NCBI GenBank assembly: GCA_030654835.1
Contig: JAURWS010000044.1
Coordinates: 4,964-68,963, forward strand
Source: Gammaproteobacteria bacterium
Lineage (GTDB): Bacteria > Pseudomonadota > Gammaproteobacteria > Pseudomonadales > Pseudohongiellaceae
Direction of reading: 5' to 3'
Length of the DNA: 64,000 bases
Below the pieces are notes generated by a model. It was not told the origin of the DNA. It saw only the letters and a program-made list of their open reading frames with translations, and ran no database searches. Each line of letters opens with the position of its first letter. Position 1 is the first letter of the stretch. Below, in pieces: positions 1-64,000 of the stretch. Both the position numbers and the translations under genes were made by a program.

Positions 1-1935
1 GATAAACGGGCGACCCTGCACAGGTGTTGGGGCCAGGAAGCTCTCCCCCCACGAGGCGCGCAATGCCAGCCCGTCCATGGCCTCCCAGCGCAGCGCCACT
101 TTCGGTGTTGTGGCCTTCAGCCCAAAGTCAGTAAACTCTTCATGGCGTACCGCAGTCTGCATCGACAATGATTCCAGAATCGGCACCTCCACTTCCAGGA
201 ACACCGCCCTGACCTGACTGAAATAAGTAGCGTCCTTGCGCACCGGTGTCGTTATATCAACGTTGTAATTGAGTCCAACGTTCGACAAGGGATTGGCGAA
301 GTCTTCGTTGGTCGTGTCTCGCCACTGGTAGCCCGTTGCCATTGAGACCGCGCCAGCAGGTAGATTAAACAGCTCACCAGTTATCGTGAACTCCGCGATA
401 TCAAGGTAATCACGGCTGGTAACCAGCTTGATCGGTTCATACATCCAGTCCATCATCTCCCGCGTGTTGCTGGTGACGCCTTCTTTGTACAAGGGGGAGC
501 GCGGATCAGAGCTGCCGAACGGGTTGAACCATTGATTGCCGGCGGGGCCGCCTTGGCCCATCAATGCAAGCTGCAGCTTTGCCAGATGCAGAGTACCAAC
601 CTTTGTGCGCGAGCGAGAAGCGCGCTGCTGCCTGGAGTAATAGGCATACCCCGTCCAGGTATCGGTCAGATCAAATGTTGTCCCCAGCTTGATGCGGTTG
701 GAGTTGGTAAGCGTGCCACCGGAGGTCTCTCCGAATTCGCTGATCCCGGGAGGGGTCACGCCCAGACCGGACGAAGGGCGCCACAACCACGGCGTCACAT
801 CGAAGCCGAAGGTATTTGCGGGATGCTTGGCGGGTATGAACAAGACGTTCCGATTGTTCGGATTCAACGCGGTGACCACCCCCATGGAACCCTCGTTCAT
901 CAGGTAGTTCAAATTGGCGGAAAGTTCGAAACGCAGCGAGTCTGTGGCTTCCCAGGTCAGATTCTGATACAGGTTGTACTCATTCATCCCTGTCGCATAA
1001 GGATAGGTCTGAGTGTAGTTGTACCAGCACGTTCTGTTGTTGCCAGTGCCAGTGATGATCCCACTGGGGATGGAGCCACGCTTGGTCCGATCCTCAAGCC
1101 CCTGATTGAATGTCCCGCAACTTGGATCTGGCAGGTTGCCTCCCAGTGAACGTCCACCGTGCAGCGCTCCCAGTCGTGGCGTAGCTCCTGTCACACGTCG
1201 ATAGGTGCCCGGGTTGCCCGAGCCGGACGAGCCGTCGGCCATCTCCCACTCTCTGGGGCGTTCATAGTACCCCAGTCGCGTGCGCTTGCGAGCATCGAAC
1301 GCGCCAACGTAATTGATGCCGTTGTCGAAACTTTTGCCCCAGAGCAAGGCGACATTGCCCTCTTCCATGCCGCCCTCTTCCGGCGTCTGATAATAAGCAC
1401 GTATGCGCAGTCCATCGAACTGCTTGATGGGAATCATGTTCACCACACCTGCGACAGCATCCGATCCGTACAATGCAGAGCCGCCATCGAGCACGATCTC
1501 GACGCGAGCAATGGCGATGTCTGGAATCATAGCGGTCACAGAGTTGTCAACGCTGCGCAAGCCGTCCACCATGCTCAGTGTGCTGTTCTCGCCAAGGCCG
1601 CGCAGATTGAAGGTCGCACCCGTGCTGCTTTGGGCCCCGTCATTGCCGCCCAAAACGTTCAGTACAACGTTGGTGTTCTGCGTAAAGCTCAAGTCCCGGA
1701 TGTAGTTCGCCATGCTTGGCGCCCCAGACTGGTAGAGTTCATCCTGGTTGATGGTCGCCACGGGCGAGTTCTGCGCGAACGCAGAGTTGCGGATGTAGGA
1801 GCCAGTTACCACTACTTCCTCTACCTCGGGGTCAGCAGCAGCCTGCGCCTGCACAAGCACGGGAAATGCGATGGAAGCAACAAGACAGGAATGAATCAGA
1901 TGACGCAGTCGCCCGCGCCGGGTGAAAGTATGCAT
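1..1935 (-). CDS. TonB-dependent receptor (C-terminal part runs off the left window edge)
   Basis: Absent from the ORF track because it has no stop in the window. My minus-strand translation from the ATG at 1935-1933 reads MHTFTRRGRLRHLIHSCLVASIAFPVLVQAQAAADPEVEEVVVTGSYIRNS..NLRGLGENSTL..DGGSALYGSDAVAGVVN.. It has a signal peptide and plug motifs, and the frame stays open to base 1. Confidence 0.85.
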   Translation of the reverse strand, partial: MHTFTRRGRLRHLIHSCLVASIAFPVLVQAQAAADPEVEEVVVTGSYIRNSAFAQNSPVATINQDELYQSGAPSMANYIRDLSFTQNTNVVLNVLGGNDGAQSSTGATFNLRGLGENSTLSMVDGLRSVDNSVTAMIPDIAIARVEIVLDGGSALYGSDAVAGVVNMIPIKQFDGLRIRAYYQTPEEGGMEEGNVALLWGKSFDNGINYVGAFDARKRTRLGYYERPREWEMADGSSGSGNPGTYRRVTGATPRLGALHGGRSLGGNLPDPSCGTFNQGLEDRTKRGSIPSGIITGTGNNRTCWYNYTQTYPYATGMNEYNLYQNLTWEATDSLRFELSANLNYLMNEGSMGVVTALNPNNRNVLFIPAKHPANTFGFDVTPWLWRPSSGLGVTPPGISEFGETSGGTLTNSNRIKLGTTFDLTDTWTGYAYYSRQQRASRSRTKVGTLHLAKLQLALMGQGGPAGNQWFNPFGSSDPRSPLYKEGVTSNTREMMDWMYEPIKLVTSRDYLDIAEFTITGELFNLPAGAVSMATGYQWRDTTNEDFANPLSNVGLNYNVDITTPVRKDATYFSQVRAVFLEVEVPILESLSMQTAVRHEEFTDFGLKATTPKVALRWEAMDGLALRASWGESFLAPTPVQGRPFI

Positions 1936-2326
1936 GCTTATCTCCAGATGTTGGCCTTTGCCGTGTGGACGACTCGGAACCTTTATTATTTTTGATATCA
2001 ACTGTTGCGCGCTTGCAAAGGCACTACTTGATTATCACTGGATGACTGCATGCAGGTCGCATATCCGGTACGTCGATAGACTACCACTACACCTTGTTCT
2101 GCAAGATGTGTACAGGAGTCTGCGGCAAAAGCAAGCTCAAAAACCTTCCATTCTATTTTTTCAGGGCATGCAGAAGGGAAATTCCTGTTCACAACAGTGA
2201 CTTTCAGAATGAGAAAAGGGGCGTCGACGGCTGCAACTGCCCCGCACCAAGGTTGGACGTGCGTGAAATCCACAATGGTTACTGGGTCACATCAACAATA
2301 CGGTCGGTTGGGACAATGTGCTGCGC

Positions 2327-2461
2327 TCATCGCCCACTACCGGCATTAATGTCCTGCATATCCATCAAACCCCGCGTGTCGAGGCGTTTGATGTGATTGA
2401 TTTCCTTGGTACACAATGGACACAGCCCATCGTAGTAGACCCGCAATGCAGACATCGACAT
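2327..2461 (-). pseudogene. N-terminal remnant of a DCC-family (DUF393) thiol-disulfide oxidoreductase
   Basis: A 44-codon ORF, MSMSALRVYYDGLCPLCTKEINHIKRLDTRGLMDMQDINAGSGR*, carries the family signature YYDGxCPLCxxE. It stops at about one third of the usual length of roughly 130 aa. Confidence 0.45.
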
Positions 2462-2529
2462 TTACCTCATGATTTCGAATATGCCTGTTCGATACGATCA
2501 GAGTAGTGGAAAGGATTACATTTGGGCCG

Positions 2530-2985
2530 CTACGAGTGGTTTTGCTCCGAAGGCTGCGCAGGCTTCTGCTCCCGGCGATGCCCTCCGAAAAGGTTGATCC
2601 TGCGATCCGTTTTCCTGCCAAACAGCATCATCTGGCGATGAAAACTGTCCGCCTCGTCGGGTCGCAGCACCACATCGAGCAGGAAGCAGATGACGCTGAT
2701 CGGACTCATCACCACATCACGGATGGCGTCGAGAGCCAGCTTGATCTGAAAGCGCAACAGGTGACGCAGCGCCGTCCAGAAGCGAACTTTTTTTGTTGTT
2801 GGAGCCTGTTTTGTTGTTGGCAAAGCCTGTTCAGTTGTCAAAGCGCAGTCCTCATGGTTGAAGCCCGAGTATGTCTCAAGGTCAGGAAAATGGACATTCC
2901 CCTGCGGCGAAGCTGGCTCTGGTCTGGTTCGGTCGAACAGTCCCTGCCACGCAGCAGTAAGCCAGTGATTCAGTTCTGTAAGCAT
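2530..2985 (-). CDS. hypothetical small membrane protein
   Basis: 151-aa ORF with a hydrophobic helix (MSPISVICFLLDVVL) and a short PTTK repeat. It lies directly upstream of, and co-oriented with, the DCC remnant. Confidence 0.5.
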   Translation of the reverse strand: MLTELNHWLTAAWQGLFDRTRPEPASPQGNVHFPDLETYSGFNHEDCALTTEQALPTTKQAPTTKKVRFWTALRHLLRFQIKLALDAIRDVVMSPISVICFLLDVVLRPDEADSFHRQMMLFGRKTDRRINLFGGHRREQKPAQPSEQNHS

Positions 2986-3032
2986 GCTGACTTACAGGAT
3001 AGAATCGCCGCAGAGCTGCTGAGCACCGTGTA

Positions 3033-3782
3033 ATGCCTGCCTCTAACCAGCAGCCTGCCGACACCATGACACTAAGATCGCCAATTTCCTCGATAGCCAC
3101 ACTCAGAGCCTTTCCATTCCGGGTCGGCATTGCCTTGCTGGCATTGCTGCTCTGCACCGTGAGTTTTGCCGCCGACGAGCCGGGTAGTCCAATCAACCCG
3201 GTGCGCCCCAACTTCGCGGGCAGCTGGGAGAAGGACTTTGCGCGCAGCGACAAGTGGGAAGCCGAGCTGCAGCGCACCATCGACGAGCTCAACCGGGACA
3301 TGCAGCGCGGGGGCACCGATGCCGGTGACTACAGCATGAGCGGCTCGCGGCGCCGGGCCGGGAACATCATCGCCAATGCGCGCCTGGCCGAGCTCATCAG
3401 TCGCCAGACCATCATGCGGATCACGCAGACCGGGGGCGAGGTGCGCATCGAGCGTCAAGGTGACGCGGCATTGATCTGCAGCACCGCCAACAATGTCGAC
3501 GACACCTTCAAGAGCGTGCACGGCACCGAATACTGTGGCTGGGATCGCCAGCAGCTGGTGTTCGAAATCATGCTGGCCGAGGGCGTGATCATCGAGCATC
3601 GCTTCAGCCTCGACACCGATGGCCAGACCATCAGCATGCTCACCAGCGTGTACGATCGCAACTCCACACCCTTCAATCTGATTACCTTCTTCAATCGCTA
3701 TGAGGCGCCGCCCGAGGGCTACAACTGCGTGCAGACACTCAGCAGAGGGCAGGTTTGCAGCGCGGCGGATCCCCAGCCATGA
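3033..3782 (+). CDS. hypothetical exported protein
   Basis: 249-aa ORF with an N-terminal hydrophobic signal-like segment (VGIALLALLLCTVSFAADE). Its stop overlaps the next start (ATGA). The true start may be the internal M at about 3066. Confidence 0.6.
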   Translation: MPASNQQPADTMTLRSPISSIATLRAFPFRVGIALLALLLCTVSFAADEPGSPINPVRPNFAGSWEKDFARSDKWEAELQRTIDELNRDMQRGGTDAGDYSMSGSRRRAGNIIANARLAELISRQTIMRITQTGGEVRIERQGDAALICSTANNVDDTFKSVHGTEYCGWDRQQLVFEIMLAEGVIIEHRFSLDTDGQTISMLTSVYDRNSTPFNLITFFNRYEAPPEGYNCVQTLSRGQVCSAADPQP

Positions 3783-4960
3783 GGTTCGCAATATTCCGTC
3801 ATCTCTGGTCTCGCGCCGGCGCCACGCCCCTGATCGCGTTGCTGACAATGCTGCTGACAGCCTGCGCGCAGAATCAGCCAGCGGAAGTCGTCGGCCCGCC
3901 TCCGGTCGGCAACGTGCAGCTGAACGTCGCGGCGCAGACTCCCAGCGAGGAGCGGCTGCTGAACATCGGCGTGCAGGTCTTCGACACTCGCGCCACTGAC
4001 GAACAGATCACCCAGGCCGGTGCGGCCATATTCGCCGAGATCCGCAGAGTCGAGACTCACTATCTCCCCGTAGTGCTGCGCAACACGCTGGTGGCCTCCA
4101 ATCAGTGGGGCGTCGTGCGCGTGCTACCCGAGACCGACCCCTCGGTAGACCTGCTGATTCAGGGCACCATCCTGCGTTCCGATGGCGCCAATCTCATTCT
4201 GCAGGTGCGCGCCACCGACAGCAGCGGCAAGGAATGGTTGAACCAGACCTACGTGGATACGGCGGGCAATGTCGACTATCCAGACTTCGTGCCCTCGCTG
4301 CGCGACCGCAGCACCACCACCAATCTCGAAGATCCCTTTCAGGACCTGCACGCGCAGATCGCCAACGACCTGCTCGCCGTCCGGGAAAGCATGGACTCGC
4401 AGGCACTGCTGGCGCTGGCGCAACTCACGCAGATGAAGTACGCAGGCGATCTCTCACCCGAGGCTTTCGGCTCGCTGCTGCAACCAGACGCGCAAGGTCT
4501 GCTGACGCTGCAACGGCTGCCCGCCACGAACGATCCGCTGCTGGAGCACGTGGCACAGATTCGCGCGCGCCACCACGTCTTCATCGACACCATCGACGAG
4601 TATTACGACGCGCTGCACCACGACCTCAAGCCGACCTATGATGTCTGGCGCCAGTACTCCCACGATCGGGTAGTGGAGGAAGAGGAGAGTGCTGCGAGCG
4701 CGGCCGCAGGGGGCACGTTGAGTGGCAGCGGCAGCTTCGAAGCGCTCAGCCAGAACTACAACCGCTACAAATGGGCGAAGATTTTCGAACAGGAATTCGT
4801 CGCGCTAGCCTCGGGATTCGTCAGCGAGACGGCCCCGGCCGTGTTGAAACTCAGTGAAAATGTCAATGGCCTGACCGGGCCGGTGGAAGAGCAGTATGCA
4901 CAGTGGCGAGTGCTGCTGCGCGAGCTGTTTGAGGTGGAGACGGCGGGGCTTTCTCAGTGA
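3779..4960 (+). CDS. hypothetical lipoprotein
   Basis: Begins MRFAIFRHLWSRAGATPLIALLTMLLTAC with an L-T-A-C lipobox. The ATG at 3779 overlaps the upstream stop. No family recognised. Confidence 0.65.
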   Translation: MRFAIFRHLWSRAGATPLIALLTMLLTACAQNQPAEVVGPPPVGNVQLNVAAQTPSEERLLNIGVQVFDTRATDEQITQAGAAIFAEIRRVETHYLPVVLRNTLVASNQWGVVRVLPETDPSVDLLIQGTILRSDGANLILQVRATDSSGKEWLNQTYVDTAGNVDYPDFVPSLRDRSTTTNLEDPFQDLHAQIANDLLAVRESMDSQALLALAQLTQMKYAGDLSPEAFGSLLQPDAQGLLTLQRLPATNDPLLEHVAQIRARHHVFIDTIDEYYDALHHDLKPTYDVWRQYSHDRVVEEEESAASAAAGGTLSGSGSFEALSQNYNRYKWAKIFEQEFVALASGFVSETAPAVLKLSENVNGLTGPVEEQYAQWRVLLRELFEVETAGLSQ

Positions 4961-5643
4961 CAACAGGATCAGTGACAACGAGAGGAGTGACAGCGGGAGC
5001 TAAGACGAAACGCCGAATTCTGCTAACCGGTTTCGAGCCTTTCGATGGCCGCGAGCACAACGCTTCGTGGATCGCCGTCAGTGCCCTGGCGCAACAACAT
5101 CCCCCTGGCGTGGAGCTGCGGGCAGCACTGATTCCCGTGTGCTGGGGTGCGCCGCGCCGCGTGCTCGACCCCATCATCGCCGAGTGGCAACCGCACGTCA
5201 TCATCGGCATGGGCGAAGGCGAAGCGGGCGTGTTCCGTCTGGAAACTATGGCGAACAACACGCGCCGTGAACGTGCCGATTACGACGGCAGGTTTCCCGA
5301 AGGCCGCGTCATTGACCCGCACGGTCCGCTGTGCCGAACCGCAAGTGCGGACTGTTCAACGCTTTGCAGGGAGCTGGCGGAGCGATGTATTCCCGTGCGC
5401 GTGTCGACAGATGCCGGCGCCTTCCTGTGCGAAGAATTGCTGTATACACTGGAGGGCATGCGCGCTGCGCAGGAGACGCTGGACACCGTGCTGTTTGTGC
5501 ATGTGCCGCCGTTCGGAACAGCGCTGGAATTTCGAGGTCAGCAGCGTGTGTGCGACGAGGCACTGCTGCTGGAATTTGCCAGCCTGTTGCTCGCCTGCGT
5601 GCAGGCGCTGCCGCATAAAAGTGTCAACTATCTATCCGAGTAG
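4957..5643 (+). CDS. pcp: pyroglutamyl-peptidase I (peptidase C15)
   Basis: Motifs ILLTGFEPFDG, DAGAFLCEELLY (catalytic Cys context) and FVHVP (His). The start is uncertain because three GTG codons sit inside a 15-bp tandem repeat. Confidence 0.8.
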   Translation: MTTGSVTTRGVTAGAKTKRRILLTGFEPFDGREHNASWIAVSALAQQHPPGVELRAALIPVCWGAPRRVLDPIIAEWQPHVIIGMGEGEAGVFRLETMANNTRRERADYDGRFPEGRVIDPHGPLCRTASADCSTLCRELAERCIPVRVSTDAGAFLCEELLYTLEGMRAAQETLDTVLFVHVPPFGTALEFRGQQRVCDEALLLEFASLLLACVQALPHKSVNYLSE

Positions 5644-5648
5644 TTTCA

Positions 5649-6074
5649 ATGCCACCGTCATCAGCAACATCAACAAACCCATCGACAAGACCCTGCCCCT
5701 GCGACAGCGGCAAACCCTTCGCGCGCTGCTGTGAGCCCTTCCTCACAGGCAAGGAAGCGCCGCGCACCGTCAAGCAGTTGATGCGCTCTCGCTACACCGC
5801 TTTCGCGCTCGGCGGGTATGGTAATTATCTGCATGCGACCTGGCATCCCAACACCGTGGGTATGGTGATGGCCGAGGATCTCGATGTCGCAGAAATACCC
5901 TGGGTTGGGCTGACGATCCTCGATGACGAACAGAAGGGCGATCGCGGGCGAGTGGAATTCAAGACACGTTACCGCGATGACGATGGCGTGGAGCATGTGC
6001 ACCACGAACACTCGGCGTTCCTGCGCGTGAACGGCAAATGGCTCTATCTCGAAGGCAAGGTCAGAGAAGAGTAG
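5649..6074 (+). CDS. ychJ: YchJ-family protein (SEC-C motif, UPF0225)
   Basis: N-terminal CPCDSGKPFARCC SEC-C metal-binding motif, followed by RSRYTAF. Confidence 0.8.
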   Translation: MPPSSATSTNPSTRPCPCDSGKPFARCCEPFLTGKEAPRTVKQLMRSRYTAFALGGYGNYLHATWHPNTVGMVMAEDLDVAEIPWVGLTILDDEQKGDRGRVEFKTRYRDDDGVEHVHHEHSAFLRVNGKWLYLEGKVREE

Positions 6075-6100
6075 AAAGGCCAGAGAAAGCCAGTGGCGAC

Positions 6101-7192
6101 CTAGCGCGCCGCCGCCAGCCCCGCGCTCTTGTCGGCGATACGCTGCAGCAATTGTCGCCACGACTTGACGAACGCCTCGGCGCCATCGCTTTGCAACTGC
6201 AGAGCCAGCGCCGCGATATCGATCCCTTCACGCTCGAACAAGGCGATGGTCGCTTGTGCCGCTGCAGCATCGGCGTGCATCACACCTCTGACATGGCCAT
6301 GATCGGCAAATGCCAGCAGCGTTTTTTCCGGCAGCGTGTTGATCGAGTCGGGTGCCACCAGCGCATCCACATACAGCGTGTCGGAAGCCGCCGGATCTTT
6401 GGTCCCAGTGCTCGCCCACAACAGCCGCTGCGGCCGTGCTCCCGCCGCACTCAACGCCTGCCAGCGTGGCGAACTCAACATCTCCTGCGCCGCCGCGTAA
6501 ACCTCTGCGCACACCACCAACCCGAGACGATTGTTAAGCGCTGGGGACACCTTGTCTTTCACCGCTGCATCCCAGCGGCTCACAAATACCGAGGCCACCG
6601 ATGCCACGTTTGCATCCAACCCCGCCTGCACACGACGCTCGATGCCGCGCAGATACGCCTCAAGCGCCGCACGATATTGCGCATAGGAAAACAGCAGGGT
6701 GACGTTGACGGGCACGCCTGCGAAAATTGCCTCTTCGATAGCTGGCAGACTCCCGGGGGTGCCAGGAATCTTCACAAACAGATTGGGGCGGGCGGCCTGC
6801 GTGTGAATCTGTTGCGCGGCAGCAAGACTGCCCTGCGTATCGCTGGCCAGCAACGGCGATATCTCCATCGACACCCAGCCATCTCTGCCCTGGGTCGCGG
6901 CGAACACAGGTGCGAACAGATCGGCGGCTCGCCGCAGGTCTTCCAGCGCCAGCTCGGTAAACAACGCTTCGCCGGACTTGCCCTCGGCACACTTGGCACG
7001 AATGGCGGCGTCGTAGGCCGTGCCACTGCCGATGGCGGCATCGAAGATACTCGGATTGGAGGTCAGCCCGGTGACGGAGAGTTCGCGGATGTAACGCGCC
7101 AGCGTGCCACTGTCCAGCAGGTCACGCGTGATGTTGTCGAGCCACAGACTTTGTCCGCTTTCTGTAGCCTGTCTGATTGCTGCTGTCGTCAT
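6101..7192 (-). CDS. tal: transaldolase
   Basis: 363 aa with LWLDNITRDLL, GLTSNPSIFD and FVKIPGT (Schiff-base Lys context). Confidence 0.9.
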   Translation of the reverse strand: MTTAAIRQATESGQSLWLDNITRDLLDSGTLARYIRELSVTGLTSNPSIFDAAIGSGTAYDAAIRAKCAEGKSGEALFTELALEDLRRAADLFAPVFAATQGRDGWVSMEISPLLASDTQGSLAAAQQIHTQAARPNLFVKIPGTPGSLPAIEEAIFAGVPVNVTLLFSYAQYRAALEAYLRGIERRVQAGLDANVASVASVFVSRWDAAVKDKVSPALNNRLGLVVCAEVYAAAQEMLSSPRWQALSAAGARPQRLLWASTGTKDPAASDTLYVDALVAPDSINTLPEKTLLAFADHGHVRGVMHADAAAAQATIALFEREGIDIAALALQLQSDGAEAFVKSWRQLLQRIADKSAGLAAAR

Positions 7193-8424
7193 GATGTTTT
7201 GCTCACTCGCATGTCGGCACCGCTCGGATGCTGGAACACCCGCAGGCCGAATTCCGGAAGAATCGCCAGCAGATGATCGAAGATGTCGGACTGGATGCGC
7301 TCATAGTCCGGCCACACCGTCGTATTGGTAAAGCAATAGACTTCCAGCGGCAGGCCGTCCGACGTCGGGTCCAGCTGGCGCACCAGCAGGTGCAGATCCT
7401 GCCGCACGCCGGAATGGTTGCGCAGATAGCAATCCACGTAGGCCCGGAAGGTGCCGATGTTGGTGATGCGCCGGGTATTCACCTGATCTCTGCCGCGCTC
7501 GGGCAGTTTGCTGTTCCACTCGGCGATCTCCGCCTCCTTGCCCTGCAGATAGTCCTGCAGCAGGCTGAAGCGATATAGATGCTGCAGCTCGTCGGCATTC
7601 AGGAAGTGGATACTGTTCTGATCGAGCAATACATGGCGCTTGATGCGCCGCCCACCCGCATCGCGCATCCCGCGCCAGTTCTTGAAGGAATCGGAGATGA
7701 AACGCTTGGTGGGAATATTGGTGATGGTCTTGTCAAAGTTCTGCACCTTGATGGTGTGCAGTGCGATGTCGATGACGTCGCCGTCGGCGTTGAGCTGGGG
7801 CATCTCCACCCAGTCGCCCACTCTGACAATGTCGTTGGAGGATATCTGCACGCTGGCCACCAGCGACAGCAGGGTGTCCTGAAAGATCAGGATCAGGACG
7901 GCAGCCATGGCACCGAGGCCCGACAGCAGAATCAGCGGCGAGCGGTCCAGCAGTGCGGCGACCACCAGAATCAGTGCAATCAGATAAATGATGATCCTGA
8001 CGACCTGCACATAGCCCTTGATCGGCTTCACGCGCGCCTTGGGTCGGCGCTCGTAGAGAGTTCCAATCAGCGACAGCACGCCACTGAGGGCCATCGCCAC
8101 CACCAGCGTGATCACACTCTGGCAGACATTGCGCACGACGATGACCAGCTCGTCCGGCAGCCCGGCGATGAAACCGATGCCCAGCGAAATGATCACCGAG
8201 GGAACAATATTGGCGAGGCGGGCAATGATGCGAGAATCGAACAGCGCCGAGTCGTCCCCCATCGGCGTGGCGCGCAAGGCGCTATACAGGCCGCGCACCA
8301 GAACGCGCTTCACGATCCAGTTGGCCAGCCAAGCTGCTACCAGCAGCAGGAGCACACTGAGCAGGGTATAGAGCTCTGGATAGCTTTCCAGCCATTCCAG
8401 AGCCGCATCGTATTGCGCTTGCAT
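7189..8424 (-). CDS. mechanosensitive ion channel (MscS family)
   Basis: N-terminal TM helices followed by the MscS beta-domain motif GDWVEM..GDVIDIALHTIKVQNFDKTITNIPTKRF. The ATG at 8424 is preferred over the TTG at 8439. Confidence 0.85.
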   Translation of the reverse strand: MQAQYDAALEWLESYPELYTLLSVLLLLVAAWLANWIVKRVLVRGLYSALRATPMGDDSALFDSRIIARLANIVPSVIISLGIGFIAGLPDELVIVVRNVCQSVITLVVAMALSGVLSLIGTLYERRPKARVKPIKGYVQVVRIIIYLIALILVVAALLDRSPLILLSGLGAMAAVLILIFQDTLLSLVASVQISSNDIVRVGDWVEMPQLNADGDVIDIALHTIKVQNFDKTITNIPTKRFISDSFKNWRGMRDAGGRRIKRHVLLDQNSIHFLNADELQHLYRFSLLQDYLQGKEAEIAEWNSKLPERGRDQVNTRRITNIGTFRAYVDCYLRNHSGVRQDLHLLVRQLDPTSDGLPLEVYCFTNTTVWPDYERIQSDIFDHLLAILPEFGLRVFQHPSGADMRVSKTS

Positions 8425-8442
8425 CCTGTTACCTGGCAATGA

Positions 8443-10617
8443 CTAGAAGGTACCGTTGACCCTCAGTGACATGACGCGACCTCCGCCACCACACTGATCC
8501 TCGTATTCTTCTATGATGCCACTTGTGATAGGACCAAGATAGCGATGTCTCTCGCGGCACTGACGGTTGTCAGTGACGTTGCGGGCATCCAGACGGAAGG
8601 TGATGCCGTTGAAGGCGACCATTTCCACGAAGGCCTGCACGTTGGGGTCACCGGCCGTCAGCTCGATGTCATCGACGTCGTAACGCTTGCGGTTGCCGTC
8701 GAAACGGTTATTCCAGTTGAGCCCATAGTTCAGACGCAAGCTGGGGATGTCGTGACGGAAGCCAAGCATGAGGCGGCCACGATCGAATTGCGAGAAGCGT
8801 CGATCAATCCCGAGGAACGGGTCCTCGATTTTCGAGTCCTGCACGTTGAACTGCGAAGTCAGCAGCAGATTCGGCATGTTGATCATCTTCATGCGGATGC
8901 TGGCGCTCAGGTTCATACCGTACATGATGCCGTCGCCGATATTGCCGTTGGCGGACTGCAGATTGGTTAGCGAAGGCGACACATCGATACGCTCAATCAC
9001 ATCCAGATGCTTCATCCAGTTCACGTCGCCTTCGACCACGCCGATGTCGTCGGGCAGGCGGTATTCGAAGCCCAGTTCAGTCTTCAGCACCTGCTCCTGC
9101 GTCAGGTTGGCATTACCCGCCTGAGTATTGGCGTCGTTGTCCTGATTGTCGCTGGCGGCCACGAAGTCGTTGAAGCTCAGCTGCCGCACCGATTTCTCGG
9201 CATTCCAGGTGAGCTGGAAAGTGGGCGTCACATCGAAACGAAAGTCTACTTTCGGTTTGACGAAGCTGAAGTCACGTTTATTGAAGACGTCACCAGTCTG
9301 GGTAATTTCAGACATTTCGTACAACAGCGTACTTTCCAGCGACATGCGCGAATTGATCTGCCAGTTGTGCACCAGGAACGGTTCGACGCGGACCTCCTCA
9401 ACAACGGAGTTCGCATTCGAGACATTTTGTGGAACCAGACCACCAAAGGCCGCTGACGGCGTTCCCGTGGTGGACGGCGAGCCCAGTCGCAGCCCGGAAT
9501 CCAGCGTAGTCTGAGCGCGCTCGACACCGAACTCGATGTCCTGACCGCTGACCAGCCCCATGGTATAGGAGCTGCGCACGATGCGCTCTTCGGTGACGCT
9601 GCTCGTCTCCAGAAACAGATCTTTGTAATCGGGAGTATTGGCAACCACGTCGAAACGTTCGCGCACCGTCAAATCGTTGTTCTGGTTGGAGATAAAGAGC
9701 ACCTTGAAGCGGTGTCCGTTATCGAAGTTGTATTCGTAGTCGCCGCCGATTTCCCAGTTGTCACGCTCACTCGGGATATCCTCGCGCTCAATGCTCACCT
9801 TGTTGGGACTGACTCGCAGGTTAGTGGTGTAGCGCATGACGTCGGTGGGGCCATCGTTCATGCCGTAGAGGCCATTCAGGCGCACACTGCTCTTCTCATT
9901 GATGTCATAGCCGAGGTTGGTCGTAAGGTTCTGGCTGGTGATATCGCGAATGCGGTCCTCGCGCACCTCATCATTGAAGGACCAGTCGCCCAGACGGCTG
10001 GTCTCTTTGCTGACATAGTGGTCATAACGCGGCTCAGCCTGTGCGCTGAACAGAAAACTCAAGGCGCCATACGAGCCGCTGTACGCCACCGAGCCACCGG
10101 GCTTCACGGTATGGTCGGGATGACGATCGGCATTGACCTGGTAGGAAACGCTGGTGGTATCCAATGCTTCAAGCAGAACGACGTTGATCACCTGGCTGCT
10201 GCCACGCACGTCCAGTTCGCCAGAAGTTCCCCTGATGATCTCGATGTACGCGACCTGCGAGGCGCTGATGCGGGAGAGCTGGCTGCTGGCCTGATTACCC
10301 TTGCCTGCCATGCGCTTGCCGTCGATCAGAATCTGGTCGCCGCCACCGGCACCCAGCCCGCGTCCGCCGCCACCGCCGCCAAATCCTCCACCACCGCCGC
10401 CGGGGCCACCTGGACCTCCGCCACCGCCAGAATTGACGCCGGGAATGCGGCTCAACATGTCCTGTGCTGTGGTAGGGGCCCACTCCTGAAAGTATTCAGC
10501 CGGGTAACGAACAGTAGAGTCGGTGTTTGCATCCTGAGCCAGCGAGGAAGCTGAAAAGCCTGCCAATGCCATCAGGATAGATGCGGATAAGATCGATTTG
10601 CGGACGTTCAATGCCAT
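8443..10617 (-). CDS. TonB-dependent receptor with glycine-rich plug insert
   Basis: MALNVRKSILSASILMALAGFSASSLAQ signal peptide, plug motif ..DQILIDGKR.., a beta-barrel body and a terminal ..LRVNGTF. It is a paralog of 22112-24274. The internal ATG at 10617 was chosen because a signal peptide follows it. Confidence 0.85.
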   Translation of the reverse strand: MALNVRKSILSASILMALAGFSASSLAQDANTDSTVRYPAEYFQEWAPTTAQDMLSRIPGVNSGGGGGPGGPGGGGGGFGGGGGGRGLGAGGGDQILIDGKRMAGKGNQASSQLSRISASQVAYIEIIRGTSGELDVRGSSQVINVVLLEALDTTSVSYQVNADRHPDHTVKPGGSVAYSGSYGALSFLFSAQAEPRYDHYVSKETSRLGDWSFNDEVREDRIRDITSQNLTTNLGYDINEKSSVRLNGLYGMNDGPTDVMRYTTNLRVSPNKVSIEREDIPSERDNWEIGGDYEYNFDNGHRFKVLFISNQNNDLTVRERFDVVANTPDYKDLFLETSSVTEERIVRSSYTMGLVSGQDIEFGVERAQTTLDSGLRLGSPSTTGTPSAAFGGLVPQNVSNANSVVEEVRVEPFLVHNWQINSRMSLESTLLYEMSEITQTGDVFNKRDFSFVKPKVDFRFDVTPTFQLTWNAEKSVRQLSFNDFVAASDNQDNDANTQAGNANLTQEQVLKTELGFEYRLPDDIGVVEGDVNWMKHLDVIERIDVSPSLTNLQSANGNIGDGIMYGMNLSASIRMKMINMPNLLLTSQFNVQDSKIEDPFLGIDRRFSQFDRGRLMLGFRHDIPSLRLNYGLNWNNRFDGNRKRYDVDDIELTAGDPNVQAFVEMVAFNGITFRLDARNVTDNRQCRERHRYLGPITSGIIEEYEDQCGGGGRVMSLRVNGTF

Positions 10618-11037
10618 TGTTCTGGTGCCTGTGCTAAAAAAATAAGTGCGTACGCTATTTAAAAACTCTTTCAAATGCAATTTATTAGCATTTGTGCAAC
10701 ACAAAATGACCTTTTCGCCATACTTTTGACATAAGTTCTGGCATCGGTACTGACAAAAGCGGAACTCATGTGCTGCGAGGGGTGACGATGAGATCTTCGG
10801 GGCGATGCGTCAGAGATGCACCTGCCCCCCCTCTGCGACAGTAATTTGAGGAAGCGCAATAAACTCGTAAATATGAGCGCTTGCTCGAAGTGATTGCTTA
10901 ACAATCCCAGTCGACAGGAGTAGATTCCAAAAAGAGAGACCGGGGAAACTGCCGCTGCTTTCATGTTGGCGGAAATTTCTACCGGTTGTGTCAACGGCTT
11001 CACCCCGTGCTCCGCAATGGACAGGGGGCCTTAATGG

Positions 11038-12594
11038 ATGAAACGAATGACTGATCAGAGTTCTGGAAGTTCAGAATCCCACCCGAAGACAATTGCAGCA
11101 GGCAGCACTTCGCACTCCTTTTACAACTCCAGGTTTTACAACTACAAGGTAGTTCATCAATTCTCCATCATGACCGTGGTCTGGGGCATCGTCGGCATGC
11201 TGGTGGGAGTATTGATCGCCGCACAACTTGCCTGGCCTGCACTCAACTTCAACATTCCCTGGCTCAGCTTCGGACGCCTGCGCCCCTTGCACACCAATGC
11301 CGTAATCTTTGCCTTCGGAGGCAGTGCGCTGATGGCAACCTCGCTGTTCGTCGTGCAGCGCACCTGTCAGGTGCGACTGATCTCGGACAAACTTGCGGCT
11401 TTTGTGTTCTGGGGCTGGCAGACGGTGATCGTCGCCGCAGCAATCACACTGCCGATGGGGCTCACCACGTCCAAGGAATATGCAGAACTGGAATGGCCAA
11501 TCGATATTCTGATCGCCGTGGTATGGATCGCCTACGCAGTGCTTTTCTTCGGCACCATCATGAGACGCAAGGGCCAGCACATCTATGTGGCCAACTGGTT
11601 CTTTGGCGCCTTCATTCTGGCCGTGGCACTGCTGCATATCATCAACAGCCTCGCTCTGCCGGTGACGCTCACCAAGTCCTACTCTGTCTATTCCGGCACG
11701 GTCGATGCGATGGTGCAGTGGTGGTACGGCCACAACGCCGTGGGCTTCTTCCTGACAGCGGGCTTCCTGGGCATGATGTATTACTTCGTGCCCAAGCAGG
11801 CAGACCGCCCCGTGTACTCCTATCGCCTTTCGGTAGTGCATTTCTGGGCGCTGATTGCCATCTACGTGTGGGCGGGTCCGCACCACCTGCACTACACCTC
11901 GCTTCCTGACTGGACTCAGAATCTGGGCATGGTCATGTCGCTGATCCTGCTGGCACCGTCCTGGGGTGGCATGATCAACGGCATCATGACGCTGTCTGGC
12001 GCGTGGGATAAGTTGCGCACCGATCCGATACTGAAATTCCTGGTGGTGTCGCTCTCTTTCTACGGCATGTCGACCTTCGAAGGCCCGATGATGTCGATCA
12101 AATCCGTCAACGCGCTCTCACACTACACCGACTGGACCATAGGCCACGTGCACTCCGGGGCGCTGGGCTGGGTCGCGATGATTTCCATTGGCGCCATCTA
12201 TCACCTGATTCCATTGATGTACAACCGCAAGGCCGGAGACATGTACAGCGTCAAACTGATCGACCTGCACTTCTGGCTCTCCACCATCGGCACGGTGCTG
12301 TACATCGTCTCCATGTGGGTCAACGGACTGATGCAGGGCTTGATGTGGCGTGCGGTCAACAGTGACGGCACTCTCACCTACAGCTTCATCGAGTCGGTCG
12401 AGGCCAGCTATGCGGGCTACGTGGTGCGTTTCATCGGCGGGGCTATCTTCTTCTCTGGCATGCTGGTGATGGCCTGGAATATCTGGAAAACCCGACAACT
12501 AGCACTCTCTGGGGACTATGGCAACCATGACGCCCTCGAAATACAGTCGAGTTCTCATGCGGGCAAAGCCGGATCTGACGAGGTGCTCGCATGA
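11038..12594 (+). CDS. ccoN: cytochrome c oxidase cbb3-type subunit I
   Basis: Polytopic protein with haem-copper oxidase His motifs ([30 protein letters not shown]), followed by ccoO, ccoQ and ccoP. Confidence 0.93.
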
Positions 12595-13196
12595 ACAACT
12601 TCATCGAAAGAAATATCGGCTTGATGATTGTACTGACCATCCTCGCCGTGAGCTTCGGCGGCTTCGTCGAGATCGTGCCGCTGATGGCGCAGCGCACGGT
12701 GACCGAGCCCATCGACGGACTCAAACCGCTGACGCCGCTGCAACTGGAGGGACGCGACATTTACATTCGTGAAGGCTGCACTGTCTGCCACTCGCAGATG
12801 ATCCGTCCGCTGCGTGCCGAGGTGGAGCGCTATGGCCACTACTCAGTGGCAGGCGAACTGGTTTACGACCATCCGTTCGTGTTCGGCTCCAAGCGCACCG
12901 GCCCCGATCTCGCCCGCGTGGGCGGACTATACAGTGACGACTGGCACCGTGCGCACCTGTTCGACCCGCGCTCCGTCGTACCCGGTTCCAACATGCCCAC
13001 CTACGCATGGCTGTTCGAGCGGCCTATCAAACTGGAAAACCTGCCGAAGAAACTGGTGGCACTGCAGACGCTCGGCGTGCCCTACACCGACGAGGATATC
13101 GCCAACGCCACCACCGGGCTGGAAAACAGTACCGAGGCCGACGCCGTCATTGCCTACCTGCAACAGCTTGGCACGCTCATTACCGAGAGACGCTGA
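12591..13196 (+). CDS. ccoO: cytochrome c oxidase cbb3-type subunit II (monohaem)
   Basis: TM anchor plus the [11 protein letters not shown] haem-c motif. The start overlaps the ccoN stop. Confidence 0.93.
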
Positions 13197-13215
13197 GCCT
13201 GGAGAGTCACCTGAC

Positions 13216-13401
13216 ATGAACCTGGATATCACTGATTTCCGCAGTATCGCGACCGTGCTGTGCTTCGTCGCCTTCCTGGGCGTCACCTGGTGGGCCTATG
13301 CCCCCGGTCGTCGCCAGCAATTCGACGAAGCAGCCCGCCTGCCCTTTGCAGACGGGTCTGCAAACGAGAATGACCCGAAGGAGAACGCCCATCATGAATA
13401 G
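13216..13401 (+). CDS. ccoQ: cbb3 oxidase subunit IV
   Basis: 61-aa single-TM peptide, MNLDITDFRSIATVLCFVAFLGVTWWAYAPGRR.., lying between ccoO and ccoP. Confidence 0.8.
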   Translation: MNLDITDFRSIATVLCFVAFLGVTWWAYAPGRRQQFDEAARLPFADGSANENDPKENAHHE

Positions 13402-14323
13402 CGCCATCCTCAGTTCCGGCTGGAGCTGGTTTGTGATCATCGGCACCTTCGGCTCGCTGCTGTTTTATTTCCTGCTCCTCTTCCTGAACCGCAAGACCTC
13501 CAATCCGGGCAAGACCACCGGACATGAGTACGACGGCATCGAGGAGTATGACAATCCGCTGCCCGCGTGGTGGTTCTGGGGCTTCCTCATCAGCATCCTG
13601 TTTGCGATCGGCTATCTGATCTACTACCCAGGGCTCGGCAACTTTGCGGGGATCGGGGGCTGGAGCCAAGTCGGTGCACTGGAAGAATCGCAGGAGGCGG
13701 CCGATGCCCGCTACGGGCCGCTGTTCGCCCAGTATGGAGCGGTCCCGATCGACGAGTTGGTTGAAGACGAGACGGCCATGCGCATGGGGCGCCGCCTGTT
13801 CGCCACCAACTGCGCCGTCTGCCACGGTGCCGCTGGCACCGGCAGCGAGGGCTTCCCGAATCTTGCCGACGAGCAGTGGCACTGGGGCGGCGGCGCGGAC
13901 CAGATCAAGACCACCATCGCCAATGGCCGCAACGCCATGATGCCTGCATGGGAAATCCCGCTGCAGGAGGCCGGGGTTAAGGAAGTGACCGAATATGTCC
14001 TGCAACTGGCAGGACGCGAGGTGGATGCCACGTTGGCAACAGCAGGACAGGCGCGTTACGCCATGTTCTGTGCTGCCTGCCACGGACCGGATGGAGGCGG
14101 TCAGCCGATGCTGGGAGCGCCATCACTGAACGACGAGGTGTGGCTCTACGGCAATTCGCGGCTGCGCATCGAAGAGTCGATACGTCACGGCCGTAATGGC
14201 CAGATGCCCACCTTCACCGAACGGCTGGGTGTCGACAAAGTGCACATCCTCAGCGCCTACGTGATGAGTCTGCGACAGGATGACGATGAAGACGAGGATG
14301 AGCCGGACGAGACCGAACAGTGA
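13394..14323 (+). CDS. ccoP: cytochrome c oxidase cbb3-type subunit III (dihaem)
   Basis: TM anchor plus two CxxCH motifs (CAVCHG, CAACHG). It has an unusual acidic C-terminal tail. The start at MNSAILSS overlaps the ccoQ stop. Confidence 0.9.
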   Translation: MNSAILSSGWSWFVIIGTFGSLLFYFLLLFLNRKTSNPGKTTGHEYDGIEEYDNPLPAWWFWGFLISILFAIGYLIYYPGLGNFAGIGGWSQVGALEESQEAADARYGPLFAQYGAVPIDELVEDETAMRMGRRLFATNCAVCHGAAGTGSEGFPNLADEQWHWGGGADQIKTTIANGRNAMMPAWEIPLQEAGVKEVTEYVLQLAGREVDATLATAGQARYAMFCAACHGPDGGGQPMLGAPSLNDEVWLYGNSRLRIEESIRHGRNGQMPTFTERLGVDKVHILSAYVMSLRQDDDEDEDEPDETEQ

Positions 14324-14330
14324 TACCAGC

Positions 14331-15791
14331 ATGAACAGAATTCCTTCTCAGGAGATTATTCCCGAAGACGTCGATTCCCGCGTTTTCAATCTCTATGAGA
14401 GGAAGGAAAAGATCTACATCCGCAAAATGGAAGGTCTGTTCCAGACCGTGCGGCAGTACACAGGCTGGCCTCTTTTACTCGGCTATTTCCTCGTCCCATG
14501 GCTGCATGTCGACGGCCATCAGGCCATTCTCTTTGACCTTCCGGAGCGCAAGTTCCACATCTTCTGGCTGACATTGTGGCCACAGGATTTCGTGCTGCTG
14601 ATGTGGGTGCTGGCCATCGCCGCCTTCGCGCTGTTCTTCGTCACCACACTGTGGGGGCGCGTGTGGTGCGGCTATACCTGCCCGCAGACCATCTGGACGG
14701 CGATCTTCATGTGGGCCGAGCAGATCACCGAGGGCGAGCGTCACCAGCGCATCAATCTCGACAAGACCCCGTCAATCTTTCATCGCGACGGCCGCAACCG
14801 GGCCGGGTGGAACAAGTTCTGGAGGCGCGGCCTCAAACACGGCATGTGGATGGGCTTCGCCCTGCTGACCGGCGTCACCTTCATCGGCTATTTCTATGGC
14901 ATGCGCGAATTGGTTGGAGAAGCGCTGAGCTGGCAGCTGCCGCTCACAGCAGCCTCGTGGAGCGTCTTCTTCACCCTCGCCACCTACATCAACGCCGGAT
15001 GGCTGCGCGAACACGTCTGCATCTACATGTGTCCATATGCACGCTTCCAGTCCGCGATGTTCGATCGTGACACGCTGATCATCTCCTACGATGAGAAACG
15101 CGGGGAAACGCGGGGCGCCCGCAAACGCAACGTCGACTACAAGGGGCTGGGGCTGGGCGACTGCATCGACTGCACACTGTGCGTACAAGTCTGCCCGACC
15201 GGCATCGATATCCGCGCTGGCCTGCAGTACGAATGCATTGGCTGCGCACACTGCATCGACGCCTGCGACTCCATCATGGAAAAGATGGGCTATGCCAAAG
15301 GGCTGATCTCCTATACGACCGAGAACAAACTCGCCGGTGGCAAATGGACGTGGAAGCGGCCCAAGCTGATCGGCTATGGCGTGGCGCTGCTGGTCATGCT
15401 GCTGTTGTTCGCTATCGTATTGCTGACCCGCACGCCGCTGCGCCTGGATGTGTTGCGGGATCGCGGCCAGCTCTTTCAGCAGGTGGAAGGCGGGCGCATC
15501 GAGAACGTTTACACGCTGAAGATCATCAACATGGATCGCGTGGACCACGAGTACCAGCTGAGCGTAAATGGCCTTCCCGATGCCACACTGGTTCCCAACA
15601 CGCCGATCCGCGTGGTAGCCGGTGACATCAACGATGCCTTGGTGCGGGTGCGGGTCGACCCGGACCAGCTGGAGGATTTCGTGACCACTTTCGAATTCGA
15701 GATCGAGGCACTGACGGACGAACAGGATGGCAGCACACTGCGCGCCCGTGCCGAGAGCCGCTACATCGGCCCGCGCCCGTTACCGAACTGA
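14331..15791 (+). CDS. ccoG: cbb3 oxidase accessory 4Fe-4S protein
   Basis: Ferredoxin-type cysteine clusters CIDCTLCVQVCP and CIGCAHCIDAC plus TM segments. Canonical position after ccoP. Confidence 0.9.
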   Translation: MNRIPSQEIIPEDVDSRVFNLYERKEKIYIRKMEGLFQTVRQYTGWPLLLGYFLVPWLHVDGHQAILFDLPERKFHIFWLTLWPQDFVLLMWVLAIAAFALFFVTTLWGRVWCGYTCPQTIWTAIFMWAEQITEGERHQRINLDKTPSIFHRDGRNRAGWNKFWRRGLKHGMWMGFALLTGVTFIGYFYGMRELVGEALSWQLPLTAASWSVFFTLATYINAGWLREHVCIYMCPYARFQSAMFDRDTLIISYDEKRGETRGARKRNVDYKGLGLGDCIDCTLCVQVCPTGIDIRAGLQYECIGCAHCIDACDSIMEKMGYAKGLISYTTENKLAGGKWTWKRPKLIGYGVALLVMLLLFAIVLLTRTPLRLDVLRDRGQLFQQVEGGRIENVYTLKIINMDRVDHEYQLSVNGLPDATLVPNTPIRVVAGDINDALVRVRVDPDQLEDFVTTFEFEIEALTDEQDGSTLRARAESRYIGPRPLPN

Positions 15792-15835
15792 GGCAAGAAC
15801 CAGGAACCATTTTCAGGAACAAGCGGATACGCCCT

Positions 15836-16354
15836 ATGTCACAGACCACAGCCACCGACCCCAGGCCACACTGGTACCAGCACCGCTGGCCCTGGGTCCT
15901 GATGAGCATCCCCTTTGCGGCGGTGCTGTTCGGCATATTCATGGTCGTGACCGCCCTGCGCTATCCGGACGATGTCGTTGCCGACACCTATTATCGCGAC
16001 GGGCAGGGCATCAATCAGTTGCGCGCACTCGACGAGATGGCGCACACCCTCGGCTTGAGTGCCAGCCTGATCAGCTCGGCGGAGGACGGGCGCAGCCAGT
16101 TGCTGCTCGGCGGCGGCGAAGAAGCGGTGCTGCAGCTGTTCCTCTATCACGTCACCGACAGCAGCGCCGACCGTCGCTACCTCTTCTCGCCAAGGGCGCA
16201 GGGTGTCTATGAGGGTATCTACGAGAGCGACGACGGCACGCTGCCCGCCCTGCTGGCGCAACGTGGCGTCTGGTATCTGGAGCTGCGCGGCGAGCAGGAC
16301 AACTGGCGTCTGCGCAAGCGCGTGGAAACCCCCTTCACGAGGCTGGAGTTCTGA
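15836..16354 (+). CDS. ccoH: FixH/CcoH-family assembly protein
   Basis: 172 aa with one N-terminal TM helix (WPWVLMSIPFAAVLFGIFMVV), lying between ccoG and ccoI. Confidence 0.75.
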   Translation: MSQTTATDPRPHWYQHRWPWVLMSIPFAAVLFGIFMVVTALRYPDDVVADTYYRDGQGINQLRALDEMAHTLGLSASLISSAEDGRSQLLLGGGEEAVLQLFLYHVTDSSADRRYLFSPRAQGVYEGIYESDDGTLPALLAQRGVWYLELRGEQDNWRLRKRVETPFTRLEF

Positions 16355-18816
16355 TGCTGGACAAAGTCAAACACTGCTTCTGCTACCACTGCCGCGCGCT
16401 GATGCCGACAGCCACCGCCCTGACGCTTGAGGTGGACGGGCATACTCGCCTGTTGTGCTGCTCGGGCTGCATGGCCGCCGTGCAATTCATCAACGCGTTG
16501 GACCTGCAGTCCTACTACGATTTTCGTGACAAATGCGCGCCCGTCGCCGGACTGACGGCGCACGCCGCTGGCGCCGGACAGACACTTCCGGAGTTGGCCT
16601 TCGCCGATGCCATCGAGGAGTTAGCGGACGGACGCCGGGCATTGCGCCTGCTGATTCCAGACCTGCGCTGCGCCGCCTGTGTCTGGCTGCTGGAACAGGT
16701 GTTGGGCCGCCAGCGTGGCGTCGAGCAGGTGCAGGTCAGCTTCGCCTCGCGGCGCCTGCGGGTTGAGTTCAACCCGGCCGAAGGCACGTCCGTGCCCGCG
16801 ATCGCACATCTAGTGCAACGCCTTGGCTATCAGCCCGAGCCGGATCTGCCCGATGCAGGCAGGCAGAGTTTCGCCAGCCATCAGCGCAACATGCTGATCC
16901 GTCTGGGCGTGGCTGGCATCGGCATGATGCCAGTGATGATGTTCGCGCTCCCGGCGTACCTGGCAGGTGGCGCAGCCGAGGTTGCATCAGCAAGTAACGC
17001 AGCGGCGATGGACCCCCTTAGCGCGGCGCTGTTGCGCTGGGCCAGCCTCGCCCTCAGCACCCCCGTAGTGCTCTACAGCGCCTTTCCATTCCACCGGGGC
17101 GCCTGGTACGCGCTGCGTCATCGCAGCCTGAGCACGGACTTGCCGGTGTCTATTGCCATTCTGGCAGCCTTCCTGCTGAGCGTGGTCAACACTTTGAATC
17201 AGGTGAGCGAGGTATACTTCGACACGGCCTGCATGTTCACGTTTTTCCTGTTGCTGGGTCGCTATGCTGAATTGCAGTCCCGGCGCCACTTCCAAGAGAG
17301 TCAGGATCTCATGTCGAAGCTGCTGCCGCTGACCGTGCGACGGGTGAACAGCAGCAACGAGGAAACCGTCCCGCTGCGGGACGTCGACGTCGGCGACCTG
17401 CTGCGCGTGCTTCCCGGAGAGACGATTCCTGCCGATGGCGTCGTCGTGAGTGGCCGCAGCAGCGTCAGCGACAGCGCCTTTACCGGCGAGCCGCTGCCCA
17501 GCGTCCGGCAGCCCGGCGCACGGGTGCTGGCGGGCGCCACCAATCACGACGGCGAACTCGTGATCCGCGCCCGCACGCAACCGCAGGACTTTGTGCTGGC
17601 ACAGATCAACCGCCTGTTCGAGCAGGCCTCCCAATACCGTCCACACTGGTCCCGCCTCGCGGACCGGGCAGCGTCCTGGTTCATCGGTGCCGTGCTTGTA
17701 CTCGCAGCTGCGGCCGGCATTTTCTGGGAACTGCGCGGTGCGGACAACGCGCTGATCATCGCCCTGACCGTGCTGGTGGTGGCTTGCCCTTGTGCGCTGT
17801 CGCTGGCGACCCCAGTCGCCAGCACCGTTGCCACCACCACACTGCGTCGACGTGGTGTGGTCATTCGCAACGGAGCCTTCCTTGAGCGGGCGGCGGCGAC
17901 CACCGCCGTGGTCTTTGACAAGACCGGCACGCTCACCGAGGCCCAGCTCCACATCGACAGGATCGTGCCGCTGCATACGCTGGACACGCAGGCCTGCCTC
18001 GCCATCGCGACCGCGCTGGAGCGCCACAGTCATCACCCGATCGCCCGCGCCTTTGCCTGTGACACGGCGCTGACTGCCAGTGCCGTAGTGACGGTGCCAG
18101 GCCAAGGCGTCGAGGGCGAGATAGCAGGCGTTCACTACCGCCTCGGCATAGTCGGCTTCGCATGGCCAAATATCGGCAGCCGCAGCACCACTCTCTCACC
18201 GCCCGAGCAGGATGATGGCCTGTGGGTACTCCTGGCCGCCGAGACACCACTGGCTTGGTTCCGGCTGCAGGATGTCCTGCGCGACGACGCCGCGCAAACC
18301 GTAGACGCCCTGCGGAAACAAGGCATCACCACGGCCATTTTCAGCGGCGACTCGTCAGTGGCGGGTCGACACCTGGCCGAGACACTGCGTGTGGACCAGT
18401 TGCGCACCGGCCTGACTCCTGAACAGAAGATTGCCGCCGTGCGGGCGCTGAACGCCGGGACACCTGTCGGCGGACAGCGGGTCATGATGATCGGGGACGG
18501 TGTCAATGACGCGGGGGCCATGGCGGCCGCAGACACCTCCATCGCCATCTCCCCGCGCGACGTGCTGGTGCAGAACAGTGCCGATGCGACCTTGCTCAAC
18601 CCGAACCTCACCCTGGTGCCGGACGTTCTGCGCTTCGCCAGACGCACGCGCCGCATCATCCGCCAGAACATCGGCTGGTCGCTGGCCTACAATCTGAGCG
18701 TGATTCCCGTGGCGCTGCTCGGCCTGCTGCCTCCGTGGCTCGCCGCGCTCGGCATGAGCCTGTCATCGCTGCTGGTGGTCATGAACGCCTGGCGTCTGCG
18801 TCGGATGGAGGACTGA
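16354..18816 (+). CDS. ccoI: copper-translocating P-type ATPase (FixI/CcoI)
   Basis: CPC TM motif, DKTGTLT phosphorylation site and GDGVNDA hinge. 820 aa. Confidence 0.92.
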   Translation: MLDKVKHCFCYHCRALMPTATALTLEVDGHTRLLCCSGCMAAVQFINALDLQSYYDFRDKCAPVAGLTAHAAGAGQTLPELAFADAIEELADGRRALRLLIPDLRCAACVWLLEQVLGRQRGVEQVQVSFASRRLRVEFNPAEGTSVPAIAHLVQRLGYQPEPDLPDAGRQSFASHQRNMLIRLGVAGIGMMPVMMFALPAYLAGGAAEVASASNAAAMDPLSAALLRWASLALSTPVVLYSAFPFHRGAWYALRHRSLSTDLPVSIAILAAFLLSVVNTLNQVSEVYFDTACMFTFFLLLGRYAELQSRRHFQESQDLMSKLLPLTVRRVNSSNEETVPLRDVDVGDLLRVLPGETIPADGVVVSGRSSVSDSAFTGEPLPSVRQPGARVLAGATNHDGELVIRARTQPQDFVLAQINRLFEQASQYRPHWSRLADRAASWFIGAVLVLAAAAGIFWELRGADNALIIALTVLVVACPCALSLATPVASTVATTTLRRRGVVIRNGAFLERAAATTAVVFDKTGTLTEAQLHIDRIVPLHTLDTQACLAIATALERHSHHPIARAFACDTALTASAVVTVPGQGVEGEIAGVHYRLGIVGFAWPNIGSRSTTLSPPEQDDGLWVLLAAETPLAWFRLQDVLRDDAAQTVDALRKQGITTAIFSGDSSVAGRHLAETLRVDQLRTGLTPEQKIAAVRALNAGTPVGGQRVMMIGDGVNDAGAMAAADTSIAISPRDVLVQNSADATLLNPNLTLVPDVLRFARRTRRIIRQNIGWSLAYNLSVIPVALLGLLPPWLAALGMSLSSLLVVMNAWRLRRMED

Positions 18817-18819
18817 GCC

Positions 18820-19068
18820 ATGGAGACCTTCCTCATATTGATCCCCGTCACCCTCGCGCTGGTCGCGCTGTCACTGTGGGCCTTCGTGTGGTCCGCCCGC
18901 AACGGACAGTTTGAAGATATTGATCGGCAGGCCTGGTCCATCCTATTCGACAATACCGAGGAGGAGCAAAAACAGGAGTTGCAAAAGGAGAGGCATGAGG
19001 AAGCGCGCCAAGACATTGAAGCAGGGGCGCCACTGGATGAGGCCGAGCGCGACGGCGGGATGCACTGA
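18820..19068 (+). CDS. ccoS: cbb3 oxidase maturation protein
   Basis: 82-aa protein, METFLILIPVTLALVALSLWAFVWSARNGQFED.., typical of FixS/CcoS. Confidence 0.85.
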   Translation: METFLILIPVTLALVALSLWAFVWSARNGQFEDIDRQAWSILFDNTEEEQKQELQKERHEEARQDIEAGAPLDEAERDGGMH

Positions 19069-19739
19069 TGGACTTGCTGGCCGCCTTCCTGCTCGGGCTG
19101 TTCAGTGCCCCGCATTGCCTGGCCATGTGCGGAGGCGTGGCCTCGGCGCTGCTGCTGGGCAGCGACGCGGCAGATGAGCGAGCGGCGCGGCGCCCGACAC
19201 CCATCGTCAACGCCTTATGGTTCGGCACCGGCAAGTTACTTGGCTACGGGGCGCTCGGGGCGCTGGCCGGCCTGACTGGAGCCGTGCTGAGTTCGTCGGG
19301 CACGGCTGCGGGGGCAGCGCTGCACTTACTCGCGGGGCTGCTGATGATCGGACTCGGTCTCTACATGACCGGCTGGTGGCTGGGCATTCGCCGCCTCGAA
19401 GCTCTGGGCGGGCGCCTCTGGCAGCCCGTTCTGCGCCTGCTGCGCGGGTTGCAACTGGGCAGCACCGGCAACAAACTCGCTGCCGGCCTGTTATGGGGCT
19501 TTCTCCCCTGCGGCATCGTTTACAGCATGCTGGCGCTTGCTCTCAGTGCAGGCAGCGCGGCGGCCGGCGCCGCCATCATGCTCAGCTTCGGCCTCGGTAC
19601 CCTGCCCTTCGTGCTGGGCAGCGGCGGCGTTCTGCTGGCAGCTGTGCCTCTGCTGCGTCAACAGCGCTGGCGCACGGTGGCGGGGATAGGGCTGATATTG
19701 TATGGCGCCTATGGCATTGCAATGACGCTAAAGCCATGA
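19068..19739 (+). CDS. TauE/SafE-like (DsbD_2-type) membrane protein
   Basis: Polytopic protein with an N-terminal HCLAMCGG motif. Found after ccoS, as in other gammaproteobacteria. Confidence 0.7.
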   Translation: MDLLAAFLLGLFSAPHCLAMCGGVASALLLGSDAADERAARRPTPIVNALWFGTGKLLGYGALGALAGLTGAVLSSSGTAAGAALHLLAGLLMIGLGLYMTGWWLGIRRLEALGGRLWQPVLRLLRGLQLGSTGNKLAAGLLWGFLPCGIVYSMLALALSAGSAAAGAAIMLSFGLGTLPFVLGSGGVLLAAVPLLRQQRWRTVAGIGLILYGAYGIAMTLKP

Positions 19740-19834
19740 ACAGAAAGAGTGTGGGCACAGCGATAACAATCACAAGAACAGACTTTCAAGAACAGACTTT
19801 CAAGAACAATAAGCAGTGAACAGGAGAGACGATA

Positions 19835-20434
19835 ATGAAGCACCTGATTGGCATGTTCAGCAACCCCCAGCAGGAATGGTCCAATATCCGCGACCGCAAT
19901 GATTCGGTGACTGGCCATTATTTGCACTATCTGGCGTGGATGGCTTTGTTGCCCCCTCTGGCCTGGTGGTATGGCGCGAGCCAGATCGGCTGGGAAATCG
20001 GCGGCCGAGTTATCCTGCTGACGCCGGAGTCTGCAGCTCAGATCATGAGCCTGTTCTATGTCGCCATTCTACTCAGCATCGCCTTCCTGGGAGCCATGAT
20101 TCACTGGATGGCCAAGACCTATGACGCCCGCAACGACGACGTCGCTCACGGCATCGGCGTGGCTGCCTACATGTGCGCGCCGATGTTTCTGATCGGGCTC
20201 ACCGGGCTTTACCCGGTGCTGTGGCTCGACATGGTGCTCGGCACGCTGGCGGCAGCGTATACGCTGTACCTGCTGTACATCGGCATTCCGATTGTCTATG
20301 CCATGCCGAAGGAGCGCGGCTTCCTGTTTGCCAGTGCCACGGTGGCGGTGGGACTGGTGTTGATGGTCGCCCTGCTCGGCGCCACGGTCATTCTCTGGGA
20401 GATGGGCGCCATGCCGGTCTTTACCGACGGCTGA
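19835..20434 (+). CDS. Yip1-family membrane protein
   Basis: MKHLIGMFSNPQQEWSNIRD.. followed by five hydrophobic helices. It closely resembles the Yip1/YohC-like proteins I recall from Pseudomonas. Confidence 0.75.
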   Translation: MKHLIGMFSNPQQEWSNIRDRNDSVTGHYLHYLAWMALLPPLAWWYGASQIGWEIGGRVILLTPESAAQIMSLFYVAILLSIAFLGAMIHWMAKTYDARNDDVAHGIGVAAYMCAPMFLIGLTGLYPVLWLDMVLGTLAAAYTLYLLYIGIPIVYAMPKERGFLFASATVAVGLVLMVALLGATVILWEMGAMPVFTDG

Positions 20435-20456
20435 ACCCAGACTAGACTCGCACGCC

Positions 20457-20957
20457 ATGAACCTGCTCGAATTCGAACACATCATCCAGATCAATGATCC
20501 GGACCAACCACTCGTCCCCCTGCTCAGCAGGCAGCAGCTGTGGGAGTGTCTGTTGTTCCGCGCCCGACACCCGGGTCATTTCAATCCGGCACTCAACAGT
20601 CGGCTGGAAAACATTTCCACGGCAGGCTTCGTGCGCTATCTGCAATTCGGCAAAATGGAGCTGAGGGACGAGGTGCTTCTGGTGCCGGGGCACGAGATTC
20701 GCACCAGCACGGCGGGCTCGGATCAACCTCTGTTTGCAGAGAGCATCACCCGTATCGAGGAACCGGCGCCAGAACAGTTGTTTGTGCGCTTCCTGTACCG
20801 TCGGGACTCTGCGAATAGAACAGGGAATGGACCCGACGGCATCGACGTCGACGAATACCTCAAGGCTGCCTATGTGCAGAACGATCGCGACGCCGTGTGC
20901 CTGATGCGTGAAATTGTCGGCAACGGCCTGCTCAGCAGCGGATCATGGCTCCAGTAG
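20457..20957 (+). CDS. hypothetical protein, tentatively DUF1857/SRPBCC-like
   Basis: 166-aa soluble ORF. The family assignment rests only on my recollection of the N-terminal pattern (..QLWECLLFRARHPGHF..). Confidence 0.5.
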   Translation: MNLLEFEHIIQINDPDQPLVPLLSRQQLWECLLFRARHPGHFNPALNSRLENISTAGFVRYLQFGKMELRDEVLLVPGHEIRTSTAGSDQPLFAESITRIEEPAPEQLFVRFLYRRDSANRTGNGPDGIDVDEYLKAAYVQNDRDAVCLMREIVGNGLLSSGSWLQ

Positions 20958-21575
20958 AACGCCCAGCGTATCGACGTAGCGCTGTTCGTTGATGGTCAGT
21001 GGTGTCAGGTAGCCCTCCAGCAGCGCGCGCACATCGGCATGGATCTGCGTCAGCGCGGCAATGCGGGCCTGTGAAGCGAAGTCAGCCTGCATCACCGCCC
21101 CCCACAGACTCAACATGGCCGAATCGATCAGTCGCACGCTGTTGTCCTTGGCCCATTCGGCTGAGATCAGGGCGCCCAGCTCCGCCATCTGCGCTGTCAC
21201 CAGCGCGTGCTCCTGCTCTGTGAGATCAAACAGCATATTCTCTTCAATGTCCTGCCACCCCGTCGGCATCAGCTCCCAGCCTTCGTAGAAACGCAACACC
21301 CAGGTCATGTATTGGACATCGGTCTGGACTACCTGATTGTCAGCGTCATCGCGGTAATAGTGCAGGAAATGGTGCTGCTCCGGCAAAGCTTCCGGCCAGC
21401 GTTCCAGCACGCGTGTACTGCTGCAGGCGGAAAGCATGGAAAGTGTGGAAAGTGTGACGGCCAGCAGCCTGACAATGGCGTGCCTGCACGGCTTGATAAG
21501 CGCCGAATGATAAAAGGTGATGCTGGGCGATGACGGCATGCGCGACTGACTCTCCCGCAAGGTGACAGAGGACAC
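20943..21575 (-). CDS. hypothetical lipoprotein
   Basis: Lipobox LSMLSAC after a hydrophobic segment. The start may be an internal M near 21539. Its 3' end overlaps the convergent upstream gene by 15 nt. Confidence 0.55.
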   Translation of the reverse strand: MSSVTLRESQSRMPSSPSITFYHSALIKPCRHAIVRLLAVTLSTLSMLSACSSTRVLERWPEALPEQHHFLHYYRDDADNQVVQTDVQYMTWVLRFYEGWELMPTGWQDIEENMLFDLTEQEHALVTAQMAELGALISAEWAKDNSVRLIDSAMLSLWGAVMQADFASQARIAALTQIHADVRALLEGYLTPLTINEQRYVDTLGVLLEP

Positions 21576-21588
21576 GATGATAACAGAG

Positions 21589-21921
21589 TCAGACGGATTC
21601 GATGATGCCCAGTCGAATGGCTTCCAGGGTAACCTCGGAGCGATTGGTCACTTGTAGTTTCGCATAGATGCTCTTCACATAACCCTTCGTCATAATTTCC
21701 CTGATGTTTTTCGCGCCCAGCGCGCGCTGGGAGGGGTCAATCTTCTTCGCGCACTTCGGCATCCCGCTGCTGTTCATGATCTTCGCAGGTTCCTTGCTGA
21801 GCCGATTCACCAGTGCGCTGGAGACTGCCGAAATACCGGCGGTGATCATTCCCTCGACTGCGGCCTTCAACCTGAACAGGATTCTGAAGGAGATTGTCAG
21901 CAACATCATCCATCGCGCCAA
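21589..21921 (-). pseudogene. possible remnant of a NarL/FixJ (LuxR-type HTH) response regulator
   Basis: The C-terminus GAKNIREIMTKGYVKSIYAKLQVTNRSEVTLEAIRLGII resembles a GerE/LuxR HTH but is several residues short in the helix-turn-helix. No receiver domain lies upstream. Confidence 0.35.
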
Positions 21922-21983
21922 AGAGATTGGTGCCAGCGTGAGCTGGCACTCAGAGCAGCATACCTGAGGGCATTGCAGCGCTT

Positions 21984-22097
21984 ATCGCGAGCGGGCTTTT
22001 ATGCCCTCGGGTACGCTCCCACGGGGTTAGGTGTGGGAGCGGGCCCTGCCCGCGATTGAATTCAACGGCAATCAATCGCGAGCAGGCTCGCTCCCAC
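21984..22097. repeat. cluster of three REP-like palindromic units
   Basis: The units are atcgcgagcgggc..gctcccac (21984-22022), gtgggagcgggccctgcccgcgat (22033-22056) and atcgcgagcaggctcgctcccac (22075-22097). They alternate in orientation and each has an internal stem. Confidence 0.7.
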
Positions 22098-22111
22098 AAC
22101 GCACACACGGT

Positions 22112-24274
22112 TCAGAACGTTTTGCGGATCCTCAGCGAAATCTTACGACCGCTGCCGCTGCAGGAATTTTCGATCTCTTCCAGCACGCCTGCTGACGTTC
22201 TGCCGTCGAAGCGCGTCCGCACATTGCAGCGCTCACTGTCGAGGAAGTTCATGGACTCAAGCCGGAACGACGTGCCCCCGAATGCCCGCTTCTCGATAAA
22301 CACCATCATGTTATTGCTGGAGTCGTAGGAAACGATGTCATCAATGTCGATGCGCTTGTTGTTACCGGAGATCGGCGAGTTGTAGTTGAATCCGTAGCTC
22401 AGGCTCTGCGCGCCGACATCGTGGCGGAAGCCGACGCTGTAGAAGCCCCTGCCCCCCATCGCCAGACGCCGCTCCTGCTGCAGAAACGGATCCATCACCT
22501 CGGTGTCCTGCACCTGCAGTCCCGCCGTCAGCATTGCATCGGGCACACCGATAAAACCAAAGCGCACACTCGCATCGATGTCTATGCCGTAACGCCAGGC
22601 GTCGCCAATATTGCCCGGCGCAGATACCAGACTGGTGGGGCTGCCGGAAATATCCACGCGGTCTATTGCGTCCTGAATGTCGTGATAGAAAAAGCGTGTG
22701 TTTAGCACTCCACCATCCTGCGGCAGGCGATACTCCATGTTGAACTCGTAGCGCCAGGACTGCTCCTGCACCAGATCCGGGTTGCCGGCATCGGCGTCCT
22801 GTTCGTCATCCATATTATCGGTGCGCGCCACAAAGTCGCTGAAACTCAGTTGCGAAACGTATTTTTCCACGGAAGCCCGTAGCTGAAACGATGAGGTCAC
22901 ATCGAAGCGATAATCCGCGCGTGGCCGCAGGAAGTCGAAGTCACGACTCTTGTCGACACCCACGCCGTTCTGCGCAATCCCTGACTGTTCAAGAATCAAT
23001 GAACTCTCCAGCGTCATGCGATCGCTGAGCTGCCAGTTGTGCATGGCAAATGCTTCGTAGCGAATCTCTTCGACGGTCGATTCGGCGTTCGGCAATGTAA
23101 TCGGCGTCAGCCCGCCGTGAGCGGCGGAGCGGATTCCGGAGGAGCTCAACACGGCATAGCGCAGATTCGAATCGAGAATTGTCTGTGCGCGTTCAATGCC
23201 CAGCTCCAGCCCCTGCGTGTCATTCAGACTCCAGCTGTAAGAGGTGCGGGCAATGCGTTCGCGATCCCGGCGGGCCGAATCGATATAGAGATTCTTGGTC
23301 GCATCGACGTCGGCTACGACAAAACGCTCGCGGGTGCTGTCATTCACGCCATCGTTGACGATGAAGAGAAATTTGTAGCGGCCGCCGTTCTGGAACTCGT
23401 GTTCGTAATCGCCGCCCACTTCCCAGCTGTTGCGCTCGGCAGCGATGTCCTCACGTTCCAGTCTGTACTGAAACGGTGTGGTATTGAAGTCAGTGATTCT
23501 GCGCTCGACTGCGCTGGGTGGATTGGATTCATTCCAGGAAGCGTTGAACCGCACGTCATCAAACTCGCCCAACTGATAGCCCATGCTGGCACTGACCTGG
23601 GTCGAAGTCTCCTCGCGGATGTCGATCTGATGCACGTAATCATTCGGAGAAAAATCGCCATTGATCGCGTAGTCCTTGCGATAGCGATTCTCATAGCGCG
23701 GCTCGGATTCGACGCTGAAGCGGTAGTCCAGCGCTCCGCTCTGAGCGCCATAAGACAGTGATCCGCCTGGCTTGAAGGTGTCATCGTCATACAGATCGGC
23801 ATTCACCTCGGCAGTCAGACTGGAGCGGGATTCCGCCTCCAGCAGCACGATATTGACCACTGGTCCGGCACTGCGCACGTCGAGTTCGTTGGAGGTGCCA
23901 CGAATGATTTCAATGTAGGAAACCTGACTGGCGGAGATGCGCGACAACTGACTTGAGCCCTCATTCTCTTTGCCTGCCACGCGCTTGCCGTCGATCAGAA
24001 TCTGATCCCCAGCGCCGAGGCCACGGCTGTTGCCGCCACCACCATTGCCATTGAGGGCGAGACCGATACCGGGAATGCGATTGAGCATGTCGTTGACGGA
24101 AACCGGTGAGTATTGCGCGAAGTAGTCGGCCTCGTAGCGGACCGTGGAATCGCTTGCAGTGGCCACATCAGTCGGGGACTGCGCCAGCGTCTGGCTGGCA
24201 ATTGCGGCGGCGGACAACAAGAGGGCAAGACGGATACTGTGAACCAAGTTTTTGTGCGTTGTTCCAGATTGCAA
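22112..24274 (-). CDS. TonB-dependent receptor
   Basis: TTG start at 24274 with AAGGAG 9 nt upstream. Signal peptide ..IRLALLLSAAAIASQTLAQS, plug ..DQILIDGKRVAGK.., terminal ..LRIRKTF. The rest of the 1142-aa track ORF is antisense to the next gene. Confidence 0.85.
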   Translation of the reverse strand: MQSGTTHKNLVHSIRLALLLSAAAIASQTLAQSPTDVATASDSTVRYEADYFAQYSPVSVNDMLNRIPGIGLALNGNGGGGNSRGLGAGDQILIDGKRVAGKENEGSSQLSRISASQVSYIEIIRGTSNELDVRSAGPVVNIVLLEAESRSSLTAEVNADLYDDDTFKPGGSLSYGAQSGALDYRFSVESEPRYENRYRKDYAINGDFSPNDYVHQIDIREETSTQVSASMGYQLGEFDDVRFNASWNESNPPSAVERRITDFNTTPFQYRLEREDIAAERNSWEVGGDYEHEFQNGGRYKFLFIVNDGVNDSTRERFVVADVDATKNLYIDSARRDRERIARTSYSWSLNDTQGLELGIERAQTILDSNLRYAVLSSSGIRSAAHGGLTPITLPNAESTVEEIRYEAFAMHNWQLSDRMTLESSLILEQSGIAQNGVGVDKSRDFDFLRPRADYRFDVTSSFQLRASVEKYVSQLSFSDFVARTDNMDDEQDADAGNPDLVQEQSWRYEFNMEYRLPQDGGVLNTRFFYHDIQDAIDRVDISGSPTSLVSAPGNIGDAWRYGIDIDASVRFGFIGVPDAMLTAGLQVQDTEVMDPFLQQERRLAMGGRGFYSVGFRHDVGAQSLSYGFNYNSPISGNNKRIDIDDIVSYDSSNNMMVFIEKRAFGGTSFRLESMNFLDSERCNVRTRFDGRTSAGVLEEIENSCSGSGRKISLRIRKTF

Positions 24275-24601
24275 CGGTGTGCGCTCCTTTGAATAAGATG
24301 ATCCCTGGATACTGCTGATACCGATTCTGGTGGCGGCTTGGTGAACTGCGGGGCATGCGGGAAAACGACCCCAAGGCTCGGAGTGTAGCGCAGACCAGCG
24401 GTGCAATACCGTCACAAATTGTGAGGCGAATCTGACAGATTGGACACAATTGCCACGCTGTTGGTTATTTCCTCCGTTGGCGCCCGGCTCCCGGGGCGGT
24501 TGTTTCGATGGCGGAAAGGTGCTTGAATCCGCCCCACACGGGCCTGCCGGGCCACCGCATTCGGCCTTATCGTCAGGCCACACAAACGCAAGAGGTAGAC
24601 C

Positions 24602-26599
24602 ATGAGCGCGAGCATCCCCTCCTGCCAGCACTGGCGCAGCAAACGTGACAGCGACGACATTCTCTGGCTGTTCCTCGATCGTCAGGGAGAGTCGGTCAAT
24701 GCACTCTCCCGCGCAGTGCTGCAGGAATTCGACAGCCTCATCGCCTATGCCACACAACACCTGCCGCGCGGCGTTGCGATTCTCTCTGGCAAATCCAGCG
24801 GCTTCATCCTGGGCGCCGATATTCGTGAATTTGGTAACCTCACCGATCCCGTCGAGGTCACCCAGGCGATTTCCCAAGTGCACGACATGTTCACGCGCCT
24901 CGAACGCCTGTCCTGCCCGACAGTTGCGGCGTTCGATGGCTACTGTCTGGGGGGTGGTCTGGAGCTGGCACTCAGTTGCAGCTACCGGATTGCGCGCGAT
25001 GTACCTGCTACCAAGATCGGATTCCCCGAGATCCAGCTCGGCATCTTCCCGGGCTTTGGTGGCTCTGCGCGCTCGGTGAGCCAGATCGGCGGGCTGAAGG
25101 CGATGGAACTGATGCTTTCCGCTCGCCAGGTCAATGCCCGGCAGGCGCGGGCGCTGGGACTGGTGGACGAGGTCATCGGACGCCACGAAGAACTGTATTG
25201 GGCCGCCCGCCGCGCCATTCTGACCAAGCGCCGCAGCCGTGGGCCGAGCCTGCTGGGTAGACTCAGCAATCTGGCACCGGCCCGCAGGCTGCTGGCTCAG
25301 CAGATGCGCAAGCAGACAGCACTGCGCGCACGCGAAGCTCATTATCCGGCGCCTTATCGATTGATCGACACCTGGGAGCGGTACGGTGGTGATCGCGCCG
25401 TCATGATGAAGGAGGAGGCACGGGCCGTCGGACGGCTGATGGTGACGCCACAGGCGGCGGGACTGCGACACGTCTTCGGCCTGATGGATCGCCTGAAGAA
25501 AGAAGGCAAGCAAAGCGAATTTCGCGCCCGCCGTGTGCATGTCGTTGGCGCTGGCGTGATGGGCGGGGATATTGCCGCCTGGTGTGTGCTGCAGGGGCTG
25601 GAGGTGAGCCTGCAGGACCGCGAGATGAAGTACATCGAGCCTGCACTCAAGCGCGCAGAGACCCTGTTCCGCAAGAAACGGCTCGATCCCGCCGCTGTCA
25701 GAGCAGCGCTGGACAGACTGCGCCCGGACGTCAACGGTGACCTGGTGTCACAGGCCGACGTGGTGATTGAGGTCATCGTCGAGCGCCTCGACGCCAAGCA
25801 GGCGCTACTGCGCAGCCTTGAGCCGCGCCTGAAGGCAGGCGCGGTGCTGGCGACCAATACCTCCTCGATTCCGCTGGAGGAACTCGCGACGGCTCTGCAG
25901 CAGCCGGAGCGCCTGATCGGACTGCACTTCTTCAACCCGGTCGCGAAGATGCCACTGGTGGAAGTAGTCAGGGGCACCAACAGTGACGAGGAAATGCTGC
26001 GCAAAGGGGCGGCATTCTGCGGCCAGATCAACCGTTATCCGCTGCCGGTGAAAAGCAGCCCAGGCTTTCTCGTCAATCGCATACTCGCCCCCTACATGCT
26101 GGAGGCACTGATCATTCATCAGGAAGGCATACCTATAGAAGCCATCGATGCCGCCGCCGAAGAGTTCGGCATGCCCATGGGGCCGGTCGAACTGGCCGAC
26201 ACCGTGGGTCTGGACGTCTGCCTCATGGTCATGAACACACTGGGGCAGCGTGGCGATCAAGCTGATCGCAACCCATTGATTGCAAAGGCCACAGAACAGA
26301 TTCGCGAGCTTGCAGATAAAGGTAGCCTGGGACGCAAGACCGGTCAGGGCTTTTACCGCTGGGAGCAGGACAAAGCCAGCAAACATCGGGAAAAGGCCGC
26401 CGGGCAGGACTTGCAAGCTATCGGCGCACGGCTGATCAAGGCCTACACGGACGAATGCGTGAAAGCGCTGGCCGATGGCATCGTCACCGACGCCGATCTT
26501 CTGGATGCGGGAATGGTCTTCGGCACGGGCTTCGCGCCATTTCGCGGTGGCCCCATGCACTACCTCAATGTTTTGGCGGGAGAACATCAGCATGACTGA
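24602..26599 (+). CDS. bifunctional enoyl-CoA hydratase / 3-hydroxyacyl-CoA dehydrogenase (FadB/FadJ-like)
   Basis: N-terminal crotonase fold (..GFILGADIREF..CLGGGLELAL..) followed by an NAD-binding VHVVGAGVMGGDIA dehydrogenase domain. Confidence 0.88.
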   Translation: MSASIPSCQHWRSKRDSDDILWLFLDRQGESVNALSRAVLQEFDSLIAYATQHLPRGVAILSGKSSGFILGADIREFGNLTDPVEVTQAISQVHDMFTRLERLSCPTVAAFDGYCLGGGLELALSCSYRIARDVPATKIGFPEIQLGIFPGFGGSARSVSQIGGLKAMELMLSARQVNARQARALGLVDEVIGRHEELYWAARRAILTKRRSRGPSLLGRLSNLAPARRLLAQQMRKQTALRAREAHYPAPYRLIDTWERYGGDRAVMMKEEARAVGRLMVTPQAAGLRHVFGLMDRLKKEGKQSEFRARRVHVVGAGVMGGDIAAWCVLQGLEVSLQDREMKYIEPALKRAETLFRKKRLDPAAVRAALDRLRPDVNGDLVSQADVVIEVIVERLDAKQALLRSLEPRLKAGAVLATNTSSIPLEELATALQQPERLIGLHFFNPVAKMPLVEVVRGTNSDEEMLRKGAAFCGQINRYPLPVKSSPGFLVNRILAPYMLEALIIHQEGIPIEAIDAAAEEFGMPMGPVELADTVGLDVCLMVMNTLGQRGDQADRNPLIAKATEQIRELADKGSLGRKTGQGFYRWEQDKASKHREKAAGQDLQAIGARLIKAYTDECVKALADGIVTDADLLDAGMVFGTGFAPFRGGPMHYLNVLAGEHQHD

Positions 26600-27869
26600 A
26601 TTGAAACGGGTAGCCATCATCGGAGGCACGCGCATTCCGTTCTGTCGTTCCAATACGGCATACGCGAACCTTAGCAACCTCGACATGTTGGCGGATACGC
26701 TGCAGAACCTGGTCGACCGCTATGGGCTCACCGGCCGCAAGATCGACGAGGTGATTGCTGGCGCTGTGACCACACATTCCCGTGACTGGAACCTGGCACG
26801 CGAGGCGGTACTCAGCACCAGCCTGTCACCCGCCACGCCGGGCACCACACTGCAGATGGCCTGCGGCACCTCCTTGCAGGCCGCCATGCTCTGCGCCGGA
26901 CGGATTGCCAGCGGGCAGATCGATTGTGCAATTGCCGCCGGTTCGGACACGACCAGTGATGTCCCTCTGGTGTTCCAGCGGCGCTTCGCACAGCGCCTGG
27001 TAAAAGCCGGACAGGCGCGCGATGTCATGGGGCGTTTGCGGGCCTTCAAAGGCTTCCGCCTGGGAGAGCTCAGTCCACAGGCTCCCGCGAATGGAGAGCC
27101 GCGCACGCGCCTGTCCATGGGCGAGCATTGCGAGTTGATGGCGAAACAGTGGGGAATCACCCGTGCTGAGCAGGATCGGTTGGCACTGGAGAGTCACCAG
27201 AAAGCCGCTCAGGCCTATCAGGAAGGTTTCTTTGACGATCTCGTGAGCCCCTATAACGGTGTTGCACGCGACAACAATCTGCGCGCCGACAGCAGCCTCG
27301 AAAAACTCTCCACCCTCAAGACCGTCTTCGACCGCACCGCCAATGGCACGCTGACAGCAGGCAACAGCACACCCCTGACCGATGGCGCATCCGCCGTGTT
27401 CCTTGCCAGTGAGGAGTATGCACTGACCAATGGCCTGCAGGTCCAGGCCTGGCTGACCCATGCCCGCACGTCCGCCGTGGACTACGTGGGCGGTGAAGGC
27501 TTGCTGATGGCGCCCACTGTGGCGGTGAGTGAACTGTTGAAAGCGTCCGGACTGAGCCTCCAGGATTTTGATTTCTACGAAATTCATGAGGCGTTCGCCG
27601 CACAGGTGCTCTGCACGCTGAAGGCGTGGGAGAGTGAAGAATTCTGCCGCAACACGCTCAGGCTGAGCGGCCCGTTGGGTGCCATTGACCGCAATCGCCT
27701 GAATGTCAGAGGCAGTTCGCTCGCGCTTGGCCACCCCTTTGCCGCCACCGGAGCGCGCATTCTCGCCACCCTGTCCAAGCTTCTGCAGAATGAAAATTCG
27801 GGCCGAGGGTTGATATCCATATGTACTGCAGGGGGAATGGGAGCGGCAGCGATCCTCGAAAAGGCCTGA
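26592..27869 (+). CDS. acetyl-CoA C-acyltransferase (thiolase, FadA/FadI-like)
   Basis: MTELKRVAIIGGTRIPFCRS.., active-site contexts ..LQMACGTSLQA.. and ..SICTAGGMG.. The start overlaps the upstream stop (ATGACTGA). Confidence 0.88.
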   Translation: MTELKRVAIIGGTRIPFCRSNTAYANLSNLDMLADTLQNLVDRYGLTGRKIDEVIAGAVTTHSRDWNLAREAVLSTSLSPATPGTTLQMACGTSLQAAMLCAGRIASGQIDCAIAAGSDTTSDVPLVFQRRFAQRLVKAGQARDVMGRLRAFKGFRLGELSPQAPANGEPRTRLSMGEHCELMAKQWGITRAEQDRLALESHQKAAQAYQEGFFDDLVSPYNGVARDNNLRADSSLEKLSTLKTVFDRTANGTLTAGNSTPLTDGASAVFLASEEYALTNGLQVQAWLTHARTSAVDYVGGEGLLMAPTVAVSELLKASGLSLQDFDFYEIHEAFAAQVLCTLKAWESEEFCRNTLRLSGPLGAIDRNRLNVRGSSLALGHPFAATGARILATLSKLLQNENSGRGLISICTAGGMGAAAILEKA

Positions 27870-28235
27870 GAATCGCTTCTACCAGACAGAAATGTCCGGC
27901 AGCTTGATCTAAGTCATATAATGATCTAACAGCCTTGATGCCGCGCCAGTCTTTAATGAATAATCGCGCCACTATTCAGGAACGGCTTTAGCAAGGCACC
28001 GCCATGGAATGGTGACAAGAAGATAAATGCAGGACCCGCACGAGAGGAGAGAAACGAGCACACCTGCCTGGAAAGGAACCACGTTCCGCCGGTCATTGAG
28101 ATTGGCGCCAGGGGAGGGGGCAGAAAAGCAATAGAAAATCAGGATGCTTGCGAGAGCGCTCAAGTCCTGATTCAATTGCGCACGTGACGCTCGTTTCAAC
28201 AAGATAACGCAATGGTACTCTGGGAGAGAAAGTCG

Positions 28236-29195
28236 ATGAAAATGAACAATCGGACAGTTGCAGGCCTTACACTGGGATTTTTCCTGGTGGCGCTGGCCAG
28301 TATAATGCCCGCCCACGCCCAAACATCCCCGCTGGGAGACAAGAACCAGCGTCTGCTGGGTCTGACCACCCCTACCGGCCTGACGGTAATCCCGATATTC
28401 GAGGGAGCGTACGAAAATGAAGACGGCTCAATTTCTTATTCTTTCGGATACTTGAACCGTAACACCAGTGAAGTCATAGAAACTGCGTTCGGTGAAGGCA
28501 ACTACGTTGAGCCTGCACAGTTCGATGGCGTACAGCCCACGACCTTCCAGACCGGCCGCCACACTGGCGTTTTCACAATTACCGTCCCTGCTTCAATGCG
28601 CGACGGCGAAGTCTGGTGGCACATCAAATCCGGAGACAACGATATCCTCAAGGTACCGGGTCGCCGCGGCAAGCTGGGTTACACCCTCGACTTGAAGCCA
28701 CGTCCTGCGGGCTCCGTTGCTCCAATCGTCTGGGCAACAGAAGGCGGACCTAAAGGCACAGATCCAATGGGCCTGCACGTCGAAGAAGTCCTGAGTGTGA
28801 AAGCCGGTGCCCCAGTGACGCTGTCTGTCCACACCGAAGACGTGTCAGTGCGTGACATGACCGACGACCGTAACGCCAAAGGCATCCCCGTTCGCGTGTC
28901 CTGGAGCAAGTACCAGGGCCCGGTAGGTGCAGAAGTGGCCTTCGAGCGTCACCCCTCCTCTGAAGCTCCAGCAGAAGTGAGCGAAGCCGCTGCCCGTCGT
29001 GGCGCCCAGCCAGCTGGTCCAGACGAGACTAAAATTGCCAGCGGCAAAGGCACTGCAAGTGTCATCGCCACCTTCGCACAACCTGGTGACTACGTTATCC
29101 GTACCATGGTAGATAACTGGGACGCCACTGACAGCACAGAAGCTGACCAGTGCTGCTGGAGCAACATGTACCAGAAGATCACTGTAACCCCGTAA
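28236..29195 (+). CDS. exported hypothetical protein (P1)
   Basis: GGAGAG lies 8 nt upstream of the ATG. Signal peptide MKMNNRTVAGLTLGFFLVALASIMPAHAQ. The body looks beta-rich and the C-terminus contains ..DQCCWSNMYQKITVTP. Confidence 0.7.
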   Translation: MKMNNRTVAGLTLGFFLVALASIMPAHAQTSPLGDKNQRLLGLTTPTGLTVIPIFEGAYENEDGSISYSFGYLNRNTSEVIETAFGEGNYVEPAQFDGVQPTTFQTGRHTGVFTITVPASMRDGEVWWHIKSGDNDILKVPGRRGKLGYTLDLKPRPAGSVAPIVWATEGGPKGTDPMGLHVEEVLSVKAGAPVTLSVHTEDVSVRDMTDDRNAKGIPVRVSWSKYQGPVGAEVAFERHPSSEAPAEVSEAAARRGAQPAGPDETKIASGKGTASVIATFAQPGDYVIRTMVDNWDATDSTEADQCCWSNMYQKITVTP

Positions 29196-29239
29196 TTACC
29201 GGGTTTCAGCCAGCAATCTACAGTACTCTGCAATACCAA

Positions 29240-29281
29240 GAAGGCCCGCCAGCCCCGTGAATACGGGGGTGGCGGGCCTTC
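29240..29281 (+). terminator. 19-bp GC-rich hairpin between P1 and P2 (attenuator or processing-type, no U-tract)
   Basis: gaaggcccgccagccccgt / gaat loop / acgggggtggcgggccttc, with one mismatch. It is followed by gtcacaatt, which is not T-rich. Confidence 0.5.
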
Positions 29282-29379
29282 GTCACAATTCGTTGCATAG
29301 AATTCCACGAAGCAGTGGACAAGCGCGGGCCGTCGAATTACATTGCGGCCACTGCGTACCCAATTACGAGGAGAGAATC

Positions 29380-30765
29380 ATGAGAACAATGCAGTGTTGG
29401 AAACAGAAACAGCGCACAGGGAAAGCCATTCTTGGCTTGACAGTCCTTGCTGCTCTGGGGCTCACCGCCCAGGCTCAGGCTCAGTCCGGCGCTCTGTCAA
29501 TTGACGCGGGTCAAGTGACATATGCCGATCACGTTGCACAGATCATCACTGATAACTGTGTAGTCTGCCACCGCGAAGGCGGTGTTGGCCCAATGCAACT
29601 CACCAACTATGAGCAAGTCCGTCCTTGGGCACCGCTCATTCAGTACCGAGTTGAAAACAGGGAAATGCCCCCTTATGCATACGACCACGGCATCGGTATT
29701 CAGGAGCTGCAAGGCGACTGGAGACTTGAGCAGAGCGAGATCGACACTATCGTTGCATGGGTTCAGCAAGGCGCACCGGAAGGTGATTGGGGCGATCGCA
29801 GCCACCCAGTAGCCAACCTGCCAAACCCAGACGAGTGGACTTTCGCCGCTCAATTTGGCGCACCAAGTCTGGTCCTGGACTCCACCCCGATTGACGTGCC
29901 AGCTCTGGGTAACGACATGTGGCACCGTCCATACGTCATGACTGGCCTGACCACTGATCGCTGCATCAAGGCGATTCAAGTGAAGCCGGCCGGCAATGCC
30001 AAGGCTGTTGTACACCATGCCAACTCAAACGTGGAAGTCCTGAATGAGGAAGGCGAGTACGAAGACTATGGTATGTTCACCGAGTACGCGATGGGCAAAT
30101 GGGGCGAGATAGCGCCGGAAGGCGTATGCCGCACTCTGCCAGCCAATGCGCGCATTCGTTGGGACATCCACCTCTTCCCAGGTGGTGTAGGCGCAACTGC
30201 TCCGGGCACCGTCATTGAAGACAACGTTGTTGAAATCGGCGTATGGCTGCACCCTGAAGGCTATGAAGAAGTGGCCAAATACAAGCAGGATCTGAAGTTG
30301 TACAGACTCAACATGGGCGAGCTGATTGTTCCTCCGAATGGCACTGCCATGACTCAGGGCTTCCACTCGTTCGACCACCCTGTGCGTATCGACAGCTTCC
30401 AGCCACACGGCCACCTGCGTATGCGTCAAGCGTCTCTGGAGATTTTCTACCCAGCGACTGGACGTACTGAGCAGATCAGCCAAGTGTCAAACTGGAGTGC
30501 TACTTGGCACCACAGCCACCTGTACGAAACTGATGTCGCTCCACTGCTCCCAACTGGTGCAGTTCTGGTTATCAAGCAGTGGTACGACAACACTGCCAAT
30601 AACCCGAACAACCCTGATCCAGATTTCTGGGTAGTGGAAGGCAGCCGTACAGCTGACGAAATGACTCACGCCTGGATCGCGGTGACTCACCTCGACCAAG
30701 CAGGCTTCGACGAACTCGTTGCCCAGCGTGAAGCAGCCAAGCAGCGCTCAGTTGCTGGTCAGTAA
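29380..30765 (+). CDS. exported haem-c (CxxCH) domain fused to a PHM/DBH-like putative copper monooxygenase fold (P2)
   Basis: AGGAGA SD. Signal peptide ..LTAQAQAQS. CVVCHREGG..REMPP module. Then VVHHA, WDIHLFP, QPHGHLRM and TADEMTH in the order and approximate spacing I recall for the PHM copper ligands. Confidence 0.7.
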   Translation: MRTMQCWKQKQRTGKAILGLTVLAALGLTAQAQAQSGALSIDAGQVTYADHVAQIITDNCVVCHREGGVGPMQLTNYEQVRPWAPLIQYRVENREMPPYAYDHGIGIQELQGDWRLEQSEIDTIVAWVQQGAPEGDWGDRSHPVANLPNPDEWTFAAQFGAPSLVLDSTPIDVPALGNDMWHRPYVMTGLTTDRCIKAIQVKPAGNAKAVVHHANSNVEVLNEEGEYEDYGMFTEYAMGKWGEIAPEGVCRTLPANARIRWDIHLFPGGVGATAPGTVIEDNVVEIGVWLHPEGYEEVAKYKQDLKLYRLNMGELIVPPNGTAMTQGFHSFDHPVRIDSFQPHGHLRMRQASLEIFYPATGRTEQISQVSNWSATWHHSHLYETDVAPLLPTGAVLVIKQWYDNTANNPNNPDPDFWVVEGSRTADEMTHAWIAVTHLDQAGFDELVAQREAAKQRSVAGQ

Positions 30766-30809
30766 GCTCTAAAGACGAGCGTCAGGTGTCAAACCTGGCG
30801 CTCAGATAG

Positions 30810-30850
30810 AAAAAAGGGAGGAAGATCAGCAGATCTTCCTCCCTTTTTTT
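30810..30850. terminator. bidirectional rho-independent terminator
   Basis: A6 - gggaggaagatc - agca - gatcttcctccc - T7. A perfect 12-bp stem flanked by A and T runs, between the convergent genes P2 and P3. Confidence 0.85.
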
Positions 30851-30911
30851 ATGCCTCAACGATACAGACCTGTTGGCCAATCCTCTCTCTCTTAGCCCGC
30901 GACACTCACTG

Positions 30912-32651
30912 TCAGTGCGTATCTCTGTGATAGGTCAGGTAGCCAGTAAACATCTCATCCTCACTCGTCACCCCTGACGCGATCTCTTCCATCGGGTCCG
31001 GGTTGAAAGGATTGGACACCGAGTTGTCGAATGCGCCAGAGACTACCACGCGACTGCCTGCCGGCACCTTCACTGGGTGCTCCAGCACATAGTGCGGCTG
31101 CCACGCGTAGTTATAGGCTGGAATGCTGAGAATATCTTCCGTCGTCCCATCCGGGCGTTCGACAGAGAATTTCACATTCTTGCCGCGTTCATTCATGCGC
31201 GCTCTGACGCCAGTGATGATAACGTCTTCATTGAAGACATGCTCGGCCTGCATCGGAATGTCATTCTGATCGGCAGGCAAAACAAACTGTGCAGAAACAG
31301 TCTGCACAAGTCTCTCCTGCAGCTCACCGTCAGCATTGTCTGCGAGGTATAGACCTATTTCGGTGATGCTGTTCAGCTCCGCGCCCATTCCCACATACTG
31401 GAACTGCATCGACAGCTTGTGCCCCTTCGGAATAAACAATCCGGAGCCTTCGGCAAACTCTGCGACAATCGCGCGCCCAGGTGAATAGCTTTCGAGAAAG
31501 CGCCGCGTAGTATGAGTACTGGTGCGCTCAGCACCCCAGAAGTCCTCTCCAGGAGCCGTCACATAGGCGACCATCTGATGCAGCGCACCATTGCCCGTGG
31601 GCTGATATTGAACGGCGCGCACCCAGGTGTCCTCGGTGAATGGCAGCTCGAGGTCCAGATAAATGTCCTCAAGAATTCCGTTGACAGGCACCTTCTGCAG
31701 CGGTGTGCTGATGATCAGATCGGGCTCACCGATGAGCCACGGCTGCCGCTCCTCGAACTTGAGTTCGGCCAGCGGGTCTGTCGGGCTATCGCCGCGAGGG
31801 CCGCCCGCGTTGATCCAATGCACAACCGTTTGAATATCGGCGGTGGACAGATAGCGAGCGGTCGTCGAATGGCCTACATCAGGGTCAATCTGAGCTGGCG
31901 GCATCCGCTTGTTCAGTATCACTTCCTTGATCATCGGGGACCAGCCCAGCAATGACACATGCCGATCCATCGCGAAGGGGCCTGCGCCCCACTGGCGGTG
32001 ACACTCCACACAATTTTCAATAATGATAGGGGCGACTTCGGTGGCATAGTCCGGCACTTTCTCCTTGTGCGCGTCGCGTACCGGGAAACTCAAGGCGCAT
32101 CCATCGCCAGTGCCTGTCTTCACGGTGTCCCTTATTGGCCCAGCCAACAATCCGGCCAGCGTCTGGTCGAGCTCGCTGCTGACGGCACCGCTGTAAAACA
32201 GCGACATCCGGTCGGGGTTCAGAACCCGCACCTCGCCGGCAACAGCCAGCCCCAGTGCTTCCGATATCAACTGCCCCGAGTCCTGCAAAACCGGCAAGCC
32301 AAGGTCGAGCGCAGCCAGTTCGGCACGGCCACGACCCTGAGAGTCGATCAAGAGAAACTCTATCCCCTGCTCCGCGTAGCGTGACTGCAAGGCTTTGTAG
32401 TCCTCGACCATGGAGCCCATGTTCTGACAGGTCGCGGCATAAGACATCAACACGACAGCCTGCCTGTGCTGATAACGGCTCAACTGATGAAATTTGCCAT
32501 CACTGTCCATCAATGCAAAATCACCGGTGCGATCCAGTGCCGCATTGGCACCGTTCGCCGCCAGACCTAGCATGACGCTGAAACTGAGAAGCTTGACTCT
32601 GGTGTTCACAATATACTGCCTCGAAAAAGTGGTGATGCGACGACTCTTCAA
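30912..32651 (-). CDS. exported thioredoxin-like + haem-c (CxxCH) + degenerate PHM-like protein (P3, paralog of P2)
   Basis: The signal peptide is ..LLSFSVMLGLAANGANA. A redoxin-like segment follows (..AVVLMSYAATCQNM..). The haem module CVECHRQWG..KRMPP is also present. The C-terminal half aligns to P2 by eye. The start may be the GTG at 32609. Confidence 0.7.
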   Translation of the reverse strand: MKSRRITTFSRQYIVNTRVKLLSFSVMLGLAANGANAALDRTGDFALMDSDGKFHQLSRYQHRQAVVLMSYAATCQNMGSMVEDYKALQSRYAEQGIEFLLIDSQGRGRAELAALDLGLPVLQDSGQLISEALGLAVAGEVRVLNPDRMSLFYSGAVSSELDQTLAGLLAGPIRDTVKTGTGDGCALSFPVRDAHKEKVPDYATEVAPIIIENCVECHRQWGAGPFAMDRHVSLLGWSPMIKEVILNKRMPPAQIDPDVGHSTTARYLSTADIQTVVHWINAGGPRGDSPTDPLAELKFEERQPWLIGEPDLIISTPLQKVPVNGILEDIYLDLELPFTEDTWVRAVQYQPTGNGALHQMVAYVTAPGEDFWGAERTSTHTTRRFLESYSPGRAIVAEFAEGSGLFIPKGHKLSMQFQYVGMGAELNSITEIGLYLADNADGELQERLVQTVSAQFVLPADQNDIPMQAEHVFNEDVIITGVRARMNERGKNVKFSVERPDGTTEDILSIPAYNYAWQPHYVLEHPVKVPAGSRVVVSGAFDNSVSNPFNPDPMEEIASGVTSEDEMFTGYLTYHRDTH

Positions 32652-32654
32652 GAC

Positions 32655-33788
32655 TTACGGCATCGGGTAGTTGCTGACATGGCCTTGTTCTGTGGCAACC
32701 CTTGAACGGTTGCGTTCAGACTGCTCCATGCCGCCCAGTGCCGGACCGCCCTGATTGAAGATGCCACCACGCAATACGAACTGGAGATAGCTCATTTCGT
32801 TATCCATGTACCCTTCCTTGTCGATGAATTTCTCCAGGATCTCCTCAATGGCAGCACCACGATCCGGTACGGCTGGATGAGCAAGAACGTCGCCGATGAC
32901 AACCTTCAGGGCCGATATGTTATCAAGCACATAAGCGGCGCCAGGATGGAAGCTGTAGAGGTTGGGCGCAATCGCCGGCATGGTAGGAATGTCTGTCGGA
33001 AGAGAAATCATGCTGCCATGGGCACGGGCGATCTTGTCGATGTAAATATCGGCTACGGTCTGCATGCCCGCCTCCAAAGCTGCATCACTTGCGGCCGTCA
33101 TGGTGATTTCGAGCATTGCCAACTGCATCCACTGCGACGCCCAGGTCATGCCGCTCAGCTGCGGGAAACCGACCCTGAAGGCGTAGGCGTAGGGGTGTTC
33201 GGAGAGCAGGTCACCGGATTTTGGTGAAGCTGCCACCGACAGCTCGTCGTTGCTCAAATACTCGGTCAGCGCCTCATCAACTGCCGTGTGTTTGTCGTAG
33301 ATAGAGTTGTCGAGATAGATCTCCAGCAGGGTGTCTGCGAACTCACGACCTCTGGTCAATACTGCGATTGCCTTTGGGGGAATGCTGCCGTTGGCCTCCA
33401 GAAGCCGTTGCACTTCCTCTTGACTGAATTCTGTCCGCACCATGGCTTGCAGACCTGGCGTCGCACGACTTTCGAAGAGTCGGTGCGGCCCAAGCATCGC
33501 CAAGTGGTTTGCCGAAGTGTGGTAATGCGAGTACTGAGCTTCCTGCAGATCTACTATGGCATCGATCAAAAGCCCCTTGCCGATCTCGGCCTCGGGCGAT
33601 TGATTGGTCAGTGCCACCTCGTCGAAGACTGCCGCCTGCAGCACTTCTGCGACGTTCAGATAATTCGCCAGCTCAGGAAAGCGGCTTTGCAGAATCGACT
33701 CACTGGACTGAGCCTGCAGAGAGGCAGGCAGGACTAACCCGGCACATACAACAACCGGTAGTATTTTTTGCAATGTTTGTCTGAACAT
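32655..33788 (-). CDS. exported hypothetical protein (P4)
   Basis: Signal peptide MFRQTLQKILPVVVCAGLVLPASLQAQS. The composition looks largely helical. Its stop lies 3 nt before the P3 start, so the two are probably an operon. Confidence 0.65.
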   Translation of the reverse strand: MFRQTLQKILPVVVCAGLVLPASLQAQSSESILQSRFPELANYLNVAEVLQAAVFDEVALTNQSPEAEIGKGLLIDAIVDLQEAQYSHYHTSANHLAMLGPHRLFESRATPGLQAMVRTEFSQEEVQRLLEANGSIPPKAIAVLTRGREFADTLLEIYLDNSIYDKHTAVDEALTEYLSNDELSVAASPKSGDLLSEHPYAYAFRVGFPQLSGMTWASQWMQLAMLEITMTAASDAALEAGMQTVADIYIDKIARAHGSMISLPTDIPTMPAIAPNLYSFHPGAAYVLDNISALKVVIGDVLAHPAVPDRGAAIEEILEKFIDKEGYMDNEMSYLQFVLRGGIFNQGGPALGGMEQSERNRSRVATEQGHVSNYPMP

Positions 33789-34072
33789 TCTGTACTCCGT
33801 TAGAGGGAGGTTGATTCGGTATTCTGTTTCCCGAGCTTTCTGAATTCATGGGCGGCGACACGCCGCCACTGCGAATATGCCGGGGGCTGGAGCAAGGATA
33901 AAAGCCCCTGTCGAGGAAGTCCATCCTGTAAGTGTGTCAATTTATGAGGAGGTCTCTCGCAGGCGTTGAGCCTCACGGTCAGAGCGGGGCTGAACCAAGG
34001 AAGCCGATCAGATCGGCATGGTACTGCTCGGGGATTTCGAAGCGCGAGCTTACCATGCAGGCTGGCGGGGGA

Positions 34073-35791
34073 TTATGGTTTGGCCAGACTCATGCCGATC
34101 TTGAGAATGCGCCCGTGATCCATCTCGGCCACCGCCCAGATGAATCCCTGCCAGTCAAGCTGATCCCCTACGACCGGGTTACTGCCCATTTTCTGACTGA
34201 AGAACTCACCAATCGGCAGCTCTCCGTCACAGTCCTGTAGGGATAGCCCGTAGATCGGCGCGAGATCCCGCAATCTGGCGTTGGCGTCCAGAATGAAGTC
34301 ACCGAAGAACCAGGCGTCGAAGGCAGCGGAAGGCGCTTGACTGAAAAGCTTGCCCAGCACCGGCAGGTCTCGCTCGTGCGCGATGATGCAGAGGATGTCG
34401 TCCGCAAGAAGCCGCGTGCTGCCGCTGGGATGCAGCAGCTCACGCCCTCGAAACAACGCGGCAATGCGCGTCCCTTCGGGCATGTTCAGGCGCCGCAGTT
34501 CGGTGTTGATGCACCACTGCTCGGCGCCAAGGCGATAGACAAACATCTCCCATTGACTGGTGGGATGAATTTCAAGCCCTGATCGGGAAATAGGCGTCGG
34601 TTGCGGCGGCACCTCAACTTTGGCCAATTTTGCCGCCAGAGCCAGGGATCCGCCCTGGAGCAGTAGCGACACCAGCACGATGAAAAACGTCACATTGAAA
34701 AACAGTTGCGCCGACGGCAAGCCGGCCATGATTGGATAAACCGCGAGAATAACCGGGACGGCTCCCCGCAACCCCACCCAGGAGATAAACCATCGCTCAC
34801 GAGTTTTGAAGCGACTGAATGGTAGAAGACTCAGCCATACGGCGAGAGGCCGGACCAGAATGATGACCCAGATCGCGAGCAGCAGGCTCGGCAGCGCGGT
34901 TGGCAAGAGTTCGCTGGGGGTCAGCAATAGCCCCAGCACGATGAACATGCCGATCTGGCTGATCCATGTCAGACCATCGAAAACACTCAAAATCGATGTA
35001 CGGCTACGAATTGGATTGTTTCCCAGCAGCAAGCCGCATAAATAGATTGCCAGAATGCCACTGCCGCCCAGCATGTTGGTAACGGCGAAAATCAGCAGTC
35101 CCCCGCTCACTGCGAGCAGAGGATAGAGCCCACTTTGCAGCATGGTGCGATTGATCAACTGCAGCAGCAGCCAGCCACCTGCAAGCCCCAGGGTAATCCC
35201 CAGACCAAACTGTTTCAAAAAGCTGATCAGAAAGAACGCTGCGGACTGATCCTGACCGGACACCAGCACCGCAATCAAAGTGACGGTGAGAAATACCGCC
35301 ATGGGGTCATTGCTGCCCGACTCTATTTCCAGTGTCGCGCGCACCCGCTGGTTGATGCTGCGCGGCCCAAGCAGAGAAAACACGGCCGCCGCATCGGTGG
35401 AACCAACGATGGCGCCAATCAACAGCCCCTCCAGAAGGCTCAGGTCAAACAGCCAGGCCGCCATGACGCCAGTGAGACCAGCTGTCAGCATGACACCCAG
35501 CGTTGCCAGAGAGAGAGCTGGCCCAAGGGCAACCTTGAAGGTCTCAGCGCGGGTGCGCATCCCGCCGTCCAGCAGGATGATGGCCAATGCCAGATTACTG
35601 GCCAGATACGCCATTGAGTAATCGTCGAACAGGATGCCGCCGATGCCATCCTCGCCGGCCAGCATGCCGACACCGAGGAATATCACAAGAATGGGAATGC
35701 CCAACCGCGAGGACACTGTACTCATCAGCACGCTGAAACCTACCAGCACCGCGCCGATAAGGAAAAAATTATTGATCGTTACCGCATCCAT
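34073..35791 (-). CDS. nhaP2: K+/H+ antiporter NhaP2 (CPA1 with C-terminal TrkA-C domain)
   Basis: About 12 TM helices (..[14 protein letters not shown]..) plus a soluble C-terminal regulatory domain. 572 aa. Confidence 0.85.
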
Positions 35792-36002
35792 CCACTCACT
35801 CCGGCCTCACTACAGCAGGCATTCTGCCTCACGGCAGCAACTTACAACAAGCTCGCATCGAGGCCGGAAAATGGATTGCAAAACCAGCGGATGGATTACC
35901 CGAATACCTCCATCGTCAATTCTTCGATGAGTTCGGACTGATCCATGAGATGAATGAAACTGGCGGGAAGGCACAGAGAGGGCAACAGCAGGGCAGGTAT
36001 TT

Positions 36003-36185
36003 TCAGCGATCGGAAACTTCGCGCAAATTCTTGATTTCTTGCAATTCAGCAGCAAATTCGACCAGTCTGCTGCGGATTATCTCTTCAATCTTTTCGTGCG
36101 GTCCGGAAAATTCTTCCAGATATTGTACCGTCATGGCAGCCTCTGAATTGCATTCCACCGCTGCTGTCATTTTGATATCACTCAT
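36003..36185 (-). CDS. small acidic helical protein (possibly DUF465/YdcH-like)
   Basis: 60-aa ORF in an AT-rich intergenic island. YLEEFSGPHEKIEEI..FAAELQEI weakly recalls DUF465. A CRP/FNR-type site lies about 65 nt upstream. Confidence 0.3.
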   Translation of the reverse strand: MSDIKMTAAVECNSEAAMTVQYLEEFSGPHEKIEEIIRSRLVEFAAELQEIKNLREVSDR

Positions 36186-36242
36186 CCCACAAACGCCCCT
36201 AAAACTTCGCCACTTATAAGGGCGAAATTACAGGCGCAAAAT

Positions 36243-36258
36243 TGTGATGTCAATCACC
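36243..36258. promoter_or_regulatory. CRP/FNR-family binding-site candidate
   Basis: TGTGAtgtcaaTCACc matches TGTGA-N6-TCACA at 9 of 10 positions. The embedded gTGATgtcaATCAc matches TTGAT-N4-ATCAA at 8 of 10. Confidence 0.4.
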
Positions 36259-36506
36259 AATACGGGAAAGATTTGGGAAGACGTCGTGCTTTTCGCCTGC
36301 TTTCAGCTACGTCTACCACAGCGAAATTTTTCAGACAAAGAATAAGGTCTTTAATCTCCGTGACTTAGCGCCACAAGCCTGTGGCGGAAGAAAAATATTG
36401 CATTTCACCGCCAAAAGCATTCGCCTCAGCGCCAAAGCATACCGCTCGTTCAAACAAGGCTGAATTGCAGAGAGAAAAATGAAACAAAATGAAATAATTC
36501 CCTACA

Positions 36507-36541
36507 CTCTTGTCAGCCATATGACAATGACATGACAAGAG
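36507..36541 (-). terminator. weak hairpin downstream of purA
   Basis: ctcttgtca / 17-nt loop / tgacaagag. It starts 18 nt after the purA stop, and the downstream tract is only moderately T-rich. Confidence 0.3.
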
Positions 36542-36558
36542 CGCACAAAATTGGTGCT

Positions 36559-37884
<1,326 letters not shown>

Positions 37885-37950
37885 TTAATTCGACACGCCC
37901 AACTGCTGGCGCAAATCTGTCCAAGCCCAATGGAGCCAGAACGGCCCTTG

Positions 37951-39171
37951 TCAGCGCAGTCCCTGCACCAGCCACTGTCCATTCAATCTGACTATTCTTC
38001 TGTCGCATCCGTGTGCCGCCTGAGATATGTCACCAGCAGCGGCGAGATCAACAACCACCCGCTCACCCTCATGACGCAGCTGAGCGATCAATAGCGCCAG
38101 CGCAGGTTCGTCGTCGCAAGGTGCCGATATGCCCTTGATGGCATCGAACTGCCTGCGACTCAAACGGGCAATGACCTTGAGGTCGGAGTCAAATCCGGAT
38201 GCCGGCCGCGCCCGACCGAACACCTGACCGATGTCATCATAGCGCCCACCCTGAGCGACCGCACGACCATAGCCGGGCGTATAGGCCGCAAACACAATCC
38301 CGGTGTGGTATTCATAGCCACGCAGCTCGCACAGATCGAACCCCAGACTGATAGCGGGCAGACGCTTCTTCACCCCGATCGCGATAGCCTCCAACTCCCC
38401 CAATTCCTTACGGACAGTGCTCGGCGCATTGCTGAAGGTGTCCAGGGCCTGCGTCAGCACGGATTCGTCACCGCTGAGTCTGGACAACTCGCGCAGCATG
38501 CTGCGGATGTCATCATCGTCCACCCGGCTGTCGAGCAGTGCGTCGATCTCCTCGAAGGCCTTGCGCTGCAAGGCGTCAAACAATTCCTTTTCGCTGTCTG
38601 AGGACAATTGCGCCGCTCTGACCAAACTGCGGAAAATTCCAACATGCCCGAGCACGACATGTATGTCGCCGATATTGGCAGCGCTCAGCGTCTCGTACAT
38701 CAGACAGATCAGTTCGATATCACAGCCCACGCCGGCGTGACCGAAGAGCTCCGCGCCGATGCGAATGGGCACCCGTGAGGCCAGCAGCCCGCGCGGCTTG
38801 GTATGCAAGACATGATCGGCGTAACACAACCGCACTGGCCCTTCGCGATTGGCGTCACCCTGCCTGGCCAGACAATGGGCATCGATGCGGGCCACCTGTG
38901 GTGTGATGTCGGCGCGCACGCCCATCATACGCCCGGTCAGCTGATCGGTAATCTTGAAGGTATGCAGATCCAGATCGTGGGACGAGCCTACAAGCAGTGA
39001 ATCGAGGTATTCGATCAGCGGCGTGATGACCAGCTCATAACCCCAGCCGGAGTAGAGATCGAGCAGCTGACGGCGCAAGGACTCCAGACGGAATGCCTCT
39101 GCCGGCAATATCTCCTCTACCCCTTCGGGCAGCAACCATCGATCACTCGCAGCCATCATCAAATCCTGCAC
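37951..39171 (-). CDS. hisZ: ATP phosphoribosyltransferase regulatory subunit
   Basis: HisRS-like fold without an anticodon domain (..WLLPEGVEEILP..YELVITPLIEY..). Conserved position between hflC and purA. Confidence 0.88.
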   Translation of the reverse strand: MQDLMMAASDRWLLPEGVEEILPAEAFRLESLRRQLLDLYSGWGYELVITPLIEYLDSLLVGSSHDLDLHTFKITDQLTGRMMGVRADITPQVARIDAHCLARQGDANREGPVRLCYADHVLHTKPRGLLASRVPIRIGAELFGHAGVGCDIELICLMYETLSAANIGDIHVVLGHVGIFRSLVRAAQLSSDSEKELFDALQRKAFEEIDALLDSRVDDDDIRSMLRELSRLSGDESVLTQALDTFSNAPSTVRKELGELEAIAIGVKKRLPAISLGFDLCELRGYEYHTGIVFAAYTPGYGRAVAQGGRYDDIGQVFGRARPASGFDSDLKVIARLSRRQFDAIKGISAPCDDEPALALLIAQLRHEGERVVVDLAAAGDISQAAHGCDRRIVRLNGQWLVQGLR

Positions 39172-39246
39172 TCTGTCTTTTTGGAAACCGGCTTTTTGAA
39201 AACCAGCCTTCGTCGTCGCGGCCGGATATTGTCCACCCTGCAGACG

Positions 39247-39282
39247 GAAAAAGACCAGCAGTAAAATAATTCACTGCTGGTC
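39247..39282 (-). terminator. rho-independent terminator after hflC
   Basis: On the minus strand, gaccagcag / 12-nt loop / ctgctggtc is followed by TTTTT. Confidence 0.7.
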
Positions 39283-39300
39283 TCACATCACTCATTCGAC

Positions 39301-40167
39301 TTACTGAACGGCGCTGCCACGCAGGTACTTGAAGTACTCACTGTCAGGATCCACCAGTAACACGTCGCCCTTGTTGGAGAAACTCTCCTGGTAGGAATTC
39401 AGGCTGCGTGTGAAGGCATAGAACTCCTCGTTCTTGGTGTAGGCCGCCGCATAGGTGGCGGCAGCTTGGGCGTCACCCTCACCGCGAATGCTTTCCGCAT
39501 CCCGGTAGGCCTCGACCAAGAGCACCGCTTCCTGCCTGTCCGCGTCGGCTTCGATACCAATGGCCAGCTCATTACCACGCGAACGCAGTTGCTGGGCCTC
39601 GCGCTGACGTTCGGAGGTCATCCGCTCGTACACAGAGGAACGCACATCCAGTGGCAACTCGATCTGCTTGACGCGCACATCGATCACTTCGATCCCGTAC
39701 TCGTCCGCCGTGGAGAGGTTAAGCTCCCTCGTCAATTCTTCCATCAGGAGGTCACGCTGCCCGGAAACCACTTCCTGCAGATCCCTCTCGCCAAACTTGT
39801 TGCGCAATCCATCATTGATACGCTGGGCAAGCAGGTTGCTGGTACGCGACTCCTCACCAGAGGTGGCGGTGTAGTACTTCTGGACGTCGACAATGCGCCA
39901 CTTGGCGAAAGAATCCACCACCAGCGCCTTTTGCTCCAGAGTCAGATAACGCTGCGCATCAGCCGTCACTGTCAGTACACGAGCATCAAACTTTCTAACC
40001 GTGTTCACCCACGGCATCTTGAAATGCAGCCCGGGCTCGAGGTCAGCTCGTTCCACAGTACCGAATCTCAGCAGAATGGCGCGTTCCGTTTCCTTGACCA
40101 CAAACATGGAATTGGAGCCGCCGACAATCAACAGAAACACGATCAAACCAGCCATCATATTCTTCAT
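39301..40167 (-). CDS. hflC: protease modulator HflC
   Basis: N-terminal TM helix plus an SPFH/band-7 domain. The start overlaps the hflK stop. Confidence 0.92.
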   Translation of the reverse strand: MKNMMAGLIVFLLIVGGSNSMFVVKETERAILLRFGTVERADLEPGLHFKMPWVNTVRKFDARVLTVTADAQRYLTLEQKALVVDSFAKWRIVDVQKYYTATSGEESRTSNLLAQRINDGLRNKFGERDLQEVVSGQRDLLMEELTRELNLSTADEYGIEVIDVRVKQIELPLDVRSSVYERMTSERQREAQQLRSRGNELAIGIEADADRQEAVLLVEAYRDAESIRGEGDAQAAATYAAAYTKNEEFYAFTRSLNSYQESFSNKGDVLLVDPDSEYFKYLRGSAVQ

Positions 40168-41372
40168 TATCGACCTCCTCGCTCGGGCACAGTCTGCACG
40201 CGCGCTCTGTCAGCGGCTGTGGTCTGCAGCTCTCTGGTCACCTGGTCAGACAACTCGCGTAATTGCTGAGCAGTCAGTTGAGCAGTTCCCGCAGCACGGT
40301 TTGCTTCACTCTGCTCCATGATTTTGTCGAGCGGCACGTAGAACATGTTGTTGCCACCCTCCACATCAATCAGCACCTTGCTGCTGTTGCTCATCACTGA
40401 CTGCATGGCGTCGATATACAGACGCTCGCGAGTGACCTCGGGCGCTTTCTCGTACTCAGCCAGCAATTGTTCGAACCGTGACGCTTCACCATCTGCACGG
40501 GCGATCACCTGATCCCGGTATGCATTCGCTTGTTCGATGATGCGCTGCGCCTCACCGCGCGCCACCGGAATGACGCGGTTGGCGTAGGCCAGTGCTTCGT
40601 TCTGCACACGCTGCTCATCCTCACGCGCCTTGATGACGTCGTCGAAGGCTCCCTGCACCGCATCGGGCGGCTGCGCGTTGCGCACCGTCACCTGAGAGAT
40701 CATGATCCCCGAATCGTAAGTGTCCATGTAACGCTGCAGCCTGTCGCGCACTTCTGCGGAGACATCGGCACGCCCCTGGGTGAGGACGCGATCCATGGTA
40801 GTACCGCCAACGACATGGCGGATTGCCGATTCGGCGGCATGGTCGAGACTCATTTCCGGGTCACGAACGACCATCACAAACTTCACGGGGTCCTGAATCA
40901 GGTACTGCACATCCATGGAAACATGGACGATATTTTCGTCGGTAGTGAGCATGTCTTTCGAGTAGGAGCGGGTGTTCACACGCGACACGTTGATCTTCTG
41001 CACGGAATCGACGCCTGGCGCATTCCAGCGCAGACCCGGCATCACGACTTCCTCGCGCAGAGCGCCAAAGCGCATGACCACGCCACGCTCGGATTCATCG
41101 ACGGTGTAGAAACCCAGCGCGGCCCAGATCACTACCACGATCACAATGATCCCGCCGAACAGCCCGGAAGGCATGGCAGCACCACCTGTGCCCGAGCCAC
41201 CTCCTGTGCTGCCACCGGATTTATTGCCGCCACCGAACAAACCATTGAGTTTGCGGGTAATGGTCTTGATCACCTCGTCCAGGTCGGGAGGCCCCTGATC
41301 GCCACCGCGACGGCCACCACCTCCCCAGGGGTCTTTATCATTACCTTTATTTCCAGGTTCATTCCAAGCCAT
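40167..41372 (-). CDS. hflK: FtsH protease activity modulator HflK
   Basis: MAWNEPGNKGNDKDPWGGGG.. Gly-rich N-terminus, a TM helix and an SPFH domain. Confidence 0.92.
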   Translation of the reverse strand: MAWNEPGNKGNDKDPWGGGGRRGGDQGPPDLDEVIKTITRKLNGLFGGGNKSGGSTGGGSGTGGAAMPSGLFGGIIVIVVVIWAALGFYTVDESERGVVMRFGALREEVVMPGLRWNAPGVDSVQKINVSRVNTRSYSKDMLTTDENIVHVSMDVQYLIQDPVKFVMVVRDPEMSLDHAAESAIRHVVGGTTMDRVLTQGRADVSAEVRDRLQRYMDTYDSGIMISQVTVRNAQPPDAVQGAFDDVIKAREDEQRVQNEALAYANRVIPVARGEAQRIIEQANAYRDQVIARADGEASRFEQLLAEYEKAPEVTRERLYIDAMQSVMSNSSKVLIDVEGGNNMFYVPLDKIMEQSEANRAAGTAQLTAQQLRELSDQVTRELQTTAADRARVQTVPERGGR

Positions 41373-41428
41373 CGGCTTCTCCATACCCCAAAGAAAATAC
41401 GGGGGTGATTTTAACGAATTATTGATGA

Positions 41429-42712
41429 TTAACCCAGCTCTTCAGGAGCAAGCCCTTCTTCCGCCAGCAGTCGATCAAAATCGTGACGGGGCAGGCTGAT
41501 GTCCAGGCTCACTCCGCCGTTTTCGTCCATTGTCTCGTGACGCACGGCGCCTTTGGCATAAAGCCTGGCTCGCAGTCGGCCATGCGCGGGCAACAGGGTC
41601 AGCGTGCGCTGCACAACGTCTTCACCCAGCAGCTCGCTGATGGCGGCAAGCAGAATATCGATACCCGCTCCTGTGCGCGCAGACACCCAGATTCGCACCG
41701 GCTTGCCTTCTTCGTTGCGCTCCAGCATCGGCAGCCTGTCCGGCAACAGATCAATTTTGTTGTAAACCAACAGACAAGGGACCTGATCGGCACCAATTTC
41801 TGTCAGCACCTCGTTCACCTGCCCGGTAAGATATTCATGGTTCTCATTTGCCGCATCAATGACATGCAGCAGCAGCGCGGCCTGCGTGGTCTCTTCCAGG
41901 GTCGCCCGGAACGCTTCCACCAGCTTGTGCGGAAGGTGGCTGATGAAACCGACGGTGTCGGCGAGGATGGCTCCGCCAAAATTCGGCAGCTGTATGCGCC
42001 GCAATGTGGAATCCAGCGTGGCAAAGAGTTGGTCGGCTGCGTAAGTGTTCTCTCCAGCCATGGCATTGAAGAGCGATGACTTGCCGGCGTTGGTGTAGCC
42101 CACCAGAGAGATAGTTGGAATTTCGGCACGTTGCCGGGAGCGACGCCCCTGCTCACGCTGGCCGCGCACCTTGATCAGCGCCTTGTTGATGTTCTTGATG
42201 CGCTGGCGAATCATGCGCTGGTCGAGTTCCAGCTGAGTCTCGCCGGCACCCTTCAGACCGATGCCGCCCTTTTGGCGATCCAGGTGAGTCCAGCCCCGCT
42301 TGAGACGGGTCACCGTATGCTCCAGCTGCGCCAGCTCTACCTGCAGCTTGCCTTCATAACTGCGGGCACGCTGCGCGAAGATATCCAGAATAATCCCTGT
42401 GCGATCCAGCACACGACATTCCAGACGCTTTTCGAGATTGCGCTCCTGACTGGGCGTCAAGGCATGATTGAACAAGACAAGTTCTGCCTGATGCTCTTTC
42501 ACGGCGGCCGCAATCTCGTCGAGCTTCCCTGATCCGACGAAGTGCCCTGCATCAGGTCGTTTGCGGGTGCCTTTTATAAAACAGACGGGAACGGCGCCCG
42601 CAGAGAGCACCAGTTCTTCAAATTCGAGAGGATCCTCCTGGTCATGCTCTGCTTCCAGAGCAATATGCACGAGGATTGCGGTTTCACCGCGATCAGGCCT
42701 TTCAAAGAACAA
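41429..42712 (-). CDS. hflX: GTPase HflX
   Basis: G1 motif GYTNAGKSSLFN, DTVGF and NKID, with the HflX N-terminal domain. Confidence 0.93.
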   Translation of the reverse strand: MFFERPDRGETAILVHIALEAEHDQEDPLEFEELVLSAGAVPVCFIKGTRKRPDAGHFVGSGKLDEIAAAVKEHQAELVLFNHALTPSQERNLEKRLECRVLDRTGIILDIFAQRARSYEGKLQVELAQLEHTVTRLKRGWTHLDRQKGGIGLKGAGETQLELDQRMIRQRIKNINKALIKVRGQREQGRRSRQRAEIPTISLVGYTNAGKSSLFNAMAGENTYAADQLFATLDSTLRRIQLPNFGGAILADTVGFISHLPHKLVEAFRATLEETTQAALLLHVIDAANENHEYLTGQVNEVLTEIGADQVPCLLVYNKIDLLPDRLPMLERNEEGKPVRIWVSARTGAGIDILLAAISELLGEDVVQRTLTLLPAHGRLRARLYAKGAVRHETMDENGGVSLDISLPRHDFDRLLAEEGLAPEELG

Positions 42713-42726
42713 AAATCAACCTCACG

Positions 42727-43002
42727 TCAGGCAACATTTCCTGGCGCAGTTTCCTCGTCGTCCAGCTGGAACTCTCCCGAACTCTGTGTCGGAATCTTCA
42801 CTGAGCGCGCCGGAACAACCGTGGATATGGCGTGTTTGTAGACCATCTGATTCACGGCGTTTTTCAACAGAATCACGAACTGATCGAATGACTCGATCTG
42901 ACCCTGCAGCTTGATGCCGCTCACGAGATAGATAGAGACGGGGATGCGCTCCTTGCGAAGCACGTTCAAGAAAGGGTCTTGTAACGAATGCCCCTTTGAC
43001 AT
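42727..43002 (-). CDS. hfq: RNA chaperone Hfq
   Basis: [48 protein letters not shown].. Confidence 0.97.
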
Positions 43003-43066
43003 TTACTCTCTCCTTAACCATTTAAATACAGCTGGAAAAACCCAGCAATTTGCTTCCAAAGACTCC

Positions 43067-44032
43067 CTATATTGCGACCTGCTCTATCGATTTCAAGACC
43101 AGATCCAAAGTTTCGGGGTTCTCACTGTCAAAGTTACGCAATTCTTCCCAGCTGCGAAGCCAGGTCATCTGCCTTTTAGCCAGCTGCCTCGTGGCAATAA
43201 TACCCGTTTCCAGCATAGCATCAAAGCTCAATTCACCCGCGATGTACTGCCATATCTGACGATAGCCGACTGAACGCATCGAAGGCATACTCAGGTCAAG
43301 ATCGCCCCGCCCCATCAAGGCTTCCACTTCTTCGACAAAACCATCAGCAATCATCTGGTGAAAACGTCGCGCGATCTTTTCATGCAGCACGCTGCGTAGA
43401 CCCGGTTGGATCGAAAAAAAGTGCAGATCAAACGGAATAGTGCTCTCGGCACGCTGACCGGTTTCTTCCTGATGGAACTCGGTCATGGTTTTGCCGGAGA
43501 TCAGATAAATCTCCAGAGCACGTTGCAGACGCTGCGGATCATTCGGGTGAATGCGGCGTGCCGACTCCGGATCCACCTCCTGCAACCGCTCGTGAACGGC
43601 TGCCCACCCCTGCGCCTCGGCGATATCAAGAATATGCTGACGCACATCGGCATCTGCAGCCGGCATGCTCGCGAGCCCATCGCGCAGCGCCTTGAAATAC
43701 ATCATGGTGCCGCCAACCAGCAAGGGAATTCTGCCGCTGTCACGAATGCTGGCCATCTCGCGCAGTGCATCGTCGCGAAACTGTGACACCGAATACGCTT
43801 GGGCTGGGTCGAGTATATCGAGCAGCCGGTGCGGGGCTCTGAGCAAGGTCTGGGTATCAGGCTTGCCGGTGCCGATATTCATGCCTCGATAAATCTGTGC
43901 CGAGTCAACATTGATGATTTCACAGGGCAACCTCTGCACCAGTTCTATGGCCAGATTGGTCTTCCCGGATGCCGTCGGCCCCATAAGACAGATGGCAGGC
44001 GTACGCGCTCCATTTGTCGAAGGCGAGACCAT
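43067..44032 (-). CDS. miaA: tRNA dimethylallyltransferase
   Basis: P-loop GPTASGKT, ..[16 protein letters not shown]... The start was trimmed to MVSPS (44032), because the longer track ORF runs into the murI upstream region. Confidence 0.9.
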
Positions 44033-44250
44033 ATGAGCGGAGGAAGACGAGGCGGACATCAGCGAGCAACTCGGATTGGAACTGGGTCCACAGGATACCA
44101 GAAGCGGAGCACAGCGTTGACTCCAACGCACATTGCAGGCGGATGGCCTCGGTGAAAAACCTCTGGAGGCTGCTATACTTCTCCGCGACCATTCGCCCAG
44201 ACACCCGGACAGCCATCGGTTCAAATCACACGAATGCGCCGCAGACATCC

Positions 44251-45081
44251 ATGAGCAACCAATCAACAGGCGTTTTCGACTCCGGCATCGGAGGACTCTC
44301 AACACTCCGGGAGTTGCGCAGACAATTGCCCCACGAGCACTTTCTCTACGTCGCCGATCTGGCGTGGTCACCCTATGGCAACAAGTCTGTGGCCTTGCTG
44401 CAGGAGCGCGCCGCTCACCTCTGTGATTTTCTGGTACAGCGAGAGTCGAAGGCAGTCGTCATCGCCTGCAACACGGCGACCGCAGCAGCCGTTCATCAAT
44501 TACGCGAGCGCTACACATTGCCCATCATTGGCGTGGAGCCGGGCATCAAGCCCGCCACCACCCGAACCCTATCGGGCGTAGTGGGCATCCTCGCCACCCA
44601 GAGAACCATCGACAGCGAGAAATTCCAGACACTGGTGAGCCAGTTCAGCCACGACACCGAGATCGTCTTGCAGCCATGCCCGGGGCTGGCCGAAGCCATC
44701 GACGAGGGACAACACCAGTCGACTCTGCGCGCGCAGTTATTGCGGCATTTCACGGCTCCGCTGCTGGCACGCGGGGCAGACACCCTGGTACTCGGCTGTA
44801 CGCACTATCCGCTGATCATGGAGGAAATTCGCGAGAGCCTGGCAGCGCAGGGGCACGAGAACGTGCAATTGATCGACACCAGTGAAGCCATTGCCCGTCA
44901 GGTGGTGAGACAACTGGAGCGCAACCACTCGCTCAATCAGGAGCGCACGCGCGGTACAGTCCAGTTCTTCAGTACAGACATTGCCACGGCAGAGAATCCC
45001 GCGCAGCGCGCGAGAGTATTAAGCGAAGTCTTTTCCTATTACTGGGGAGAAAGCATCAGCGTCGCCGCCCTGCCTGATTGA
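44251..45081 (+). CDS. murI: glutamate racemase
   Basis: [18 protein letters not shown] and LGCTHYP catalytic-Cys motifs. The start is at MSNQSTG. Confidence 0.9.
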
Positions 45082-45102
45082 TGTGATGGCGCGGGTGTTC
45101 GT

Positions 45103-46992
45103 CTACTGCCCACGCAGGAACAATTTGTCCAGCTGATCGAGACTCTGCAAGACCCATGTCGGACGACCATGGTTGCACTGCCCACTGCGCTCCGTCCGCT
45201 CCATGTCGCGCAACAGCGCATTCATCTCGGCAATACTCAACTGACGATTGGCCCTGACTGATCCGTGACAAGCCATAGTGGCCAGCAATTCATCCTGATA
45301 ATTGCGGATGCGTTCGCTGCTGCCATGCTCCAGCACATCGGACAGCACGTCCCTGACCAGTTGTTCGATATTGGCCCCGGCGAGAATCACCGGAATCTGC
45401 CGCACCACGATCGACTCCGCCGCCGCACGCTCGATGCCAACCCCAAGCGCCAGCAATGCCTCGGCCTGCTGCTCGGCACAGTCGGCCTCGGCCTGACTGA
45501 CCGCGATGGACAGCGGCACCAGCAGTGGCTGCGCCTTGATGCCTTCACTCTGACAGGCACTCTTCATGTGTTCGTAAGTGATGCGCTCGTGCGCCGCGTG
45601 CATGTCGACAATGATCAGCCCTTGCGCGTTCTGCGCGAGGATATAAATTCCATGCAGCTGGGCGATGGCGAACCCAAGTGGAGGAACATCGTCATCATTC
45701 TGAAGCCGGGCATACGCAGCGACCTGTTCGGCCACCCGCTGCTGACTGACCGGTCCGGAATAGCCCGCGCTGAACGAAGAAAATTGATTCGACTGCAACG
45801 GTGTCGGCGACGAACCAAAAGTGCCTGCAAAACTGATGCGCTCCTGACCCGCAAAGTCTCCGGTGAGTTCTGCGCTGCGTTCGACTGAGGCATACCCCGG
45901 AGCAGAAACTACACCCTCACCATTCACGGACTCTCCATTCACGGACTCGCCGTTGATAGCCTCCGCGCCCAGACGATCCTGCGGACGCACGCTCGCGAGC
46001 GCCTTGTGCAAGGCCCGGAACAGGAAGTCATGCACCAGCCTGCCGTCACGGAAGCGCACTTCGTGCTTGGTCGGATGCACATTGACATCGACCAGTGCGG
46101 GCTGCAATTCCAGATACAGAACGAACGCCGGATGACGACCGTGAAAGAGTACGTCCTGGTACGCTTGCTTGACGGCGTGACTCACCAGCTTGTCGCGGAT
46201 GATGCGGCCATTGACGTAGAAGTATTGCAGGTCCGCCTGGCTACGCGAAAAAGTCGGCAGGCTCACCCAGCCCCACAGCCGCAAGCCGGAGGCCTCGATA
46301 TCGATTTGAATCGAGTTCTCCACGAACGCCGGACCACACACCAGCGCCACACGACGCTGCTGTTCCTGCACGCTTAGCGCCGCATGCAGATGCTGAATGA
46401 CCCGTTGATTGTGACGCAGGCTGAAGGCGACGTCGAAGCGGCTGAGAGCGAGCCGCTTCACCACTTCTTCGAGACGATCGAATTCGGTTTTTTCGGTGCG
46501 CAGAAACTTCTTGCGCGCGGGTGTGTTGAAAAAGAGATCGCGCACCTCTACCGTCGTGCCCTGCGGATGCGCGGCAGGAGAAACTGCTGTGCTCATCTCC
46601 TGCCCCTCAGCCTCGACTCGCCAAGCCGTCTCGTCGGTGGCCGCCCGCGCGCGCGAAATCAATTCCAGTCGCGAGACAGAACAAATGCTGGCGAGCGCCT
46701 CGCCGCGAAACCCGAGACTCGCAATATTCTCTAGATCGTCGAGATTGGCGATCTTGCTGGTGGCGTGGCGGCTGAGCGCCAGCCCGAGATCATCTTTGAC
46801 GATGCCCGCGCCATTGTCACGAATGCGGATGAGTTTGCTGCCGCCCTGTTCGATGTCGATCTCGACGCGGTCGGCACCGGCATCCAGACAATTTTCGAGC
46901 AGTTCCTTGACGACAGAGGCAGGTCGTTCAACGACCTCTCCGGCGGCAATCTGGTTCGCCAGGCGTTGGCTTAGAAGGGCAATGCGGGTCAT
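45103..46992 (-). CDS. mutL: DNA mismatch repair endonuclease MutL
   Basis: [30 protein letters not shown] and [10 protein letters not shown], with a C-terminal dimerisation domain. The linker carries an in-frame NGESV repeat. Confidence 0.95.
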
Positions 46993-47025
46993 GGTGGCTT
47001 GCGACCGGTGGTCGCCCTCGAATCA

Positions 47026-48642
47026 TCAGGGGGCAGGAATCTTCAGGACCTGACCGACGTGGATAACATCATTGCGCAGATTGTTGGCATTGCGCAGGCT
47101 GGCCAGACTGACGCGATAACGCGCGGCAATGCCCGACAGCGTCTCACCTAGAACGGTCTTGTGCTCCACCGCCAAAGGCTCCTGCACGGAGCGTGAACCT
47201 GCGCCGGGAATAGTCAGCTCCTGACCCAGTTGCACCACATCACCGCGCAGACTGTTGGCTTCCCGCAGGGCGCTCGTCGTCACCCCATAGCGTTGCGCAA
47301 TCATGGACAGACTGTCGCCGCGCACGACGACGTGGTTGCCCGCCAGATTCGATCCCGCGAGTGTCGGTGCAATATTATTCGCTTTCTGCCACGCCACCAG
47401 CGTGTCTTCCGGAGGCCTGTCGTAGAAATAGCGCATGACGCCCTGCACGACGCCATCCGCCAGACGACGTTGATAGGCGGCAGAGTTGAGCTGCTTCGCC
47501 TCGTCCGGGTTAGAGAGATAACCCGTTTCAATCAGGAGTGATGGAATATCGGGCGAGCGCAATACCCAGAGATTGCCCTGCTGGGTCTTGTCACGTCGCA
47601 GCGTCGCTACGGAACTCAGGGAATTCAGAATATAGGAGCCAGCCGTCACACTCTGCTCGATGCTCCAGGCCATGGAGAGGTCCAGCAGCGTGCGTGCCAG
47701 GTCATCCTCGATATCGCGCAGGCTGGTGTCACCCGCAACACCGCCCAGCAGGTCCGCGCTGTTTTCCTTCTCGGCCACACGGCGCACGTTTTCATCCCCG
47801 GCGATGCGCTCGGAGAGCGCGTACACCGTGACGCCCTCGGCACGTGTCGTGCTGAAAGAATCCGCATGAATGGAGAGGAAAATGTCGGCGCGATTCTGCC
47901 TGGCTATCTGCGGCCTGCGCTGCAGTTGCACGGAGTAATCGCCATCGCGCACCAGCACCGGCTGATAACCCGGCACCGCCTCCAGCCGATCAAAAATGGC
48001 GCGCGCAATGGCCAGCGCTATGTCTTTTTCACGAATGCGTTTGTCGTAGCCGAGCGCGCCGGGGTCTTCCCCGCCATGGCCGGCATCGATGGCCACGATG
48101 ATGTCACGCTGCTGGATTTCCTCCGGCCGCTCCGCCATCTCCAGATCGGGAATGGCCGGCACCACACCTGCGTCATAAAGATCGACGACCAGCCTGTCTT
48201 TCAGCTCACCATTCGCAGCCAGCATGAAACTGCTGGGGTTCACGCCGTTGGCGAGATCCAGCACGATGCGCAGATCCGCATCCGCACGCTTGCCGCTGCG
48301 CATGCCGGTCACGGGGCTGTCCTTGAAATCCAGACGCGACAGATCCGTCTGCATCGCGACACCAGTCAGATCAATCACAACGCGGTGTGGATTTTCGAGA
48401 ACGAAGACACTGTACTTGACCTGACGATCCAGATCGAAGACCACGCGCGTGTAGTCGGGGGCACGCCACAAGCGCACCTCCTGCACCTTGGCTTGCTGAC
48501 TCTCAGTCTGTTCTGCTGCGGCCGCCGACGCCTGCCCTGCGAAAAATCCGCCTGGCAACAACGCCAATGAGCAGACCAGCAGGAGCAACGCCATGACGAG
48601 GCGCTGCAACGCGGTGCTGTAGGGTTTGGCTTGCAACTTCAT
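47026..48642 (-). CDS. amiB: N-acetylmuramoyl-L-alanine amidase with AMIN and two LysM domains
   Basis: Signal peptide, amidase_3 motif IDAGHGGEDPGA, and two C-terminal LysM repeats (..VRGDSLSMIAQRY.., ..LGETLSGIAARY..). Confidence 0.9.
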   Translation of the reverse strand: MKLQAKPYSTALQRLVMALLLLVCSLALLPGGFFAGQASAAAAEQTESQQAKVQEVRLWRAPDYTRVVFDLDRQVKYSVFVLENPHRVVIDLTGVAMQTDLSRLDFKDSPVTGMRSGKRADADLRIVLDLANGVNPSSFMLAANGELKDRLVVDLYDAGVVPAIPDLEMAERPEEIQQRDIIVAIDAGHGGEDPGALGYDKRIREKDIALAIARAIFDRLEAVPGYQPVLVRDGDYSVQLQRRPQIARQNRADIFLSIHADSFSTTRAEGVTVYALSERIAGDENVRRVAEKENSADLLGGVAGDTSLRDIEDDLARTLLDLSMAWSIEQSVTAGSYILNSLSSVATLRRDKTQQGNLWVLRSPDIPSLLIETGYLSNPDEAKQLNSAAYQRRLADGVVQGVMRYFYDRPPEDTLVAWQKANNIAPTLAGSNLAGNHVVVRGDSLSMIAQRYGVTTSALREANSLRGDVVQLGQELTIPGAGSRSVQEPLAVEHKTVLGETLSGIAARYRVSLASLRNANNLRNDVIHVGQVLKIPAP

Positions 48643-49199
48643 ACTGGATTGATTCCGGTCTGCTTCCGCGCCAACAAGTCGGATAATTTTTTCACAATAC
48701 TCTCTCCACGGGGCGAACGAGGCTGCCAGTGAACAATCCTACCCGCTCCTTCATGCGACAGGCTGATCTCCAGGTCGGGCGCGGGCAGATAGCCTTTGCC
48801 CTTCTCGGCCCACTCGATGACGCACAGGTTAGTCTCGTCGAAATATTCTCCAACCCCAAGAAATTCTACCTCTTCCGGGTCCGCCAGGCGGTACAGGTCG
48901 AAGTGGTAAAGATTGCAGCCCGGCTGCTCATAAGGCTCCACCAGAGTGTAGGTCGGGCTCTTCACCGCCCCTTCGATCCCATAACCCCGAACCAGTCCGC
49001 GAGTCAGCGTCGTCTTGCCCGCGCCGAGGTCACCGGAAAGGAAAATTCTGCCGCCAAGTGTAGCACGGACATCGGGCTCGCCCGACCCGGCACTCGCCCC
49101 AGACGTGGACTGCGGCCCGCGCTGCGTAGCCTGCGCCAGCAGACGACCGAATCTTTCGGTCGCCGCTTCATCCACCAGATATCGCACTTCCTCACCCAT
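48639..49199 (-). CDS. tsaE: tRNA t6A biosynthesis ATPase TsaE
   Basis: GDLGAGKTTLTRG Walker A, ..SPTYTLVEPY.. The start is uncertain between 49199 and 49229. There is a low-complexity insert before the P-loop. Confidence 0.85.
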   Translation of the reverse strand: MGEEVRYLVDEAATERFGRLLAQATQRGPQSTSGASAGSGEPDVRATLGGRIFLSGDLGAGKTTLTRGLVRGYGIEGAVKSPTYTLVEPYEQPGCNLYHFDLYRLADPEEVEFLGVGEYFDETNLCVIEWAEKGKGYLPAPDLEISLSHEGAGRIVHWQPRSPRGESIVKKLSDLLARKQTGINPV

Positions 49200-49253
49200 G
49201 ACCGCCTTCCAACCCCTCTTGTTTCTCATCGCTAACAGGCGCAGCCCGATCGA

Positions 49254-50900
49254 CTACTGCGAGTTGTTCACCAACTGCCGTATATATTGCAGGAGATCGG
49301 TCGCCAGCATGCCGCGCTCACCCGCCGCCGCAGCGGCCAGATCTGCACTCTCACCGTGGACGCAGACAGCGCAGCGCAGGCTGTCTGCAAGGCTCAACCC
49401 CTGCGCAATGAACGCCCCGATCATGCCACTGAGCACGTCACCCATGCCGCCCGTGGCCATGCCCGGATTGCCTTCGGTGCATAATTCAATGTGCGGCGCC
49501 GCGCCCTCAACCCCAGGGGCCTCGAAGCACAACAGGCTGCCCGCGCCTTTCAGCAGACACGCGCCACCCCAGAGTTCCTGCAGACGTCGAACCGCCGCGA
49601 AGCGATCTGCCTTGACCTGCTCGTTGCTCCAACCCAGCAACCGTGCCGCCTCGCCAGGATGGGGCGTCAGCACCCAGTTCTGGTGGCGCAGCCCCGATGC
49701 ACTTGCGGGCGCGTTCGAACGACCGCTGCCACTTGCCAGCTCATTGAGCTGTGCGCGCTTTTCCGCCAGCAGATTGAGCGCGTCGGCATCGACCACCAGC
49801 GGAATCCGCTGCCCGGCCTCCTGCAACACCAACCGCAACATGGCAGCCGACCAAGCTGAACGCCCCAAGCCCGGGCCGATGACCACGACACTCGCGCGGG
49901 CGATCATCCGCACGACCACTTCGGCATCGTCGCCGTCAGGCGCTTCAATGGCGCGCACCATGATCTCTGGACGGCGCGACAGCATCGCCGTCACATGCGC
50001 GGCTCGCGTCAACAGGCTCACCGTGCCGGCACCGCTGCGCGCCGCTGCCTCTGCCGCCATCAAAGCGGCGCCACCATAGCCGACATCCCCACCAACGACA
50101 AGCACATGCCCGCAGTCACCCTTGTGGGTAGACGGGCGCCGCAGCGGCAGCAATTTCGCGACGCTATGGACGTCGATGCGGGTGGCCGACACGGCGCGCA
50201 CCGACTCGCTCTGCAGCACCATGTCCGGCAGGGCGAGATCATGGAACACAATCTCGCCCGCGCAATCCGGCCCGTCCGCCGTCAATAGCCCCTGTTTCAA
50301 GCCGATGAAGCACACCGTCACGGCGGCGCACACCACCACCTCGGCCGCAACCCCGGTGTCGCTGTTCAGCCCGGAAGGAATGTCGACAGCCACCACCGGC
50401 ACGCCAGTGGCATTGATCCAGTTGATCGCATCCCGATACTCCGGGCGCAGCTCACCACGCATGCCGATCCCCAGCAGTGCGTCGACCACAACGGTATCGC
50501 CGTGACCATCCCACAACTCAATATTCCCTGTATCAACAGCGGGCAGCGGCTCACAGGAGATGCCCTGCGCCAGCACCCGCTGTCTCGCGCTCAGCGCATC
50601 GCCACTGAGGCGCTCGACGGCGCCAGGCTCCAGTACGCGGACACTCAGGCCCTGCATGCCCGCAAGGGCGGCCACCAGGTAACCATCACCGCCGTTATTG
50701 CCAGTGCCGCAGACCACCAGCAGGCGCCGGGCCTGGGGCCAGCGCTGCAAGATGACGTTCAAGACGACACTGGCGGCACGCTGCATCAGTTCCGCGCCGG
50801 GAATGTCGGCCTGTTCGATGGCATAGCGATCGATCGCACGCACCTGATCCGCGCTGTAAAGCGCGCGAGGAAGGCGGGTCGAGGAGACGAATCGGTTCAC
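49254..50900 (-). CDS. nnr: bifunctional NAD(P)H-hydrate epimerase/dehydratase
   Basis: YjeF-N motif CGTGNNGGDG and a C-terminal carbohydrate-kinase-like GGMGDVLSG. Confidence 0.9.
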   Translation of the reverse strand: MNRFVSSTRLPRALYSADQVRAIDRYAIEQADIPGAELMQRAASVVLNVILQRWPQARRLLVVCGTGNNGGDGYLVAALAGMQGLSVRVLEPGAVERLSGDALSARQRVLAQGISCEPLPAVDTGNIELWDGHGDTVVVDALLGIGMRGELRPEYRDAINWINATGVPVVAVDIPSGLNSDTGVAAEVVVCAAVTVCFIGLKQGLLTADGPDCAGEIVFHDLALPDMVLQSESVRAVSATRIDVHSVAKLLPLRRPSTHKGDCGHVLVVGGDVGYGGAALMAAEAAARSGAGTVSLLTRAAHVTAMLSRRPEIMVRAIEAPDGDDAEVVVRMIARASVVVIGPGLGRSAWSAAMLRLVLQEAGQRIPLVVDADALNLLAEKRAQLNELASGSGRSNAPASASGLRHQNWVLTPHPGEAARLLGWSNEQVKADRFAAVRRLQELWGGACLLKGAGSLLCFEAPGVEGAAPHIELCTEGNPGMATGGMGDVLSGMIGAFIAQGLSLADSLRCAVCVHGESADLAAAAAGERGMLATDLLQYIRQLVNNSQ

Positions 50901-50966
50901 GTGCAGCTACCCCTGCATAATGTTATTGACTGCTTGTCATGGAGTTGAACAAAGCGGTCACGCCGC

Positions 50967-51410
50967 TCAACGATCAAACCGGTGGATCAGACGGCGCACC
51001 AGTTGCAGAGCCGATTCCAGCTCCGCGAGTGGCACGTCTTCCGTGCTCTCGATAGCCCAGGGATCCTGGACGGCACGCAATGCGCTGTAGGCCTCCTGGC
51101 CGACGTCGGTCAGGCAGACCAGCACCGAACGCTTGTGGTCGGGGTTGCGCTGATAGCGCAGCAGCCCGTCCTGCTCCATGACATCGGTGATGCGTTGCAC
51201 GGCTTGGCGCGATTGGCCCAGCGTACGGGCAATGCCGGGCACTGTGACGCCGGAATGGGACAGCGCGATGACGCCGATCACTTTCCAGCGGGCACTGGTC
51301 AGCCCCAGCGATTCCGCCATGCGGTCGCCTTCAGCCACCAGCAGTCCGTTCAAACGGAACAGTGACAACACCAGATCGAGAAAAGGTTTACGTTTGGGTG
51401 AATGAGCCAT
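50967..51410 (-). CDS. MarR-family transcriptional regulator
   Basis: Winged-helix core ..LTSARWKVIGVIALS..VPGIARTLGQSRQAVQRI.. GGAGG lies 6 nt before the ATG at 51410. Confidence 0.85.
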   Translation of the reverse strand: MAHSPKRKPFLDLVLSLFRLNGLLVAEGDRMAESLGLTSARWKVIGVIALSHSGVTVPGIARTLGQSRQAVQRITDVMEQDGLLRYQRNPDHKRSVLVCLTDVGQEAYSALRAVQDPWAIESTEDVPLAELESALQLVRRLIHRFDR

Positions 51411-51447
51411 GCCAGCCTCCGCCATTAACAAGCAGCATGCTGTCATC

Positions 51448-51465
51448 TTGACCCATTACTGTCAA
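51448..51465. promoter_or_regulatory. candidate MarR operator
   Basis: Perfect inverted repeat TTGAC-N8-GTCAA about 40 nt upstream of the MarR start, in the divergent intergenic region. Confidence 0.4.
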
Positions 51466-51609
51466 TCAAGAAGCACCGAAGCGCTGTTGATGCTGACGGT
51501 GAATGGTCGTGTGGATGCTGCGGCTATTGGTGAGACCGCCGTTTTGCGGTAGCTTAAGCGCCAACGTCATTCAAAATCAGCAAGCAGGACAGCAGGGTTT
51601 GCCACCATC

Positions 51610-52404
51610 ATGAGGAATGTGCTCGCGAGAATTTTCTTCCTGCCCGCGAAAGCTCTGTCCGCTCTGAGCATAATCCTGCTTCCAATACTGGCCACGGCGC
51701 AACCGCTGGCTCCTGTCGACGACACCTTGCCACAGGACATTGCAGGCGAGTTTGCCTTCGTGCGTCTGGAATACGACAACTACTACAACGATGGTTTCGG
51801 CCGTGGCACCTGGCAAACAGATTTCCCCAACGCCGATTCCAACTTCCTGCGCGGCGTCTCCCGCCTGACCAATGTGCGCGTGATGAGCGAGCCAATTGTG
51901 CTGCGTTTCGATGACCGCCGGGTGTTCGACTACCCGTTCCTCTACGCCCTGGAGATGGGCCGCAGCGGTGGCCCGCTTTTCAATTCCATCGAGAAGGAAA
52001 ACATGCGCGAGTATCTGCTGCGCGGTGGTTTTCTATTGATCGATGATTTCTGGGGCACTCGGCAGTGGGACAGCTTCTACCGCGCCTTCACAGATGTGTT
52101 TCCGGATCGCGAGATCATCGAACTGCCGACGGACCACGAGGTCTTCCACAGCTATTACGACATCGACGGTCCGCAGATGATTCCCGTCATCGGCAACCCT
52201 GACAACTATCCGGAGCAGGATGTCGACCGCGCCTCCAACCACGCGATTCTGGATGACGACGGCCGGGTGATGGTGTTGATCAACTGGAATTCGGATATGG
52301 GCGACGGCTGGGAGCACACCTACGATCCGAGCTACCCGACCCGCCACGCCAATCTGGCTTATCAGCTGGGCATCAACTATCTGATCTATTCACTGACGCA
52401 CTGA
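51610..52404 (+). CDS. DUF4159 domain protein (exported)
   Basis: Signal-like N-terminus, then FAFVRLEYD..WQTDFPNAD..YPFLY..GGFLLIDDFWG.., the pattern I recall for DUF4159. Confidence 0.7.
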   Translation: MRNVLARIFFLPAKALSALSIILLPILATAQPLAPVDDTLPQDIAGEFAFVRLEYDNYYNDGFGRGTWQTDFPNADSNFLRGVSRLTNVRVMSEPIVLRFDDRRVFDYPFLYALEMGRSGGPLFNSIEKENMREYLLRGGFLLIDDFWGTRQWDSFYRAFTDVFPDREIIELPTDHEVFHSYYDIDGPQMIPVIGNPDNYPEQDVDRASNHAILDDDGRVMVLINWNSDMGDGWEHTYDPSYPTRHANLAYQLGINYLIYSLTH

Positions 52405-52426
52405 TCTATTTATTGGCGCGCTGGCA

Positions 52427-53395
52427 TCATTGTGCACGCATGGCGGCACAGTAGTCTTCGGTGGTGACAGCGGGCGTGAACCACAGATAGTCGTAGGGCG
52501 CTGTCGCGGAAAACGCCTCAGTGTAATCCGCAGGCACATCCGACTCCGGGCTCACCTCCATGAACCCCAGCGTGACGATGTCCTCCTCCGCCGTGGCGGG
52601 CATATCCACCAGCCCGGCGGCCAGGTAGTTGGGCACTCCCAGATCACGGCGCACATGGTAATTGCCTGCGATCAGCACGCGCTTGCCAGCCGACTCCTGC
52701 GCGGCCAGCAGGCTACGCGCCATGCTGGCATCCCGGCTCTGCTGCACCCGCACCATCGCGGGGAATTGACTGGCTGGCAGCATGCCGCAATGGCTCTCGT
52801 CGATATCCTTGTTGAGCTGCTCCATCTGCACCGCATCCATCACCGCTGCAACCTCGGCATCGAGTTCACTTCCGTAAACCGTCATCATCTCGTCGCGGCT
52901 GATGTTGCCAGCCTGCACTGGTACGCCCGCACTCAACAGATCGGTCAGCACCGGGCCATAGAAATTCCAGTCCCAGCCCTCTGCGTCCCACTGCAGATGC
53001 TCTTGCAACGCCTGCGCGGATCTCAAATCCACACCGCTGAAATCATCCACCAGCGCCTGCTGACTACTGTCCAGCATCTCGAAACTGACCACGCCGAGCG
53101 TTCCTTCCGCCAGCATGCCCTGCAGGAGCGTCCTGCGCAGACGGTGATGATCAGGATTGTCGTGCTTCTCACCCAGCAGCAGGAAACGCTTGCCGGACAA
53201 TGCCAGCTGCATCTCCTCGGCGGAGATGAAACGTTGATCGCTGGCGCGCCAGATGCGGCCCACCAGCGGGTGATCCTGATGCAGCGGGGATAGCCAGCCA
53301 GATTCGGTTTGCGTGGAGGAGGAAGGAGACAAGCCCGCACAACCAGACAGAGCGAGGAGGGTGAGGCTCAATAGCAGGCGTCGGGACAAGGGCAT
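52427..53395 (-). CDS. ChaN-family lipoprotein
   Basis: Lipobox LALSGC and the motif FLLLGEKHDNPDHH typical of ChaN/PF04187-like proteins. Confidence 0.7.
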   Translation of the reverse strand: MPLSRRLLLSLTLLALSGCAGLSPSSSTQTESGWLSPLHQDHPLVGRIWRASDQRFISAEEMQLALSGKRFLLLGEKHDNPDHHRLRRTLLQGMLAEGTLGVVSFEMLDSSQQALVDDFSGVDLRSAQALQEHLQWDAEGWDWNFYGPVLTDLLSAGVPVQAGNISRDEMMTVYGSELDAEVAAVMDAVQMEQLNKDIDESHCGMLPASQFPAMVRVQQSRDASMARSLLAAQESAGKRVLIAGNYHVRRDLGVPNYLAAGLVDMPATAEEDIVTLGFMEVSPESDVPADYTEAFSATAPYDYLWFTPAVTTEDYCAAMRAQ

Positions 53396-53449
53396 GATGT
53401 TCCTGTTTGGAAGGTTCTGCTAGTCAGGGTTCTGTTAGTCAGGGCACTG

Positions 53450-53956
53450 CTAGTCCGGGTTCTTGGGATAATCGAATCGCAGCAGACGCCCCACGCCCGG
53501 CTGTAGATCAAACCAGTTTTCAACCGGCAACTGCAGAGCGACGAGGCCGCAGGTGGGGATATTGTCGATGCCCGCATGCGCCAGATCGTTGGCCAGATCA
53601 GTCAGCGCCGGGTTATGCGCCACCAGCATGGCGCTGCTCGCACTCTCGTCGAACAGGGCGATCAGTTGCTGCAGTTTGGGGCTGCCAGCGAGGTAAATCT
53701 GTCGATTCTGCACGATGCGCTCGGGGTCGATACCCAGCACCTCACAGAACAGCGTCGCGGTCGTGTAGGCGCGCAGGGCGGGACTGCTGACGATCAAATC
53801 GATCCTCTCCCCGCGCTCTTTCAGAAGTTCGACCAGGCGCTCAGCCATCTCGGGAGCATCATGGAAGCCGCGCTCATTCAGAGGGCGGTCGAAATCCTTG
53901 ACGTCGGGCGTCGCCCAGCTGGACTTGGCGTGACGCAATATATACAGAGTTTTCAT
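53450..53956 (-). CDS. histidine phosphatase family protein (SixA-like)
   Basis: MKTLYILRHAKSSW.. RHA catalytic motif. About 168 aa. Confidence 0.8.
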   Translation of the reverse strand: MKTLYILRHAKSSWATPDVKDFDRPLNERGFHDAPEMAERLVELLKERGERIDLIVSSPALRAYTTATLFCEVLGIDPERIVQNRQIYLAGSPKLQQLIALFDESASSAMLVAHNPALTDLANDLAHAGIDNIPTCGLVALQLPVENWFDLQPGVGRLLRFDYPKNPD

Positions 53957-54136
53957 AGCAGTGCTTTCGTTAATGGTATTGCGGTGGCTGGTGCTTCTTC
54001 AGGCCCAGGCATTTTACGTCATAAGCAGCGGGCACGAAATGAAAAGCGTCTTCGTGTCGGCGGCTGCCATGAGGAAATAGTTCTACCAAAAAAAATCCCA
54101 CAGCTGCCACAACAACTGCGGGAAAAAGAGCGGAGA

Positions 54137-54200
54137 GTGCCCTGCTAAAAAAGTGCCCTGCCCAAAAGGTGTCCTGCTCAAAGAGAGCACTACCCAAAAC
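54137..54200. repeat. four tandem 16-bp repeats
   Basis: gtgccctgctaaaaaa / gtgccctgcccaaaag / gtgtcctgctcaaaga / gagcactacccaaaac, head-to-tail in an intergenic region. Confidence 0.8.
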
Positions 54201-54273
54201 AAACAAGGAGTGTGGTGCGGAAGAGAGCAGGCTGCCGGCCCGGGCACGGCAGCTGCGTGTCAGGAAATCTACA

Positions 54274-55851
54274 TCAGGCGCTGGCCGACTCGGCACGCAC
54301 GCGCTGATCCAGCTCGGCAAGCGCCACGTGCGCCGCCTGCATGGCGCTTTCCATCCATGCCGTGTGCTTGCTGACCTGATCGCCGATCAGCCAGTAGCGG
54401 CCGTTGACGGAGTGCTGCAGGGTGCTGAATATCTGCTCCTCCTCCGGCGTCACGACATTCCAGCGTGCGGAGCAGCCGAGCATGTGGTTCATACGGTGCC
54501 AGGCGATGGTCACACCCTTCTCGACCATGCTGCGGTAATTCGAATGCACCTTCTCACCTTGAACAATCATTGCCTCAATGCGCTGTTCATGAGTCATGCG
54601 GGTGAAGGCCATGCCATTGCCATAGTCGTAAGCGGCAAGCACCACGCCCTTGGCCTTGTGAATGCCGTGCGGCGGGTACCAGATCTGACGGATCGGCTGA
54701 TTGGTCCAACTGATGCCGCCGTAGATGCCTTCCTTCTCCCAGAAGCGCTCTTTCCCCTGGAACGCGCCCTTGTAAGCGGTGCCTCGGCGGATGTACTTCA
54801 TCGCCTGGGTGTACTCGGTAGGCAGGTTGTTCGGGATGCCATTCATGAAGTGGCTGGGAATGGAGTTGAAGCAATAGTCGGCCTCGATGAGCTGACGCTG
54901 CCCGTCCTGCTGATATTCCACCGACACGCCATCATCGCGCAGGTTCAGCGACAACACCTGTGCCTTGTACTTGATCCTGGAGTCCAGCTGACGGGCAAAA
55001 CCTGCGGGAATCCTGTCCATGCCACCGACAGGCTGCATCAACATCGGGCCTGTTTCGCCTTCATTGTCGCTGATCACCTGGCGGACGGCATTCGCGCGCA
55101 GCAGGTTGCGAACGTCGATCATTTCCTTCTGCACCGTGTGAGTGACATAGTTGCCCGAGGCATAACCGGCGCGGTTGCTGCCCGTGTAGCGTCCCTCCGC
55201 ATTGAGGTCACCGAAGGCATGGATCATCTGCAGCACCAATTCCGCCTCTTCATCGGTAAAGGGCTTGTCGAGCTCAACCTCGGACATGGCCTTGTTCATC
55301 AGCTCTGCCATGAAGCCGCGCACGTTGGTGGTGAGCTCGGCATTGCGGATGGGCTTGCCACCCATAATATTGTCGTCCTGAATCCAGGCCATCTTGTTTT
55401 CGTTGATGAACAGCTCCAGGTCCACCCCCAGCTCTTTGCAGTAGTGCAGGACGTTGGTGTGCGTGCTGGGAATGCGGGCCGCACCGGCATTGAAGTACAT
55501 GTGCGGTTCATCGTCGAACTGGCAATACTGAGGGTTGCCGATCTCATCGATCAGGGTGCCGGCACGGACGGTGAAGACACGGCCACCGGCACGATGGGAA
55601 GACTCCAGCACGGTGCAGTCGTAACCCGCCTTGGTGAGTTCGTAAGCCACCGTCAGCCCGGAGATACCGGCACCGAGAATGACTGCTTTGCGATTCTGAT
55701 TGCTCAAACGCAACAATTCGGGAGCCGACGCGGAAGCGCTGGAGGGGATCATGCCAAGCGCGCTGGTAATACCGATGACGGCAGCCGTGCCGCCAGTAGC
55801 GGCCAGCAGATTCAGAAACTCACGACGGGAAACGGGATTTGACACTTGCAT
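54274..55851 (-). CDS. Tat-exported flavin amine oxidase family protein
   Basis: Twin-arginine signal SRREFLNLLAATGGTAAVIG. FAD dinucleotide fold VILGAGISGLTVAYEL..VLESSHRAGGR. Confidence 0.85.
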   Translation of the reverse strand: MQVSNPVSRREFLNLLAATGGTAAVIGITSALGMIPSSASASAPELLRLSNQNRKAVILGAGISGLTVAYELTKAGYDCTVLESSHRAGGRVFTVRAGTLIDEIGNPQYCQFDDEPHMYFNAGAARIPSTHTNVLHYCKELGVDLELFINENKMAWIQDDNIMGGKPIRNAELTTNVRGFMAELMNKAMSEVELDKPFTDEEAELVLQMIHAFGDLNAEGRYTGSNRAGYASGNYVTHTVQKEMIDVRNLLRANAVRQVISDNEGETGPMLMQPVGGMDRIPAGFARQLDSRIKYKAQVLSLNLRDDGVSVEYQQDGQRQLIEADYCFNSIPSHFMNGIPNNLPTEYTQAMKYIRRGTAYKGAFQGKERFWEKEGIYGGISWTNQPIRQIWYPPHGIHKAKGVVLAAYDYGNGMAFTRMTHEQRIEAMIVQGEKVHSNYRSMVEKGVTIAWHRMNHMLGCSARWNVVTPEEEQIFSTLQHSVNGRYWLIGDQVSKHTAWMESAMQAAHVALAELDQRVRAESASA

Positions 55852-55930
55852 GATCCTCTTTGACTATTGGTGCTGAATACCCTCTTCAATCCAGGGTGTG
55901 AAGACGAGTGAATTATTGCGATCGAGGCCG

Positions 55931-55966
55931 GGAAAGTCCTCCCAAAATCCTTCTGAAAACCTCCTA
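55931..55966 (-). promoter_or_regulatory. conserved box A upstream of the amine oxidase gene
   Basis: In gene orientation it reads taGGAGGttttcaGAAGGattttgGGAGGac. Three pentamers are spaced 11 bp apart, and the box is near-identical to box B. Confidence 0.55.
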
Positions 55967-56092
55967 AAGAATGGCTCTCGGCCTCGGGAGGATACTTTGC
56001 GCCACTTTGCCCCCCTCCCTTGACCTCTCCAACGTTCTGATATCTACTTGAGGCCGATTTCCAGCAAATATGCTCGATCATTTTCAACCCGG

Positions 56093-58186
56093 ATGAGACA
56101 GCCAGTGGCCTCGGACAAGCTAAACAGAATAAAGATCGGAGATTGGGAGGCATCGCTCACTACTTGCACCCTGATTCAGGGCGGCACCGAGGTGAAAGTG
56201 ACCCCCCGCAGCATGGACGTTCTCCATTACCTTGCAGAACAGGCAGGCGAGGTGGTCAGTCACGAGGAATTGCTCAATCGCTTCTGGCAGGGTTCGTTTC
56301 CATCCGATCATGCCGTCCACAAGGCCATCGCGGAACTGCGTAGCGCCCTCGGGGACGATGCTCACAATCCTACTTATATAAGGACAATCCCCAAGCGCGG
56401 CTACTCGCTGATCGCCGAGGTAGTGGTGGCCACTCCCATCACAGCTCCGCAAGCGGTTTCCGAGAAAAACCCGGCGGGGGAAGTCACCCAGGTCTCTCCA
56501 TTGAAGCTGCGCTTCAGCGCACTGCTGGACAAACGTATCATGGCCGCCGGGGCGGCCGCAGCCATCTTCCTGTCCGTGCTCATGTGGCCTGGCCAGCAGG
56601 TGTCCAGCGGCAAGGACGAGGTCGTGCGCCTCGCCGTACTGCCCTTCGTGGACCTTGAACCAAGTGCCGATAACAAATTCGTAACGGACGGACTGCGCGA
56701 ATCACTGGTGCATGGCCTTTCAAAACTCAGCCACCTGGAGGTCTTGTCCCCCTCACGCGGGCTCGATGGGGCGGAAGACAATCGTTCTGCGGAACGGGCC
56801 ATCGAACGCGCCCAGACCCTGAACGCCGATCATGTGTTGCAGGGCAGCGTGCAGTCGGCCGAGGGACGCCTGCGCGTGACGGTCCAGCTCATCCGCGCCA
56901 GTGATGGTCTTCATCAATATTCCGACCAATTTGATTTCCCGATAGAAGATCTATTTGGCGTGCAGGACCAAATCGTCTCCAACGTGGTCAGCGCCCTGAG
57001 CATTCACCTCGATGAAGAAGAGCGTTCGCAGATGCTCGACTGGGGCACCACCAACGCACTGGCCTACGAGAAATTCCTGCGCGGAGAGTTCTACTACAAC
57101 CAGTTCAGCCCTGCCGACTTCCAGCGCGCTATCGACTATCACCTCGCCGCCATTGAACTGGACCCCGAATTCCTCAACGCCTACCACGGCGCTGCCACGG
57201 CCGCCAACAACCTGGCGGTGTACAGCAGTGATGCCAGGATAGAGGAGCTGAGCCTGCTGATCGCCAACATTCACCGCGAAGTCTCGCGCATTGCGCCAGA
57301 CAGTCAGGTGCTAAGGTCTCTCAATGAAATACGTCTGCGCATGGGCGGCAACAACCAGATTCAGCAGGAAATGCAGATGCGCGAGCAGATTCTCACCGGC
57401 AATCCGCCGGAGTTCGCAGTCGCCCACTACGCGCTGTTCCTGATTGGCGCAAGGCTGTATGACGAGGCCAGCAGACTGCTCGACGCCGCCGGCGAAGTCG
57501 GCCCCTTCGAGATTTCTCCCGACGAAGTCTGGAGCTACCGCAACAACATTCAACCACCGCGCGCCATGCTGCTCGGTGCCAAAGGTCAGCTGCAGGAGCG
57601 CCCCTATCACGTCGGTTTCCTGGGAACGGTAGCAACCAACTCTGCACTGACTGGTGATTTCCGCCAAGCCGAGACCTATCTGAACCGTCAACGTGAAGTG
57701 GATACCGACGGCATCCTCGCTCATTACAGCGAGACCATCATCGGCTTCCTGAGCGGCAAAATCTCATTAGGCAATGAGGCCTACCAGGACATCATGAGCC
57801 GGGAAGGGGATTTCGCCTTCAACAAGGGCGCTCTCAGTTTCATGCTGGGTGATGTCGAGACGGGCATCACTCTGTGGCGCAACCTGACGGCGACCCAGAA
57901 GCGCCGGTTGTTCAACGTCACGCACGGCGCGGAGAAATACTTTCCGGTCTCCGTGCTGGAAGACCCCCGTTACCGGGCCCTGCTGGAAGAGCTGGGGCTT
58001 GGCAAGAGCTGGCAGCGTCAGCTCATGGAGGGGATCATGGCGACGGAGTCTGTCACCGGCGTAGGGCTGAGCGAAAAGTCTCGTCAGGCCTACGAGAGCA
58101 ACACCTTTCTTTCCCGCAATAACCTCTGGACCCCCGAACAGTGGTCCGAGCTGGATTCCCGCAAGCTGGCCATCCTGCAGCACTGA
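56093..58186 (+). CDS. membrane-anchored CadC/ToxR-like winged-helix regulator with periplasmic TPR-like domain
   Basis: OmpR/PhoB-type DNA-binding domain (..VKVTPRSMDVLHYL..IRTIPKRGYSL..). One TM helix (AAGAAAAIFLSVLMW). Then ..LAVLPFVDLE.. and a long helical-repeat region. The start is at 56093 (ATG) or 56048 (TTG). Confidence 0.8.
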   Translation: MRQPVASDKLNRIKIGDWEASLTTCTLIQGGTEVKVTPRSMDVLHYLAEQAGEVVSHEELLNRFWQGSFPSDHAVHKAIAELRSALGDDAHNPTYIRTIPKRGYSLIAEVVVATPITAPQAVSEKNPAGEVTQVSPLKLRFSALLDKRIMAAGAAAAIFLSVLMWPGQQVSSGKDEVVRLAVLPFVDLEPSADNKFVTDGLRESLVHGLSKLSHLEVLSPSRGLDGAEDNRSAERAIERAQTLNADHVLQGSVQSAEGRLRVTVQLIRASDGLHQYSDQFDFPIEDLFGVQDQIVSNVVSALSIHLDEEERSQMLDWGTTNALAYEKFLRGEFYYNQFSPADFQRAIDYHLAAIELDPEFLNAYHGAATAANNLAVYSSDARIEELSLLIANIHREVSRIAPDSQVLRSLNEIRLRMGGNNQIQQEMQMREQILTGNPPEFAVAHYALFLIGARLYDEASRLLDAAGEVGPFEISPDEVWSYRNNIQPPRAMLLGAKGQLQERPYHVGFLGTVATNSALTGDFRQAETYLNRQREVDTDGILAHYSETIIGFLSGKISLGNEAYQDIMSREGDFAFNKGALSFMLGDVETGITLWRNLTATQKRRLFNVTHGAEKYFPVSVLEDPRYRALLEELGLGKSWQRQLMEGIMATESVTGVGLSEKSRQAYESNTFLSRNNLWTPEQWSELDSRKLAILQH

Positions 58187-58298
58187 TCTTCAAGCTCTTG
58201 ACCCCAGGCTCCTTCTCAATTTCTGCATTTCATGATTCAGCAAGGCGCATAGCGCCCAACCCCTCTGCACGCCCGTGAATTGCCCCCTTCCAGAGTTA

Positions 58299-58335
58299 TA
58301 GGAGGTATTCAGAAGGTTTTGGGGAGGACTTCCCT
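58299..58335 (+). promoter_or_regulatory. conserved box B upstream of the TonB-dependent receptor gene
   Basis: taGGAGGtattcaGAAGGttttggGGAGGacttccct, with pentamers at 58301, 58312 and 58323 (11-bp phasing). Confidence 0.55.
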
Positions 58336-58508
58336 GCCCCCTCTCTCGATAATCGAAGGCGCTATCTGGTTGACTCACTTCACGACCCACTGGAGTTTAC
58401 AAAGCCCCTGCAAGTACCACCTTGCGTAGAAGGGCTGTCGTACAGGACTGAAGTAATTTAGAAACCATCCTTCGCAAATCTAGAAAATGAAGACAAGGGA
58501 ATAGAACT

Positions 58509-61052
58509 ATGAAAATTTCAAAACTGCTGACAATGTCGTCGGTTGCTGCCCTGCTGGGCTCAATCGCTGCCACCACCGCTCCCGTTGCCATGGCGCAAGC
58601 CCAGGGTCAGGATGCGGACATCGAAGAAGTTGTGGTAACCGGTTCACGCCGCGCACCCAGAACAGCGCTCGACTCCGCAGCTCCAGTCGACGTGTTCTCA
58701 GCAACAGACTTCCAGGATCAAGGCACGGCCGATATCAACGACCTGCTGCGCAACCTGGTGCCGACCTTCAACGTGGACACTCAGGACATCAACGACTCCA
58801 ACAGTCTGGTACGCCCCGCGACCCTGCGCGGCCTGCCCGCTGACGACACGCTGGTGCTCGTGAACGGCAAGCGCCGTCACCGCTCCGCAGCGGTGCAATT
58901 CGGTCGCGAGGGAACCCACTTCCCGGACATCGCCCAGATTCCTCCGATTGCTCTGCGTCAGGTCGAAGTGCTGCGAGACGGCTCTGCCGCACAGTACGGC
59001 TCCGACGCCATCGCGGGCGTGATCAACTTCATGCTCAAGGAGAACAGTGAAGGCCTGTCCATCGAAACCAAGACCGGCATGTACACCGAGACCGATGACG
59101 GTCAATTGAACTACATGGCCGCCAACCTGGGTCTGCCGCTGGGCGAAACCGGCTTTGCCAGCCTAAGCATGGACATGACCAACCAAAAGCGCAGCGACCG
59201 CAGCATTCAGCGCGGTGACGCACAGGCACTGATCAACGCTGGCAACAAAGCGGTACGTGTCAATGCCCAGCACCAGGGTCTGCCCGATACCGAGATCGTC
59301 AACCTATTCGCCAACATCGGCGTTGATCTGGGCGGCGACCAGACGCTGTACTCCTTCGGCGGCTACAGCGAGAAGGACGTTGAACTCGGCTTCTTCTACC
59401 GCAACCCGGAAAACCGCAGTGGGGTATTCACCCGTGGTTCCAATCAGCTTTTCATTGACACGACGCCCGGCACAGGCACGACCTGCCCGACCATCCCGCG
59501 CGGCGTCAACCCAGTGACCAAAGTCACCAGCTCTGTGGCAGCTGCCCAGGCAGGCCTGGCAGATCCGCAATGCTTTTCCTTCCTTGAGTGGTTCCCCGGT
59601 GGTTACACCCCAGACTTCGGCGGCCAGGTGCGCGACATGTCCAATGCCACCGGCATCAAGGGCGAGCTGGATGACGGCACGACGTATGACCTGAGCATGG
59701 GCAATGGCTTCTCGGAGATCACCTACTTCATCTCCAACACCACCAACCCATCCATGGGACCAGATTCTCCCACCAGCTTCTCGCCCGGTATCTACACCAC
59801 CATCGAGAACAACCTCAACCTGGACCTTTCCAAGGCTTTCGAAGTGGGTATGTACTCACCGCTCAACGTTGCCTACGGTCTGGAATGGCGTCGTGAGATA
59901 TTCAAAGTGGCTTCCAAGGACCAGGACTCCTACCGCGTTGGCCCCTATGCCAACCTGGGCATGGGCGTAGGCTCCGACGGCTTCCAGGGTTTCGGTCCTG
60001 ATCAGCAGGGCACCTGGGATCGCAAGAACTGGAGTATCTATGCCGACCTGGAAGTGGATGCCACCGAAAGACTGTTGCTCGGCGCTGCCATCCGCTACGA
60101 AGACTTCTACAACACCTTCGGCGACACGACCAATGGCAAGCTGACAGCACGCTATGCGCTGACAGACACGACCAATCTCCGCAGCACGATCAGCACCGGC
60201 TTCCGTGCTCCGTCACCCGGCCAGGCCAACATCTCCAACATCAGCACTGGTGTTGTGGACAGTATCCCTGTCACCCAGGGCCAGATTCCTCCCACCAACC
60301 CGATATCACAGCTGTTTGGTGGTACGGAGCTGACTCCGGAGAAATCCCGCAACTTCAGCATCGGTGTCGCCACCGAAATCGGCGGCCTGGACCTGACACT
60401 GGACTACTACCGCATCGAACTGCGTGACCGCATCCTGAACTCTGCAACCTTCGACATTACCGAAGCCATTGCACAGCAACTGGAAGCCTCCGGTATCTCT
60501 GGCGCACGCAGCATTGTGTCCTTCAACTACTACACGAACGACATGTCCACCACCAACGAGGGTGTTGAACTGGTTGGCTCGTATGCGATGGACTGGGACG
60601 ACTTCGGTCGCACCGAACTGGCGGCCTCATGGGCCTGGACCAAGCAGCAACTGGACAGCTTCACGCCAGGCCTGTTAACCCGCGCCAACGTCGCCGATCT
60701 GGAAAAAGGAATCCCTGCCAACCGTGGCAACTTCCGAGTCAACCACACGATCACTGACTGGCGCTTCACTCTGCAAGCCAACTACTACGACGAGTACTTC
60801 TCAGTCCCCGCCAACGCCAACCCAGCGCGCGATTACTGGGTAGGTTCGGAGGTGATCTTCGGTGGCGAGGCTGCTTACACGTTCCGTGATCGTTACACCT
60901 TCATTGTCGGTGCGGATAACATCCTCAACACCATGCCGGAGAAGATTCGTCCAATAGATATCAACTCAGGCACCAGCAACAAGTACGTCACGAACGCTGG
61001 GTTCGGCCCGAATGGTGCCTTCTGGTACGCACGCTTCCAGTTCAGTATGTAA
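58509..61052 (+). CDS. TonB-dependent receptor
   Basis: Signal peptide ..TAPVAMAQA, DIEEVVVTGSRR, plug ..LVNGKRR.., an 847-aa barrel and an aromatic C-terminus. Confidence 0.88.
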   Translation: MKISKLLTMSSVAALLGSIAATTAPVAMAQAQGQDADIEEVVVTGSRRAPRTALDSAAPVDVFSATDFQDQGTADINDLLRNLVPTFNVDTQDINDSNSLVRPATLRGLPADDTLVLVNGKRRHRSAAVQFGREGTHFPDIAQIPPIALRQVEVLRDGSAAQYGSDAIAGVINFMLKENSEGLSIETKTGMYTETDDGQLNYMAANLGLPLGETGFASLSMDMTNQKRSDRSIQRGDAQALINAGNKAVRVNAQHQGLPDTEIVNLFANIGVDLGGDQTLYSFGGYSEKDVELGFFYRNPENRSGVFTRGSNQLFIDTTPGTGTTCPTIPRGVNPVTKVTSSVAAAQAGLADPQCFSFLEWFPGGYTPDFGGQVRDMSNATGIKGELDDGTTYDLSMGNGFSEITYFISNTTNPSMGPDSPTSFSPGIYTTIENNLNLDLSKAFEVGMYSPLNVAYGLEWRREIFKVASKDQDSYRVGPYANLGMGVGSDGFQGFGPDQQGTWDRKNWSIYADLEVDATERLLLGAAIRYEDFYNTFGDTTNGKLTARYALTDTTNLRSTISTGFRAPSPGQANISNISTGVVDSIPVTQGQIPPTNPISQLFGGTELTPEKSRNFSIGVATEIGGLDLTLDYYRIELRDRILNSATFDITEAIAQQLEASGISGARSIVSFNYYTNDMSTTNEGVELVGSYAMDWDDFGRTELAASWAWTKQQLDSFTPGLLTRANVADLEKGIPANRGNFRVNHTITDWRFTLQANYYDEYFSVPANANPARDYWVGSEVIFGGEAAYTFRDRYTFIVGADNILNTMPEKIRPIDINSGTSNKYVTNAGFGPNGAFWYARFQFSM

Positions 61053-61079
61053 GCAAGAAAGGATAGTCAATCAAAGAGA

Positions 61080-61107
61080 GGGGTGTCGTTCGCGGCACCC
61101 CTTTTTT
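61080..61107 (+). terminator. rho-independent terminator
   Basis: ggggtgtcg - TTCG tetraloop - cggcacccc, followed by T6. It lies 28 nt after the receptor stop. Confidence 0.85.
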
Positions 61108-61125
61108 ACCCGGAGAACACATCTT

Positions 61126-61767
61126 ATGACGCGCAATGTTTTACCCATGCTGCGGGCCATTGCCGCAACAGCGGTAGTCTCAACCACAGTTTCAACCTCC
61201 ACATGGGCAGCCGTACCCCATGAGCCGGTCAACCACCGGTTCTGCTTCACCTGTCACGGCACCGATGGCGTTGGCAGCGAGGGCATCCAGGCCCCTCGTC
61301 TGGCTGGCATGGAGCCATGGTACCTGCAACGGCAGCTCGAACTGTTCCGTGCCGGGGGACGCGGCAAGCACGCGGAAGATATTCAAGGCATGGAGATGCA
61401 GCCAATGGCCGCAATCCTGACCGACGAGAATATCGCCGACATCATCGACTGGGCCGCCACCTGGGAGTACAAACCCACGGTTCCGACACTGACAACCGGC
61501 AATGCAGCCAACGGACGCCAGCTCTATCAGGCCTGCGCGACTTGCCACGGCGCGGATGCGCAAGGCAATGAGGCGATGAATGCGCCAGCACTGCGCGGCC
61601 AGAATGACTGGTACCTCGTCACTCAGCTGAAAAACTTCAAGGCCGGTTTCCGTGGCACCGACCCGCTCGACACGTTCGGTGCGCCGATGCGCGCGATGGC
61701 GGCAGGCCTTGCCGACGAGCAGGCAATCAAAGACGTCGTGAGCTATATCAATACGCTGGGACGTTAA
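61126..61767 (+). CDS. dihaem cytochrome c (c4-like), exported
   Basis: Signal peptide, two CxxCH motifs (CFTCHG, CATCHG) and two Met-containing distal segments. Confidence 0.8.
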   Translation: MTRNVLPMLRAIAATAVVSTTVSTSTWAAVPHEPVNHRFCFTCHGTDGVGSEGIQAPRLAGMEPWYLQRQLELFRAGGRGKHAEDIQGMEMQPMAAILTDENIADIIDWAATWEYKPTVPTLTTGNAANGRQLYQACATCHGADAQGNEAMNAPALRGQNDWYLVTQLKNFKAGFRGTDPLDTFGAPMRAMAAGLADEQAIKDVVSYINTLGR

Positions 61768-61794
61768 TTTTACACAACCAAGAGGACACCAATT

Positions 61795-62271
61795 ATGTCG
61801 AAGCTCATCAAGTTATTGACTCTCAGCTCTGCCCTGCTGGCAGGGTCATTCGCCATGACAGCCAGCGCTCAGGAAATTCAGCGCGAGGGCGAAGGCAGAC
61901 TCTTCTACAGCACCATCAGCATTCCCGCCGGTGCGGAGACCTTGTACCTGAGTGGCGTTGGCGCTTCACCACAAGCCGATGGCACCTACGGTGACATGGA
62001 GCAGCAGACCAACAATACCTTCGAGAAGTTCAAAGCCACACTGGAAGCCCAGGGCTGGGCCATGTCCGACATCGTCCAGGTCCGCGTGTTTGGCGTGGCC
62101 GGTGCCGATGGCAAGTTTGATTTCGCTGGCTTCAATCGCGGCTACGAAAAATTCTTCGGCACCGAAGCCAATCCCATGAAGCCAGTGCGCTCTGTCGTAC
62201 AGATCGCCGGGCTGGTGGTAGAGGGCTGGCTGGTCGAGATCGAGATCCGCGCCGCCCGCGTTCCCAAATAA
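61795..62271 (+). CDS. RidA/YjgF-family protein with Sec signal peptide
   Basis: MSKLIKLLTLSSALLAGSFAMTASAQE.. signal peptide, followed by a YjgF/UK114-like core ending ..EGWLVEIEIRA. Confidence 0.75.
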   Translation: MSKLIKLLTLSSALLAGSFAMTASAQEIQREGEGRLFYSTISIPAGAETLYLSGVGASPQADGTYGDMEQQTNNTFEKFKATLEAQGWAMSDIVQVRVFGVAGADGKFDFAGFNRGYEKFFGTEANPMKPVRSVVQIAGLVVEGWLVEIEIRAARVPK

Positions 62272-62500
62272 CCCCTGCGGGAGCGTACCCCAAACTGACC
62301 CATCGACTGCCTTCCAGCACCGATTGTCAGGCGATCTCTGTCCTGAGCCTATCTCCCCCAGAACGGCCCCAGGGCAGAGATCGCACCCTTCTCTCCATGA
62401 AGTTTGCCGTCAAAGTGAAGAATCAGCCCCAGGTGCCGATAGGGAGAGAGACGACCGATACCGAAGCCTCAGCGCCTCCTCTCACAGGACCGTTCCAATT

Positions 62501-64000
62501 ATGACCCCTGCCGTACGTTTCTTCTGGATTGTCAGCCTCGCCTGGTTGCCCCTGAGTTATTACCTGCTGATGGACGCCACCGACTGGATCGTCATGCCCG
62601 CCGCGCTGGGTGAACACCCGGCGCTGCTGACGCTGTTCCTGTTCGCGGCGGTCTACGTCTCCATCGGAATGCGCGATCTGTATTCCAGCGAGAGCAACCT
62701 GCGTCGCAACTACCCGGTGTTTGCGAATCTGCGCTATCTGTTCGAGAGTATTCGCCCCGAGATCCGCCAGTACTTCATCGCCAGCAATCTGGAAGAGGCA
62801 CCATTCAACCGTGAAGCGCGCGACCTCATCTATCGCCGCGCCAAGAACGTCAACGACACGCTGCCGTTCGGCACAGAACAGAACCTGATGGAGCAGGGCT
62901 ACCTCTCCGTGTATCACTCCATCAAGGCCGCCATCGTTCCAGACCACAAGTTCCGCGTGCAGTTCGGCGGACCACAATGCAGCAAGCCGTACAACGCCTC
63001 GTTGCTGAACATCTCCGGCATGAGCTTCGGCGCCCTCAGCGGCCACGCCATCAGCGCTCTCAACAAGGGCGCAGCCATAGGCAAGTTCGCGCACAACACT
63101 GGCGAAGGCAGCATCAGCACCTATCACCGTGAACATGGTGGCGACCTGATCTGGCAGATCGGCACCGGCTACTTCGGCTGCCGCAATCTGGATGGCACGT
63201 TCAACGACACGGCGTTCGCCAGCAATGCCAGCGATGACCAAGTGAAGATGATTGAGATCAAGCTCTCGCAGGGCGCCAAGCCCTCTCACGGCGGCGTGCT
63301 GCCCGGCGCCAAGGTCACCAAGGAAATTGCCTTGATCCGTCTGGTCGAAGTCGGCAAGACAGTCACCTCACCTGCCAATCATCCCGAGTTCGACAGCCCT
63401 GTCGGCTTGCTGCAGTTCGTGCAGCGCCTGCGCGACCTTAGCGGCGGCAAACCGACCGGTTTCAAACTGTGCATTGGCAAGAAGAGCGAATTCATGAGCA
63501 TCGTCAAGGCGATGCTCAGCACCGGCATTCTCCCCGACTTCATCACCGTCGACGGTGCCGAGGGTGGCACCGGTGCCGCTCCCATGGAGTTCTCCAACCG
63601 GCTGGGACTGCCGTGCCTGGAGGCGACCTACTTCGTGCATCAGGTGCTCACCGGCGCAGGCCTGCGCGACAACATCCGCATCATCAGCGCGGGCAAGACC
63701 GCGAGCGGCTTCGACATGCTCAGCAAGATCGCGGCCGGTGCCGACACGGTCAATGCCGCGCGCTCCATGATGCTGGCGCTCGGCTGCGTGCAGTCCAAGT
63801 CCTGCAATACCAACAAGTGTCCTACGGGCATCGCCACCCAGGACCCGGTGCGCGGCAAGGCCGTCGACATCGAAGACAAGTCGAAGCGCGTCGCCAATTA
63901 CCAGCACGGCACCGTCCATGCCTTCCTCGAACTGTGCGGCGCGATGGGCTACGACGACCCGGCAGACCTCAAGCCAAGCGACCTCTTCCAGCGCATCGAC
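62501..64000 (+). CDS. FMN-binding glutamate synthase family protein (3' end beyond the window)
   Basis: Absent from the ORF track because it has no stop in the window. My translation from the ATG at 62501 reads MTPAVRFFWIVSLAWL.. with ..KLSQGAKPSHGGVLPG.. and ..DGAEGGTGAAP.., and the frame stays open to base 64000. Confidence 0.85.
   Translation, partial: MTPAVRFFWIVSLAWLPLSYYLLMDATDWIVMPAALGEHPALLTLFLFAAVYVSIGMRDLYSSESNLRRNYPVFANLRYLFESIRPEIRQYFIASNLEEAPFNREARDLIYRRAKNVNDTLPFGTEQNLMEQGYLSVYHSIKAAIVPDHKFRVQFGGPQCSKPYNASLLNISGMSFGALSGHAISALNKGAAIGKFAHNTGEGSISTYHREHGGDLIWQIGTGYFGCRNLDGTFNDTAFASNASDDQVKMIEIKLSQGAKPSHGGVLPGAKVTKEIALIRLVEVGKTVTSPANHPEFDSPVGLLQFVQRLRDLSGGKPTGFKLCIGKKSEFMSIVKAMLSTGILPDFITVDGAEGGTGAAPMEFSNRLGLPCLEATYFVHQVLTGAGLRDNIRIISAGKTASGFDMLSKIAAGADTVNAARSMMLALGCVQSKSCNTNKCPTGIATQDPVRGKAVDIEDKSKRVANYQHGTVHAFLELCGAMGYDDPADLKPSDLFQRID

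Follow-up and report, generated by a model that had tools for sequence, protein, structure and literature searches.

Within the window, the whole 64,000-nt stretch of DNA that was analysed, a regulator gene lies between two near-identical 36-bp boxes (Table 1). Each box is oriented away from the regulator gene and toward a target gene: box 1 faces the gene of an L-amino-acid-oxidase-like flavoprotein, while box 2 faces the gene of a TonB-dependent receptor, which is followed by cytochrome c and RidA genes. The identities given to the oxidase, regulator and receptor genes in a previous reading made from the sequence alone (hereafter the sequence-only reading) were correct.

Table 1. Genes and sequence elements of the locus, with positions in the window
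Feature	Position	Strand	Basis or remark
Amino_oxidase, L-amino-acid-oxidase-like flavoprotein	54274..55851	minus	Pfam Amino_oxidase 2e-32
-10-like hexamer AATAAT, oxidase promoter	55912..55917	minus	20 nt past last pentamer; fixed distance, variable spacer
Box 1, candidate operator of oxidase promoter	55933..55968	minus	TTTAGGAGGTTTTCAGAAGGATTTTGGGAGGACTTT, three 11-bp units
Box 1 pentamers	55960-55964, 55949-55953, 55938-55942	minus	
Promoter-like island of the regulator gene	56020..56048	plus	TTGACC, 17 nt, TCTACT; function inferred
Transmembrane one-component regulator	56093..58186	plus	Trans_reg_C 8e-19; AlphaFold2, hydropathy, Foldseek
Box 2, candidate operator of receptor operon promoter	58297..58332	plus	TATAGGAGGTATTCAGAAGGTTTTGGGGAGGACTTC
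Box 2 pentamers	58301-58305, 58312-58316, 58323-58327	plus	
-10-like hexamer GATAAT, receptor promoter	58348..58353	plus	20 nt past last pentamer; fixed spacing
TonB-dependent outer-membrane receptor, target operon gene 1	58509..61052	plus	Pfam Plug, TonB_dep_Rec_b-barrel
Periplasmic dihaem cytochrome c, target operon gene 2	61123..61767	plus	two CxxCH motifs
RidA-family imine deaminase with signal peptide, target operon gene 3	61795..62271	plus	Pfam Ribonuc_L-PSP 2e-17; Rid family

The oxidase matches the L-amino acid oxidase of Rhodococcus opacus (2JAE) at E 6e-75. An L-amino-acid-oxidase homologue is encoded close to a c-type cytochrome and RidA, the clustering known from lao-cccA-ridA of Gluconacetobacter diazotrophicus, where the three genes are co-expressed; there, the imine produced by the oxidase is presumed to be hydrolysed by RidA, and the cytochrome c is presumed to accept electrons (PMC5053998). 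Unlike in that cluster, the oxidase gene here diverges from the genes for cytochrome c and RidA, whose operon begins with a TonB receptor gene; for lao-cccA-ridA, PMC5053998 describes no such regulator type, operator or TonB receptor. The two putative operons would encode a periplasmic amino-acid-oxidising pathway together with its outer-membrane importer. FecA-type signalling through the receptor was considered and rejected, as the plug begins at residue 54 and the protein hence has no N-terminal signalling extension. Orthologues of 209 amino acids suggest that the cytochrome c starts later than the listed open reading frame, which begins at 61012.

In the regulator, Trans_reg_C (residues 31-106) is the only Pfam domain above threshold, and no receiver domain was found. 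No second OmpR/CadC-type winged-helix gene occurs in the window, so that the regulator is, as the sequence-only reading held, the sole one nearby. The best sequence match of its DNA-binding domain is Escherichia coli CadC, known from the cadBA promoter (5JU7, E about 1e-19, about 34% identity), with ToxR at E about 1e-10; the fold of the domain matches CadC and DNA-bound ToxR at TM 0.83-0.88, and the PhoB-DNA structure 1GXP is also among the fold matches. The predicted domains are a winged helix (residues 12-112), a linker, a membrane helix (about 147-167), a TolB-N-like alpha/beta domain (178-305) that also resembles PelC, and a TPR-like helical domain (308-696). An AlphaFold2 model (pLDDT 81) has residues 114-146 disordered, a helix at 147-164 and folded domains from 178 to 696, and hydropathy gives a single hydrophobic 19-mer at residues 149-167. 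The predicted topology is one membrane helix after a flexible linker, then a periplasmic C-terminal sensor domain. With an N-terminal winged helix of the OmpR/PhoB type and, by prediction, a single membrane helix and a periplasmic sensor, the protein has the make-up of a ToxR-like transmembrane one-component regulator; Vibrio cholerae ToxR (and TcpP) is built likewise. A conserved GTG at 56105 may be an alternative start codon.

The label "CadC-like" given by the sequence-only reading fits the DNA-binding domain and the overall topology, CadC also having a winged helix, a linker, one membrane helix, a periplasmic alpha/beta domain and then a helical domain, but it does not extend to membership in CadC proper. 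The NCBIfam equivalog NF007540 reaches 108.5 bits against a cut-off of 400, and residues 13-120 alone align. The context also differs, with oxidase, TonB receptor, cytochrome c and RidA genes as neighbours rather than cadBA, and with sites that are G-rich direct repeats. In a Foldseek comparison, the periplasmic region matches CadC 3LY7-3LYA weakly (E about 1e-4, TM 0.27, rmsd 16 Å). A PhoB/OmpR two-component response regulator was rejected as well, since the winged helix starts near residue 12 and no match to Response_reg was found.

We then compared the boxes themselves. On the minus strand, read toward the oxidase gene, 55930-55966 is TAGGAGGTTTTCAGAAGGATTTTGGGAGGACTTTCCC, and 58299-58335 on the plus strand is TAGGAGGTATTCAGAAGGTTTTGGGGAGGACTTCCCT. 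The sequence-only reading counted about 33 identical positions in 37; our recount gives 32. When searched for as an inverted repeat, the similar stretch lengthens to 55 nt at 80% (55912-55966 and 58299-58353). Three direct repeats make up each box, with an 11-bp consensus of A-G-G/T-A-G-G and then 5 nt, a mostly T-rich tail, and the pentamer starts do lie exactly 11 bp apart in both boxes. In the 64-kb window, searches with a 33-nt pattern (as many as 3 mismatches allowed) and with GRAGG-N6-GRAGG-N6-GRAGG alone (at most 1 mismatch) each return two sites, the two boxes, with 0.00 expected from shuffles. A weight matrix built from orthologous sites scores box 1 at 63 bits and box 2 at 54 bits, while 20 shuffles peak at 1.8. 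Neither the matrix (at 8 bits or more) nor the patterns with mismatches found a third box in the window, in agreement with the sequence-only reading, which had seen no further copy. A second, weaker shared block had also been proposed (55891-55911 versus 58376-58397), but this is at chance level: the local alignment score of the leaders, 16, was matched by 382 of 2000 shuffles. The block, which we rejected, also lies at differing distances from the box on the two sides, and on the oxidase side its conservation is limited to the closest relatives (regulator identity of about 92% and above).

A feature that had gone unremarked is a conserved -10-like hexamer, AATAAT or GATAAT, which in the orthologous loci always lies 20-21 nt downstream of the last pentamer. 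The spacer of about 15 nt between box and hexamer varies in sequence, while the hexamer keeps a fixed alignment column. By contrast with this fixed distance, the start codon lies anywhere between 61 and 370 nt from the box. With the hexamer, the boxes are predicted to form complete promoters of the activator type. Transcription of the oxidase gene is predicted to start near 55905, which leaves about 54 nt of leader, and that of the receptor operon near 58360, with a leader of about 150 nt. Because the hexamer follows the last pentamer by 20-21 nt, the three 11-bp repeats span about -60 to -28; if the hexamer occupies -12 to -7, they would lie at about -60 to -50, -49 to -39 and -38 to -28. A consensus scan for a -35/-10 pair found no canonical sigma-70 promoter at either box, and neither promoter has a usable -35, AGGACT matching TTGACA at 3 of 6 positions. 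The sole promoter-like match of the scan at the boxes is on the wrong strand, inside the start of the receptor gene. No terminator was found at the boxes and no terminator-like site downstream of the regulator gene, which may allow some transcription to run on into the receptor operon. Across 27 aligned divergent intergenic regions, the promoter-like island of the regulator gene keeps CTTGACC and CTACT without change, and the remainder varies.

Footprinting of orthologous intergenic regions and a whole-genome motif search, both suggested in the sequence-only reading, support its interpretation of the boxes as 11-bp-phased direct-repeat sites of the winged-helix regulator encoded between them, as opposed to a generic repeat. 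The 36-nt block hardly varies among the more than 90 orthologous loci, in which regulator identity falls to about 51%, and conservation does not extend into its flanks; the distinct sites number 27 on the oxidase side and 31 on the receptor side. The repeats have the same orientation relative to the -10 hexamer in every one of these loci. Among loci picked by protein alone, 33 of the 34 full-length orthologues having both flanks carry both boxes, the upstream box always directed at the oxidase gene and the downstream box at the receptor gene. Gene order, with the oxidase gene divergent from those for the regulator, receptor, cytochrome c and RidA, persists at regulator identities as low as 57%, including at a locus with different surrounding genes. 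At one locus without a receptor gene, the box precedes cytochrome c and RidA genes instead. The nearest contig, JAUSMU010000266.1, is 96%, 98% and 100% identical in regulator, oxidase and receptor, respectively. Among cultured relatives, Pseudohongiella nitratireducens has the locus.

The genome-wide scan used one genome per species from 185,579 species. As the strict GRAGG-N6-GRAGG-N6-GRAGG misses three of the orthologous loci (middle repeat GAAGA or GAATG), a pattern derived from the alignment was used instead. It gave 62 matches, 58 of them directly upstream of an oxidase, receptor or cytochrome c gene and beside a regulator orthologue. The other four are lone sites in unrelated taxa and look like chance matches, of which about 17 are expected by an estimate from pattern information and database size. 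Strong sites are thus confined to this locus, with at most two per genome, always adjoining a regulator orthologue, and none was found elsewhere in the genomes carrying the locus. An exact-pattern scan is blind to weak distal sites, so the claim of a purely local regulon is a claim about strong sites.

More distant relatives suggest which parts of the box matter. The recognition helix DHAVHKAI is invariant in 45 regulator orthologues. Distant regulators that share it, some of 231-318 amino acids and others 45% identical, have a different sensor domain or lack one, and their loci keep three GGAGG-type pentamers at 11-bp phase, followed after 20-21 nt by an xAxxxT hexamer. The spacers of these sites are unrelated to those seen here, which marks out the pentamers as the conserved units. 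One relative has two repeats only, and of the relatives sampled, the single one whose helix differs, represented by two near-identical loci, has no box. The metagenome loci were partly seeded with the recognition-helix peptide, so that the link between helix and box among these paralogues is not an independent sample.

Based on the repeat anatomy, the spacing to the hexamer, the linkage of boxes to regulator and target genes and the architecture of the protein, we think it likely that the boxes serve as operators for a pair of promoters that flank the regulator gene and depend on its product, and the boxes are very probably the binding sites of the CadC/ToxR-type regulator encoded between them. 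That the locus would be an ordinary kind of local gene switch is well supported by these sequence comparisons. In the mechanism we propose, the regulator would be anchored in the inner membrane, and its cytoplasmic CadC/ToxR-type winged helices would line up head-to-tail along a single face of the DNA, each occupying one repeat, with the protomer nearest the promoter at the -35 position recruiting RNA polymerase. Two promoters without a -35 element would thereby be activated, in the manner of ToxR at ompU. In one direction this would activate the gene of the Tat-exported L-amino-acid-oxidase-like flavoprotein and in the other the operon for the TonB receptor, cytochrome c and RidA. The periplasmic TolB-N-like and TPR-like region presumably senses the imported substrate or its product. 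The middle pentamer is degenerate among close orthologues (GAAGG, GAATG or GAAGA, GAA alone being invariant), so two bound protomers rather than three are possible.

The predicted repeat positions match the geometry of ToxR, whose protomers bind ompU in direct tandem at -49 to -42 and -40 to -35, just ahead of and at -35; at toxT, three winged-helix protomers stand in line (PMC12802830). The predicted DNA-binding domain superposes on DNA-bound ToxR at TM 0.85-0.88, and the aromatic residue F69 of the regulator lies in the alpha2-alpha3 loop, one position past ToxR F69 in the same loop. There are also differences. ToxR reads the shape of AT-tract DNA with few base contacts, whereas the pentamers here are G-rich and highly conserved; it has a small periplasmic domain and the partner ToxS, whereas the regulator here has a periplasmic region of about 520 residues and no evident partner gene; and it has many dispersed targets, in contrast to the two gene-flanking promoters seen here. 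Pho boxes are likewise 11-bp direct repeats of a conserved core with an A/T-rich tail, the proximal repeat replacing a missing -35 upstream of a good -10. The layout of PhoB promoters is thus common to the boxes here, although with two repeats rather than three, and PhoB is a soluble, phosphorylated response regulator contacting sigma region 4, unlike the membrane-anchored regulator here, which lacks a receiver domain. CadC, like this regulator by prediction, sits beside the amino-acid-catabolic operon it controls, although the target genes are unrelated. CadC sites lie further upstream. They are AT-rich, and Cad1 is quasi-palindromic (PMC5430869), in contrast to the G-rich direct repeats here.

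We considered the possibility that the regulator represses from the same sites, binding in the -35 region and blocking RNA polymerase until ligand release, or that it activates and represses depending on occupancy. The proximal repeat overlaps the -35 position, where a site could serve for repression, and ToxR both represses and activates, according to position and orientation (PMC12802830). Repression is nonetheless unlikely, as the want of a usable -35 at both promoters is a hallmark of activator dependence, and a constant orientation relative to the -10 in all loci is what would be expected of an activator contacting the polymerase. Less likely again is binding of the boxes by some other factor that is unlinked to them, for instance a global regulator of nitrogen or carbon use, with the neighbouring regulator acting elsewhere or only indirectly; the conserved promoter-like island of the regulator gene could in that case be the true site of its autoregulation. 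For a global factor one would expect further sites, and none was found in any genome carrying the locus. The box accompanies the regulator gene through rearrangements of gene order and different genomic contexts and tracks the recognition helix, and 11-bp direct repeats suit the winged-helix family. That the boxes act in RNA (as decoy Shine-Dalgarno or CsrA/RsmA-type leader sites) or are copies of a generic dispersed repeat is highly improbable: the pentamers do resemble ribosome-binding sites and contain GGA, and box 2 would be transcribed under read-through from the regulator gene, but it is the distance to the -10 and not to the start codon that is fixed, the predicted transcription start of the oxidase gene lies downstream of box 1, and the sole gene upstream of box 1 runs the opposite way, 55700-58700 has no Rfam match at E up to 1, and a REP- or MITE-like element does not fit two copies in the window and at most two in any genome, always flanking the regulator gene.

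If the boxes do serve the regulator as activator sites, the predicted operator is a precise one, namely (A-G-G/T-A-G-G + 5 nt) x3, about 15 nt and a -10 hexamer, and a two-promoter regulon can be predicted for an uncharacterised family of ToxR/CadC-like membrane regulators, mostly in uncultivated Gammaproteobacteria. The well-characterised sites of ToxR and CadC are AT-rich and loosely defined, whereas this family would have sharply conserved, G-rich, strictly phased sites at two nearby targets. Such a family would make a clean model for winged-helix oligomerisation on DNA by a membrane-tethered protein, its contact with RNA polymerase and its target finding.

Our literature search found no paper about the regulator family or its operator, and none about a locus that joins a TonB receptor gene to this oxidase, lao-cccA-ridA of Gluconacetobacter being the only related case. 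A more speculative reading, and one less likely than not, is that such loci form an undescribed type of locus for nutrient utilisation that is widespread among Pseudohongiellaceae-like Gammaproteobacteria of fresh and marine waters. In it, the TonB receptor would import an amino compound, which a wholly periplasmic route of oxidase, cytochrome c and RidA would deaminate with electrons passing to the respiratory chain rather than to oxygen, and regulators of the DHAVHKAI family would read the G-rich array of three 11-bp repeats as a homo-oligomer, three protomers in tandem, with targets only beside their own gene. Such an arrangement would solve the problem of target search for a transcription factor held in the membrane. 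A TonB receptor is now linked to the oxidase, cytochrome c and RidA module seen earlier in Gluconacetobacter, a linkage that suggests periplasmic catabolism of an imported amino compound.

Two near-identical boxes flank the regulator gene as an inverted pair, both directed away from it, towards the genes for an FAD amine oxidase and a TonB-dependent receptor. We confirmed the shared element proposed in the sequence-only reading, although the two 37-mers compared there are identical at 32 positions rather than at about 33, and in both boxes the pentamers, in the order GGAGG, GAAGG, GGAGG, do start exactly 11 bp apart. Similarity between the boxes spans 55 nt at 80% (55912-55966 against 58299-58353). 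A second, weaker shared block suggested in the same reading did not hold up: its alignment score was equalled in 382 of 2000 shuffles, its distance from the box differs between the two sides, and conservation of the oxidase-side copy ends with the closest relatives. The window does lack a third box, as had been stated. A 33-nt pattern with 3 mismatches allowed and the bare three-pentamer pattern with 1 mismatch allowed each return the same two sites only (0.00 expected from shuffles in both cases), and a weight matrix derived from orthologous sites gives box 1 63 bits and box 2 54 bits, with no further site in the window at or above 8 bits and a top score of 1.8 in 20 shuffles.

Features of the locus and their positions in the window
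Feature	Position	Strand	Remarks
FAD amine oxidase gene	54274-55851	-	nearest solved relative Rhodococcus opacus L-amino acid oxidase (2JAE, E 6e-75); twin-arginine signal SRREFL
Box 1	55933-55968	-	TTTAGGAGGTTTTCAGAAGGATTTTGGGAGGACTTT, read towards oxidase gene
Second conserved island	56020-56048		CTTGACC, 17 nt, TCTACT
Regulator gene	56093-58186	+	697 residues; Trans_reg_C winged helix, residues 31-106; one hydrophobic segment, residues 149-167
Box 2	58297-58332	+	TATAGGAGGTATTCAGAAGGTTTTGGGGAGGACTTC
Receptor operon leader (predicted)	58354-58508		conserved stretches include 58366-58386, GCTATCTGGTTGACTCACTTC, and 58463-58478, AACCATCCTTCGCAAA
TonB-dependent receptor gene	58509-61052	+	plug from residue 54; no N-terminal signalling extension
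Dihaem cytochrome c gene	about 61123-61767	+	
RidA-family imine deaminase gene	61795-62271	+	signal peptide present

The cytochrome c reading frame as listed begins at 61012, overlapping the end of the receptor gene; the true start is probably 61123, because orthologues are 208-217 aa long and the signal peptide of the window's reading frame begins at M38. The oxidase, cytochrome c and RidA are all predicted to be exported enzymes, and the pathway would therefore be periplasmic. Gluconacetobacter diazotrophicus has a known cluster of L-amino-acid oxidase, cytochrome c and RidA, whose three genes are co-expressed and proposed to act together (PMC5053998). Some relatives have a gamma-glutamyl transpeptidase gene after the oxidase gene (loci L001/L002, 6358-8052), and genes for a DUF481 protein and a Glu_synthase-domain protein after RidA (L001-L005, about 16400-18900). 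None of the three is found at the equivalent positions in the window; such neighbours may be clues to the substrate, for example gamma-glutamyl or glutamate-related compounds.

The regulator is a ToxR/CadC-like transmembrane one-component regulator and is not CadC, since it scores 108 bits against the NCBIfam CadC model (cut-off 400) in an alignment limited to the DNA-binding domain. Its earlier description as CadC-like is thus apt for that domain (TM 0.83 to CadC 5JU7 by Foldseek) but not for membership of the CadC family. No Pfam domain besides Trans_reg_C exceeds threshold, and it is indeed the only OmpR/CadC-type winged-helix gene in the window. An AlphaFold2 model built from 45 orthologues (mean pLDDT 81) predicts a winged helix (residues 12-112), a disordered linker, a membrane helix (147-164), an alpha/beta domain (178-305) and an all-helical TPR-like domain (308-696). 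By Foldseek, the modelled winged helix matches DNA-bound ToxR (8B4B) with TM 0.88, the alpha/beta domain resembles the TolB N-domain and PelC, and the CadC periplasmic domain is matched weakly (TM 0.27). Recognition-helix residues H73, V75, H76 and K77 are invariant within the 45 orthologues.

Regulator orthologues, from uncultivated Gammaproteobacteria and Pseudohongiella, range from 92% to about 52% identity. We considered six distinct loci (L001-L007) picked by protein identity alone, and all six have both boxes. In five the oxidase gene is divergent from the regulator gene, which is followed by receptor, cytochrome c and RidA; L006 keeps this layout although the surrounding genes differ. 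L007 has no receptor gene, and its box lies directly ahead of cytochrome c and RidA. In this receptor-less natural variant (L007 / L008 / L051, JAVVEG010000017.1) the -10 element, too, stands immediately ahead of cytochrome c and RidA. Five further loci (L017, L030, L046, L048 and L050) are on contigs publicly titled as Klebsiella MAGs, yet their regulators are 64-73% identical to ours, as in Pseudohongiellaceae-like MAGs, and the labels are probably wrong. A protein-seeded metagenome search gave 59 loci; both boxes are present in 33 of 34 full-length orthologues (at least 51% identity, both flanks present), the strand of the upstream box always facing the oxidase and that of the downstream box the receptor.

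Phylogenetic footprinting, which the sequence-only reading had proposed along with a genome-wide motif search, supports the proposed operator. In a profile of 58 distinct sites, about 36 nt are almost invariant (tTTAGgAGGTwTTCaGAAggwTTTTrGGAGGACTTT) beside an unconserved upstream flank; a spacer of about 15 nt follows, fixed in length and unconserved in sequence, and then a conserved hexamer, aATAAT in oxidase-side sites and gATAAT in receptor-side sites. The pattern AGKAGG-N5-RGAA-N4-TT-N-RGGARGAC, run over 185,579 species with one genome each, carries 36 bits, so that by our estimate about 17 chance hits would be expected. It gave 62 matches, 58 of them just ahead of a gene for oxidase, receptor or cytochrome c and beside a regulator orthologue, with no third match in any genome bearing the locus. 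The other four are single matches in Rhodovulum, a Bacteroidales MAG, a Chloroflexia MAG and an archaeon, with no homologues of the locus genes nearby. Rescanning 542 kb of fetched DNA with the weight matrix recovered partner sites overlooked by the strict pattern, among them a diverged oxidase-side form in Pseudohongiella, and no sites beyond these. That form, AGTAGGTTTTGGGAATCTTTCGGGCAGGACTTT, is what the oxidase-side box has become in Pseudohongiella-type loci (for example L015 7667, L040 2916, L077 3635), at a distance of 240-600 bp from the regulator gene; the receptor-side box stays near consensus. This strong comparative evidence supports the operator interpretation; the predicted operator stands out for its sharpness and G-richness, and control by the regulator appears to reach no further than the two promoters that flank its own gene. 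That an unlinked factor binds the boxes is unlikely, because the motif was not found elsewhere in these genomes and accompanies the regulator through rearrangements.

The conserved unit of the predicted operator is the pentamer. In close orthologues the middle one is degenerate (GAAGG, GAATG or GAAGA), GAA alone being invariant. The metagenome search also yielded distant regulators, some full-length and 45-46% identical, others (L105-L114) of only 231-318 residues, which have a membrane helix and the shared recognition helix but lack the TPR-like domain. Their genes are divergent to rearranged operons (receptor-oxidase, oxidase-cytochrome c-RidA or RidA-receptor), and the intergenic regions hold three GGAGG-type pentamers in 11-bp phase with unrelated spacers: AGGAGGAATAT GGGAGGCTTGC GGGAGGACTTT in L113, AGTAGGTTTTT AGGAGGCGAAA AGGAGGACTAG in L114, GGTAGAAAAAT AGGAGGGGCGC AGGAGGACTTT in L090 and L093, and AGTAGGTTTTT AGGAGGTCGCC AGAAGGATTTT in L108; the L088 array has two repeats only. 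Where downstream sequence suffices (L090, L093, L108, L114), the array is followed by 20-21 nt and an xAxxxT hexamer. The recognition helix (S/T)DHAVHKAI is common to all array-bearing distant regulators, a sample not independent of the helix because this peptide was among the search seeds; no array was found in the near-identical L103/L104, the sole sampled relative with another helix (FDHSLNISI). It seems that the family exchanges sensor domains but retains its operator.

With the conserved hexamer placed at -12 to -7, the repeats would lie at about -60 to -50, -49 to -39 and -38 to -28 from the predicted transcription start of each promoter, with the last GGAGG core at -37 to -33. The anatomy predicted for both promoters is activator-dependent, because AGGACT at the -35 position matches TTGACA at 3 of 6 positions and a consensus scan found no sigma-70 promoter at either box. 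In pho boxes a conserved core and a T-rich tail are repeated every 11 bp, the same layout as here. At ompU ToxR binds as two tandem protomers at -49 to -42 and -40 to -35, touching the RNA polymerase alpha C-terminal domain via a loop phenylalanine, and at toxT three winged-helix domains stand in tandem, contributed by ToxR and two TcpP molecules (PMC12802830); this geometry agrees with the repeat positions predicted here. F69 of our regulator falls in the same loop, one position past ToxR F69 in a HMMER alignment, a parallel that is suggestive only. From the ToxR-like geometry, the pho-box-like layout and the promoter anatomy, we propose that membrane-anchored regulator molecules bind the three repeats head-to-tail and would activate both promoters once the imported substrate, or a product derived from it, is sensed by the periplasmic domain. 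Repression by the same regulator through the boxes is improbable, as both promoters lack a -35 element. A role at the RNA level, or as the generic repeat that the earlier reading had allowed for, is unlikely, because box-to--10 spacing is fixed whereas start codons lie anywhere from 61 to 370 nt away, box 1 lies upstream of the predicted transcription start with only the divergent gene beyond it, Rfam gives no match, and no genome has more than two copies. The regulator and its predicted operator add a new and well-defined member to the ToxR-like class but do not amount to a system of a new kind.

In the divergent intergenic region the second island, invariant in 27 aligned loci, precedes the regulator start codon by about 45 nt and is separated from box 1 by about 52 nt. 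This is probably the promoter of the regulator gene itself; given the poor fit of its -10 part to the sigma-70 consensus, it may instead depend on a different sigma factor or be an autoregulatory site. The predicted receptor operon leader of about 150 nt has no match in Rfam; it contains short stretches conserved among orthologues and hints at extra, possibly post-transcriptional, control.
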